Shown: positions 1 through 64,000 of the stretch, in pieces
Position numbering within the stretch: position 1 is the first letter of the stretch
How the letters are laid out: each line of letters begins with the position of its first letter
NCBI GenBank assembly: GCA_040954595.2
Contig: CM082585.2
Coordinates: 2,572,902 to 2,636,901 of the forward strand
Length of the DNA stretch: 64,000 nucleotides
Source of the DNA: Balanoglossus misakiensis
Taxonomy: Eukaryota > Animalia > Hemichordata
Reading direction: 5' to 3'
The notes under the pieces: generated by a model
What the model saw: the letters and a program-made list of their open reading frames with translations, nothing else
Database searches by the model: none
What the model was told of the DNA's origin: nothing
Translations under genes and position numbers: made by a program

Positions 1-3000
1 GGATGCCAAGAAATGGTAAAGTACTTCATTAGGTGTTCCAGTCCTCTAAATTTGAAACATGCATCTGCTGTGCATGCCAGGTTATGGGAACGTAGATCAA
101 AGGTCATTGCCAAAATTATCAAAAAATAAGGTTATGTTCCGGCAGCAGCAGTACTCATGTAAACAAAATCATGACTGTTGTGCTTTTTAACAAGAATCGT
201 ATCCACATACAATTAAGTTCAGAAAACACTGGATCAAAGGACATGTGTAGTTGTCAAAATTTTGTATAATCAAGTTCTGAGAAAACTGGATCAAAAACAT
301 GTATTCTGGTCATATGGCGACTCGTATCCATACAAAAGTTTTATCCAATAAGGTTGAACCAATCACAATTCACTTGAAAACTTAAGTAGAAAAAGATTTT
401 TGACATTTTTAATGAGATTTTTCAAAAATCCATAATAAATCCAAAGTCACATGACCACTAACATTATTATTGAAAAAATTGGAACCGCACAGTAAATTAG
501 AACTTTATTGGCCTTGTAATTTTTGAAAAGAGTCAACTTTTAAAGGTTATCAGAAAATCCAATATGGCTGCCATGACGAAGACAAAGCTAAAAGCAGCAT
601 TGGAGGGACGAATGTGGTTAGCATGGTTCCAACAGAAAGCAAAGGCTGTATCTGTAGCAGATGCCGAGAAATGGTAAAGTAAGCCAGATGTCATGCAAAA
701 TTGTGCCAACAAATTTTGATATCAAACTGATCAGTGTCCAACAAAATCCAGACTTCTAAGCTATATTGGTTAACTTGAAATTGCTTATGTACATAATTAT
801 TGTGTTAACGTTTAATACTTCATTAGGTATTCCAGTCCTAAAAATTTGAAGGCTGTATCTGCTGTACATTCCAAGGCATGGGATAGTAGATCAAAGGTCA
901 TTGCCAAAGTTATCAAAAGATTTGGGTTATGTCCTGGCAGCAGTAGTACTCATGTGAACAAAATCATGACTGTTGTGCTTTTTAACAAGAGGCATATCCA
1001 CATAAAATTAAGTAGTGAACAAAAATGGATTAGAGAATGTGTGAAAGTTGCCAAAAAATGTAACATATTCTAGTCATATGGTGACTCGTATCCATAAAAA
1101 ATAGTTGTGTGCTATCAATTAGTAGGCAAGAAATAGGAAAATGTATTTGTTAATCGGATTTTAGAAAATTCAATTTGGCTCCAATAAGGTTAAACCAATC
1201 ACAATTCACTTGAGAACATGATTAGGAAAAATAAATGAGATTTTTTAATGAGATTTTCAAAAATCCAATAAGGCATCCAAAGTCACATGACCACTAATGA
1301 TATTATTGTCAAACTTTGTGAACAGTAAATTAGAACTTGATTCGCCCTGCAGTTTTGAAGAAAGTCAACTTTTATAGATTATCAGAATATCCTATATGGC
1401 AACCATGAAGGAGACAATTAAAGCAACATGCAGCATTGCAGGGGCCAAAGTGGTTAGCATGGTTCCAACACAAAGCAAAGGCTGTATCTGTTATGGATGC
1501 TGAGAAATGGTTAAGTAAGTCAGAGGTCATGCAAAATTGTGCTAACAAAATTTGATATCACACTGATCCAACAAAAAGCCAGACTTCTAACTCTATTGGT
1601 TAATTTGAAAAAGCTTATGTACATAAATATTGTGTTAAAGTTTAAACTTCATTAGGTGTTTAAGTCCTCCAAATTTGAAGAATGTATCTGCTGTGCATGC
1701 CAAGTTATGGGGAAGTACATCAAAGGTAATTGCCAAAATTATCAAAATATATGTGTTATGTCCTGGCAGCAGTAGTACTAATGTGAACAAAATCATGACT
1801 GTTGTGCTTTTAACAAGAGGCATATCCACATAAAATTTAGTTCTGGAATTACAGTATCAAAGGAGATGCGAGAGTCACCAGCAAATTGAAATATATTCTT
1901 GTTAATGGTGACTCATATCCATAAAAATTATTTGTGTGGTTTCAATGAGTAGGCTAGAAATAGGAAATTTTAGTTTTTAATCGGAGATCAGAAAATCCAA
2001 TATGGGTCCAATTAGTTTTAACCAATCAAAATTTACTTGAAAACTTGATTAGAAATAGATTTTTGATTTTTTTTATGATATTTTTCAAAAATCCAATTAT
2101 GCATCCAAAGCCACATGACCACTACTGATACTATTATTGTCAAACATTGAACCGCACAGTAAATTAGAACTTGATTGGCCCTGTATTTTTTGAAAAAAAT
2201 GTCAAGTTTTAAAGGTTATCCGAAAATCCAATATGGCCACCATGAAGAAGACAATTAATACTAAAAGCAGCATTGGAGGGACCAAAGCGGTTAGCATGGT
2301 TCGAACAGAAAGCAAAGGCTGTATCTGTTATGGATGCTGAGAAATGGTAAGTAAGCGAGAGGTCACGCAAATTTGGGCCAACAAATTTCGATATCAAACT
2401 GAGCTGTGTCCAACAGAAAACAGACTTCTCAGCTCTATTGGTTAACTTGAAATTGCTTATGTACATAATTATTGTGTTAAAGTTTAATACTTCATTAGGT
2501 GTTTCAGTCCTCCAAATATTTTGTTTATTTCCTGGCAGCAGAAAGCAAAGGCTGCATCTGTTATAGATGCAAAACTCCTGTGAACAAAATCATGACTGGT
2601 GTGCTTTTTGACAAGAAGCATATCCACGCACAATTAAGTTCTGGAAAAAATGGATCAAAGGACATTCGAAAATTGCCCAAAAATTGTAATATAAACTGGT
2701 CATGTGGTGACTCATATCTATTAAAAGAATTTGGGTAGGCTAGAAATAGGATTTTTTTTAAATCGTGTGTTTAGAAAATCCGATTTGGCTTTAATTAGGA
2801 TAAACCAATCACAATTCACTTGAAAACGTGATTAGGAAAAGATTTGTGAAATTTTTCATGAGATTTTTCAAAAATCCAATATGGCAACCAAAGTGACATG
2901 ACCACTAATGATATTATTGTCAAACATTAAACCGCACAGTAAATTAGAACTTGATTTGCCTTGTAGTTGTTGAAAAGATGTAAATTTTTAAGTGTTATCA

Positions 3001-5779
3001 TAATATCCAATATGGCCGCCATTAAGAAGAAATGGGATGGGCCCAAGCAGTTAGCATGGTTCTAACAGAAAGCAAAGGATGTTTTGTTAAAAAAATCATA
3101 TGAAAACTCATATGTTCGAAAGAGCATACAGTGTGGTTTAACCGTGAGCGTCATTGGGCAAAATTTCTTTTTGGATTTTGGCGCTATATAAACTTTTTTG
3201 CTTGATTGATTTGATTTGATTTTGTTGTGGATGCAAAGAAATGGTAAAGTAAGCCAGAGGTCACGCAAAATTGTGACACAAATGTTTGATCTTAAACTGA
3301 TCAGTGTCAAACAAAAAACCAGATTTCTAAGCTCTATTGGTTAACTTGAAATAGATTATGTACAAAATTATTGTGTAAAAGTTTAATACTTTATTGGGTG
3401 TTGCAGTCCACCAAATTTGAAGGCTGTATCTGCTGTACATGCCAAGGCATGGGATAGTAGATCAAAAGTCATTGCCAAAATTATCAAAAGATTTGGGTTA
3501 TGTCCTGGCAGCAGTAGTACTCATGTGAACAAAATCATGACTGTTGTGCTTTTTAACAAGAGGCATATCCACATAAAATAAGTTCTGGAATTACTGGATC
3601 AAAGAACATGTGGAAGTAGTCTAATAATTATGATATATTCTGGTCCTATGGTGACTCGTATCCATAAAAAGAATTTGTGTGGTTTCAATGAGCACGCTAG
3701 AAATAGGAAATTTTAGTCTTTTATCGGAGATCAGAAAATCCAATTTGGCTCCAATAAGGTTTACCCAATCACATTTTACTTGAAAACTTGATTAGAAATA
3801 AATGTTTTGAAATTTTTTTATTCTATTTTTCAAAAATCCAAAGCCACATGACCACTAACGATATTATTGTCAAACATTGAACCGCACAGTCAATTTGAAC
3901 TTGATTGGCCCTGTAGTTTTTGAAAAAAATGTCACCTTTTAAAGGTTAACCGAAAATCCAATATGGCCGCCATGAACAAGACAATTACAACTAAAAGCAG
4001 CATTGGAGGGACCAAAGTGGTTAGCATGGTTCCAACAGAAAGCAAAGGCTGTATCTGTTATTGATGCTGAGAAATTGTAAGTAAGCCAGAGGTCACGCAA
4101 ATTTGGGCCAACAAATTTTGATATCAAACTGAGCTGTGTCCAACAGAAAACAGACTTCTAAGCTCTATTGGTTAACTTGAAATAGCTTATGTACATAATT
4201 ATTGTGTTAAAGTTTAATTCTTCATAAGGTGTTCCAGTCCACCAAATTTGAAGGCTGTATCTGCTGTACATGCCAAGGCATGGGATAGTAGATCAAAAGT
4301 CATTGCCAAAATTATCAAAAGATTTGGGTTATGTCCTGGCAGCAGTAGTACTCATGTGAACAAAATCATGACTGTTGTGCTTTTTAACAAGAGGCATATC
4401 CACATAAAATAAGTTCTGGAATTACTGGATCAAAGAACATGTGGAAGTAGTCTAATAATTATGATATATTCTGGTCCTATGGTGACTCGTATCCATAAAA
4501 AGAATTTGTGTGGTTTCAATGAGCACGCTAGAAATAGGAAATTTTAGTCTTTTATCGGAGATCAGAAAATCCAATTTGGCTCCAATAAGGTTTACCCAAT
4601 CACATTTTACTTGAAAACTTGATTAGAAATAAATGTTTTGAAATTTTTTTATTCTATTTTTCAAAAATCCAAAGCCACATGACCACTAACGATATTATTG
4701 TCAAACATTGAACCGCACAGTCAATTTGAACTTGATTGGCCCTGTAGTTTTTGAAAAAAATGTCACCTTTTAAAGGTTAACCGAAAATCCAATATGGCCG
4801 CCATGAACAAGACAATTACAACTAAAAGCAGCATTGGAGGGACCAAAGTGGTTAGCATGGTTCCAACAGAAAGCAAAGGCTGTATCTGTTATTGATGCTG
4901 AGAAATTGTAAGTAAGCCAGAGGTCACGCAAATTTGGGCCAACAAATTTTGATATCAAACTGAGCTGTGTCCAACAGAAAACAGACTTCTAAGCTCTATT
5001 GGTTAACTTGAAATAGCTTATGTACATAATTATTGTGTTAAAGTTTAATTCTTCATAAGGTGTTCCAGTCCACCAAATTTGAAGGCTGTATCTGCTGTAC
5101 ATGCCAAGGCATGGGATAGTAGATCAAAGGTCATTGCCAAAATTATCTAAAAGATTTGGGTTATGTCCTGGCAGCAGTAGTACTCATGTGAACAAAATCA
5201 TGACAGATGTGCTTTTTAACAAGAGGCATATCCACATAAATAAATTCTGGAATTACTGGATCAAAGGACATGCGATAGTCGCAAACAAGTTGTTCAATCA
5301 AGTTTTGTAAAAATTTGATCAAAGAACATCTGAAAGTAGTCTAATAATTTTGATATATTCTGGTCCTATGGTGACTCATATCCATAAAAAGAATTTGTGT
5401 GGTTTCAATGAGCACGCTAGAAATAGGAAATTTTAGTCTTTTATCGGAGATCAGAAAATCCAATTTGGCTCCAATAAGGTTTACCCAATCACATTTTACT
5501 TGAAAACTTGATTAGAAATAAATGTTTTGAATTTTTTTTATTCTATTTTTCAAAAATCCAAAGCCACATGACCACTAACAATATTATTGTCAAACATTGA
5601 ACCGCACAGTCAATTTGAACACCAAATTTGAAGGCTGTATCTGCTGTACATGCCAAGGCATGGGATAGTAGATCAAAGGTCATTGCCAAAATTATCAAAG
5701 ATTTGGGTTATGTCCTGTCAGCAGTAGTACTCATGTGAACAAAATCATGACTGTTGGGCTTTTTAACAAGATGCATATC
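1..5779. repeat. Tandem satellite, monomer ~830-890 bp (about 7 units; runs off the window start)
   Basis: Marker CACATGACCACTA recurs at ~448, 1285, 2112, 2896, 3845, 4676, 5565. Units 3409-4239 and 4240-5070 look identical (period 831). No credible ORF. Confidence 0.95.
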
Positions 5780-7706
5780 TATGTATAATTTACTTCTTAT
5801 AAAATAATGTAAAGGACACTGTGGTGCCCTTTGGGGATTACTCAGAAATTAGGTATTCACCAGAATTAAATTCAGGGGCGACATTGGCAAGCATATATGG
5901 CATTAATATTTAAATACTATGGAAACATAAAAAAATTAACTATGCCAAATAAAGTGTTATGTGTCACAGCAATCTTACAAGCTACACTAAAAAAACAACA
6001 ACTGATTTTTGTCCAAAAACTGTCTGTAAAAATACATGCGAGTATGACAAATTAATTAGTCCAATCAGACAGAGGCATTCACTGACCTACCACCAGTTTA
6101 TAATAAAATAGCTGGTGGTCCCTGTAACAGCTGGACCATTAAAATTATATAAGGAAGATCAGTTAAAAATTTACTCCAAGATTGCCGTTTATTTTTCTGA
6201 TAAAAATGTTTATACATCTTAGTAGGTTATAACAAAGAAAATTATCAAAATCGGTTCACCGGATTTCAGCGTACAAACGCATCAAATAATACTGAGATTC
6301 TCAAGTATCTTCACCATTTTTCAAAGAATTTTACCAAATTATATAAAAATGTAAGATTCACAGAAGATTACTTCTTTCAGTTTTACAGGAGATCATCTAA
6401 ACTTGTAAAAAAAATCTCTCTATTTTTTGCATGGCACCATGGTAAAATATGAAAATTTGCAATGTTTGATGTTCCGTGTCTAAATCATGTTTGATCTAAT
6501 TTTCACGAAATTTTCAGATTATATTACAATATATGTGCAGATACAGATAGTGACTTATGTTTTTGATATCTGGATTATAATTTAAATTCCCAGGCGCTCA
6601 AAAATGGTAAACCTAGCATTTTACCATTGCAAATGGGCGGCCAAATTCGGTTGACATTTCATTAGATGGCAATATTTGTTTATACATTGCAATTTGCTGA
6701 AAATCAGTTCAATCACTGTAGTAAGTGGAAATATTTAAATTCTTGTGTATTTTAGCAATCATAAAGCTGATATTACTATCAAAAAAATGTTATACAGTTG
6801 CTTCTGGACAGCAAAAATTGCCATCATTCAAGTCAAAGTCTCAGATCGGCCCTTTTGCTTGCCTGTGTCGAGCAGATATCAAAAGTGGAGAAAGTTGGAT
6901 AGTTTAATTTCTACATGTTACCTGTACTATCCTTGTAGACTATTAACATTAACAAGAATTTCATATTAAATTCTGGTATGATATGCATGGAAAGACTGGC
7001 TGGCTATAAATCATAAAAATGGACGCCGTTGCACCATACAGTTTTACTGCATACACACGTATTTTAAGCAAACTGTGCCTTTCATGTATTCCACTTTTCT
7101 CCCTTCCTTGCTGGCTTTCTCTGTTTTTTTTCTGACTGTGTCTTTATAAAATTACTATTTTTGTTTATTTTTTTTTTTTTTTTTTTTTTGGGGGGGGGGG
7201 GGGGGGGTAATTCAATTTCTGGCTCAAAAAATTGTACTAGAGCTGGTAAGGTTTCCTGAAAATTAATCCCTGTATCTTTAACGCAGGTGTGCAAGTTCAT
7301 ATAAAGTTCATTGGTTAAAGGAATATTATGAGCTGATAAATTTACTAAGCTCTTCTTTCCAGTTAGAAGCTCTGCTATATTAACAACTACTCTCAATGCT
7401 ACTTCAATAATGTTGCCTGTGCAAATTGACAATCAAAATATCCATTAGTTAGACAACATATTTGGTTGGGTAATTACAGAATAATAACTATAATTCCATG
7501 CATACTCGACCTAAACTCAAATTAGAATATATAACTAAAATTATAGTTATACACAGGTCTATAAAATGCTAAGAAAATGTAAAATCTAGGAAAGAACACC
7601 CATGGGCATTCAGCTCTTAGCAGATAACATCAGTCACTTTGAAGACATGTCACTTCCCAGACTTTACTAAAAATACTTCCAACTCTGACGTTAAACGCAT
7701 CTCCAA

Positions 7707-8687
7707 AAAATCCAATATGGCAACCATGAAGAAGACAATTAAAGCAACATGCTGCATTGGAGGGACCAAAGTGGTAAGCATGGTTCCAAAAGAAAGCGAA
7801 GGCTGTTTCTGTTGTGGATGCCAAGAAATGGTAAAGTAAGCCAGAGGTCATGCAAAATTGTGCTAACAAAATTTGATATCAAACTGATCAGTGTCCAACA
7901 AAAAACCAGACTTCTAAGCTCTATTGGTTAACTTGAAATAGCTTATGTACATAATTATTGTGCTAAAGTTTAATACTTCATTAGGTGTTTCAGTCCTCCA
8001 AATTTGAAGACTGTATCTGCTGTGCATGCCAACTTATGGAAAAGTAGATCAAAGGTCATTGCCATAATTAGCAAAATATTTTGGTTATTTCCTGGCAGCA
8101 GCAGTACTCATGTGAACAAAATCATGACTGCTGTGCTTTTTAACAAGAGGCATATCCACATAAAATAAGTTCTGGAATTACTGGATCAAAGGACATGCGA
8201 GAGTCGCAAACACATTGTTTAATCAAGTTCTGTAAAAACTTGATCAAAGAACATGTGAAAGTAGTCTAATAATTGTGATATATTCTGGTCATATGGTGAC
8301 TCATATCCATAAAAAGAATTTGTGTGGTTTCAATGAGCAGGCTAGAAATAGGAAATTTTAGTCTTTTATTGGAGATCAGAAAATCCAATTTGGCTTCAAT
8401 AAGGTTTACCCAATCACAATTTACTTGAAAACTTGATTAGAAATAGATTTTTGAAATGTTTTAATGATATTTTTTCAAAAATCCAAAGCCACATGACCAC
8501 TAATGATATTATTGTCAAACATTGAACCGCACAGTAAATTAGAACTTGATTGGCCCTGTAGTTTTTGAAAAAAATGTCAACTTTTAAAGGTTATCCAAAT
8601 ATCCAATATGGCCGCCATGAAGAAGACAATTAAAACATTTACTAAAAGCAGCATTTGAGGGACCAAAGCGGTTAACATGGTTCCAAC
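7707..8687. repeat. Satellite segment (~1.1 monomer) between block copies
   Basis: Same motifs as 1-5779 (AATCCAATATGGC, CACATGACCACTA at ~8490). An 84 bp remnant with the same two junctions lies at 10444-10527. Confidence 0.9.
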
Positions 8688-8863
8688 ATAAAAATGCAAG
8701 ATTCACAGAAGATTACTTCTTTCAGTTTTACAGGAGATCATCTAAACTTGTAAAAAAATCTCTCTATTTTTTGCATGGCACCATGGTAAGATATGAAAAT
8801 TTGCAATGTTTGATGTTCCGTGTCTCAATCATGTTTTATCTAATTTTCACGAAATTTCCAGAT

Positions 8864-9306
8864 TATATTGAACACCTATTGCCTGGCCATGAGGGCCATA
8901 GCGGCCGTTTATTACACCGGAGGGGTTGTGAGTTACCAGAATCATATGCTATTTCCCGAGGCCGCAGGCCGAGGGAAATAGCGTATGATTCTGGTAACTC
9001 ACAGCCACGTGGGGGTAAAAACGGCTGCTATGGCCCGAATATAGGCCAGGCTATAGGTGTTTTATAATAAACCTCATGCTGACAGTTTGGAAAATCATGC
9101 AATTTTCTCTTGAGGTTGGCAGACGACATCTTCAGCGGTGGCCATTGTGTCAGACGCGACGCTGATTGACGTGACCACGTTTGTCATGTGACCGGTTTAT
9201 ATTTTTTCTGCTATTTCCCTAACGGTTCATAGTCGATTCTATTTTCCTATCACGTGACGGATTCTGGCGAATCACGGCACAGTATTAGCATGAGGTATAT
9301 TATAAT
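8864..9306. mobile_element. Non-autonomous hairpin element (terminal palindrome plus short asymmetric inverted repeat; Crypton- or Helentron-like by inference)
   Basis: Present only in block copy 2. Imperfect palindrome 8871-9061 centred on CCCGAGGCCGCAGGCCGAGGG. Inverted repeat ATAATAAACCTCATGCT (9064-9080) / AGCATGAGGTATATTAT (9287-9303). AT-rich site. Confidence 0.8.
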
Positions 9307-12136
9307 ACAATAAATGTGCAGATACAGATAGTGACTTAAGTTTTTGATATCTGGATTATAATTTAAATTCCCAGGCGCTCAAATATGGTAAACATAGCAT
9401 TTTACCATTGCAAATGGGCGGCCATATTGGGTTGACATTTCATTAGATGGCAATATTTTTTTATACACTGCAATTTGCTGAAAATCAGTTCAATCACTGT
9501 AGTAAGTGGAAATATTTAAAGTCTTGTGTATTTTAACAATCATAAAGCTGATATTACTACCAAAAACATTTTATACACTTACTTCTGAACAGCAAAAATT
9601 GCCATCATTCAAGTCAAAGTCTCAGATCGGCCCTTTTGCTTGCCTGTGTCGAGTGGATATCAAAAGTGGAGAAAGTTGGATAGTTTAATTTCTACATGTT
9701 ACCTGTACTATCCTTGTAGACTATTAACATTAACAAGAATTTCATATTAAATTTTGGTATGATATGCATGGAAAGACTGGCTGGCTATAAATCATGAAAA
9801 TGGACGCCGTTGCACCATACAGTTTTTACTGCACACACATGTATTTTAAGCACACTGTGTCTTTCATGTATTCCACTTTTCTCCCTTCCTTGCTGGCTTT
9901 GTCTATTTCTTTTCTGACTGTGTCTTTATGAAATTACTGATTTTTTTTTGGTAATTCAACTTCTGGCTCAAATAAATGTACTAGAGCTGGTAAGGTTTCC
10001 TGAACATTAATCCCTGTATCTTTAACGCAGGTGTGCAAGTTCATATAAAGTTCATTGGTTAAAGGAATATTATGAGCTGATAAATTTACTAAGCTCTTCT
10101 TTCCAGTTAGAAGCTCTGCTATATTATCAACTACTCTCAATGCTACTTCAATAATGTTGCCTGTGCAAATTGACAATCAAAATATCCATTAGTTAGACAA
10201 CATATTTGGTTGGGTAATTACAGAATAATTACTTTAATTCCATGCATACTCTAACTAAACTCAAATTAGAATATATAACTGAAATTATAATTATAAACAG
10301 GTCTATGAAATGCTAAGAAAATGTAAAATCTAGGAAAGAACACCCATGGGCATTCAGCTCTTAGCAGATAACATCAGTCACTTTGAAGACATGTCACTTC
10401 CAAGACTTTACTAAAAAAACTCTGAAGTGAAACGCATCTCCAAAAAATCCAATATGGCAACCATGAAGAAGACAATTAAAGCAACATGCTGCATTGCAGG
10501 GGCCAAACTGGTTTGCATGGTTCCAACATAAAAATGCAAGATTCACAGAAGATTACTTCTTTCAGTTTTACAGGAGATCATCTAAACTTGTAAAAAAAAT
10601 CTCTCTATTTTTTGCATGGCACCATGGTAAAATATGAAAATTTGCAATGTTTGATCTTCTGTGTCTCGATCATGTTTGATCTAATTTTCACGAAATTTTC
10701 AGATTATATTACAATATATGTGCAGATACAGATAGTGACTTAAGTTTTTGATATCTGGATTATAATTTAAATTCCCAGGCGCTCAAATATGGTAAACCTA
10801 GCATTTTACCATTGCAAATAGGCGGCCTTAATTGGGTTGACATTTCATTAGATGGCAATATTTGTTTATACACTGCAATTTGCTGAAAATCAGTTCAATC
10901 ACTGTAGTAAGTGGAAATATTTAAATTCTGATGTATTTTTAGCAATCATAAAGCTGATATTACTACCAAATAAATGCTATACAGTTACTTCTGGACAGCA
11001 AAAATTGGCATCATTCAAGTCATAGTCTCAGATCGGCCCTTTTGCTTGCCTGTGTCGAGCGGATATCAAAAGTGGAGAAAGTTTGATAGTTTAATTTCAA
11101 CATGTTACCTGTACTATCCTTGTAGACTATTAACATTAACAAGAATTTCATATTAAATTTTGGTATGATATGCATGGAAAGACTGGCTGCTTATAAATCA
11201 TAAAAATTGACGCCGTTGCACCATACAGTTTTTACAGCACACACACGTATTTTAAGCAAACTGTGTCGTTCATGTATTCCACTTTTCTCCCTTCCTTGCT
11301 GGCTTTCTCTGTTTCTTTTCTGACTGTGTCTTTATGAAATTACTGATTTTTTTTTGGTAATTCAATTTCTGGCTCAAATAAATTTACTAGAGCTGGTAAG
11401 GTTTCCTGAACATTAATCCCTGTATCTTTAACGCAGGTGTGCAAGTTCATATAAAGTTCATTGGTTAAAGGAATATTATGAGCTGATAAATTTACTAAGC
11501 TCTTCTTTCCAGTTAGAAGCTCTGCTATATTATCAACTACTCTTAATGCTACTTCAATAATGTTGCCTGTGCAAATTGACAATCAAAATATCCATTAGTT
11601 AGACAACATATTTGGTTAGGTAATTACAGAATAATTACTTTAATTCCATGCATACCCTTCCTAAACTCAAATTAGAATATATAACTGAAATTATAATTAT
11701 ACACAGGTCTATGAAATGCTAAGAAAATGTAAAATCTAGGAAAGAACACCCATGGGCATTCAGCTCTTAGCAGATAACATCAATCACTTTGAAGACATGT
11801 CACTTCCCAGACTTTACTAAAAAATACTTCCAACTCTGAAGTAAAACGCATCTCCAAGTTGCATACACAATATTATAATATACTGTTAGAGATTTATAAT
11901 GGTTTAAGTGAAAAAATACAGAGATGTAAATACCCCTGCCATTTATTCAGTGCCATGTAATGCTGCCGTTATGCACTGATTGACTCTAGCCACTTTCCCA
12001 GTAGGAGGAAAAAGACCATATGCCGACTTCAGCATAAAAATCTCAGTTTACTCTGGCTAATTATATTGGAGTTCTTATCAGTGTTTCGGGACGCTTAGAT
12101 GATAATCGTTGTAATGGACAACACCAACATATGACG

Positions 12137-15100
12137 TTAACAAGCGGGAAGAAACGAAAGTTACTCAGTTTTTGGCATTTTATTTTTATTTGCAAGACCG
12201 AGAAATTAAAATATGACAAGTTTAGAAATCAATCAGATTATACAGCATGTCCCACTTTGAATGGTGGCCATATTGGATTCTGAACTCCCTAGTAATATAA
12301 ACATATAGTGTACTTAGTGAGTCTCAGTATAGGGTAATCAACACAATCAGACAAAACTTGGGTTACCCATTGGAATATTCCTATCAAATTTCAAAGCAAT
12401 CCCATATGCAGTTTCAGAAAAATCAGTATTTTCTCCAAAATTGTATAATATCTTACTTCAATCGCTTCAGGGAACATGCCTACCAAAGCTCAAGGCGATC
12501 TGACATGCAGTTTGAAAGAAAATAATTTTTGATGAAAAATTCCACAACTTTCACACACAAAACGCAAATATGTAAATTTCAAGTATTTTTTTTAAACATC
12601 TCATTTAATTATCCCCAAGGAACAAGCCTACCAAATTTGAAAGCAATCTCACAAGCGGTTTTAGAGGAAACAATTTTTGACCAAAAATTGCTACAAAATT
12701 ATAAATATGCACATTTTTCATCAACCAGGTTTTCATCAACTGGGACCACACATACAAAAGTATGCTTCCAAGCAACACGACTCTAGGAGAAAAAATCCTT
12801 GTCGCCCTGGTCAAAAAATTGGCTTATACTAAAACATCAAATCGGTTATCTCTCAAAGCTAAAAGGGTTATCACCAAACAGATTACAATGCCTAAGTTAA
12901 AATGTTTAAGACATTTTCTTTAGTTGTGGTTTTGGTTTTATCGGTTTTCCCAATAAAAATTAGGATAATTTTTTAAGTATGCCAACGGAGAGGTGGAAAT
13001 CTCACCAGAAAAGCGAAAATACACCAACCACGTTTAAACCGTAAAATTAAAAAAAAAACACCTGCAAACACCGAGGTGACTCATATAAAAACCTCAAAGA
13101 ACGTATGGAATTATGTATGGAAAAATACCGTGGTTTCCTGACCTTCCGCTAAACAAAGACTATACGTATGGAACTATCGTTCCGTCCACCAGCAAAGAGA
13201 CTTTCCAGAGAAAAACGTTCTACCCGTACCTTATGTCGCCACAGTGACGTGCCATTTTGCCACAACCGTTCGACAGTATGGTCGACTATTTTGACACTAA
13301 ACATCCTGCAGCGCTGCCATCCTTTTCAATCTCACAAACTGGCCCTACGTGCGCTTAGGCAAGAGGCCTAGCAATAAAATTCTCACAAAATATAACCCTA
13401 TAAATATGACTAGACTTTCTCGATTATGACTTCCTGGTCTCCTGATTCGGGAGCCAGCGCAGCCATACCCAGAATAGCCGAGAGGCTAGCTGCACGCCCG
13501 TAGCTCGGAATTGTTTCTGGAATTAAACCTACTTCTGTTCAACTACAAGGTGTTGTACGGATAGCTGCAAGTCACCCAATACCAGACAAAACAATCGAGT
13601 GACGGTAACATAGCTAAATAGGCTATTGTACTAAAAGCAATGATTCGATTATGAGCCTACCGAAAAGACGTCTTGATCCCGCGGCAAGTAGAAGGAAAGT
13701 GGTCGAAACCCGGCGTCGCACACCGGAAACGGATCAATGATCACCTGTTGTTATGGTGAGTAGAACGTGTTACCCAATCACAGACCAAAGTTAGCATTAC
13801 GACACACTAATGAATATGCATACATGCTACAGCTGCATATTTTATTTCTTTAGAACGCTCTGGAACATGCTCGCATTCGAAAGAATATCTCATTTGCTTT
13901 TTGAGTGTGAGTGCCTCATTATCTACACAATAAAATCGGGGGGGGGGGCACAGTGGGTAATTTCTACCACAGCCACGCATTTCAAACCAGGCAAGCGAAC
14001 TGCAAACTTCCGATGTCTGAGCAACGGGTTTGATGTGCCTTGTGTTGTGAACACTTATTCGACTTCGAGGAAACAGAGCTATAATACTTCCTAATGTGTT
14101 TCTCTTTTTGTGTCATTTTGGTCAGTCAGACCACGATACCCGAGATCGTAAACTGCTTGGGTTAGGTCGCTTAGGAGGCTGCAACTGCGGCCACAGGTCA
14201 TGTCGGTGTGTGTTGTAAACAAACATGGTAAATGCCTCCCGCACAGCAACACGCTCGCTCTACCAGCAGTCACTGTGCTCTACCGTACTGTCGATCGTTT
14301 CCATGTCAGTTTCACGTTGGCTCGTTATAATGTCCCTATGCTTATCGTAATCTCGGGATCGTAATTATTATTTTATTATTATTATGATTATTATTTATCT
14401 TTATTTCAGACACAACCGTCCATAGAAATAGGTTACAAAAACTGACAAAAACACTAGAAAAGTAATAAATAAAATAAATGTAAAAAATATAATAGTTTTA
14501 AGAATCAATGTAAAATGTCAATCCAGTGGGTATGTAGTCCATAAAAGCGCATATCTCATGAGACAAGACGATTGATCAAAACATTGGGACTAGTACAGAG
14601 ACGAACAGAAAAATTAAAAGCGACTTTTCTTCTCATGACGGAGAAGCAGTTTACGGCGTTTAGAACAAATATTTTAGAGGCACTTTCGTGTCCGGGTGAC
14701 CAAGAAGTCTTCGAAGTGCATTGTTGTGACATACGATGATATTCCGGATATTATAATCGCACCATAAATGAAAGTCATAAATGTTATTACAAAAAGCATT
14801 AAATAAACGCAATTTCACATCGACAGAACACGAATTGAACTTTCTCAGGAGAAAATTAGGCCTAGCCCTTCCACATGTTATGTATTCGTGTTATGATAGT
14901 CCCACTGATCTGACAACACGCTCGCTTTTATTGTGGCCTTTTGTCCCGTTCGCCAGCACTGTGTATAGGCCTGCGTTTTCCGTTAACAGACTATCCCGTT
15001 CGCCAACTTTACTGAACTGCAAATTGAAGAATCGGTTTGCAGCTAGGACGAAACGGCCGGGGTCGCGTACATTAAAGGCCGAACCGATAAGAATAAGTGC

Positions 15101-16530
15101 CGTAACGACTTGTTACCGACTGGGACGGCTACGAGCCAAGAGCATATTGCAGCTCAGTGTGGCAGGGCCGGTGGTGTGTCTTACGGGCGATGTCTCCACA
15201 CACTGTACTGCTCTGTTTGATAAGAGTGTCCAAGCTTCGGACCACGGTCATGTTCGGACTTATGTCTTAACTTTGCTTTGTAAACACATTACCAACGTAC
15301 AACCCCTCCATGTTTGCAGAGAAATTAGATGAAGTCACATGGCGGAGTTCTCATCCTATCGGGATGCGTTTATCTCGGAATCGGCTGCTTTTCCATCGTC
15401 GAGTTTGATTTCATGTCCGATTCATAGTCGAGTTTTATGATGATCCCTGATTGATATATATTTTTTTCAGGCGCGCCGGGGGGGGGGGGTTCCATGGGAT
15501 TGATAATTCGAGGCAGGAGAAGAAATATGTCGACAGCGCAAATTGCCATTTTCTCGCTTTGTTTCGTCGATTTTGACAACTTCGCTCTGCATTGGTCGAG
15601 TGGTCTTAAATTTTACCCATCTAACAAAACAACTTTGTAGTCTATAAAGTGCTCCCAGTTGGAATAAACGTCGATTCAATTCGATTCATCATGAATTTGA
15701 TCAAATTTTCTAAAAAAACTCACTTGCGGGCGCTGCTCTCAATGAAAGCAGGTAACGTAACACAAACTGGTCGTTTTTTCATACTTGTGCTATATTACAG
15801 TAGGAAGCGTGGCCAACGTTTGGACTTAATTTGTTGTTATTGACCTAATACCACACGAGCTGATATGACCTAATTTCAAAAAACTGTCCCAAAACTGCCA
15901 AACTCAAATATTCAAACATCACCAAAATTGTACAATATCTTACATCAATCAGTATAAGGAACATGCTTACCGAAGTTCAAAGCAATCTAACAAGTGGTTT
16001 CAAGGACAAAAACTTCTGACGAAAAATTGCAACAGTTAGGCCCTACCTCAAGAACATAAATATGCACATTTCAGCAAAATTTTAACACAACTCACAATTG
16101 CTTAACCCTGAAAACATGCCTACCAATTTTCAAAGCAATCTGACAAGCGATTTCCGAGAAAACGATTTTTGACCAAAAATTGCAAAATTTGGCCCATAAT
16201 TACAAATACGCAAACTTAGCAACAATTTGAAAAAAAAAAAAACAAAGATCACCTATAGGAAGCTTTATACTGAATTTTTTTAGAGAAATCGACCAATCAC
16301 TTTCATAGAAGATGTGGAAAAAAATGACAAAAGTCATAAAAAGTAGAAAATTCACGATATAAGGTCAAAACTTATAGAGCTCTGTGATGTTGGCAGAAGC
16401 TATATGCATACCAATTTTCAAAGAAATCTGACCAGTAGTTTTCAGCTAATGTGTCCGAGATCAGACAAAAACAGAGAACAGAACAGCCAAAGTGAGAGAA
16501 CAGAATAGCCAAAACTATCACCAGCGCTTA
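12137..16530 (+). mobile_element. Degenerate interspersed element with ~150-170 bp internal tandem repeats (Helentron-associated/HINE-like), interrupted by ~3 kb of other sequence
   Basis: Motif GGAACATGCCTACCAAATTTCAAAGCAATCTGAC...TTTTTGACCAAAAATTG recurs at ~12370, 12470, 12619 and again at ~15957, 16110, 16405. Boundaries approximate. Confidence 0.45.
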
Positions 16531-19258
16531 ACTCCACATCTGAAAGCAAACCATTTGTTAGAGCGATATTCAGGTCCTAAGAAAACTCAAACTTCAATTA
16601 GACAGAACATACTGGTCATCACAATTGCCTTCTGATTGGAATCTGTGCAGGAAAAGCAACAACAAATACTTATCCTCACCTGAAATCAAAGAGACAGACA
16701 AAAGCACTCATTTTATCAGAATATTTATTTTAAGTATGCAAAAATCCTAACATGATATATCTGTCTACTTATTTATCATGATAGGAAAATTGTTGGAATA
16801 AAAATATCAAAGATATTCCTTCCTAATGCTGCATATAATATTTACATACTCTGGCAGTCTTGTAAATACAATGAAATGTTAGTCAAAAGCTCTTCTTAAG
16901 AACTAAGTAATTCTCAGTACAAAAAGCAATATGTGGAAAATACCAACTTAGCATCTTATGCAAAATCAACAAAATTGAGGAATGGTGTCCCCCCCCCTCC
17001 CCTTCAGCACTATACATGATTCAACAGCCTCAGAGGGTCATTCTTCACACACACATAAAATGAATGGCTGATTACATGAAATATTTTCGAAAGTCAATAA
17101 GTGGTCATGAAAGGCTCTTGTTTTTGTTAAAATAAAAAAAATGTTAGGAAATTCAAGAAAAGTAAAAAGCAATGTATGTGAATATTGATATTAAAAACAT
17201 GTGATTTTAATTGTTTGGCTACTATGGTCACTGGATAGAAGAGATTAGGACTCTTTAATGACTTTATTTGCATTTGAATAGTAAACTTTCCTTTTGACGT
17301 TGAACCCCCTAGCTGGACGAGAAAATGATCTAAATGTATCATGAATGTTTATTTTGTTGACACCATTCATTAATTTACCTTTTTAAGCATATATAAATGC
17401 ATTATATCTCGATTGTAATTTGAGTGCATTTCGAGTCTATTAAAGTACTTTTCGTCGTACGAGGTCTCCTTCACTCCAGTCACTTCCTTATAACAGACTA
17501 TATTTCTTCACATGCATCTAATAGTTTGATTCTAACATACTTGTCACGGGTGTCGCCGTTCACCACAAAACACACCAAAATTGTTTAAAGGTTTCACAAG
17601 ACATAGGCCTATGACATTTCTTAACTGAAATTGAACAGGGACATCATCAGTTCACATGTGCGGCCGGTCTGGCTACACAGGTGAACTGCTAAATTACACA
17701 CATGTATGGGAGTTCACCTACAGCAGAATACACAAAAATTCATGCAAGTGAAAAATACAGAAGTACAATTGAAGACTTGACGCAAGTTCAGACACCAATT
17801 ACTTGTGCTAAAATGAGCCAGTAGAATGCACCTATATAAAAATGCTTCAAGCTACAGGTAAAGTACAAGGAAAACTAACCTGAAATTGAACATAGACATC
17901 TTCAGTTCATACATGTGGCCGGTCTGGATACAGAGGTGAACTGACTAAGCATATGCATGGTGTCCTTTTATATCAGCAATCTACACTATGGTGGCGCATT
18001 ACCTTGAGTTCATTAGTCAAATGAAACATCCTGGTGGTTTGCATATAATTGAGATCATCAAATAGACTGTAAGTTCTATCATTACTAGAAAGGTGTTCTC
18101 ATGAATAAATGATTAAATGATGACTGCAAAGAATACAGTTGTTACATACATACAGATATTACATATATATTCAAGTGAACGAATGGTTCGGTCCAAATCC
18201 ATTGTTTCCTGCTGGAAAGTTGGATGTCTACACAGGGAATTGGGTGAAAGGTGAGAGTGCTAAGAAAAAAGGCTGATGGTAATTTTCCATTTTTATCTAA
18301 ATTGAATACATGTGTGGGCTTAATCTTTCCCAATAATGCTGACACAGAAAAAGTTAATTGTTTTACCAAACTTTCCTTGAGAGTCGAATGAAGGCACTTG
18401 ATATTAGCACAGAGACTGATTTTTTCCACACACCACTTTTCTCTTTTCATAGAGCTCCATTCAAATTTTGTACACAATAATGTAATAACATTGTCACTAC
18501 CCAAGCCTAAACTTTCAAATTACAATGTGACATTTCAAAACACTGTTAGACTCCCCAATGAACCATTAACTCTGGATCAGCATCCCTTCAAATTAGTGAT
18601 AGCCCTGGGGTGAGTTTCGTTAATTTTGTTATAATGGTGTTATTTAATTGTTTGGCTGTAACACAAATTACTACATGGAAGTATAAACATGTTATGTCCA
18701 CACATATGCTGTAGGTTCAGCTTCAATTCAATTTTCAGCAATCAGATCATAACAAATTATTCCAAAAAAATGAACATCAAGAGCTGGTGACTTTGTGGCT
18801 TTCACATGATAAATATAAACGTGTGAACATTGCCCCATGCTAGAGTGTGATATTAACACGTCTCATACAACCTACAATTCTCTGTATATAATGAAACACA
18901 TTCATTATAGCTGGATTAGTTGTTTCACAGGTAATCTGTAACCAGATAGGCTGACCTGAGCAATCCATGTTTTTGCAAGTGTTTTATTGTCACTGTCATA
19001 GTGTGACTTCTTTGGTGTAATGCTCCACTGAACACAAGAGTATTAAAATTGGACAGATAAATGACCAATAACACAAAGTCTGTGATTGGGTAATACAAAT
19101 GATAAGTACACAACTGGAAGATCTGTCACTCAAAGTTTTGTCTATTGCTCTTTTCCCTGAGGGAGAAATAGAGAGCAATTTTAGAGATACGTTCTCCAGT
19201 TTAATAATCAGGCATTAATGAAACATTATTCTAGTATATAGCTGTATTTTGTCAGCTT

Positions 19259-19582
19259 TGCTTCCAAAAAATATGCATGCCACTGCCCCAATAAAGCACG
19301 ATACCCCTTGCTGGGAATTGTGATGTAATTAATACCACTTTGAAGTCAATCACAGACTTTTTTTCCATTGATTGGTCAAAGGATACATGTGTTGTTAAGG
19401 ATGAGTACCATTTTGACTTTAGATTAGCCTTGCCTTCACTGTATCTTTACACACAATCACCATTGATCAGTTTATGTGCGTGACTTCAAGGGGGATGCTA
19501 GTTACATCACAATTCCCAGCAAGGGCTATCAGGCTTTATTGGGCCAGTGGCATGCATGACTCTAAATGTTCGTTTTGGAAGC
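19259..19582. mobile_element. Fold-back MITE with long imperfect TIRs
   Basis: ATGCATGCCACTGCCCCAATAAAGC..CCCTTGCTGGGAATTGTGATGTAA is mirrored by TTACATCACAATTCCCAGCAAGGG..GCTTTATTGGGCCAGTGGCATGCAT. Confidence 0.7.
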
Positions 19583-19600
19583 AGAAAAAATGGGTATATA

Positions 19601-19792
19601 CTGTAAAACATGAAATTTTCGCAATATCAAAAGTGGCGACTGTTATGTAATGATTAATTTTCGCATTCTCGAATTTCAATTCATCATTATTTCAGAAAAA
19701 CATTTTTTTTGCGACTTTTTAGTTTTCAGGTTATTTTGGCTCTTGCATGATTCATGCAAATTTATCGCTCGTGAAAATTTCCTGTTTTACAG
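19601..19792. mobile_element. Tc1/mariner-type MITE
   Basis: TIR CTGTAAAACA(T/G)GAAATTTTC, flanked by TA on both sides. Confidence 0.7.
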
Positions 19793-20080
19793 TACATCCT
19801 AAGTATCTTTTTTTCACACCAGAAGACAATGCATAGTTGCTTTGTGTATGGCAGACTTTGTATTACGATAGACACTGACAACCAGTTACATCTGTCTCGC
19901 ATACAAATATGGTCATATTGAAATAAGGTATTACGATGGAAACAAAGTAAAGCTAATGCAAGAATTAGTACAGAACAAGTCTATTCTGTTACTACACTGG
20001 AATAACCATTCTGTGTTATTTGATCTGTTTAATTAAAGTCTACAGTCTCGTGTTCATTATAGTCAGTTTCCTGTATGAAT

Positions 20081-20368
20081 TTATTGATTCAGAATATCAA
20101 AAAGACTCATGTCATCAGCCAGCAGACTACTACTTGATTGTTGCTGTGTTTGTTGCATGCTGGGTGCCAAGCCCATCTGAGGTACCTGTGGTCGCGGCCG
20201 TGGCTGTTGTCCTAGTAACAGCTGTTGTTGTTGTTGTTGTGATTGCTGTTGTTGTAAGAACTGCTGTTGTTGTTGCCATGTTTGTTGTGTTGCTGCTGGT
20301 TGTTGTTGTTGTGGTGGTGGTGGTGGAATGGTTGCTTGTGTACCGCTAGCTTGTTGTTTTTGTTGTTG
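20081..20368 (-). pseudogene. MED25: Terminal coding exon of a MED25-like gene copy (Gln-rich C-terminus)
   Basis: Acceptor ttttgtttgcattcaacag, phase 0, 96 open codons: QQQKQQASG...QQTWQQ...QLLLGQQPRPRPQVPQMGLAPSM...SLLADDMSLFDILNQ*. Mixed CAA/CAG codons. Resembles the vertebrate MED25 tail as I recall it (QSW...[31 protein letters not shown]). Confidence 0.6.
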
Positions 20369-21004
20369 CTGTTGAATGCAAACAAAATGGTTTTCTTTTT
20401 AAAGTCACTTCACAGAAAGCGGCAATGTATCAGGAGACAGCTCTCTTTAACGTTCTTCACATTTGTCAATCAGACTGAAATTTAGGGAGGCATAAAGTAA
20501 CTGTAATTTCGGGTATAGTTTTAGGTCGTGTCTACTATTTGATGGTTAATTTCAGGACCCCCATTGACCTAATTAATTATGTACACGCCTAATTCTAGGC
20601 TAACCAATAGATCTAGAAGTTTGGATTTTGTAGGACATAAATCAGTTTAGGATCAAAACTTTTTGACAAAATTTCTGGTATCCACAGCAGATAATCCTTG
20701 GCATTCTGTAGAAACCCTGGGAATCGCTTGGGCCCAGTGAACACTGCTTTCAGCTTTAATTCACCATGTAATCAGATGCAGACATTTTGAAAACAATGTG
20801 ATTTAAATTCTAAGCAGACTTTTGTTAAAGGGTTATGATCGTCTAATGCTCATATGCCAAAGCAGAGATTCTGGTTACAAAAACTTTATCAATGACACAA
20901 TTCTGTCTATACAACAGACAAGATGGCGGCAACCATACTCTGTGTCGTAAATTAGGAAAAAAAACAGCAAATTGAGTTAAAAGAAGAGACAAAATGAAAG
21001 TCTT

Positions 21005-21038
<34 letters not shown>

Positions 21039-21527
21039 TGGGCAAGAAATATGAAAGGAAGTGAAGGCAGTCCACTATTTGAATGCATGCACATAAAATT
21101 TGCAGATATTTGGATTTGATCTTATTTTGTACACACAAAATTACACATATGTGCATAAGAGTAAGACGATTGTCTGCATTTAAAACTGTCTGACGGAGGT
21201 TATCATCAGTGCTTCCACACTGATACCATGGAAAAACTAGAAGAATTGAAAATAAGAATGAGACAAGATTTGTTGTATTCCTCTGTCTGTAATTTAGGTC
21301 TGCTTTGGGCAAATAGTGCTTTGAATTTATTCTGTGTGACTGTCAGGTCCCAAATACATTAAGATAATTTCGGGAATGGCACAGACCATGTTATTTGTAA
21401 CATCAAGAAAGCTCCTTTTTTGAGAAAAATGATTTTATTTTTCCCCACATAACAATTCCCAGGAGTGACACGGGTATCAGTCTTGGTTTTCAAAATATTC
21501 ACTGTTCACATTATTGTGACAACTTAC

Positions 21528-21749
21528 TTGAAAGTGGTGTCTTAGTTGTTGATTTGTTGATTGTATATTGGATGGCTGTGCTTGCACTGCTTGTTGTTGT
21601 TGTTGTTGGGCTATCTTTGTAATTGCTTTTGTTGTTGTCTTTGTGTTATGAGTTGATTTTGTCGTGCATGTTGATCTTGCTGATTCTTCAATTCAAGTTC
21701 TTATTTTCTGTGTCATCTCTAGATTCTCCTGCAGTGCTTGAATATTCCT
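21528..21749 (-). pseudogene. MED25: Disrupted penultimate exon of the MED25-like copy
   Basis: tttag/AGG...CAA/gtaagt, 222 bp, phase 0-0. Reads RNIQALQENLEMTQK / ELELKNQQDQHARQNQLITQRQQQKQLQR / IAQQQQQQAVQAQPSNIQSTNQQLRHHFQ only after two compensating frameshifts; the literal frame has a TGA at codon 19. Confidence 0.55.
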
Positions 21750-22013
21750 CTAAAAGATCAAACAAAGAAAAGTGTAAACAGTCAATCATTGTCATGTGTC
21801 AATCTACCAACAGGTAACTGACTACAGGAGCTTCAGCCAATTTTCACTTGGGAGATTATTGAAATCAATTTAAAGCTCAGTAACTCCAACTTCGGGTTAT
21901 TTTCTCAATACTTTTTTGGGGTATCAACTATGGTTTCTTGTCCCACTTATCATGGAATTAATCATATTCAAATATTTGAAGGGATTAAAAAGTACATACT
22001 GTAAAACACTTTA

Positions 22014-22348
22014 GTGCCTTTCACACGTGCCATCAACGCCGCCCCAGCAGCGGCCCTAGGGCGGCGTTAATTTGAAAGTGCCACGTGTGAAAAGGTGAGA
22101 GCGGCTTTTTTGGGGACGGTGTTGAGGGGTGGGACCTGGTTCGGGGCGCTGCACTAAACAGCGACTCAAATCACGTGTGAACATTGTGACCTTTAGCCAC
22201 GCTGCTGTGGACGCGCGTAGAGGGCGATGACCCTGTCCCTTTTATACACATGTGCATGCAAAAGTATTTGAGTCACTGATAAGAAATGTTTACCAAATTT
22301 TATAATCCCAAAAAGGGCGCCCTAACAATGGCACGTGTGCAAGTGGCT
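22014..22348. mobile_element. GC-rich MITE, PIF/Harbinger-like
   Basis: Imperfect TIR GCCTTTCACACGTGCCAT / ATGGCACGTGTGCAAGTGGC in a TTTA context; internal CACGTGTGAA motifs. Confidence 0.5.
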
Positions 22349-22647
22349 TTAATTTTTCGCGAGCAATAAATTTTCACCAAATACGCAAGTGCCAAAATAG
22401 TGTAAAAATAAAGTGTCACGTAAATTTTTTTGAAGATAACGATGCAGTGAATGAAATAAGAGAACGCGAAAATTTATACTCGCGAAACAGTGGCCGCTCT
22501 CGATATAAGATCTGGAGTGCTGAGCAGTCTCTAACTATGTGTACTGATTGGTTGCAATAGAATACATATCAATAAGCAGGCCTTCTCCGCCCGTCAAATA
22601 GTGTTTACCCATCGTACAAATTGCCAAAATGAAGATATATGCCAATA

Positions 22648-22823
22648 CAGTAAAACTCCAATTATCCGAACTGACAGGGGGACATTGATTTTGTTCAGAT
22701 ATGCAGACAGTTCGGTTATTCGGATAGCGATCCTATACAAAAGAACTGTTTGGGGGACATGACAGCAGTTTGGATAACCAAACAGTTCGGATAATTGGAG
22801 TTCGGATAATTGGAGTTTTACTG
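22648..22823. mobile_element. Tc1/mariner (pogo/Tigger-like) MITE
   Basis: Perfect 25 bp TIR CAGTAAAACTCCAATTATCCGAACT, TA target duplication. Confidence 0.85.
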
Positions 22824-24971
22824 TATAGGTAATTTAATGGCCTGGAAGGAACATTTTTCGTCAAAAAATAGTGCCATGCAAGCAACAAGCAGGTGTGTAA
22901 AGTGTGTCACCCACCAAGCTCAAGGACGCATGAAATAACAAAATAATAACAAAACCAAACAGATTACAGGTAATATTAAATATTAAGTGACACGACTTGA
23001 CAATAGCCAAGTCAGGTACAAAGTGCAGAAGTTTTAATGGAGGGTTCCCATACTGATTTTATGTTCTGTGCATACATCTGTAAGTGTTGCATCAACTGAA
23101 TTTTGCATCAGCAGAATTGTTGGCATGGTATATTGTAAGAAGTAAAACAGACACTTTATTTCTTTCAGGGTATTTCAACAGGCCTTTGTTATATGACATC
23201 ACATTTTTAAGTGTTTGATTACCATACTACATAAGGTTGAATGTATTTTGCAAACCTGATCAGTGAACACAGTGGGGTAAACCTCCATAGCTGCCAAAAC
23301 GCACATTTTTTCATGAGTTTTCCTTTAAACTTGAATTAATGCATATAAATAGGCTTATTAAATTTGATTGTGACGGTACTTTGCAATTCGAAAGTCAGCT
23401 GGATTAAAACGGTTCTACCGTTTTTATAGGGGTCCAGTTGACCTCCATGGTGAGTAAACAAGTATTGTGGTCATGATAGTTCCAGCAGTGCAAATGTTGT
23501 GTACACTTCATGATATTAAATATTTTGCTCGGTTGACATAAAAGATTTATCCTTTGACAACCATGCTGCCTTTCAGATGGCCAGCCCAAGAAAATAGTGG
23601 TGAATTTAAAATAGCTGCGAGAACTCCAAACATTTTCATACAAGTAATCCGTTTCCGGTTGACGACAAATTCATGCACATACAAGGTATGTCGCTTACAG
23701 GCATATAAGTTGAAACTTTAGGGATAATTATCATTTTTTTCAAACTTTACTAGGATTAGTCCAAGCAGATGTAGGCACTGAACTGTATACAAGTATTTTT
23801 AACCCTAAATATGAGTGCATTTGCAAGTTTTAACCAGATAAATAATAAAGCTTTGCCATAAAGGAATATGGCTGCCACCGTGGGAAATGCAAGAAACAAT
23901 GAAAACGTTGCATTTCTGACTATTGAACTTCATAAACAAAACATGATCTCCTCCACTAGAACTCATGCAAGTAAATGTACACCGCTGAGACATTAGATTT
24001 TCATTTTTCATTGCAAAATTGCACTTTTTAAAAAATACAGGAATTTTAGATTTTCTTTCATTTTTGGCCTGTTTTGTCATACATAAGTGTTGATCTTGAT
24101 ATATTATGAAATGTCATTTAATAGACATAATTAAAATCATATATAAGATTATTTAAAGCTTAATTTAAATTAATATTTCCTTTTTATGAAAAACTGACAA
24201 TCTCGAGCAGGCAAACACTGAGACTGATTACAGTATGTAGAGGATGGGGGCGCAAATTGCATCTGCATAAAGCAAGAAGAATGCTTCAACATAACTGACA
24301 CATCTGTTTAAACAGCCAATAAATGGAAGGGGATACTGCTCCCCCCCCCCCCTCTCTGAAGTCATATTACTTGATCAAGTTTCCGAAACTCTGAGTATAC
24401 GAGTCAAAATGACAATTTGTGCTTAACGTTTGTTTTGGATCAGCATTTTTCTGGTATTGGAGATGGTTTCAATCACAGCCACAGGACAAAACTGGCCATG
24501 TTAATGTTTCCACAAAATCAACAGTCGATTCAAACTGAGAAAATTTGGTCACTGGGAAAAATGTTAGTGATGTCAAAATGTTATGTTTAGCACATATTAT
24601 CGGACTGAATGAGCGTGCTGCGTTTCATGCATTTATGATGGTTGTCTGCAAAGACCATTGGAGCATGTTTGCCAACAGGACTGTGGTCGAATCTATACTG
24701 GTACGTGTTTGTGTAAATTGCCTATATAACAGTTGACCAGCAGGGGTAGACACCCTTTGGACAGGAATTTGAATTTTAAAGGCACACATGCTGCAAATTT
24801 TGGGATAGTTATAACAATTTTATCAAACAATTGAAAAGAAAATAAATGTTTGTGTGTTGGTTGTTTACCATAACTAAAATTTGTGACATTTTCCTACGCG
24901 CTAAACAAAACTCTTTTTTTGTCCTTATCAGTAGCAGTGTGGCACCATTTCCTAGATAGACAGAAGCTCAC

Positions 24972-25022
24972 CTCGTTGATAGCATTTGGGTGTATAACAT
25001 TTCTCTGTTGTTGCTGGCTTAT
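24972..25022 (-). pseudogene. Candidate 51 bp exon of the same Gln-rich gene copy
   Basis: ttattgacag/ATAAGC...AACGAG/gtgagc, phase 0-0, ISQQQQRNVIHPNAINE, phase-compatible with exon 21749-21528. Confidence 0.45.
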
Positions 25023-27218
25023 CTGTCAATAAGATAGGTTACATTTATCTTTAAGGGATTCATAAGTGACTTTGACATAAGACATCTTAACCCTATGACC
25101 TTTCATACAATGAGCAGTTGCCAAATTAACTTTCTCTCTGAACATTAGTGTGACCAATCCGGACCAGGCACTGTTCCATTCTACTACGCAAAACAACTAA
25201 TCGCAAAGTAACCCAGGAAGGGAAATGCTGACAAAATCTACACCTATCAGTAAATTTCAGACATCAAATCTTGTAACTGCATTTATACAATTTATTTGAA
25301 TAATGCCTTTGTGGTTATCTGATGTCAATTATTTAATTGAAGAGTTGTTGTGTTGGAGTTAACTTGTGTGAATCGCTTGCCTTTCATTCTGACAGTCAAT
25401 TATATCTTGAGGAAGCAGCTCCCACTTCTAGATTGAAAATATGAATTATTTAAAATACATGTATATATATTTCTTTTCAATGTACAACACTATATCACAA
25501 GTCATCTTTTCACAAGAGGTGGGCCAAACCATACAGGAAACTGTGAACAATCATTCATTGCTTTGATATTTGGACTGACAACACCACTCTGTGGCACAAT
25601 ATTCAATTTCAAACATTTTTGAATACTGTAAACGCATTGAATATCGCATGTATTAAATGTTGCTATTTTGCAATTGGGGCCAGTGAGTGAGCATTTAAAT
25701 ATAAGAATGCAAGGTTCTCAAAAGAAATAAAAGTCACTGTTTGTTCCTTTAATTTGTGTATCATTTGATAAACTGCAGCCATACACATTCATTGACGAGA
25801 AGTGTCAAAACATCCACAGGTCTATTCATTGAATGTGAGGTGCAAAGCTAGAAATGGAGATGTTACTAGTAGTGTAATACAAAGACAGCAAATAGCAGCC
25901 GGACTTGTTTCCTACAAAAAAATCCAGCCATGTCATGTTGCTGGAAAGTCTTTGTACTTCAATAACAATACAGTCCAATTATGAAAGGGAAAGCTATGGA
26001 TATGTCCTGTTTTAAACATTTGTTTGTACTATTTTGATATTCGCCATGTTAATATCACCACAAGCTAATATCCAAACTACACACAACTGCAAGTTCACTG
26101 GCCTCAAGTCACTTGTGGATGTTGACACTAATACCCATTAAAACTTCCTATCTGGGAACATGTAAATGCACACTACAGGAAAACAAAGCAATAATTCAGA
26201 ACACTATTGTGACGGTCACAGAACTTGTGAATTTATTACAAAAGCAGTCATCCTGAAAATTGAAATACACAACCTGACGACCATCACTGATTTTAGTCAG
26301 CTACCATCACTGAATGATGAACTCAAACAAAAAATTGCTTAATACGCGGTTAAAAATAACAATGCAACAAAAAACACAAATGATCGACTCCAGTCATATA
26401 TGTACATCAAGCAACATCAACTGAAAGGCTACAGGCAGTATCGTCAATACACAGGTTGTTGTTGCTATGCTCAAGGCGTCAATGAATTGGTGGTCACATT
26501 TCATTGAACAATGAATGGGCAAGTGCTCACTCACTTCTTCAGTGAATTTCACTGTTTGTTTATCTTATCATAAAAACTTGGGCACCACAGTCCTTTGGAT
26601 AAAAATATTCATGTGTGGTGATTTAAAATCAGTGTTGCAAGAAGCAGAATTAATCACAGGATTAATGGCTTCTGATTGAAAAATACTAAATGCTTAATAT
26701 GCCATATGCCGCACACAGAGTGATCACATTAGTCAATTGTATTTTAACATACGCTTATTGTTTATGCATTTGCAGTATCTAGTCATATTACAGTAATACA
26801 CCAGACATGTTCTTAACTCAATCAATGTGTGTGTGTAAGTTCAATTTCTGACCACACTAAGATTACCCAAGTCCATGTGACCAACTCTACTGCAAGTATA
26901 CAGACTTGAACTCCGGAAAACTAGTCACCTACAATACTAGAACTGGAGCCACATCCAAAACTTGACTTTGAGATATTTTATCAAATCAGTGCTCCTTTTA
27001 GAATTAGAACTCCCATGCAATTTTTGTGACAGAAGAAATAAAGAGATTCCCAGAAAGAACCTCCCAGTTCCCTTTTTAGAGGTCCAACCTTACCATAGAA
27101 AACAACAGGTTTGGACTGTACCATGGTGGTGAAATGGTTAAGCCAGAGCATGTATCAAAATACAGTAAAACCTGTCTCAACCAAAACCTGTCTATTACAA
27201 GGACATTGTTCAAACTCC

Positions 27219-28333
27219 TAGGTTCACTTTTGTTTAATCGCAACACCTGGTCCAGAGCAGTGCAAACATTGGCTAATCAAGCCAGCAAGGTGTTGTCTCT
27301 ACTCTCAGTTGCCAGGTGGAAACTAGGGTATATGCCATTTGAATGTCACTTCAAGGTGTTTGATGCCATGATCTTACCCATTCTTTGTTATGGATCGGAG
27401 ACTTGAGTTTTATGACATCATAGAAAAAGTGCAAAGAACATGGTGCAGAATTTTTCTAGGTGTGCCAAGGAGCACTACCAATGAAGCTGTAATTGGAGAA
27501 TGTGGGCGGTTGCCAGTGTATGTTCACACAATGAAATGTTGTTTTCGTTACTGGGTGAAACTTATAGAGATGCCACAGGAAAGACTCCCTAGGCAAGCAT
27601 ATTTAATGCTACATACGTAATCTTGACTGTTTAGGCCGTCAAACTTGGGCAACATCGGTGAAACACATTTTATTTTCGCCTGGATTTCTCAGGAAATAGG
27701 CGATAAGCGTTTGTTCCTTTCAGCATTTGAGACAAGAAATTCAGATATTTTGAAGCAACAATGGAAATCACTGTCCGTCCAAAACCAAACTCCGTACATA
27801 CACACATTTTAAATCATTGTTACAGCCTGAAAAGAAGTTAATGTCATCTGTACACGTAATGTCAAAGACATTTTTGCATGTTTTCGCTGTTCTGCCCTTC
27901 CTCTTGCAATAGAGGAGGGAAGAGATCAGAACGTGGACGTTTCAGAGAGACACTGTAGGCTATGCTCTGGTGAACAAATAGAAGACGAGTATCACTTTTT
28001 ACTTGTTTGCCCCGTATATGACAGTCTTAGAAAACAATATATTGGTTACACTAAAATTCCCCACATTAATATGTTTGTTAATATCATGAGCGCATCAGAA
28101 TCCTCAAGTATTTATGTTTACAATGCCTTTTAACTTAGAGAAAATGTGTTAAAAAACTTAATCTGCTAAGTTCCTCACTTTGTATCCCGAGTACGTACTT
28201 CCACACAAGTGCTGCTTGATGTTGTCATTTGTATTATTTGAGTACATGTATTATTTATTTCATTTTCGTACAATTTTCTGATTACCTTTATGCCCTCTTA
28301 CCTATGGGCTGGAGGCCTTGACAATCAATTAAC
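27219..28333 (+). mobile_element. 5'-truncated, decayed LINE 3' end (RTE-X-like)
   Basis: Frameshifted ORF2 motifs FKVFDAMILPILCYGSE, NEAVIGECGR, RHCRLC..EDEYHFLLVCPVY, homologous to the LINE at 53-58 kb. Confidence 0.85.
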
Positions 28334-29219
28334 GTGCACTGTTGTGCACCTGAACAATGAACAACAAATCAATCACACATTCTCACTGAATCGAAAGCTG
28401 TATATGACACGAGCGCTGATTCAGATTGGATGACAAAGCTAAATGTTATCCTATGATACAGAAACTACAACGTGCCAGATGACAGTTCAAGAGTCATTTA
28501 TTTAATGTTTTAAAACGAATTTGGCTAATTTGTGGCCGTGTGAGAAATATAATCTCACACACCAAGGACCTGGGATCATATTTCTCACACTCGTCAGGGA
28601 TATTTTGTCCCACACTCGCCTGCAGCTTGTTTGGGACAGAAAATCCTCAACACATGTGAGAAATATGATCCCACGTCCTTGGGAGTGTGAGATTCTATTA
28701 GTCTCACAACCTTAGGACCTGGTAAAAGATTTCTCAGACGAGTTGGGGATATTTTTAGCTCGTGTTAGACAAGCCAAAATATCCCTGATGAGTGTAAGAA
28801 ATTGTGTTAAGTACACGGTGGTCCCATTCACGGATAATACAAGAAAAAAGTCTACACCGGAGTACATATACAGACAGACACACACACACACACACATCAA
28901 GAGATCAACAGGCAAACATTGGCTGACCCATAAGCTGCCAATGGCATGTGTACTGTACACACACCAAATAGAACAGCTGGTCTCTTTAACAGTTAGCCAG
29001 TTATGTAAACATGCAGTTACCAATCACTGTTATTATTGACAAATTGCATCCAAGTCCAGACCCAGGCTTGAATACAATGTTTAAACATAACAACATTGCT
29101 TACCCTGCTTCATCGAGCTGAACAAGAAATGATGGTTGATAACCAGAAAAATACTGAATAAAAATTCAAAAGTTACAGATACTGGACCTTTCATTGTCCA
29201 CATATTGTGCTGGTCTTAC

Positions 29220-29327
29220 CTGTACACTCTCCATTGACCAATCAATATCCCACAGAACAAGTGTAATAAAAAGAGCCTGCTGTATTCACACACTGGCGTT
29301 CACAAAGATCTGCTCTCTTATTGACAT
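29220..29327 (-). pseudogene. cbEGF exon type B, 9 bp deletion and in-frame TGA
   Basis: tttcag/ATGTC...ACAG/gtaag; DVNKRADLCERQCVNTAGSFYYTCSVGY*LVNGECT; two cysteines lost. Confidence 0.85.
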
Positions 29328-30906
29328 CTGAAATCAAAGATAGTTTATTATTTTTAATTTTATTATTATTTATTTCCTGACAAACGTAATACACAAAATC
29401 TGAGTTCAGATTTGCTGCATTTTGGTCACGTGACGTGACGTCACAAGAGGAACCCTTCAGGTAGACCAGCTTTAGCGATGCTCACAGGTGTCATACGGTG
29501 TTTTCGTGCTTTTCTGTGTAATACCACAATGGCAAAAAGAGGTGGAGATGTTACTAGTAGTGTAATACAAAGACAGCAAATAGCAGCCGGACTTGTTTCC
29601 TACAAAAAAATCCAGCCATGTCATGTTGCTGGAAAGTCTTTGTACTTCAATAACAATACAGTCCAATTATGAAAGGGAAAGCTATGGATATGTCCTGTTT
29701 TAAACATTTGTTTGTACTATTTTGATATTCGCCATGTTAATATCACCACAAGCTAATATCCAAACTACACACAACTGCAAGTTCACTGGCCTCAAGTCAC
29801 TTGTGGATGTTGACACTAATACCCATTAAAACTTCCTATCTGGGAACATGTAAATGCACACTACAGGAAAACAAAGCAATAATTCAGAACACTATTGTGA
29901 CGGTCACAGAACTTGTGAATTTATTACAAAAGCAGTCATCCTGAAAATTGAAATACACAACCTGACGACCATCACTGATTTTAGTCAGCTACCATCACTG
30001 AATGATGAACTCAAACAAAAAATTGCTTAATACGCGGTTAAAAATAACAATGCAACAAAAAACACAAATGATCGACTCCAGTCATATATGTACATCAAGC
30101 AACATCAACTGAAAGGCTACAGGCAGTATCGTCAATACACAGGTTGTTGTTGCTATGCTCAAGGCGTCAATGAATTGGTGGTCACATTTCATTGAACAAT
30201 GAATGGGCAAGTGCTCACTCACTTCTTCAGTGAATTTCACTGTTTGTTTATCTTATCATAAAAACTTGGGCACCACAGTCCTTTGGATAAAAATATTCAT
30301 GTGTGGTGATTTAAAATCAGTGTTGCAAGAAGCAGAATTAATCACAGGATTAATGGCTTCTGATTGAAAAATACTAAATGCTTAATATGCCATATGCCGC
30401 ACACAGAGTGATCACATTAGTCAATTGTATTTTAACATACGCTTATTGTTTATGCATTTGCAGTATCTAGTCATATTACAGTAATACACCAGACATGTTC
30501 TTAACTCAATCAATGTGTGTGTGTAAGTTCAATTTCTGACCACACTAAGATTACCCAAGTCCATGTGACCAACTCTACTGCAAGTATACAGACTTGAACT
30601 CCGGAAAACTAGTCACCTACAATACTAGAACTGGAGCCACATCCAAAACTTGACTTTGAGATATTTTATCAAATCAGTGCTCCTTTTAGAATTAGAACTC
30701 CCATGCAATTTTTGTGACAGAAGAAATAAAGAGATTCCCAGAAAGAACCTCCCAGTTCCCTTTTTAGAGGTCCAACCTTACCATAGAAAACAACAGGTTT
30801 GGACTGTACCATGGTGGTGAAATGGTTAAGCCAGAGCATGTATCAAAATACAGTAAAACCTGTCTCAACCAAAACCTGTCTATTACAAGGACATTGTTCA
30901 AACTCC

Positions 30907-32021
30907 TAGGTTCACTTTTGTTTAATCGCAACACCTGGTCCAGAGCAGTGCAAACATTGGCTAATCAAGCCAGCAAGGTGTTGTCTCTACTCTCAGTTGC
31001 CAGGTGGAAACTAGGGTATATGCCATTTGAATGTCACTTCAAGGTGTTTGATGCCATGATCTTACCCATTCTTTGTTATGGATCGGAGACTTGAGTTTTA
31101 TGACATCATAGAAAAAGTGCAAAGAACATGGTGCAGAATTTTTCTAGGTGTGCCAAGGAGCACTACCAATGAAGCTGTAATTGGAGAATGTGGGCGGTTG
31201 CCAGTGTATGTTCACACAATGAAATGTTGTTTTCGTTACTGGGTGAAACTTATAGAGATGCCACAGGAAAGACTCCCTAGGCAAGCATATTTAATGCTAC
31301 ATACGTAATCTTGACTGTTTAGGCCGTCAAACTTGGGCAACATCGGTGAAACACATTTTATTTTCGCCTGGATTTCTCAGGAAATAGGCGATAAGCGTTT
31401 GTTCCTTTCAGCATTTGAGACAAGAAATTCAGATATTTTGAAGCAACAATGGAAATCACTGTCCGTCCAAAACCAAACTCCGTACATACACACATTTTAA
31501 ATCATTGTTACAGCCTGAAAAGAAGTTAATGTCATCTGTACACGTAATGTCAAAGACATTTTTGCATGTTTTCGCTGTTCTGCCCTTCCTCTTGCAATAG
31601 AGGAGGGAAGAGATCAGAACGTGGACGTTTCAGAGAGACACTGTAGGCTATGCTCTGGTGAACAAATAGAAGACGAGTATCACTTTTTACTTGTTTGCCC
31701 CGTATATGACAGTCTTAGAAAACAATATATTGGTTACACTAAAATTCCCCACATTAAAATGTTTGTTAATATCATGAGCGCATCAGAATCCTCAAGTATT
31801 TATGTTTACAATGCCTTTTAACTTAGAGAAAATGTGTTAAAAAACTTAATCTGCTAAGTTCCTCACTTTGTATCCCGAGTACGTACTTCCACACAAGTGC
31901 TGCTTGATGTTGTCATTTGTATTATTTGAGTACATGTATTATTTATTTCATTTTCGTACAATTTTCTGATTACCTTTATGCCCTCTTACCTATGGGCTGG
32001 AGGCCTTGACAATCAATTAAC
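30907..32021 (+). mobile_element. Duplicate of the LINE 3' fragment
   Basis: Same sequence at +3688. Confidence 0.85.
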
Positions 32022-32907
32022 GTGCACTGTTGTGCACCTGAACAATGAACAACAAATCAATCACACATTCTCACTGAATCGAAAGCTGTATATGACACGA
32101 GCGCTGATTCAGATTGGATGACAAAGCTAAATGTTATCCTATGATACAGAAACTACAACGTGCCAGATGACAGTTCAAGAGTCATTTATTTAATGTTTTA
32201 AAACGAATTTGGCTAATTTGTGGCCGTGTGAGAAATATAATCTCACACACCAAGGACCTGGGATCATATTTCTCACACTCGTCAGGGATATTTTGTCCCA
32301 CACTCGCCTGCAGCTTGTTTGGGACAGAAAATCCTCAACACATGTGAGAAATATGATCCCACGTCCTTGGGAGTGTGAGATTCTATTAGTCTCACAACCT
32401 TAGGACCTGGTAAAAGATTTCTCAGACGAGTTGGGGATATTTTTAGCTCGTGTTAGACAAGCCAAAATATCCCTGATGAGTGTAAGAAATTGTGTTAAGT
32501 ACACGGTGGTCCCATTCACGGATAATACAAGAAAAAAGTCTACACCGGAGTACATATACAGACAGACACACACACACACACACATCAAGAGATCAACAGG
32601 CAAACATTGGCTGACCCATAAGCTGCCAATGGCATGTGTACTGTACACACACCAAATAGAACAGCTGGTCTCTTTAACAGTTAGCCAGTTATGTAAACAT
32701 GCAGTTACCAATCACTGTTATTATTGACAAATTGCATCCAAGTCCAGACCCAGGCTTGAATACAATGTTTAAACATAACAACATTGCTTACCCTGCTTCA
32801 TCGAGCTGAACAAGAAATGATGGTTGATAACCAGAAAAATACTGAATAAAAATTCAAAAGTTACAGATACTGGACCTTTCATTGTCCACATATTGTGCTG
32901 GTCTTAC

Positions 32908-33015
32908 CTGTACACTCTCCATTGACCAATCAATATCCCACAGAACAAGTGTAATAAAAAGAGCCTGCTGTATTCACACACTGGCGTTCACAAAGATCTG
33001 CTCTCTTATTGACAT
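32908..33015 (-). pseudogene. cbEGF exon type B, duplicate of 29220-29327
   Basis: Identical copy at +3688. Confidence 0.85.
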
Positions 33016-33131
33016 CTGAAATCAAAGATAGTTTATTATTTTTAATTTTATTATTATTTATTTCCTGACAAACGTAATACACAAAATCTGAGTTCAGATT
33101 TGCTGCATTTTGGTCACGTGACGTGACGTCA

Positions 33132-35491
33132 CAAGAGGAACCCTTCAGGTAGACCAGCTTTAGCGATGCTCACAGGTGTCATACGGTGTTTTCGTGCTTT
33201 TCTGTGTAATACCACAATGGCAAAAAGAGGTGGTTGCCGTGGTTGCAGCAACACATTACCTAGACGGAAGTCACCCGTGTGAATTCCCCGAAAACCAATG
33301 AAAGTCTATGCCACGATCATCGATATTGTACGGTGGATATGAAGCCATCCGGCAGCGGCGGCAGTAACTGTCAATGCATGACCGTTGAACGATAATCGGC
33401 CAGGTTTGAATCACGAGAAGACAATCCACACCCTTACAGGAAAATAGAAGCCTGTCAGTAGGAGAGGTCGACCAGTGATCAATATTCAATTCAGAGCACA
33501 ACTGATCGTTTATACCCGATATTGGTGTTCATCAGTGTTCCAGCGACCGCGATTACACAGTAGTAGGTGAACTGGCAGGATGCGTAAACACAATTTTGCG
33601 CTGGCCGACATCATGTCGAGATTGCTTATAATTATTCACTCTTTCGTCTGGCTACCCGATACCCAGGGACCGCAAACTTCGATAATTAAGGTTGACAGCA
33701 ATCAATGTGAAAACTTGAACGTTTAAAATATTACTGTTACTATTTCACATTTTTTCAGTCATACCTTTGTATGGCTTCGGCTGAATGGTCGCCATCTTTC
33801 TTTTCTAATTTCTTTGTTTACAAGTTTTACGTCGCACTATGTCCGACTCATCGGCTCCAAAACACACTGTACAAATTTTGAAACAAAATGTGTTGAATAA
33901 ATTTTGCCGCGTGTGAGTGAAAACCGTTTCCAAACTTGGATATTCGTGTGTATCAATGAAAATGTTTCATGCTTTGTGAGCGTGAGTGGGTCGGCTCGGC
34001 ATGATCGCCTGTTGCTGTTGGTTGTATGGTTTCATTTTGTTATAATGCAGTATGAAGCATGTGAAGGAACTTTCATGATTACAGCGACAAGTCATAAATG
34101 TTTCTGTTTGTCATCACCAAAAAGGCATATAGCTTACATGTAATTCAGAAGACAGAATTTTAGTGCTGGCATGGTACATATACATCGCGGCGCGATATGT
34201 GTCATCGCTGCTGACTGCGTGTACACGCATCGGCGCTGATGGAGTTCCCTTGTAATAACACGAGCGTATTTTGTCTGTTGAGGCAGTGATCGAAAATCGC
34301 CAAAAGACCACGATATATCAGTTGTCAATAAGTTGACATTGTCCAAGATAAGTAGATTGAGACCCAACACTCTAGTCCTAAACCTCTGGGCAATATTCGA
34401 CGGTTTAAGATGGGTCCCCCGGATCTTTTTGCCCGTTGCTATGGGCCTTTGCAGGACATTACACCCCGATTTGGACTAAGGCGTTTTCAGAGTCTAACAA
34501 GGGGCTGGTAACTAGTTGAAAATCTGCACGATTGTGAGCGCGCGCCCCCTGACGCCATTGATATGCAAATTAGCTAGGTCAAATTTCAAAAGCCTAAGGC
34601 TTTTTATTCCGTGACCTCAAAAACGAACTTGATACATATTCATTAGTTGCTTGAACCAGGGAAGATCGTGACGGATTTTGTTTTCGAATATTATCGTTGT
34701 ATCCTACGATTTCAGCATACCCGTACCACAGCGGAAAAAGTCATCGATTTTAGGTGTTTTTGGACGCACTCTTCCACCGGTATCGCTTCTTAGCACGACG
34801 AAAACCGAAAAAACGATCCGTCACACTGTGTGGAAGTGCGTTCCCAACAAGCAGGTCAAATTTGACTGGCGTACGTGGCCTATGAAAAAAGCTTTAGGGA
34901 TTTTCGTGAACGGTACAAAATCTCTGTGTACAAAACATTGGATTTTTAGCGTTCGATCCAGTTACTGTGGTTACAGGACGCGCACGCTATCGCTGACCGC
35001 TGCTTTACCGTATTAGCGTGGCGGCCTATGGCCGGGCGGTAGCTGCCGTAAACATACTCGGACAGGGGGTGTGCACACAATCGTGTGTATTTTTAACTAG
35101 TTACAAGCCCCTTGTCGGACGTTCATAACGGTTTCGATCAAAATTGAGTGTAGTGTCCTATAAAGGCCCATAGAAACGAGCAAAAAGATACGGGGGACCC
35201 ATCTTAATCGAGGCAGCAATCATTGTGTGTGTAAGGTGCCTATACACATCCGCTGCCATTGCATGTTGTGTACTGCTTGCAATGCGTAGCCGTAGCCTAA
35301 CCGGGATGAGTAGTGTTATTTTTTTCATAATCGCATCTCCCCTAGATGAAAAGGTATATATGTACATTTATTTTGAATGGAACGGGGGATCCAGAGGCTG
35401 ACCCAGCAAAGCTGTTTAGATCACAGACATGTATGATTGCAATTCAACCACTGCAATGTACAGTCTTGCAATCGTAAATGGGTTCCTCTTG
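33132..35491 (+). mobile_element. Non-autonomous DNA transposon, P-element-like (hAT not excluded), with a decayed THAP-like start
   Basis: 12 bp TIR CAAGAGGAACCC; 8 bp TSD TGACGTCA (33124-33131, 35492-35499). From ATG 33217 a frameshifted MAKR..V.A.GCSNT..YLDG...EFPEN resembles a THAP N-terminus. Sits inside other inserted sequence ending at TTAA 35664-35667 (absent from the paralog at ~44530-44595). Confidence 0.7.
34497..35115. mobile_element. MITE nested in the P-like element
   Basis: ~40 bp imperfect TIR ACAAGGGGCTGGTAACTAGTTGAAAATCTGCACGATTGTG / CACAATCGTGTGTATTTTTAACTAGTTACAAGCCCCTTGT. TSD not resolved. Confidence 0.7.
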
Positions 35492-36282
35492 TGACGTCAC
35501 AGAAATGGGCGTGGCCCAAACAGAAGTTTTTTCTCAGGCCCTGAACATTTTTAAATTTAACATTTATTTATCCATATGAAATAAGTAAAAGGACACCAGC
35601 ATTTAACACACAAGCCCAATTATTATTTATCCTCAAAGTGTGTTTCGAGCTAAGATATGCTCTTTAAAGGATAAAAAAATTACACTTAAAAACCCCAAAG
35701 AAACCAAAACAGTTCTGAAAGACATTCCCTTTAAACCAAAAAAAGCAATGGAATGAAATTGTGCAGAATAAAAAGACGAGTTTTTAAACCCCTTTTAAAA
35801 CTGTCTATAGATCCAGCATTGCGGATAGAAGGTGAGGTTGATGACACATATTCGTAACCACATATTAATTGATCAGTTGATTGTTTTTACACCAAAGTCC
35901 TCAATATCCATGGCAATCTCTTTCTAGGAATTTTAACACTCTCTATCATTCTCATTTTAACAAAATCCCCTGAAACTTGTGTACCCTGTCAGCAAAACTT
36001 TGTCTGATTTTTAAAATACAGATTACTTTTTCACCCTTGCAAACACATTTTCAATGCTAAGTTTTCACATTTGTTAATTTGTTTATATTATGCATAATTA
36101 TAATTGGAAAATTTCTGAGATACAATTTCAACAAACATGTGTTCAGTACGAGTGTGCGGTTGATTTCAAATTTGAAAATGTGTGCAATGGACAGACAGGA
36201 TGCATGTTTTATTGTAACCATAGCAATATACAATCCCCAAACAGTGTAGCCACAGAAGAGATCAATATCCACAGTTACATAC

Positions 36283-36405
36283 CTGCACATGCATGGCCAT
36301 CCTCCAGCACATTGAAGCCTTGTCTGCAAGCGCAGCAATAACTACCATGGGTATTCTGACAATAGTGTTGACACGCATTTCCACAACTGTGACATTTATT
36401 CATAT
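36283..36405 (-). CDS. cbEGF exon type A (open, with atypical extra cysteines)
   Basis: ctccag/ATATG...GCAG/gtatgt, 123 bp, phase 1-1; DMNKCHSCGNACQHYCQNTHGSYCCACRQGFNVLEDGHACA. Confidence 0.75.
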
Positions 36406-37863
36406 CTGGAGGGTAAGAAGAAATTCGAAATAATTTACAAGCATTACTTTATTCAAGATAAGCCTACTCTTAACTACTGGAATCTCACACCAAAGACAAC
36501 TGGGCTCAGATTATAACAAGATGGGGATAATTTTTCTCAATTTCATCATTTGAGACAACATATCCCCAAACTTATGTAGTGTCGACGTAACATTATAACA
36601 TAGTTATATCACTGTCAGGCATTTGTGTCCTACAGTCAAGGGGTTTTAGACACCTGCAGTCATTTCGATGGCGTTGGTTTGAATCCCACCAGTGCCAGAA
36701 GTGTGAGATGGTCAACTGGACTTGAGGCGTCTTTATTTCTAAGTCTAGGAGCTACATGCACCAACTAAGGCCTATACAGTGGCTTCTGGATTGAAGAGAA
36801 CTCGAAAACACATGCACTCACTTTTATAGGAGTAAACAGGTGTTAAAATAACATGTAAATTTTAGAATATTTTGTTTAATAGGATTTGTATTCAAATTCT
36901 ATTTCTGAGTCTTACACAGTGATGACCTTTTATCATGCATTGATGTGATGCAACCACTCACTAATGCCACACTCTGTACAAATATACATGTTAACCTGAA
37001 AACTGACTTCTTCCAACGGTGAAGCAAGTCAGAATTTTGAGGCTGGGAATCATCTACGTAGTTCCCAGAGTCAATACTGTCACAGTAGTCCATTTCTTTA
37101 TGTACCAAATTGTAACAAAACATTGCTATGCATTCATGTTATCATGATCTATGACATTAATCAGCAATGTTCTATCATGTTAATTTATTCCTTGTAGTGA
37201 TATCATATGCCTTTTTCATAAAGAGGGTGCCCTTCCAAGACGCAAACATGAGGCCAGGTGGTCAAAGAGTAAAAACTTTGTCTTGTGTATCAACACTATA
37301 GTTGGGACAGACTTTCGACAGCCACATTTTATTGTAAGGTCAGTTTTACACGCAACTTGTATCATGTATACAACAAAGTAGATGAGCTCGAGCAGTACTC
37401 TGTAACCAACTGGCCTCCTTTTTCACATTGTCTGCTTGGAGATGACACCTTATTTTGGAAGTGTGCCCTCTTTATGAAAAATTTTATGATTGTGTTACAC
37501 GTATTACAGACAGAAATCAACACAAGTGCAGTCAAACCTGTCCATTATGGCTAGTGAAGGGACTTTCCTAAACTGGCCTTTATAGACAGGTGGCCATTAT
37601 ACCTGGTAGAAAAGTCAATTAATGTAGATATAAATTACACAGGGACTAGAATAAAGTGGGCACTATATAGAGGTGGCTGTTTAATAGAGGTGGCCAGTCA
37701 CAGAGGTTTGACTGTATGTTGATTTGTGTCATGAATAATAGACATTTACCAATTATTGAGTGTACAATGTGTAATTTCAGTGTCACATATACATGTACAT
37801 GTATTGGACACTAACATTGCACAAACACCTACATCTTATTTTCTCCCAATTGTAGATACTCAC

Positions 37864-37968
37864 CAACACATGTTTGTTGATTTCTGTGCAACTTAAATCC
37901 TGGTCTGCAACCACACTGGTAACTGGTTGGTGTGTTGTAACATGCTTGTTGGCATGGTGACCAACCAG
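37864..37968 (-). pseudogene. cbEGF exon type D, 5'-deleted
   Basis: 25 bp deletion relative to 42616-42741 removes the acceptor and DDNECD. A cryptic ttttcaag keeps phase 1: [35 protein letters not shown]/gtgagt. Confidence 0.7.
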
Positions 37969-38395
37969 CTTGAAAACACAAATATGATAAATTGTGTTTG
38001 AATGAATACATCTGAATTACATGTACAGTTGGCTTTGAAAAAAATATACGACAAGAGAGCAAAATTGTGTGAAACTTGATAAATATCATCTGGCATATAA
38101 CTTGGTCATATCATATGTTTATCTGTACCAGTACTGTATACTGATAAACAAACAATGTAGTAACCACATTAGAAGCTAGTGTTTTGTTAGCCAAAAATAT
38201 CACACACGAGACAACAAACTCATTTTTTTCTAAATGTGTAACTTTGGAAAGTGCCTCATAACTTTTATTTATTATTTTTTTTACATGGTGACTCGCTATA
38301 ATCTTTGTCACATACAACATGTGTAAGCGCCCTTTTGAGGCAGGAAATGCAAAGCAATTGTTGGTCTATCCCCTCCCCACTCAAAAAAAACTTAC

Positions 38396-38518
38396 CTAAA
38401 CAATTGACATGATCTGCACTCAGAGAGAAACCATCATCACCACAACTACAGCTGAATCCACCCTCTGCATTTAGACACCCTCCAGCACAAACAGAATCTG
38501 AACACTCATTATTCACAT
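38396..38518 (-). CDS. cbEGF exon type C
   Basis: ttttcag/ATGTG...TTAG/gtaagt, 123 bp, phase 1-1; DVNNECSDSVCAGGCLNAEGGFSCSCGDDGFSLSADHVNCL. Confidence 0.8.
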
Positions 38519-39521
38519 CTGAAAATAGAGAGAACAAAAACATCCATTGTAATTATTCAAGACAATACCAATCCTCCCTTCCTTTAAAAATTTCCCTAAT
38601 GTGAACAAATTCACATGGCTTTGAAATAAAGTATTAACAGTGATACTTCTAATATTTCTAACCGACACAACATTTCTAAACTTTGAGTCTCTTTGTGGAT
38701 TTGTAGAAATGATCTACAAACTGAGCTGTCAGGTCATAACTGTTTGTGCTTTGGCATGAACACATATCCCAGAATGCCCTACAGGGTTGGCAGTGAAATT
38801 GATAAACTCTTCACCTAAGATTTCAAACTCGTAATAGATTCTCACACTCCTGGCATGCTGAGAGTGTTGGATCAGAGTGTGAGAACAAATCAATCCCACA
38901 TTCTCACTGAATCGAGAGCTGTATATGATGCGAGCACTGATTGGATGACAAAGAGTTCTTTAACAACATGTGCTAAATGTTATCCAATGACGCGATACAG
39001 AATCTACAATGTGCCAGATGACAGTTCAAGAGTCATTTATTTAACGAATTTGGCTAATTTGTAGCCGTGTGAGAAATATAATCTCATACACCAAGGACCC
39101 GGGATCATATTTCTCACACTCGTCAGGGATATTTTGTCCCACATTCGCTTGCAGCTTGTTTGGGACAGAAAATCCCCAACTCATGTGAGAAATATGACAC
39201 TTGTACAGTACTATGAACAGACCAAACACTGTTCAATTCAACTACACAGAACAAACTAATCGCAAAGTAACTCATGAAGGAAAACGCTGACAAAATCTAC
39301 GCCTACCAGTAATTTTAAATCTGTTAACTGCATTTGAATTCATACAAATTAATTGAAAATCGCCTTTGTGGTTGTCTGATGTCAATTATTTAATTGAAGA
39401 GTTGTTGTGTTAGAGTTAATTTGCCTGAATTGCTTGCCTTTCATTCTGACAGTCAATTATATTTTGAGGAAGCAGCTCCTACTTCTAGATTGAAAATATG
39501 AAATATTTAAAATATATGTAT

Positions 39522-39970
39522 TTATTATACATCTGGCACCGAGAACAGTAGAATTTAGCGTGCACTAAAAAAGCTGTACGGAATAGTACATACGTAACGC
39601 GTGTTAAATACGCCCCAAGTTTCAAGGCACCCCAACTCACTTTGTACAGGTATGTGTTGTTATGCAGACGGTTTCAAGACACCCCCGCTCCAACGCACGT
39701 AAACAAAAAAAAAGAAGGCTGCTCACTGTTTCAGCTGAGCGGTTTACGATCGATTGTATCGGCATTTTGGGCGTTTTAAAAGCCAAGTAACATGCAACAC
39801 AAGAACTAACGGAGATGTAAGATGTATAATAATAAGGTTATTACAAAAATACAGCAAAGTATGCACTCGGACATTAGCGCCGCGCATCGCCCTCCGCTGC
39901 GCGTCGGGAGATACTTGGCGCTAATGTCCTTGTGCATACTTTGCGGTATTTTCGTAATAACCTCATATTA
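39522..39970. mobile_element. Second family of hairpin element
   Basis: Absent from the paralog at ~25460. Inverted repeat TTATTATACATCT (39522-39534) / AGATGTATAATAA (39820-39832), then palindrome 39835-39963 centred on CCCTCCGCTGCGCGTCGGG. Confidence 0.8.
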
Positions 39971-42615
39971 TATTCCAATTTAAAACACTATATCACAGGT
40001 CATCCTTTCACCAGAGGTTGGCCAAACCTTAAGGGAAACTGTGAGTAATTATTAAAGTATTAAATTATTAAGTAAAGATATTTGGACTTCCAACTCTTTG
40101 GCACAATATTTTTTTAATATAGTAAATGGATAAAATTTTGCTATTTTACACCTAGGGCCAGTGGGCAAGCATTTAAATATAAGAATGCAAGGTTCTCAAA
40201 AGAATGAAAAGTCACTCTTTGTTCCTTTGATTTGTGTATCATTTGATCACTGCAACCATACACTTTCATTGTCAAGAAGTGTCAAAACATCCACAAGTCT
40301 ATTTATTAAATGTGAGGTGCAAAGCTAGAAATGGAGATATTACTAGAAGTGTAGTACAAAGACAGCAATTAGCAGTCAGGAAATCAAAGACTTGTTTCTT
40401 ACAAAAAACAACAACAAATCAGCCATGCGTGTTGTCAAAAGGACTTTGTACATCACCAATTGCAATGCAGACACAATATGAAAGGGAATGCTAAGGATAT
40501 GGCCTGTTTTCAATATTTTTTACATTCTTGATAGCTGCTGTTATAATATCGCTCAGAAAGCACTTTATCCAACCCCAAGTGATGTCAGTCAACCACATTA
40601 AAACAATACTGTTGATGTTCACAAAATATACCAATGTGGCATGTCACCTGATCAGATTGAAACTGTCAACAATGATGTCACTTCACACACGAAGAAACAA
40701 AAGCATGGCACGTACCATCACTACGATGATGAACTCAAATAAAAAATAGTTTGATACGCTGCTGAAAATGTCAATGCAAAAAAACCTAATGATCGAGTCC
40801 AGTCATACAATATACATCAAGCAACATCGACTGAAAGGTTTCAGAAAGTATTTTCAATACATTGGTTGTTGTTGGTATGCTCAAGGCGTCAGATGAATTC
40901 TCCTTGCTGAGTTTGGTGGTCACCTTTCATTGAACAATGATAGGGCAAGTGCTCACTCACTTCTTCAGTGAATTTCACTGTTTGTTTATCTCATCATAAA
41001 AACTTGGGCACCACAGTCCTTTGGACAAAAATATTCATGTGTGGTGATTTAAAATCAATGTTGCAAGAAGCAGAATTAATCACAGGATTAACGGCTTCTG
41101 ATTGAAAAATGCTAAATGCTTAATATGCCATATGCCGCACACAGAGTGATCACATTAGTCAATTGGACCGCTGTTCCAAAGGACTAAAATGATGGCAACG
41201 TTTTAATATTATATTTATTTTACAAAACCCTTGCATCTCAGCTTTACTTTAAAGTACTTCCATTTACTAGTAGTACAAGTACACATCAGTTAACATTGAC
41301 AGCTAGGCATGATGTCATAGATGTAGGACTTCAAAACTGACATTCTGAACAGTGGGGGCGCTCTATCATAGTGGGTTTTAATGAACATGTGTATTTAATT
41401 TTGTGAATCAGATATGTCGATGAAAACTGCATATTTTAACAAACGCTTATAGTTAATGCATTTGCAGTATCTAGTCATATTACAGTAATACACCAGACAT
41501 GTTCTTAACTCAATCAATGTGTGTAAGTTCAATTTCTGACCACACTCAGATTACCCAAGTCCATGTGACCAACTCTACTTTATGTATACAGACTTGAGCT
41601 CCAGAAAATTAATCACATACAATACTTGAACTGGAGCCACATCCAAAACTTGACTTTGAGATCTTTTATCAAATGAGATTTCCTTTTAGAATTAGAATTC
41701 CCATGCAATTTTTGTGACAGGAGAGAAAATTTAAATTGGACACCTGCAATCTGAATAATTTCTTCAGTCCCTTTGGTGTTAGACGGGTTTGACTGTACTG
41801 GAAAGTGCAGTTGATATACACAACAAAAATGCTAAAAAATATAATTGTAGACAGTCAGAATTTTGAGGCTGGGAATCATTTACATAGTTCCTAGAATTAA
41901 TACTGTCACAGTAGTCCATTTCTCTATGTATCAAATTGTAATAAAACATTGCTATGCAGTCATGTTACCCTTCCAAGACGCGAACACGAGGCCAGAGTAA
42001 AAACTCGATTGTCTTGTGTATCAACACTATAGTTGGGACTGACTTTCCACAGCCACATTTTATTGTAAGGTCAGTTTTACACGCAACTTGTATCATGTAT
42101 ACAACAAACTAGATGAGCTCAAGCAGTACTCTGTAACCTACCGGCCTCCTTTTTCACATTGTCTGCTTGGAGATGACACCTTATTTTGGAAGTGTGCCCT
42201 CTTTATGAAAAAGCCTATAATGTCATGATTCATGAAGTGTTCTGTTACATGTATAACAGACAGAAATTAACACAAGTGCAGTCAAACCTGCCCATTATGG
42301 CTAGTGAAGGGACTTTCCTAAACTGGCCTTTATAGACAGGTGGCCATTATACCTGGTAGAAAAGTCAATTAATGTAGATATAAATTACACAGGGACCAGA
42401 ATAAAGTGGCCACTATATATATGTGGCTGTTTCATAGAGGTGGCCACTCAGACAGGTTTGACTGTATGTTGATTTGTGTCATGAATAGCAGACATTTACC
42501 AATGACTGACTGTACAATGTATGATTTCAGTTTCACATATACATGTACATGTATTAGACACTTACATAGTACAAACACATACATCTTACTTTCTCTCCAA
42601 ATTGTAGATACTCAC

Positions 42616-42741
42616 CAACACATGTATGTTGATTTCTGTGCAACTTAAATCCTGGTCTACAACCACACTGGTAACTGGCTGGTGTGTTGTTACATACTTG
42701 TTGGCACGGTGAACAACCAGCTTGATCGCACTCATTGTCAT
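42616..42741 (-). CDS. cbEGF exon type D (intact)
   Basis: ccccacag/ATGAC...GTTG/gtgagt, 126 bp, phase 1-1; [42 protein letters not shown]. Confidence 0.8.
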
Positions 42742-43174
42742 CTGTGGGGAAAACACAAATATGATAAATTGTGTTTGAATGAATACATCTGAATTACAGT
42801 TGTCTTTGAGTGCACATTTGAAAATATACAACAAGAGAGCAATTTTGTGTGAAACTTAATAAATATCATCTGGCATATAACTTGGTTATATCATATGTTT
42901 ATCTGTACCAGTACTGTAAACTGATTAACAAACAATGTAGTAACCACATTACATTTAATAAGCCAGTGTTCTGCAAGCCAAAAATATCACACATGAGACA
43001 ACAAACTCAAGTTTTTTAAATGTGTAATTTTGGAAAGTGCCTGATAACTTTTATTTATTATTTTTTTTACAAGGTGACTCGCTGTAATCTTTGCCACTTA
43101 CAACTTGTGTAAGCGCCCTTTTGAAATGACAAGCCATTTTGGCCTATCTCCTCCCCACTCAAAAAAAAACTTAC

Positions 43175-43294
43175 CTAAACAATTGACATGATCTGCACTC
43201 AGAGAGAAACCATCATCACCACAACTACAGCTGAATCCACCCTCTGCATTTAGACACCCTCCAGCACAAACAGAATCTGAACACTCATTCACAT
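43175..43294 (-). CDS. cbEGF exon type C (canonical DVNEC; upstream intron partly deleted)
   Basis: 120 bp, phase 1-1; DVNECSDSVCAGGCLNAEGGFSCSCGDDGFSLSADHVNCL. Confidence 0.75.
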
Positions 43295-44352
43295 CTGAAA
43301 CTAAACTTTGAGTCTCTTTGTGGATTTGTAGAAATGATTTACAAACTGAGCTGTCAGGTCATGGCTGTTTGTGCTTTGGCATGTACACATATCCCAGAAT
43401 GCCCTACAGGGTTGGCAGTGAAATTGATAAACTCTTCACCTAAGATTTCAAACTCGTAGATCTAAATAGATTCTCACACTCCTGGCATGCTGAGAGTGTG
43501 GGATCAGAGTGTGAGAACAAATCAATCCCACATTCTCACTGAATCGAAAGCTGTTTATGGCGCGATCGCTGATTGGATGACAAAGCGTTCTTTAATAACG
43601 TGTGTTAAATGTTATCCTATGACGCGATACAAGAGTCATTTATTCAATGTTTTCAGATGAATTTGGCTAATTTGTGGCCGTATGAGAAATATAATCTCAT
43701 ACATCAAGGACCTGGGATCATATTTCTCACACTCGTCATTGATATTTTGTCCCACATTCGCCTGCAGCTTGTTTGGGACAGAAAATCCTCAACACATGTG
43801 AGAAATATGATCCTAAGTCCTTGGGAGTGTGAGATTCCATAAATCTCACAACCTTAGGACCTGGGATAAGATTTCTCAGACGAGTTGGGGATATTTTTGC
43901 TCGTGTTAGACAAAATATCGCTGCTGAGTGTACAACATCGCGTTAAGGACACAATGGTCCCATTCAGGGATAACACAATAAAAAAGTCTACACCGGAGTA
44001 CATATACAGACAGACAGACACACACACATAGAGAAATCAACAGGCAAACACTGACTAAGCCATAAGCTGCCAATGGCATGTGTACTGTACACACAGCAAA
44101 AAGAACAGCTGGTCTCTTTAACAGTTAGCCAGTTATGTAAACATGCAGTTACCAATCACTGTTATTATTGACAAATTGCATCCAAGTCCAGACCCAGGCT
44201 TGAATACAATGTTTAAACAATAACAACATTGCTTACCTAGCTTCACCGAGCTGAACAAGAAATGATGGGTGACACCCAGAATAATATTGAATACAAATTC
44301 AAAAGTTACAGATACAGGACCTTTCGTTGCCCACATATTGTGCTGGTCTTAC

Positions 44353-44469
44353 CTGTACACTCTCCATTGACCAATCAATATCCCACAACACAAGTGCAAT
44401 AAAAAGAGCCTGCTGTATTCACACACTGGCCTTCACAAAGATCTGCTCTCTCCATACATTCATTGACAT
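44353..44469 (-). pseudogene. cbEGF exon type B with in-frame TGA
   Basis: 117 bp, phase 1-1; DVNECMERADLCEGQCVNTAGSFYCTCVVGY*LVNGECT. Confidence 0.85.
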
Positions 44470-44860
44470 CTGAAATCAAAGATAGTTTATTATTTTTAAT
44501 TTTATTATTATTTATTTCCTGACAAACATAATACACATACATCTCAGCGCATTTTCTACAGAAAATAATAAAATTAGAAAACAAGTGAAAGCTTAAAGGA
44601 TAATAAATTACACTTAAAAACACGAAACAAACCAAAGAGTTCTGAAAGACAGTCCCTATTAACCAAAAAAGCAATGGAATGAAATAGAAAGTACTGAATA
44701 AAAAGACGAGTCTTTAAACCCCTTTGAAAACTGTCAATAGATCCAGCATTGCAGATAGAAGGTGCACAAACACTGAATCCTCTTTAGCCATATGCCTTGT
44801 TAAGTTTTGAAATGATCATTCATGGTGATGAGTTATCAAGAATATACCCATTAAAAATTA

Positions 44861-45412
44861 GGGTAAGCCTAATTCAAGATTCACGTTTCAAGTTTCACGT
44901 TTCACGTTCCACAGCCCAAGATTCATATTCTGATTCAGATTCGAGTCTTGTCACATCCTTTCGCCATCTACATTGCTTTCACTTGATTCAGAATATAGGA
45001 ATTAGTCCTTTGCTTAAGTTATCGGTTGTAAAATATACCTAAACCTATCAATTATATCAGAATTACGCTTAAAAGTATCTGTGAATACCAAGATTTCCGG
45101 CCATGGTGCGATCTCAGGCCTAGGGTCATTCATGTGTTAGAAAATAATAAATAGGGTGCATCTCTCTTTGAAAAATGTTGTTGAAACTGAACTTGACGAG
45201 ATACCCGACAATGACGTCACGCGATAATCGAACAGAATATTTGGGGAACCTTGCTTGGGCGGGGATCGAGGACAATAAACAATCGTTCACACCCCTGGTT
45301 ACGGCAGCATAAACATATTAGACAAGACTGGAATCTGAATCAGAATATGAATCTTGGGCTGTGGAACATGAAACGTGAATCTTGAAACGTGAATCTTGAA
45401 TTAGGCTTACCC
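44861..45412. mobile_element. Mutator-like (MULE) MITE, uninterrupted copy
   Basis: 92 bp TIRs starting GGGTAAGCCTAATTCAAG; 9 bp TSD TAAAAATTA (44852-44860, 45413-45421). Confidence 0.9.
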
Positions 45413-46080
45413 TAAAAATTATTGTACCCCTCGGAGAAGCATTTTTAATGTCTTTAAAATGAGATGAAAACTATATGAATTTTCTAAGTGAATATTTATT
45501 CTTTGCTGTGGTAATTTATTTAGCTATAGGTCAATAAATTATGTTAATTTGATTGAGTTATGCATATAAGTAGTGAAAATACATTGTACTTGTGCATAAA
45601 TATATCAGACAGTCTTATAGTATAGTGTGAGGTTGATCACACATATACTTAACCACATATTTCTTGATCAATTAATTGTTTTTACGTCAAAGTCCTCAAT
45701 ATCCATGGCAATCTCAGAATCTAGGAATTTTAACACTCTCTATCATTCTCATTTTAACAAAATCCCCTGAAACTCGTGTACCCTGTCAGCAAAACTTTGT
45801 CTGATTTTTAAAACAACAGATTAATTTTTCACCCTTGCAAACAAATTTTCAAAGATAAGTTTTCACATTTGTTAATTTGTTTATATTATGCATAATTATA
45901 AATGGAAAAATTCTGAGATACAATTTCAACAAACATGTGTTCAGTACGAGTGTGCGGTTGATTTCAAATTTTAAAATGTGTGCAATGGACAGACAGGATG
46001 CATGTTTTATTGTAACCATAGCAATATACAATCCCCAAACAGTGTAGCCACAGAAGAGATCAATATCCACAGTTACATAC

Positions 46081-46203
46081 CTGCACATGCATGGCCATCC
46101 TCCAGCACATTGAAGCCTTGTCTGCAAGCGCAGCAATAACTACCATGGGTATTCTGACAATAGTGTTGACACGCATTTCCACAACTGTGACATTTATTCA
46201 TAT
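46081..46203 (-). CDS. cbEGF exon type A
   Basis: Same sequence and splice sites as 36283-36405. Confidence 0.75.
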
Positions 46204-47657
46204 CTGGAGGGTAAGAAGAAATTCGAAATAATTTACAAGCATTACATTATTCAAGATAAGCCTACTCTTAACTACTGGAATCTCACACCAAAGACAACTG
46301 GGCTCAGATTATAACAAGATGGGGATAATTTGTCTCAATTTGATCATTTGAGACAACATATCCCCAAACTTATGTATTGTCGATGTAACATTATAACATA
46401 GTTATATCACTATCAGGCATTTGTGTCCTACAGTCAGGGGGTTTTAGACACCTGCAGTCATTTCAATGGCGTTGGTTTGAATCCCACCAGTGCCAGAAGT
46501 GTGAGATGGTCAACTGGACTTGAACTTAATTTCTAAGTCTACGCGCTGCATGTACCAACTAAGGCCTACACAGTGGCTTCTGAATTGAAGAGACCTCGAA
46601 AACACGTGCACTCACTTTTATAGGAGTAAACAGGTGTTAAAATAACATGTAAATTTTAGAATATTTTGTTTAATAGGAATTGTATTCAAATTCTATTTCT
46701 GAGTCTTACACAGTGATGACCTTTTGTCATGCATTGATGTGATGCAACCACTCACTAATGCCACACTCTGTACAAATATACATGTTAACCTGAAAACTGA
46801 CTTCTTCCAACGGTGAAGCAAGTCAGAATTTTGAGGCTGGGAATCATCTACGTAGTGCCCAGAGTCAATACTGTCACAGTAGTCCATTTCTTTATGTACC
46901 AAATTGTAACAAAACATTGCTATGCATTCATGTTATCATGATCTATGACATTAATCAGCAATGTTCTATCGTGTTAATTTATTCCTTGTAGTGATATCAT
47001 ATGCCTTTTTCATAAAGAGGGTGCCCTTCCAAGACGCAAACATGAGGCCAGTTGGTCAAAGAGTAAAAACTTTGTCTTGTGTATCAACACTATAGTTGGG
47101 ACAGATTTTCGACAGCCACATTTTATTGTAAGGTCAGTTTTACACGCAACTTGTATCATGTATACAACAAAGTAGATGAGCTCGAGCAGTACTCTGTAAC
47201 CAACTGGCCTCCTTTTTCACATTGTCTGCTTGGAGATGACACCTTATTTTGGAAGTGTGCCCTCTTTATGAAAAATTTTATGATTGTGTTACACGTATTA
47301 CAGACAGAAAACAACACAAGTGCAGTCAAACCTGTCCATTATGGCTAGTAAAGGGACTTTCCTAAACTGGCCTTTATAGACAGGTGGCCATTATACCTGG
47401 TAGAAAAGTCAATTAATGTAGATATAAATTACACAGGGACTAGAATAAAGTGGGCACTATATAGAGGTGGCTGTTTAATAGAGGTGGCCAGTCACAGAGG
47501 TTTGACTGTATGTTGATTTGTGTCATGAATAATAGACATTTACCAATTATTGAGTGTACAATGTGTAATTTCAGTGTCACATATACATGTACATGTATTG
47601 GACACTTACATTGCACAAACACCTACATCTTACTTTCTCCCAATTGTAGATACTCAC

Positions 47658-47762
47658 CAACACATGTTTGTTGATTTCTGTGCAACTTAAATCCTGGTCT
47701 GCAACCACACTGGTAACTGGTTGGTGTGTTGTAACATGCTTGTTGGCATGGTGACCAACCAG
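47658..47762 (-). pseudogene. cbEGF exon type D, 5'-deleted
   Basis: Same 25 bp deletion as 37864-37968. Confidence 0.7.
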
Positions 47763-48187
47763 CTTGAAAACACAAATATGATACATTGTGTTTGAATGAA
47801 TACATCTGAATTACATGTACAGTTGGCTTTGAAAAAAATATACGACAAGAGAGCAAAATTGTGTGAAACTTAATAAATATCACCTGGCATATAACTTGGT
47901 CATATCATATGTTTATATGTACCAGTACTGTATACTGATAAACAAACAATGTAGTAACCACATTAGACGCTAGTGTTTTGTTAGCCAAAAATATCACACA
48001 CGAGACAACAAACTCATTTTTTTCTAAATGTGTAACTTTGGAAAGTGCCTGATAACTTTTATTTATAATTTTTTTACATGGTGACTCGCTGTAATCTTTG
48101 CCTCTTACAACTTGTGTAAGCGCCCTTTTGAGGCAGGAAATTCCAAGCCATTGTTGGCCTATCCTCTCCCCACTCAAAAAAACTTAC

Positions 48188-48310
48188 CTAAACAATTGAC
48201 ATGATCTGCACTCAGAGAGAAACCATCATCACCACAACTACAGCTGAATCCACCCTCTGCATTGAGACAACCTCCAGCACAAACAGAATCTGAACACTCA
48301 TTATTCACAT
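48188..48310 (-). CDS. cbEGF exon type C
   Basis: 123 bp; same peptide as 38396-38518 with two synonymous differences. Confidence 0.8.
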
Positions 48311-48620
48311 CTGAAAATAGAGAACAAAACATCCATTGTAATTATTCAAGACAATACCAATCCTCCCTTCCTTTAAAAATTTCCCTAATGTGAACAAATT
48401 CACATGGCTTTGAAATAAAGTATTAACAGTGATACTTCTAATATTTCTAACCGACACAACATTTCTAAACTTTGAGTCTCTTTGTGGATTTGTAGAAATG
48501 ATCTACAAACTGAGCTGTCAGGTCATAACTGTTTGTGCTTTGGCATGAACACATATCCCAGAATGCCCTACAGGGTTGGCAGTGAAATTGATAAACTCTT
48601 CACCTAAGATTTCAAACTCG

Positions 48621-49018
48621 TAATAGATTCTCACACTCCTGGCATGCTGAGAGTGTTGGATCAGAGTGTGAGAACAAATCAATCCCACATTCTCACTGAA
48701 TCGAGAGCTGTATATGATGCGATCGCTGATTGGATGACAAAGAGTTCTTTAACAACATGTGCTAAATGTTAGCCAATGACGTGATACAGAATCTACACTG
48801 TACCAGATGACAGTTCAAGAGTCATTTATTTAACGAATTTGGCTAATTTGTAGCCGTGTGAGAAATATAATCTCATACACCAAGGACACAGGATCATATT
48901 TCTCACACTCGTCATTGATATTTTGTCCCACATTCGCCTGCAGCTTGTTTGGGACAGAAAATCCTCAACACATGTGAGAAATATGATCCTACGTCCTTGG
49001 GAGTGTGAGATTCTATTA
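48621..49018. mobile_element. Third hairpin-type element (further copies at ~28370-28700, 32058-32388, 38832-39197, 43465-43840)
   Basis: Ends TAATAGATTCTCACACTCC / GGAGTGTGAGATTCTATTA; terminal palindrome ~48867-49018 centred on TTCGCCTGCAGCTTG. Confidence 0.7.
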
Positions 49019-49530
49019 GTCTCACAACCTTAGGACCTGGGATAAGATTTCTCAGACGAGTTTGGGATATTTTTGCTCGTGTTAGACAAAATATCGCTGC
49101 TGAGTGTAAAACATCGCGTTAAAGACATAGGCGGGTCCCATTCAGGGATAACACAATAAAAAAGTCTACACCGGAGTACATATACAGACAGACAGACACA
49201 CACACATAGAGAAATCAACAGGCAAACACTGACTAAGCCATAAGCTGCCAATGGCATGTGTACTGTACACACACCAAATAGAACAGCTGGTCTTTTTAAC
49301 AGTTAGCCAGTTATGTAAACATGCAGTTACCAATCACTCTTATTATTGACAAATTGCATCCATGTCCAGACCCAGGCTTGAATACAATGTTTAAACAATA
49401 ACAACATTGCTTACCTAGCTTCACCGAGCTGAACAAGAAATGATGGGTGACACCCAGAATAATATTGAATAAAAATTCAAAAGTTACAGATACAGGACCT
49501 TTCGTTGCCCACATATTGTGCTGGTCTTAC

Positions 49531-49647
49531 CTGTACACTCTCCATTGACCAATCAATATCCCACAACACAAGTGCAATAAAAAGAGCCTGCTGTATTCAC
49601 ACACTGGCCTTCACAAAGATCTGCTCTCTCCATACATTCATTGACAT
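49531..49647 (-). pseudogene. cbEGF exon type B with in-frame TGA
   Basis: Identical to 44353-44469. Confidence 0.85.
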
Positions 49648-51486
49648 CTGAAATCAAAGATAGTTTATTATTTTTAATTTTATTATTATTTATTTCCTGA
49701 CAAACATAATACACATACATCTCAGTGCATTTTCTACAGAAAATAATAAAATTAGAAAACAAGTGAAAGCTTAAAGGATAATAAATTACACTTAAAAACA
49801 CGAAACAAACCAAAGAGTTCTGAAAGACAGTCCCTATTAACCAAAAAAGCAATGGAATGAAATAGAAAGTACTGAATAAAAAGACGAGTCATTAAACCCC
49901 TTTGAAAACTGTCAATAGATCCAGCATAGCAGATAGAAGGTGCACAAACACTGAATCCTCTTTAGCCATATGCCTTGTTAAGTTTTGAAATGATCATTCA
50001 TGGTGATGAGTTATCAAGAATATACCCATTAAAAATTAGGGTAAGCCTAATTCAACATTCACGTTTCAAGTTTCACGTTTTACGTTCCACAGCCCAAGAT
50101 TCATATTCTGATTCAGATTCGAGTCTTGTCACGTCCTTTCGCCATCTACATCCCTTACCAAACCTGCTGATCTGCAGAGAGCTGCTGCAGCTCTGATTTA
50201 GAGCTGTGTCAGCTATCCACAGCTCATCTGCAGGTCTGCAATGGTTGTTCTGAGCTGTCATTTGTTGGCAGCAGACCAAATTCTCTTTCACAGCTTTTTT
50301 AGAACATTGTGTAGACAAACGGCAGCTCTACGCAGTTAACTCACAGCTCTAAAACAGCAGGGAACAATGCCTTCTGTAAATTTCAATATGATAAGACTTT
50401 CTGCAGCTCAGACAAGTGCAAAAGCCAGTACACCGCAGCTCCCGTACTGCAAAATGAAGTGTTGGTGTATGTAATATTGCATGAAGGCCTTTATCTATAT
50501 ATTAAGTATAGTAATTCATGACTTGTAAAATGTATCTTTCCAGATAATGCATTAATTGACATAGTTGATTTTTTAAATAACTTTTACATGTTAGTTGATG
50601 AAATAATCATATCCTCTGTTGAAGTTGGAAAAATTCTGAAGTTGGAAAATTTCAGAATATATTTTTTTTCTGAATAATTAACACTTCCCCAATAAAAAGC
50701 ATTTTTTTGTAATTTTGTACTGCAATATCACTCAAAATCAAGTTCTCACTCTTTCTTTAGAGATCACGATTTTAATACAAATTTTCCACAATTTATTTAT
50801 ATTTATTCACCGCAATCTACAACCCTTGCAAGTTTTACTGGCCGAAGTACAATACTTGACTTTTGACCCTGGACGCATTACCATACGTAACCAGATTGGT
50901 CCATTCATAAAACGTCATTGAACAGTCATACTTAGTGAGTCCACAGCGTAGACACGGAAGTCAATGTCGGAAAGCCATTTCGACGCAGTTTTGACAAAAT
51001 TTGTGAAAACCTTTCGCTGTTCCGACTACTTTATGCGTCAGAGATGACGTGCGGATATCAAAACACGCAAGATCATGACAAGGGAGGTCAGTCACGTACG
51101 TTCATCGAGCGCATCGGTCGACGCGGTCATCACAATGTGGCCGCCATTCTCGATGTCAGTAAACGCAGTCGCATTCAAACACATCGCGTTTTGATATGAT
51201 CCGGACGATTGTAAGTACCAAAGGTGTTTTGAACCAACACCTACTCCTGTGGTGCATCCATTGATAGCTGTTGATTTGCCCGTACTCATTACAAGAAATC
51301 TTGATCGCCATTCAAGTACGACGATGCGTGGACGTGCATCCGCGAAAATGGTTCATTCAAAATGGCGTGGACATTGCATGTACGTTGCATAATAATACCG
51401 TTCCCGTACAGAAAGGTGCAGCAGCATGCCTCGGATATCTTTATTATTGCCGTGAAACCACTGACTATATTCTGATCACAGTGACC

Positions 51487-51819
51487 ACATAACTACGGCA
51501 AACAATGTGTTGGGGGTCAACGGTCAATCTTTATTGACAACACTAATCCGCCCCAAAGGGGAGGGAAAAGAGAAGAAAAGAAAATTTTTACAAACACACA
51601 CTGGCGGGAAGGAGGGTTTCTCGGCGACAACAGCTATGAGAAGATGCTGGTCAAGTGACACAGCCTCGTACCAGGACACAGCCTCGTACCAGGACCCAGC
51701 CTCGTACCCGCATAAAATACCAATAAACAGAGTCTATTGTACACTTTATGCTAACATAACTACGGCAAACAATGTGTTGGGGGTCAACGGTCAATCTTTA
51801 TTGACAACACTAATCCGCC
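51487..51819 (-). repeat. 3' split-repeat block B1-A2-B2
   Basis: B copies are identical 66-mers containing AATAAA (minus strand). A2 (169 bp) equals A1 (151 bp) plus one extra 18-mer. Confidence 0.95.
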
Positions 51820-51885
51820 AAACCCCCAACACCGGAAAAGTTACTTTTCCACCTTTTTTTTTTTTTTGTCGTCTAGCCACACTAA

Positions 51886-52875
51886 CTACATTGACATGGC
51901 AACTGACATGGCTCTAACCATTTTTTGCTTAGTCTCGGATCTAAAGAAAATATACTTTTCGAATGCGTTTGACTTCCAATCCCCTTGTTGTTTGATCAGC
52001 AAGGGGGGAATTCCAATACTGAAGGCAAAGGATGCCCCACCCCTCCGAAATGAATGCCCTGAATACTGCTTTGGATCATAACCTGCTGCTTGCAGCACAA
52101 GGCTAAGTAATTGCACAAATTTGCCATGTGTGAGACACTGGAGGCCACAAGTTTTACCAGTCGTACAATACATGAAAAGGGGATCACCCGGTTTTGCTGA
52201 GCTTGTGTGGGACAACATAGCATGTAAAGCTGCTACTGGGCAGAGGGGGGAGCCGGGCACCCTGGGGATGTGTATCTGGAGGACCCGTTGGCCAAACTGA
52301 ATTGTTTTTGAGTGCCTGATGGTTAGTACAGCGCCTTCTGGGGTAAAACTCACATCTTCCTTACACAATGATTTCCCACGCACATGATGATCTGCAGATT
52401 TGTTGAGAAGGGTTGATTTTCTGGCAAATGTAACAAATGCAACAATACAAGTGCACCAAAAAGCAATGTTTATAGGAATGGACAGATCCAACTGGGCATG
52501 AATGGCCCTCAGAATATCAAGTGTGATAGGTAATTTCTGAGCTGGAGGGCAGCCCTTGGCCCTCTGAATACCGCGTTTAACCATATTTAAAAACCAGTTC
52601 TTGTCCATGGGGTTTGGAAGCCCCACCTCCTCATGCATAATACGAATAACATTTAGGTAACTAAGGATACTAGAAGGTTTAAGTGTTCTGGCTAAAAAGG
52701 CTGCATACCTGCAGATTGTTAGAGTGTCTGCTGGCACAGGTCTTAACTCAAAATAAAGGCAAAAACACAGGAATGTATCACGGTGAGTCTTATATGCTTT
52801 CTTTGTTGATTCGGCATAGGCTGACCGTTTGTAAGCCGTCATCTCTTGGTCCAGTAAGTCCATTTGGTCCTGCAA
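51886..52875 (-). CDS. Tyrosine recombinase of the Ngaro element
   Basis: 329 open codons; core-binding region AYAESTKKAY, catalytic motifs FARKS, HSKTIQF, CPV, YSGHSFRRGGAS, GDWKSNAFEKY. First ATG at 52863. Confidence 0.95.
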   Translation of the reverse strand: MQDQMDLLDQEMTAYKRSAYAESTKKAYKTHRDTFLCFCLYFELRPVPADTLTICRYAAFLARTLKPSSILSYLNVIRIMHEEVGLPNPMDKNWFLNMVKRGIQRAKGCPPAQKLPITLDILRAIHAQLDLSIPINIAFWCTCIVAFVTFARKSTLLNKSADHHVRGKSLCKEDVSFTPEGAVLTIRHSKTIQFGQRVLQIHIPRVPGSPLCPVAALHAMLSHTSSAKPGDPLFMYCTTGKTCGLQCLTHGKFVQLLSLVLQAAGYDPKQYSGHSFRRGGASFAFSIGIPPLLIKQQGDWKSNAFEKYIFFRSETKQKMVRAMSVAMSM

Positions 52876-52943
52876 AGGCCCTGTAAGAGCAATTGGTAAG
52901 AGTCATAGGTCATATTACCAGGGTACCAATCACCCACTTGAGT
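52839..52943 (-). CDS. Displaced C-terminus of Ngaro Pol
   Basis: Removing the LINE joins ...AMAGTF to TQVGDWYPGNMTYDSYQLLLQGLCRTKWTYWTKR* in frame, overlapping the YR start. Confidence 0.75.
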   Translation of the reverse strand, partial: TQVGDWYPGNMTYDSYQLLLQGLCRTKWTYWTKR

Positions 52944-53054
52944 AATAATAATAATGCATTTATTCAGTACTATTGGCCACCAGCCATATTGTACATATCA
53001 AAAAAGAGAATATCAAAATTTACAGTCGCTTGAGGGTTCGTTCCTCGTACAGTT

Positions 53055-55375
53055 TTACTCTTGATCATCATCCAGGAGTTTATGTCGCTGTTTAAAAGCA
53101 TAAAAGATATATCTGGCAAGATTTTGTACTGTGTATGGTTTGTTTGACTGAAGTAATAAAGTAAATTTCCACTCATGGGGTGTGTCATAGAAGAATTTTG
53201 GAATAAATCTCTCTCTAATACACTGATATACTGGGCATACCAATAAAAAATGGAACTCATCTTCTACAGAATCACAAGATTGAAATTCGACAAAGTCTTT
53301 GTTCGCGTGGAACCCCATGTTTTCTTCCCTGTTCAATATTTAAATTGTGTGATGATAATCTAAAACGAGACAAAGCATATCTATAGACTGTGTCTGAAAT
53401 ACATTCTAAATATTTCTCACATGAAAACTTATTTTTAAACATACAGTAAGTACTCAGTTTTGAACTACATCTTATTTCAGTTTGCCATTCCTGTATTGAA
53501 ATGTCTTGACATCTTTGTTTGAACAGAGGTAAAAAGAAATCTCCATTTACTGAGTCTTGGAAAGCCCATATCTCAGCAAAACCATAATTACAGAGTAAAT
53601 TTTTCACAAACAGCCCCCAGCATTTATAACCTTTTTCAGCCCTATTATATTGGTATTTATAACAGTCTGTAACTATTTTTGGTGAGGTTGGATTAACACA
53701 TTTGAACCAAAAACGTAATATTTGTATATAAATTTGTATGCGAATGGGATACCTTCCAAGTTCTCCCCGCACCGCTGAGTTTGTTGTATTTATACGTACA
53801 CCCAAAAGAAACTTACAAAATCTATGATGAATCTTTTCCACATCTACACAATCATTGGTCCCCCAAATTGCACTGCCATAAAGAAGGACTGGCAATATTT
53901 TACAATCAAAAACTCTGAAAGCAATGTCTGGTTGTATTCCGTCAACTTTACAGAGGCTACTTTGTACTAAGTGAAGAGCTTTCCTGGCTTGTTCTGAAAT
54001 ATATTTTTGAGCTTGAAACCAAATTCCAGAACTTGAAAATATTACACCCAGATAGTTATATTTAGAAACAACTTCTATCTTTTTCCCATTCAAAAACCAT
54101 TTTTCACATTTTTTCAAACTTCCAGCCTTAGGCCAAAAAAAAAAAGAGTTTTGTTTAGCGTCCTCGCGCGCGTCACTTTTAAACATGCGCGTCGAGGCTT
54201 TTTTTTTCGTAATTTTCGAACCCGGAAATCAACAGTTCAGTGTTTTCTCCAGGACGCGCGATCGCGCGATTCCCCCTATTTTACACTTGAAGCGCCCCTT
54301 GTAACAAGTTCAGGGGGCGACAATCGCCCCTTCGTGAACAGCCCACCCGGCCAGTACATGCGCGTCCAAGCCTCAATAGCAGGCACCGTCAGTCAAAACA
54401 CTGGGAAAACGGCCGATATTACTGCGTGCTGGCCTATACATTTTAACTTCCCACCCCCCAAAACTATGTAGTAGATGACTTTCACATTCATTCACTTTTA
54501 ATTTAGCTCCAGGGCTGTAGTGTGCAATTGTTGGAACAGCCTATCTGGATACCGTCTAAATTTAGAGCACACACTCTGCACTCAAGTGAACTTGTTGTTA
54601 TGGCGACTTTTGAAATTGGGTTGGCAAAACGTAACAATTTTATGCAAATTAAAGAAACTGCGTTCCTGCCATGGCGATTATCAAGAATGTATCAGTTTTC
54701 CATGACCTTGTTTTCTTACTTAGGAAGGAAAGTCATTCAATATGTACAGAGACTGTTTATTTGAGTAGTGTGCCTAGCCACAGATGGGGAAGTGTAGGCA
54801 GAAATCTGAAGAAATATATACCACTTCAATTTATTTAACTATTAATGGTTTCACAATCTAATATTTTGGCAGCTATAAAACTGAAACTTTTAAAATCAAA
54901 CAAGAATTTTTTTCTCAGGTATAGTATTAAAGAAAGACACTATTGTTTTTGCAGTTGCATTTTTTTTTATTCATTTCACTCTACTTGCCAGGGGAGCAGT
55001 TAATCAGTCACTCTCCTACCACTTGTGTAATTAATTTCAGGAGAGTTATTTTCAGCTCTCCAGCATTTTTTAAATTACATGCCCTGAAAGTTATGCAAGC
55101 TGGTGTCTTCCTCTGCAAAATCTACTAATTTAAAGTAGAAAAAACTGTAACTGTTAATATGTTGTCAAGTTCACATGTAAAGTGTTGTAATTTACTTATG
55201 CTTTTTTTAATATGGAATGAAGGCAGTTAGTAAGTTAACCTTCAAAATTGTCATTCCTTGATGTTTACCTAATTAACATAAATTATGCAAATCATGATTC
55301 CCCCCTACTTTGACCAAATCCCCCCCCCCTTAATTTTGGACTATTAAAGAAATATTTGCTGTTCTTGTTTCGCAG

Positions 55376-55406
<31 letters not shown>

Positions 55407-57823
55407 AGCCGCGTCACCGCATCAATTTTGAGATTTCGCTTGGACGCTAAACAAAACTCTTTTTTTTTTTGGCCTTACGGAAAACAATAATTTTTGTTTT
55501 GTTAAGATTAACAGTGAGTCTCCACATTTTACAATAGTCTGCCAGTCTGTTCAGCAAACGCTGTAGACCAATGGGAGTGCTGCTAAATAAAGCAAGATCA
55601 TCAGCATAGAGTAAATACAACAATTTTACTGTGTTGGCATAGACAACAGTTTCTCTACCTTGTGTAAGAGCGTCTTCAATATCATTAATGTAGAAGCAAA
55701 ACAAAAGGGGGGAAATAACAGAACCTTGTTGGACTCCTATATTAATATCAAAAAAATTAGTCACCCCATGCAGAGTTTTAACTGCTGCTTTAACATGCGA
55801 GTACATAGCGTATAAAGAAGACAAAAGTTTACCCCTCATGCCTGTCATGGCTAGTTTATAGAAAAGTGAATAATGATGAACCCTATCGAATGCTTTTTCA
55901 TAGTCTATAAAGGCACAATATAGGCGACTCTTTAAGTGGAAGACATACTTTTCAATAAGTGTACGTAAAATAAAAATGTTATCCAAAGTGTTTCTTTTCT
56001 TTCTGAATCCACTCTGAGGTTCCACAATTTCATTGAACTCATCAAACCAATGTACAAGTCTGTCTGTTAAAATAAATGTATAAATTTTACTTACAACGTT
56101 AAGAAGCATAATGCTACGGTAATTTTCTGGGGTGTCTCTGTTTCCCTTCTTATGTATAGGGCTAATCAATCCCATTGCCCACTGTTGGGGGAAAATCCCT
56201 TTATCAAAAACTTCATTGAAAAGTGTGAACAGCATATCAAAAATCCCTTCAGGTGCATGTTTCCAAAATTCTGCTTGTATGCCATCATACCCAGGAGCTT
56301 TATTATTTTTTAATTTTGCTATACTACTTTTAATTTCGGCCATGGAAATAGCCTGGTTTAAGGCTGAACAGTCAACATCCGAACTGCTTACATCATTACA
56401 GTTTAAGTCATTCACATAATTTTGAATAGAAGAGTAAAAGTCTTTCATATCCTCTGTTTCAACCATTTTTGGATTAAAAAGGTCTTTGAAGTAATCAAAC
56501 CAGCTCTCCTCAGAGATGTTTGTTGACATATATGTAGGGCTCTTACGGACCTTTTGCCAAAACAACCTAGAATTTGCCTGAGAGGAAAGAAAAACAAGTT
56601 CCTCCCGCTGTTGTTTCTTGTAAATTTGTTTCTTTTCATTAATTAATTTTCTATAAACTGATTTCAAATGCATATAATTTTCTAAGCTATTTTTGGTTCT
56701 ACAGTGTCTGAAATGGTTGAGAGAGCAATATACTTCTTTCTTCAATGTTAAACACTCTTTATCAAACCAAGGATTCTCTCTTTTTAAATTTGTGTTGTTG
56801 AAAGTATTTACCTTCACTTTCATAAAGTTACAACATGAATGTATAATACCAGTTAAACAAACAGCAGCTGCATCCAACTCACCCTGGGCAATATTGTCAT
56901 AAAAAGTGTTACATAATTGACCTGTTGATTCTGTCTGGAAATTACAGTGAAACATTTCTTTTTGCTCATGAGACCATCTCAAACGGGTTTGGGGTACACA
57001 TGTACGTATAGTATTCTGCAGGAGTTGTGGATTTCCAGCTCCTTTACAAGTAAATTCCAAAGGCATATGGTCAGATTCTATACGTTGCCCAACCTTAAAA
57101 TGCTTAATTTTTGGGAAAACACTTCCCGCTGTCAAAACATAGTCATTAACACATGTGCCTTTTTTTGAAATATAAGTATACATTCCAACCCCATGGTCTT
57201 GACCAAGTCTACCATTTACAATATACAATTGTGTAGATGAACAGAAATTTAGCAGTTGCCGACCATAGTTATTTATCCCTTCGTCCATGGAACACCTTTC
57301 AGGTAAATCATACGAATCGCTACAATGTTCATCTAATGGTAGATAAATATCATTTACATCTACTTTTCCTGAAAAGTTTCCCGTCATACCATTAAAGTCT
57401 CCTGCAAGAATCATATCACAGTTATATTTAGCGGTGTATTTGATTACATCATTTTCTAGGATATCCAAAAAATCCTTTTCTACAAAGTTTGAACCCTCAG
57501 GGGTGAGTGTTTCTTGTAATCACAGACCAACACATATTTTGTGATTGACTCTTAGCAAGAAACTTTACATCCAGATTACAACTGTTATTTTCACGGAAAA
57601 ATACTGAGATCCCACCAGATGCTCTTCCATACTTCTGTTTTCTCTGTCCTGCAACGTGAACACTTTTAAAACCTTCTAGGAAAACATCACTTCCTTTTTG
57701 AAGCCAAGTCTCAGTAAGACATATAAATTCAAAGGAGCGAATATATTCACGAAAATCACTCTTGTCAATCTTATCACGCAACCCATTTACATTCCAGATT
57801 AAAAATGACAGTTCTTGTTCCAT
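53055..57823 (-). pseudogene. LINE ORF2 (apurinic-like endonuclease + reverse transcriptase + Cys/His motif), disrupted
   Basis: WNVNG, LTETW, GDFN, SDH; KAPGYDG, AFIDYEKAFD, GVQQG, YADD, YLG. Frameshifting deletion at ~57500, transposon at 54131-55474, frameshift at ~53285. Confidence 0.92.
54131..55474. mobile_element. Non-autonomous DNA transposon, PIF/Harbinger-like (Academ not excluded)
   Basis: Perfect 33 bp TIR GGCC(A)11GAGTTTTGTTTAGCGTCC; TTA TSD; removal restores IIVFRKAGSLKKCEKW in ORF2. Confidence 0.88.
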
Positions 57824-57889
57824 CTGGCCTGCATTTTGTACAGGAACATAAACAGTGTCTTTTAGGTTTGTCCGACCTTGGCCTGTTTC

Positions 57890-58720
57890 CTAGTCTATAC
57901 CAGTAGGTGCTACACCTCTCTTTCTGTATGCTGGCTGTATGTTCTCAACCTCTTCATCGTATTTGTAGACCACGTCATCGATCTTGATTTTGTCATAGAC
58001 AAACTTCACAGTCTTACCAGCTGCCCTTGCTTCCTGCGCGAATCTTCTAAGCTTTCGGCGGGTTTCCCGGACTTTCAATGTAAAATCCTCACCAATGCGA
58101 TAGTCAGTTCCCTTCAGTTTAACGGCAGCCCGCATAACTGTCTCTCGTTGTTTATAACGGAGGAACTTTGCAATTATCGGCTTTGGGTGGCTGCGTGCAT
58201 AACTTAACCGATGAACACGCTCAAACTCCAAGTCCTCGGGGATGCCCAGTTTGTCTTTGATAAATGTCTTCAGTATCTCCTCCATATCATTCCAATTCTC
58301 TTTGCCATCTTCCTCAACTCCAAAAATTACAAGATTGTTACGCTTCATCTGTGCCTGCATCTTGTCACCGTCCGACTCTAACCTGTCAGCACGGGCACGC
58401 AGCTCTTTGTTTTCCTCCACAAGCTTACTGACCGTTTCTCGATTTTCATGCATCCAGTTTTGTACATCTTTCATTTCACCTGCTAGTTCCTTCACTTGCT
58501 TGTCAACTGCCTTTATTTGGCCGGTTATGTCCTTCCGCAGGTTACGTATTTCACTCATGACATCAGTTAGTGTAACTTTTCCACCACCGTCAGTCGCCCC
58601 AATATGGCTCCCATTACGTTCACTCGACGTCGAATCTTCCTCGTCACCAGAGTTATCAGCAGATGGTGGAATGACCTGTGCAAAGTGTTTAATGGTACGG
58701 CGTTTTTCATCGAAAAGCAT
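57890..58720 (-). CDS. LINE ORF1 (coiled coil + L1-type RRM/CTD) with a chimeric N-terminus
   Basis: Heptad region, then KRNNLVIFGVEE..FERVHRL..PKPIIAKF..IGEDFT. The first ~20 codons derive from inverted Ngaro pol. Confidence 0.85.
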   Translation of the reverse strand: MLFDEKRRTIKHFAQVIPPSADNSGDEEDSTSSERNGSHIGATDGGGKVTLTDVMSEIRNLRKDITGQIKAVDKQVKELAGEMKDVQNWMHENRETVSKLVEENKELRARADRLESDGDKMQAQMKRNNLVIFGVEEDGKENWNDMEEILKTFIKDKLGIPEDLEFERVHRLSYARSHPKPIIAKFLRYKQRETVMRAAVKLKGTDYRIGEDFTLKVRETRRKLRRFAQEARAAGKTVKFVYDKIKIDDVVYKYDEEVENIQPAYRKRGVAPTGID

Positions 58721-58818
58721 CCGTTGCCCATGCAGGAATTTTACTCCTACTTCGAATCTTCCTCGTCACCAGAGTTATCAGCAGATGGTGGAATGACCTG
58801 TGCAAAGTGTTTAATGGT
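58630..58818. repeat. Complex LINE 5' junction: 83 bp inverted copy of Ngaro pol plus a 67 bp direct repeat
   Basis: 58660-58742 is the reverse complement of 59236-59318 (one mismatch); 58630-58696 equals 58752-58818. Confidence 0.95.
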
Positions 58819-60370
58819 TAAAAGTACCTGCCATTGCATTGGATTTAAAAAATGCCATTGCTTTGAAATAATGCTTTATCTCATGAAGTCTTGACAAAGG
58901 GTCAGCCAGATTCTGACCTGATGGTATATAAAGAGCGGTTATATAAAAATTTGAGGTTGCCGACAGCCAAAATAAAGTACGTAACCATGTCATAGCCAAC
59001 TTATTATGGCTAGTGCCAGAATTGATCATGTACATAGTGGCCATATTGTCTGTATACACGATCACATGTTTGTTTTTCCAAAATGGATGCCAGCGCTTGC
59101 AAGCAATGATGACAGCAAAGAGTTCCTTTAATGTGATATGACAGTCTGCAAGTTCCGGAAAATCTGCCTGCCAATTGGTGTAAAACCAGTCTTTTCCAAA
59201 GTAACCACCGCCGCTTGTAACACACGCATCAGTAGAAAATTCCTGCATGGGCAACGGATACTTTTCGATGAAAAACGCCGTACCATTAAACACTTTGCAC
59301 AGGTCATTCCACCATCTGATGTCCGCTTTCGCCTGTTGGTTGAGCCGCACATGGTGGTGCTGTTGACGCACCGTGGCCATCAAGTCAATCAAACTGCGTA
59401 AAAATGTACGCCCGCCGCGTACAACTTTGGCCGCCCAATTAAGTTTGCCAATAAGTTGCTGCAATTCACGCTTAGTTGCACGCTTCTTTCCATCCCACAT
59501 GGAAAGACATAGCTTCAGGTCTGCAAGTTTTTTGTCATCTAACGCGAGGGTTTGTTTGGCGCTGTCTATCTGAATTCCTAAGAATGTTAAACGTTGTGTG
59601 GGAGCCACAACCTTCTGCTGATTCACTGCAAAACCCAGTTCCCGCAATAGCTGCAGTAGTGTCTGGAAAGCCTGTTCACACACAGCTTCACAATCTGCTA
59701 TGATCAGGAAGTCATCTAAGTACACAATAGTTGCTTTGTAGCCTCGTCTGTGCATCATACGAACCACACTCTGGGCAATTCTATTGAATATTTCCGGACT
59801 TTTTGCTGCTCCAAACGGCAGTCTGGTGTCGACCATGTATGTCCAAGTTTCATCGCCTGCAAACTGATACTTCAACCCTGTAGCCCTTTGAGAGTCTTTG
59901 CTGTTTGGTACATGTCTGTAAGCCGATTTCAAGTCAATTTTTGCCATGTATGAATTCTTTTTGCACAGTTTGACTGCCGAGTCGATTGATTCATATTTGA
60001 AGGACTCTGTTGTGGCCTTTGAGTTCAAGCCTTTGCCAATTGGCCTGCTGCAATCATGAATGAGTCTGATTTTGCCTGGTTCTGATTTTTCGATGGCGCC
60101 AAGACTACTGATCAACATCGGCTTGCGAGGTGTGACAACATAGTTGCCTTTTGTGATTTCCTCACGCAACTGTCTTTCTACTGCACTCCTGAGTTTACTT
60201 GAAGTGGCGGACTGATAGTTAGTCTGATCGATTGGTGTCAGGGGGCTACCTGGGTCAATAATATCAAACCCATAGTGCAATCCATGTAAAATAAAGTCTC
60301 TATCCGAATCTGCAGAAAGTTCCCGCTCCCACACATCATAACATGTAGTCAGTGGGCTAGAGTCCTCATC
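58811..60370 (-). CDS. Ngaro Pol (reverse transcriptase + RNase H), in frame with gag
   Basis: KIRLIHDCS, KIDLKSAYRH, RLPFG, YLDDF, FLGI; RNase H TDAC, ELFA, YTDN, NLADPLSR. The frame is open from the codon right after the gag TAG. The present stop at 58811 lies in junction sequence. Confidence 0.95.
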   Translation of the reverse strand, partial: DEDSSPLTTCYDVWERELSADSDRDFILHGLHYGFDIIDPGSPLTPIDQTNYQSATSSKLRSAVERQLREEITKGNYVVTPRKPMLISSLGAIEKSEPGKIRLIHDCSRPIGKGLNSKATTESFKYESIDSAVKLCKKNSYMAKIDLKSAYRHVPNSKDSQRATGLKYQFAGDETWTYMVDTRLPFGAAKSPEIFNRIAQSVVRMMHRRGYKATIVYLDDFLIIADCEAVCEQAFQTLLQLLRELGFAVNQQKVVAPTQRLTFLGIQIDSAKQTLALDDKKLADLKLCLSMWDGKKRATKRELQQLIGKLNWAAKVVRGGRTFLRSLIDLMATVRQQHHHVRLNQQAKADIRWWNDLCKVFNGTAFFIEKYPLPMQEFSTDACVTSGGGYFGKDWFYTNWQADFPELADCHITLKELFAVIIACKRWHPFWKNKHVIVYTDNMATMYMINSGTSHNKLAMTWLRTLFWLSATSNFYITALYIPSGQNLADPLSRLHEIKHYFKAMAFFKSNAMAGTFNH

Positions 60371-61369
60371 CTATGGTTGTGTAGAATTCAAGTGTGGGTC
60401 GCCATGTTGGAACTGTGGGTGGTCTTTGCCACATCCTTTTTCAATGCAAATGTGTGCGAACCGACACGAGGTTCGTTGGCAACCTGCTGCCTTTTGGTAG
60501 TCGTAGCATATTTCTTTGCCGCTGCGATCCTGTTGGCGTGGTCTCTGTTGTTGGCGTTTACCTGTCTGTAAGGGTGGCTGACGTCTATCCAAGTAATACA
60601 GGGAAAGGTGCAAATCCACTCCACCCCACTTGGATTTTGTTGATGCCTGCTTCTTACGATATTCATTATCGTATGTCATCACTGAGGGCACCGTAAAGGT
60701 CTGGGCATAGTCCCCGATGTTAATGGTGTGGTTCAGGTAACCCATGATTTCCTCGCTTGACATATCACCTGCTTCGATTCCCTTTTTCATGATACGTGCG
60801 TTTGCCGAGACCCACTGGGCGAGGGATATTTGTTCTGGCTTGGGGCGTGATTTCGTGGTGCGCACCACAAGTTTGGTATTTCCATCACTCACTAGTTCTG
60901 TTTCATCGCATGGTTCAATAACGCCTTTGCCATATGTGATGAAGTCGGGGATAAGAAGCGGCTTTCTCTCACCTTTAGCGTGTTCAGGGTGCGCGGGACT
61001 TGTTTTGGCGCCACTTTCCAACACATCTTTCAGTGCGTCGTTCCCTAAAGACTCCATCAATTCGTTGAGGATTTTGTCTTTGGCAAGGGACTTGGTCGTC
61101 ACCGGCGATGTCACCTCCTCCTTCCCGCCGCCGTTTGGTTCTTGTCGTTTTACTCCGGTCGGGTTATCGGACATATCTCGTATTACCCGTCTTAGTAGAC
61201 TCCGTTGGCCAAGGGGCAGTTCGAGGTCAACAATGTCCTGTTCTTGTATGGTTTTCAAGATTTCCGTCGAGGTGATTTGTTCTGTAGTCAACTTGTCGAT
61301 CGTGTCCTTTGACAGATGTTTCGTTTCACACCACTCAACAAACCAGTAATTATGACCGCTTTCTACCAT
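60371..61369 (-). CDS. Ngaro Gag-like ORF1 with SAM-like N-terminus and C-terminal Cys/His finger
   Basis: ATG in ACCATGG context just after repeat A1; FVEWCETKHLSKDTIDKLTTEQITSTEILKTIQEQDIVDLELPLGQRSLLRRVI; YDNEYR; CYDYQKAAGCQRTSCRFAHICIEKGCGKDH. Confidence 0.9.
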   Translation of the reverse strand: MVESGHNYWFVEWCETKHLSKDTIDKLTTEQITSTEILKTIQEQDIVDLELPLGQRSLLRRVIRDMSDNPTGVKRQEPNGGGKEEVTSPVTTKSLAKDKILNELMESLGNDALKDVLESGAKTSPAHPEHAKGERKPLLIPDFITYGKGVIEPCDETELVSDGNTKLVVRTTKSRPKPEQISLAQWVSANARIMKKGIEAGDMSSEEIMGYLNHTINIGDYAQTFTVPSVMTYDNEYRKKQASTKSKWGGVDLHLSLYYLDRRQPPLQTGKRQQQRPRQQDRSGKEICYDYQKAAGCQRTSCRFAHICIEKGCGKDHPQFQHGDPHLNSTQP

Positions 61370-61372
61370 GGT

Positions 61373-61523
61373 AAAGAAAATTTTTACAAACACACACTGG
61401 CGGGAAGGAGGGTTTCTCGGCGACAACAGCTATGAGAAGATGCTGGTCAAGTGACACAGCCTCGTACCAGGACCCAGCCTCGTACCCGCATAAAATACCA
61501 ATAAACAGAGTCTATTGTACACT
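61373..61523 (-). repeat. 5' terminal repeat A1 of the Ngaro element
   Basis: Matches 51577-51745 apart from an 18 bp indel. Confidence 0.95.
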
Positions 61524-62718
61524 CCATCGAACTTTAGATTACAAGTGTTTGTACATGGCTAGTGGAACTATACTCTATGTAGCTCTATCATTTTATCCTG
61601 GTAAGGGATTACTTTCACTTGATTCAGAATATAGGAATTAGTCCTTTGCTTAAGTTATTGGTTGTAAAATATACCTAAACCTATCAATTATATCAGAATT
61701 ACGCTTAAAAGTATCTGTGAATACCAAGATTGCCAGCCATGGTGCGATCTCAGGCCTAGGGTCATTCATGTGTTAGAAAATAATAAATAGGGTGCATCTC
61801 TCTTTGAAAAATGTTGTTGAAACTGAACTTGAAGAGATACCCAACAATAACGTCACGCGATAATCGAACAGAATATTTGGGGAACCTTGCTTGGGCAGGG
61901 ATCGAGGACAATAAACAATCGTACGCACCCCTGTTTACGGCAGCATAAACATATTAGACAAGACTGGAATCTGAATCAGAATATGAATCTTGGGCTGTGG
62001 AACGTGAAACGTGAATCTTGAAACGTGAATCTTGAATTAGGCTTACCCTAAAAATTACTGTACCCCTCGGAGAAGCATTTATAATGTCTTTAAAATGAGA
62101 TGAAAACTATATGAATTTTCTAAGTGTATATTTATTCTTTGCTGTGGTAATTTATTTAGCTATAGGTCGATAAATTATGTTAATTTGATTGAGTTATGCA
62201 TATAAGTAGTGAAAATACATTGTACTTGTGCATAAATATATCAGACAGTCTTATAGTATAGTGTGAGGTTGATCACACATATACTTAACCACATATTTCT
62301 TGATCAATTAATTGTTTTTACGTCAAAGTCCTCAATATCCATGGCAATCTCAGAATCTAGGAATTTTAACACTCTCTATCATTCTCATTTTAACAAAATC
62401 CCCTGAAACTCGTGTACCCTGTCAGCAAAACTTTGTCTGATTTTTAAAAAAACAGATTACTTTTTCACCCTTGCAAACAAATTTTCAAAGATAAGTTTTC
62501 ACATTTGTTAATTTGTTTATATTATGCATGATTATAATTGGAAAAATTCTGAGATACAATTTCAACAAACATGTGTTCAGTACAAGTGTGCGGTTGATTT
62601 CAAATTTTAAAATGTGTGCAATGGACTGACAGGATGTGTGTTTAGCTGATTGTAACCATAGCAATATACAATCCCCAAACAGTGTAGCCACAGAAGAGAT
62701 CAATATCCAGTTACATAC

Positions 62719-62837
62719 CGCCACATGCATGGCCATCCTCCAGCAGATAGAATCCTGGTCTGCAAGCGCACCGATAACTACCATGGGTATTCTGACAATA
62801 GTGTTGGCACGCATTTCCACCACTGTGACATTCATAT
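62719..62837 (-). pseudogene. cbEGF exon type A with a 4 bp frameshifting deletion
   Basis: 119 bp versus 123; corrected reading DMN.CHSGGNACQHYCQNTHGSYRCACRPGFYLLEDGHACG. Confidence 0.8.
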
Positions 62838-63359
62838 CTGGAGGGTAAGAAGAAATTAGAAATTATTTACAAGCATTACATTATTCAAGGTAAGCCTACT
62901 CTTGACTACTGGAATCTCACACCAAAGACACCTGGGCTCAGATTTATAACAAGATGGGAATAATTTGTCTCAATTGGTATCCCGTAAAATATTTTTTTCC
63001 GGATGTGTTTATACTTTAGAACCACCAGACAGGTAATATGTATCAGGCATGGTGCCTCAACAGCATCTTGGTATTCATCTGCACAGTCGTCATTTGCACC
63101 ACGTTGCTGAAATTCCCCGTCAGCTGGAAATTTGAATGCCAACGGAACTGCGTCTGATGTCATTGATATCAAAGAAAATCTTTATCTACTGGTCATCCAA
63201 TGTCCTCAGTTAAGACATCAAGCTGCCATCTTCTGATGTCATGTTAGGTAACAAATTATCCAAATACAGTTCCATTGAAATACTGAAAAGTGATAAACTG
63301 TCACTTGCCAGGCAAAAGGGATAGGTGGGTATTATAACTCAGCTCATAACATAACATAC

Positions 63360-63508
63360 CAATGACTGGTTTTGTACATGTACTTGTGGCTGTGTCAGAG
63401 TTGGAACAACATTGGTGCCAGTGGTGACAGGTGGATTTTTGCTGTCGCTCACATTAGGTACTGTCGGTTGTGTTGACTGCACTCCTGTTCGCATTGTTGA
63501 CTGCATAC
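63360..63508 (-). CDS. Candidate Ser/Thr/Pro/Gln-rich exon of unknown gene
   Basis: cttatcagcag/GTATG...CATTG/gtatgt; open GMQSTMRTGVQSTQPTVPNVSDSKNPPVTTGTNVVPTLTQPQVHVQNQSL. Confidence 0.4.
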
Positions 63509-64000
63509 CTGCTGATAAGTAAACACAGTAGTATTAAAACGTCAATAACTTCAACGTTAACTTTGGATATCAGCTGTAATACTTTATTCTACTCTGTAAA
63601 ACATTTAGAATTTATTCAGAGTTTGGTTTTCAAACAAAGGCGTTTTATATATTGATCAGCATTGTTATTGTTGAAAAATGAATTCTCGTCTGAGTTCATT
63701 TAATATTCCCAATGGCCATTACTCATGTACAAGTTTTGTATAGAAGCTAAAGACTGAACATTTCATAAAGCTATCCATAGCAGAACAAGAAACTAGGGTT
63801 AATTCCTTCGCTGAAAAATACTGAAAAAAACAATGTTACATGGGCTTTAGCAGTTAGCAAAAATGTCACAAAATTTTACCATGACACTGTTGTATTATAC
63901 CATTGATAGGGGAATACGAAAAGGGGAACTTGAATATTTTTTCCTCAGGTTTTGGCAAAGTATATTCAAACTAATGGTAAATGACTGCCATGGCAACATA

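Follow-up and report, generated by a model that had tools for sequence, protein, structure and literature searches.

Retroviral env, foamy virus pol and the gag of copia/Ty1-type elements rely on the coexistence of genome-length and spliced RNAs, which sets the ratio between the encoded proteins, while the integrase of LTR elements is packaged by the Gag-Pol polyprotein route. The spliced RNAs of these systems encode Env, Pol or a short Gag, and not a fusion of a Gag domain to the integrating enzyme. In this respect the nearest analogue of the arrangement described here is P50 of murine leukaemia virus, for which the accessible text of PMC10496198 describes an alternative donor within gag (giving the SD' RNA) that joins the Gag N-terminus to integrase sequence, the product being packaged in virions. 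According to the same text, P50 contains only the last 116 aa of the DDE integrase and is an accessory protein, full integrase being supplied by Gag-Pol. Both cases would share a splice from a gag donor which fuses the Gag N-terminus to the integrating enzyme, but in the elements considered here it is the complete catalytic enzyme, not an accessory fragment, whose production would require it.

Ngaro-like elements, of the order DIRS, are characterised in the available parts of PMC9210276, PMC4157794 and PMC13465315 by split direct repeats arranged as A1 ... B1 A2 B2, a gag, a reverse transcriptase (RT) with RNase H and, in the last place, a tyrosine recombinase (YR), with no methyltransferase. 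As regards the translation of the recombinase, the 2015 review by Poulter and Butler, as quoted in a paper of 2026 (PMC13003380), holds that it occurs "probably" by programmed frameshift in the overlap. Whereas the accessible text of PMC13003380 and PMC3783388 describes overlapping or frameshifted ORFs, a spliced fusion of the Gag N-terminal module to YR (GagN-YR) and a SAM fold in Gag are predicted here. No report of such a splice, or of a SAM domain in a DIRS-order Gag, was found in the openly accessible literature searched. In addition, the splice is undescribed in the portions available of PMC7192593, PMC2632668, PMC9341512, PMC8547959, PMC3783388, PMC6681497, PMC9210276, PMC4157794, PMC13465315, PMC9940879 and PMC12477816. 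The splice plan appears to be undescribed for the Ngaro group.

An earlier note on the present DNA had proposed that the recombinase is made from a spliced RNA. This proposal is strongly supported by the comparison of related elements, and one RefSeq gene model shows the fusion. In this Ngaro element, a subgenomic RNA formed by splicing is the likely template of the recombinase, which would be translated joined to the Gag N-terminal module. This reading is built on sequence comparison: on the presence and phase of the splice signals, on a conservation which exceeds that due to protein constraint, and on the small number of recoding motifs at the pol/YR boundary.

The element in the window

The window, i.e. 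the whole stretch of 64,000 nucleotides of Balanoglossus misakiensis DNA that was analysed, carries an Ngaro-type YR retrotransposon on the minus strand, from 61523 to 51487, with the ORFs in the order gag, RT/RNase H (pol) and YR, all on that strand. Its split direct repeats, also on the minus strand, consist of A1 (61373..61523) at the 5' end, which matches 51577-51745, and of three units downstream of YR, namely B1 (51754..51819), A2 (51577..51745, equal to A1 plus an 18-nt internal duplication) and B2 (51487..51552), the latter being 100% identical to B1 and forming the 3' end. The gag ORF (60371..61369, 332 aa) starts with the ATG at 61369 and ends with TAG followed by GA, in frame with pol, whose 5' part (58830..60370) gives Pfam matches to RVT_1 (E 4.8e-22) and RT_RNaseH (E 6e-07). 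A weak zf-CCCH match (E 0.008, under the curated cut-off) covers Gag residues 284-306. No methyltransferase was found in the element, Pfam returning RT, thumb and RNase H only on the 519-aa pol part, so that the methyltransferase domain in pol which marks PAT-like elements is absent. The repeats, the ORF order and the lack of a methyltransferase are those of the Ngaro-like elements of the order DIRS and, by these structural features, on which the assignment is made, it is built as an ordinary Ngaro member.

The YR frame is intact and contains the catalytic R-K-H-x-x-R-W/H-Y set (R153, K191, H275, R278, W301 and Y309), whose residues are invariant or nearly so in 51 aligned proteins. Among the matches listed, the nearest YR, with 53% identity, belongs to the hemichordate Glandiceps talaboti, while a search of IMG/VR yielded no relative of the element. 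In pol, on the other hand, a LINE about 5.9 kb long (52945..58830, minus strand, ends approximate) interrupts the frame near 58830. It has a coiled-coil ORF1, an endonuclease-RT ORF2 with breaks, an AATAAA and an ATT-repeat tail. Nested in it there is a non-coding element (54130..55475, no strand assigned) with terminal inverted repeats of 34-39 nt and TAA on its flanks. Since the LINE breaks pol, the window copy is non-autonomous. Past the LINE, the C-terminal tail of pol (52839..52943, minus strand, 34 aa) crosses the predicted acceptor and extends into the YR frame. The lack of a methyltransferase agrees with the shortness of this tail and with the uninterrupted relatives, where the distance from the pol match to the start of the YR match is mostly no more than about 150 nt.

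The predicted splice donor, AAG/GTGAGA (60967..60975, minus strand), cuts gag between 60973 and 60972 in phase 1. It matches 8 of the 9 consensus positions and is the sole 8/9 site, and the best, among the 49 GT dinucleotides of gag; two further 8/9 sites exist in the whole element, both within the inserted LINE. The coding part of the predicted exon 1 (60973..61369, 397 nt, that is, 132 codons and one nucleotide) comprises a SAM-like domain, a linker and a short helical segment. As for the predicted acceptor (52881..52901, minus strand), a pyrimidine tract ends in CAG at 52881, in phase 1 to YR, and the predicted exon 2 (51886..52880) provides 995 nt, stop included. Both sites being in phase 1, the joined product amounts by arithmetic to 463 aa, and the predicted intron of this copy, in which the LINE lies, spans 8,092 nt. 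The recomputed exon lengths bear out the donor and acceptor positions, the phase match and the 463-aa ORF put forward in the earlier note, as well as its placing of YR as the last frame, overlapping the pol tail, the overlap being of 64 nt. Two further features lie close to the acceptor in the window: the AATAAA of the LINE is located about 80 nt ahead of it, where transcripts of this copy may end early, and an in-frame ATG follows directly past it.

Related elements and the pol/YR boundary

An alignment of 51 YRs was used as the query. It led to 357 confirmed metagenome stretches, of which the best 80 were fetched, whole elements being numerous in this set. The YRs of these relatives, with a median identity of 39%, are scattered across the entire tree of the loci. 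All counts refer to sets reduced to less than 70% identity, window included. In the case of gag, 30 of 33 sequences were kept, leaving out L019b and L034 (at least 70% identical to another) and L047 (truncated), while 58 of 81 YR sources were kept, the exclusions being four unanchored cases, L032 (too little upstream DNA) and 18 near-duplicates.

The position of YR relative to pol was compared in 51 elements. In 28, the window among them, YR lies in the -1 frame with the open frames overlapping, a disposition which would suit the route favoured in the review quoted above, in which ribosomes undergo a programmed frameshift at the end of pol and yield a Gag-Pol-YR product. Moreover, at least seven predicted proteins (P0124 and P0293-P0298) do join pol to YR. 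Nevertheless, YR is found in the +1 frame in 17 elements and in frame in 6, and the two open frames lack any overlap in 13 of the 51, some of these being decayed copies. Recoding motifs, whether for frameshift or readthrough, are present at the gag/pol boundary in 26 of 30 elements, each fitting its frame, and at pol/YR in a single element out of 51; the former figure means that signals of this kind, where they exist, can be recognised in the present data. In addition, frameshifting leaves the gag donor unexplained. It is therefore regarded as a highly unlikely route to YR, and the predicted splice described below contradicts the standing suggestion made for the group.

Conservation of donor and acceptor

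The donor was sought in the 30 codons ahead of a conserved xIxDF motif of Gag, with a threshold of at least 7 of 9 consensus positions. A phase-1 donor reaching it was found in 26 of 30 gags, versus 26 of 299 other gag windows, while within the same 30 codons phase-0 donors of this quality appeared in two gags and phase-2 donors in none. The four gags under the threshold were L012, which has a GC-type site at the donor position, L024, L058 and L062. Codon use points in the same direction, the Gly of the G-E or G-K pair being coded by GGT in 20 of 24 cases in the donor window and in 11 of 79 elsewhere. No shared donor was detected in pol, where any 30-codon window holds one in at most 5 of 30 elements.

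For the acceptor, the best YAG located 17 to 33 codons ahead of the anchor was taken. It was in phase 1 to YR in 55 of 58 elements, tied in one and in phase 0 in two, and corresponded to CAG in 47 and to TAG in 11. A strong tract, i.e. at least 10 pyrimidines in 14, preceded a phase-1 YAG in 48 of the 58, versus 133 of 1549 control windows; two of the weak cases, L028 and L069, possess a stronger phase-1 site farther upstream. No clear branch-point consensus was observed across 57 aligned acceptors. A TAG acceptor doubling as the stop codon of pol had been expected and was dropped, as it occurs in 0 of 51 elements.

The test windows were picked after the alignments had been viewed and the elements are related to each other, so Fisher P values overstate the significance of these contrasts, and more weight was placed on codon resampling and on loci fetched later. 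The later set comprised four loci, whose two alignable gags both carry strong donors (9/9 and 8/9), the gag of L084 falling outside this count as it could not be aligned to the donor motif. All three new YRs have a phase-1 acceptor, although in one the site is weak and in another a phase-0 site scores equally; L081, a duplicate of L069, was left out of this count. The earlier note had cautioned that a phase match alone has a one-in-three chance, and had asked for conservation of GT and AG at the nucleotide level and in phase: the comparison was run and the same phase-1 pair recurs in relatives of the median YR identity given above, which answers the caution.

A conserved acceptor might also be paired with another upstream exon, such as one from the 5' leader, from a donor in pol or from the host, or a separate transcript might allow YR to be translated from an ATG of its own. 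The gag donor would then be used otherwise, e.g. for limiting Gag. An ATG between the acceptor and the first YR helix is available in 11 of 56 elements, the window among them, in 7 of 27 elements a 7/9 donor lies no more than 90 nt upstream of the first gag ATG, and in some predicted proteins the Gag-N exon is followed by exons unrelated to the element. Against the use of an own ATG, 45 of the 56 elements have none in that interval, so that a coding phase-1 upstream exon is needed. Regarding other exons, the only conserved donor found is the one in gag, whose phase matches, none having been found in pol. Such pairings or transcripts are accordingly judged very improbable.

Conservation of the motifs was finally set against the coding constraint of the overlapping proteins. 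Under synonymous codon resampling, the donor count fell from the 26 of 30 observed to 5.8 on average, never exceeding 15 in 2000 rounds, and the acceptors overlapped by pol, observed in 31 of 34, to a mean of 12.3 and a maximum of 22 in 1000 resamplings. In addition, the donor is kept despite an amino-acid change in L015 (Ser, AGT) and L024 (Cys, TGT), and the acceptor is kept both where pol stops ahead of it (17 of 51 elements) and where YAG is not a pol codon (13 of 34 pol-overlapped cases). That the motifs are unspliced by-products of protein constraint, on the G-E/G-K pair of Gag and, in the last part of Pol, on Gln and hydrophobic residues, is therefore extremely improbable: although the acceptor CAG is an in-frame Gln codon of pol in 21 of 34 cases (the window and 20 others) and resampling retains some signal, the observed counts of both sites lie above every resampling, the acceptor keeps its phase 1 to YR even where the sequence is non-coding or is read in a different pol frame, and the donor outlasts the replacement of Gly.

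The Gag N-terminal module and the expression of YR

Exon 1 would provide YR with a folded domain. AlphaFold models Gag residues 8-69 (approximately 61163..61348, minus strand) as five helices, with pLDDT 94-97 over residues 11-60, and places the donor in a low-confidence, predicted disordered linker immediately before the Gag core. VIA-align of this module against a SAM domain gave Z 8.8 and rmsd 1.7 with 61 residues aligned, and a further SAM match gave Z 8.6 and rmsd 1.5, also with 61 aligned. The top structural matches are nearly all SAM domains, several of them SAM-SAM complexes, with Foldseek E-values of only 0.06-1 and identities to solved SAM domains of 12-23%. The Pfam SAM profile found no match in Gag at E up to 0.1, nor, with a limit of E 0.05, in P0015 or P0121. 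The module is predicted to share the five-helix fold of SAM domains but differs from them in the missing Pfam match and the low identity, and the prediction that residues 8-69 adopt a SAM fold is considered supported. A fold search with the whole of Gag was likewise filled by SAM matches.

The same module was looked for in the 30 gags, being clear in 23, borderline in one, replaced in three and cut off in three. Two elements, L014 and L031, keep the donor while their Gag begins with another module, which implies that the part shared with YR is the Gag N-terminal module, a SAM domain in most but not all elements. Of the reading given in the earlier note, the splice is supported by comparison and the SAM-like fold by structure prediction; homotypic binding of the module may in addition recruit YR into Gag assemblies.

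Under the splice model, the unspliced RNA would serve both as genome and as Gag message, and Pol would arise through recoding where gag stops, in this copy likely as UAG readthrough. In a fraction of the transcripts, splicing would remove the Gag core together with the whole of pol, so that the 463-aa GagN-YR protein is produced, and the N-terminal module may then load YR into Gag particles. SAM domains often self-associate. By analogy, the module is proposed to let GagN-YR assemble together with Gag, a speculative idea which we find plausible without quite favouring it, the alternatives being chromatin targeting or the mere supply of a start codon. Counted against the splice model are the four gags under the donor threshold, the ATG past the acceptor in the window, the AATAAA of the LINE, the rarity of GagN-YR gene models, the predicted pol-YR proteins and the three gags of 30 without the SAM module, together with the borderline one.

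A broader reading, for animal Ngaro elements in general, would have three tiers of expression fed by one promoter: the full RNA would give Gag, recoding would add Pol, and splicing to the SAM exon would supply YR. In it, Pol recoding could be readthrough, a -1 slip or a +1 slip at TTT-CGT, all interchangeable, and the SAM domain would act as a co-polymerising address tag that builds YR into the particle, replacing the Gag-Pol polyprotein route. Moreover, the two-exon GagN-YR unit could persist alone in pol-less satellites (L002, described below) and the SAM exon could be spliced into host genes. Taken with all its parts jointly, this reading is tentative, and somewhat more apt to fail at one point than to hold at every one.

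Two questions are touched by these results, namely how the Ngaro YR is expressed and how an enzyme outside Gag-Pol reaches the cDNA; the splice would answer the first and offers a mechanism for the second. If the splice model is true, the annotated YR protein of the group gains about 130 residues or more, which matters for expressing these recombinases or building transposition assays, and the retroelement would have to keep an unspliced genome while relying on a coding splice. In Cafeteria, loss of ORF1 alters Ngaro target choice, according to the accessible text of PMC8547959, an effect which may be read as ORF1 supplying part of the recombinase protein.

Traces of the fusion were sought in predicted proteins and in decayed loci. 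Among 120 listed of 1107 YR homologues there is one GagN-YR fusion, the RefSeq gene model XP_066298120.1 (P0015, 449 aa) of the amphioxus Branchiostoma lanceolatum, in which a Gag N-terminal module is followed by YR. Its first 111 residues match a profile of 43 other gags with E 3e-27 and, on comparison with the B. belcheri Gag P0163, the join falls at the Gly of the donor motif. Most of the homologues listed come from contigs whose predicted proteins begin at the genomic YR frame. Starting from the Gag N-terminus, none of the best 150 representatives carries a YR, 43 of them carrying the Gag core, and a protein search in the 638-2000 aa range returned pol-YR models and no GagN-YR. Four long members of YR clusters (P0373, P0394, P0396 and P0411) were rejected as Gag fusions, being C-terminal read-throughs, an upstream extension or pol-YR. 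At the DNA level, none of 84 loci has exon 1 adjoining YR as a copy retroposed from the spliced RNA would. In L002 the Gag core and most of pol have been lost, the coding sequence between the exons being deleted and decayed, while exon 1 with its donor is kept, as are the acceptor and, behind it, an intact YR, a pattern which, in this one example, is as expected if GagN-YR is a selected unit.

Likely recoding signals between gag and pol

The gag/pol junctions were compared in 30 elements, including that of the window (60371-60373) and those of the related Ngaro-type loci L001, L005, L007, L010, L012, L066, L016, L023 and L038. Judging from the nucleotide motifs, three classes of recoding signal are likely to operate at this position, each matching the frame in which pol is found. 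With pol in the +1 frame, CGN-TTT-CGT stood at gag/pol in six of six elements, a motif akin to the +1 site of influenza PA-X. With pol in the -1 frame, a slippery heptamer, mostly A-AAA-AAC, was present in 9 of the 11 elements, while UAG-GA or UGA-CU marked the junction in 11 of the 13 having pol in the same frame as gag. The window element, with UAG-GA, belongs to this same-frame class.

Variation of the Gag N-terminus and a shortened derivative

At five loci (L014, L031, L012, L071 and L084) and in the predicted protein P0122, Gag opens not with the SAM module but with a zinc-binding-like Cys/His motif, a charged helical stretch, or both. The predicted splice donor in the Gag linker is retained in L014 and L031, and a GC-type site is found in L012 at the aligned position. 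In addition, the Ngaro Gag N-terminal module comes first in proteins predicted for Saccoglossus, Branchiostoma and Actinostola (P0151, P0164, P0169, P0176, P0157 and P0188), followed by C1q, NHL-repeat or other sequence; these could possibly represent host-gene capture of the SAM exon, or else gene-prediction artefacts.

The derivative at L002:162-2193, which lacks the Gag core as well as the greater part of pol, retains the Gag N-terminal frame, the acceptor and an intact YR, together with a phase-1 donor at 565/566 which matches the consensus at 8 of 9 positions. The start of the L002 contig is repeated at its end.

Genomic surroundings and source of the relatives

EGF-like exons lie on the minus strand on both sides of the window element (44378-44470, 49556-49648 and about 62700-62860), in a region with segmental duplications spaced at 5.2 kb and 16.6 kb. 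Therefore, the element seems to sit within a host-gene intron, in the same orientation as the gene, whose splicing could be disturbed by the splice sites of the element.

The LINE insertion site at 58627-58818 is rearranged in a complex manner: pol sequence from 59236-59321 recurs at the LINE's 5' end as two copies in inverted orientation (86 and 40 nt, 98% identity), accompanied by a 70-nt duplication. Nested in the LINE, a non-coding element (54130-55475) with terminal inverted repeats of 34-39 nt, starting GGCC and with TAA on either side, resembles a PIF/Harbinger-type MITE.

In L006, L007, L019, L033, L066, L069 and L072, the contig runs gag-pol-YR and then gag again, or carries YR ahead of gag, an arrangement expected for forms that are circular or in tandem, or where the assembly has collapsed several copies into one. 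The Ngaro-type elements of L081-L084 lie on bacterial MAG contigs from a prokaryote genome collection, most likely as host contamination.
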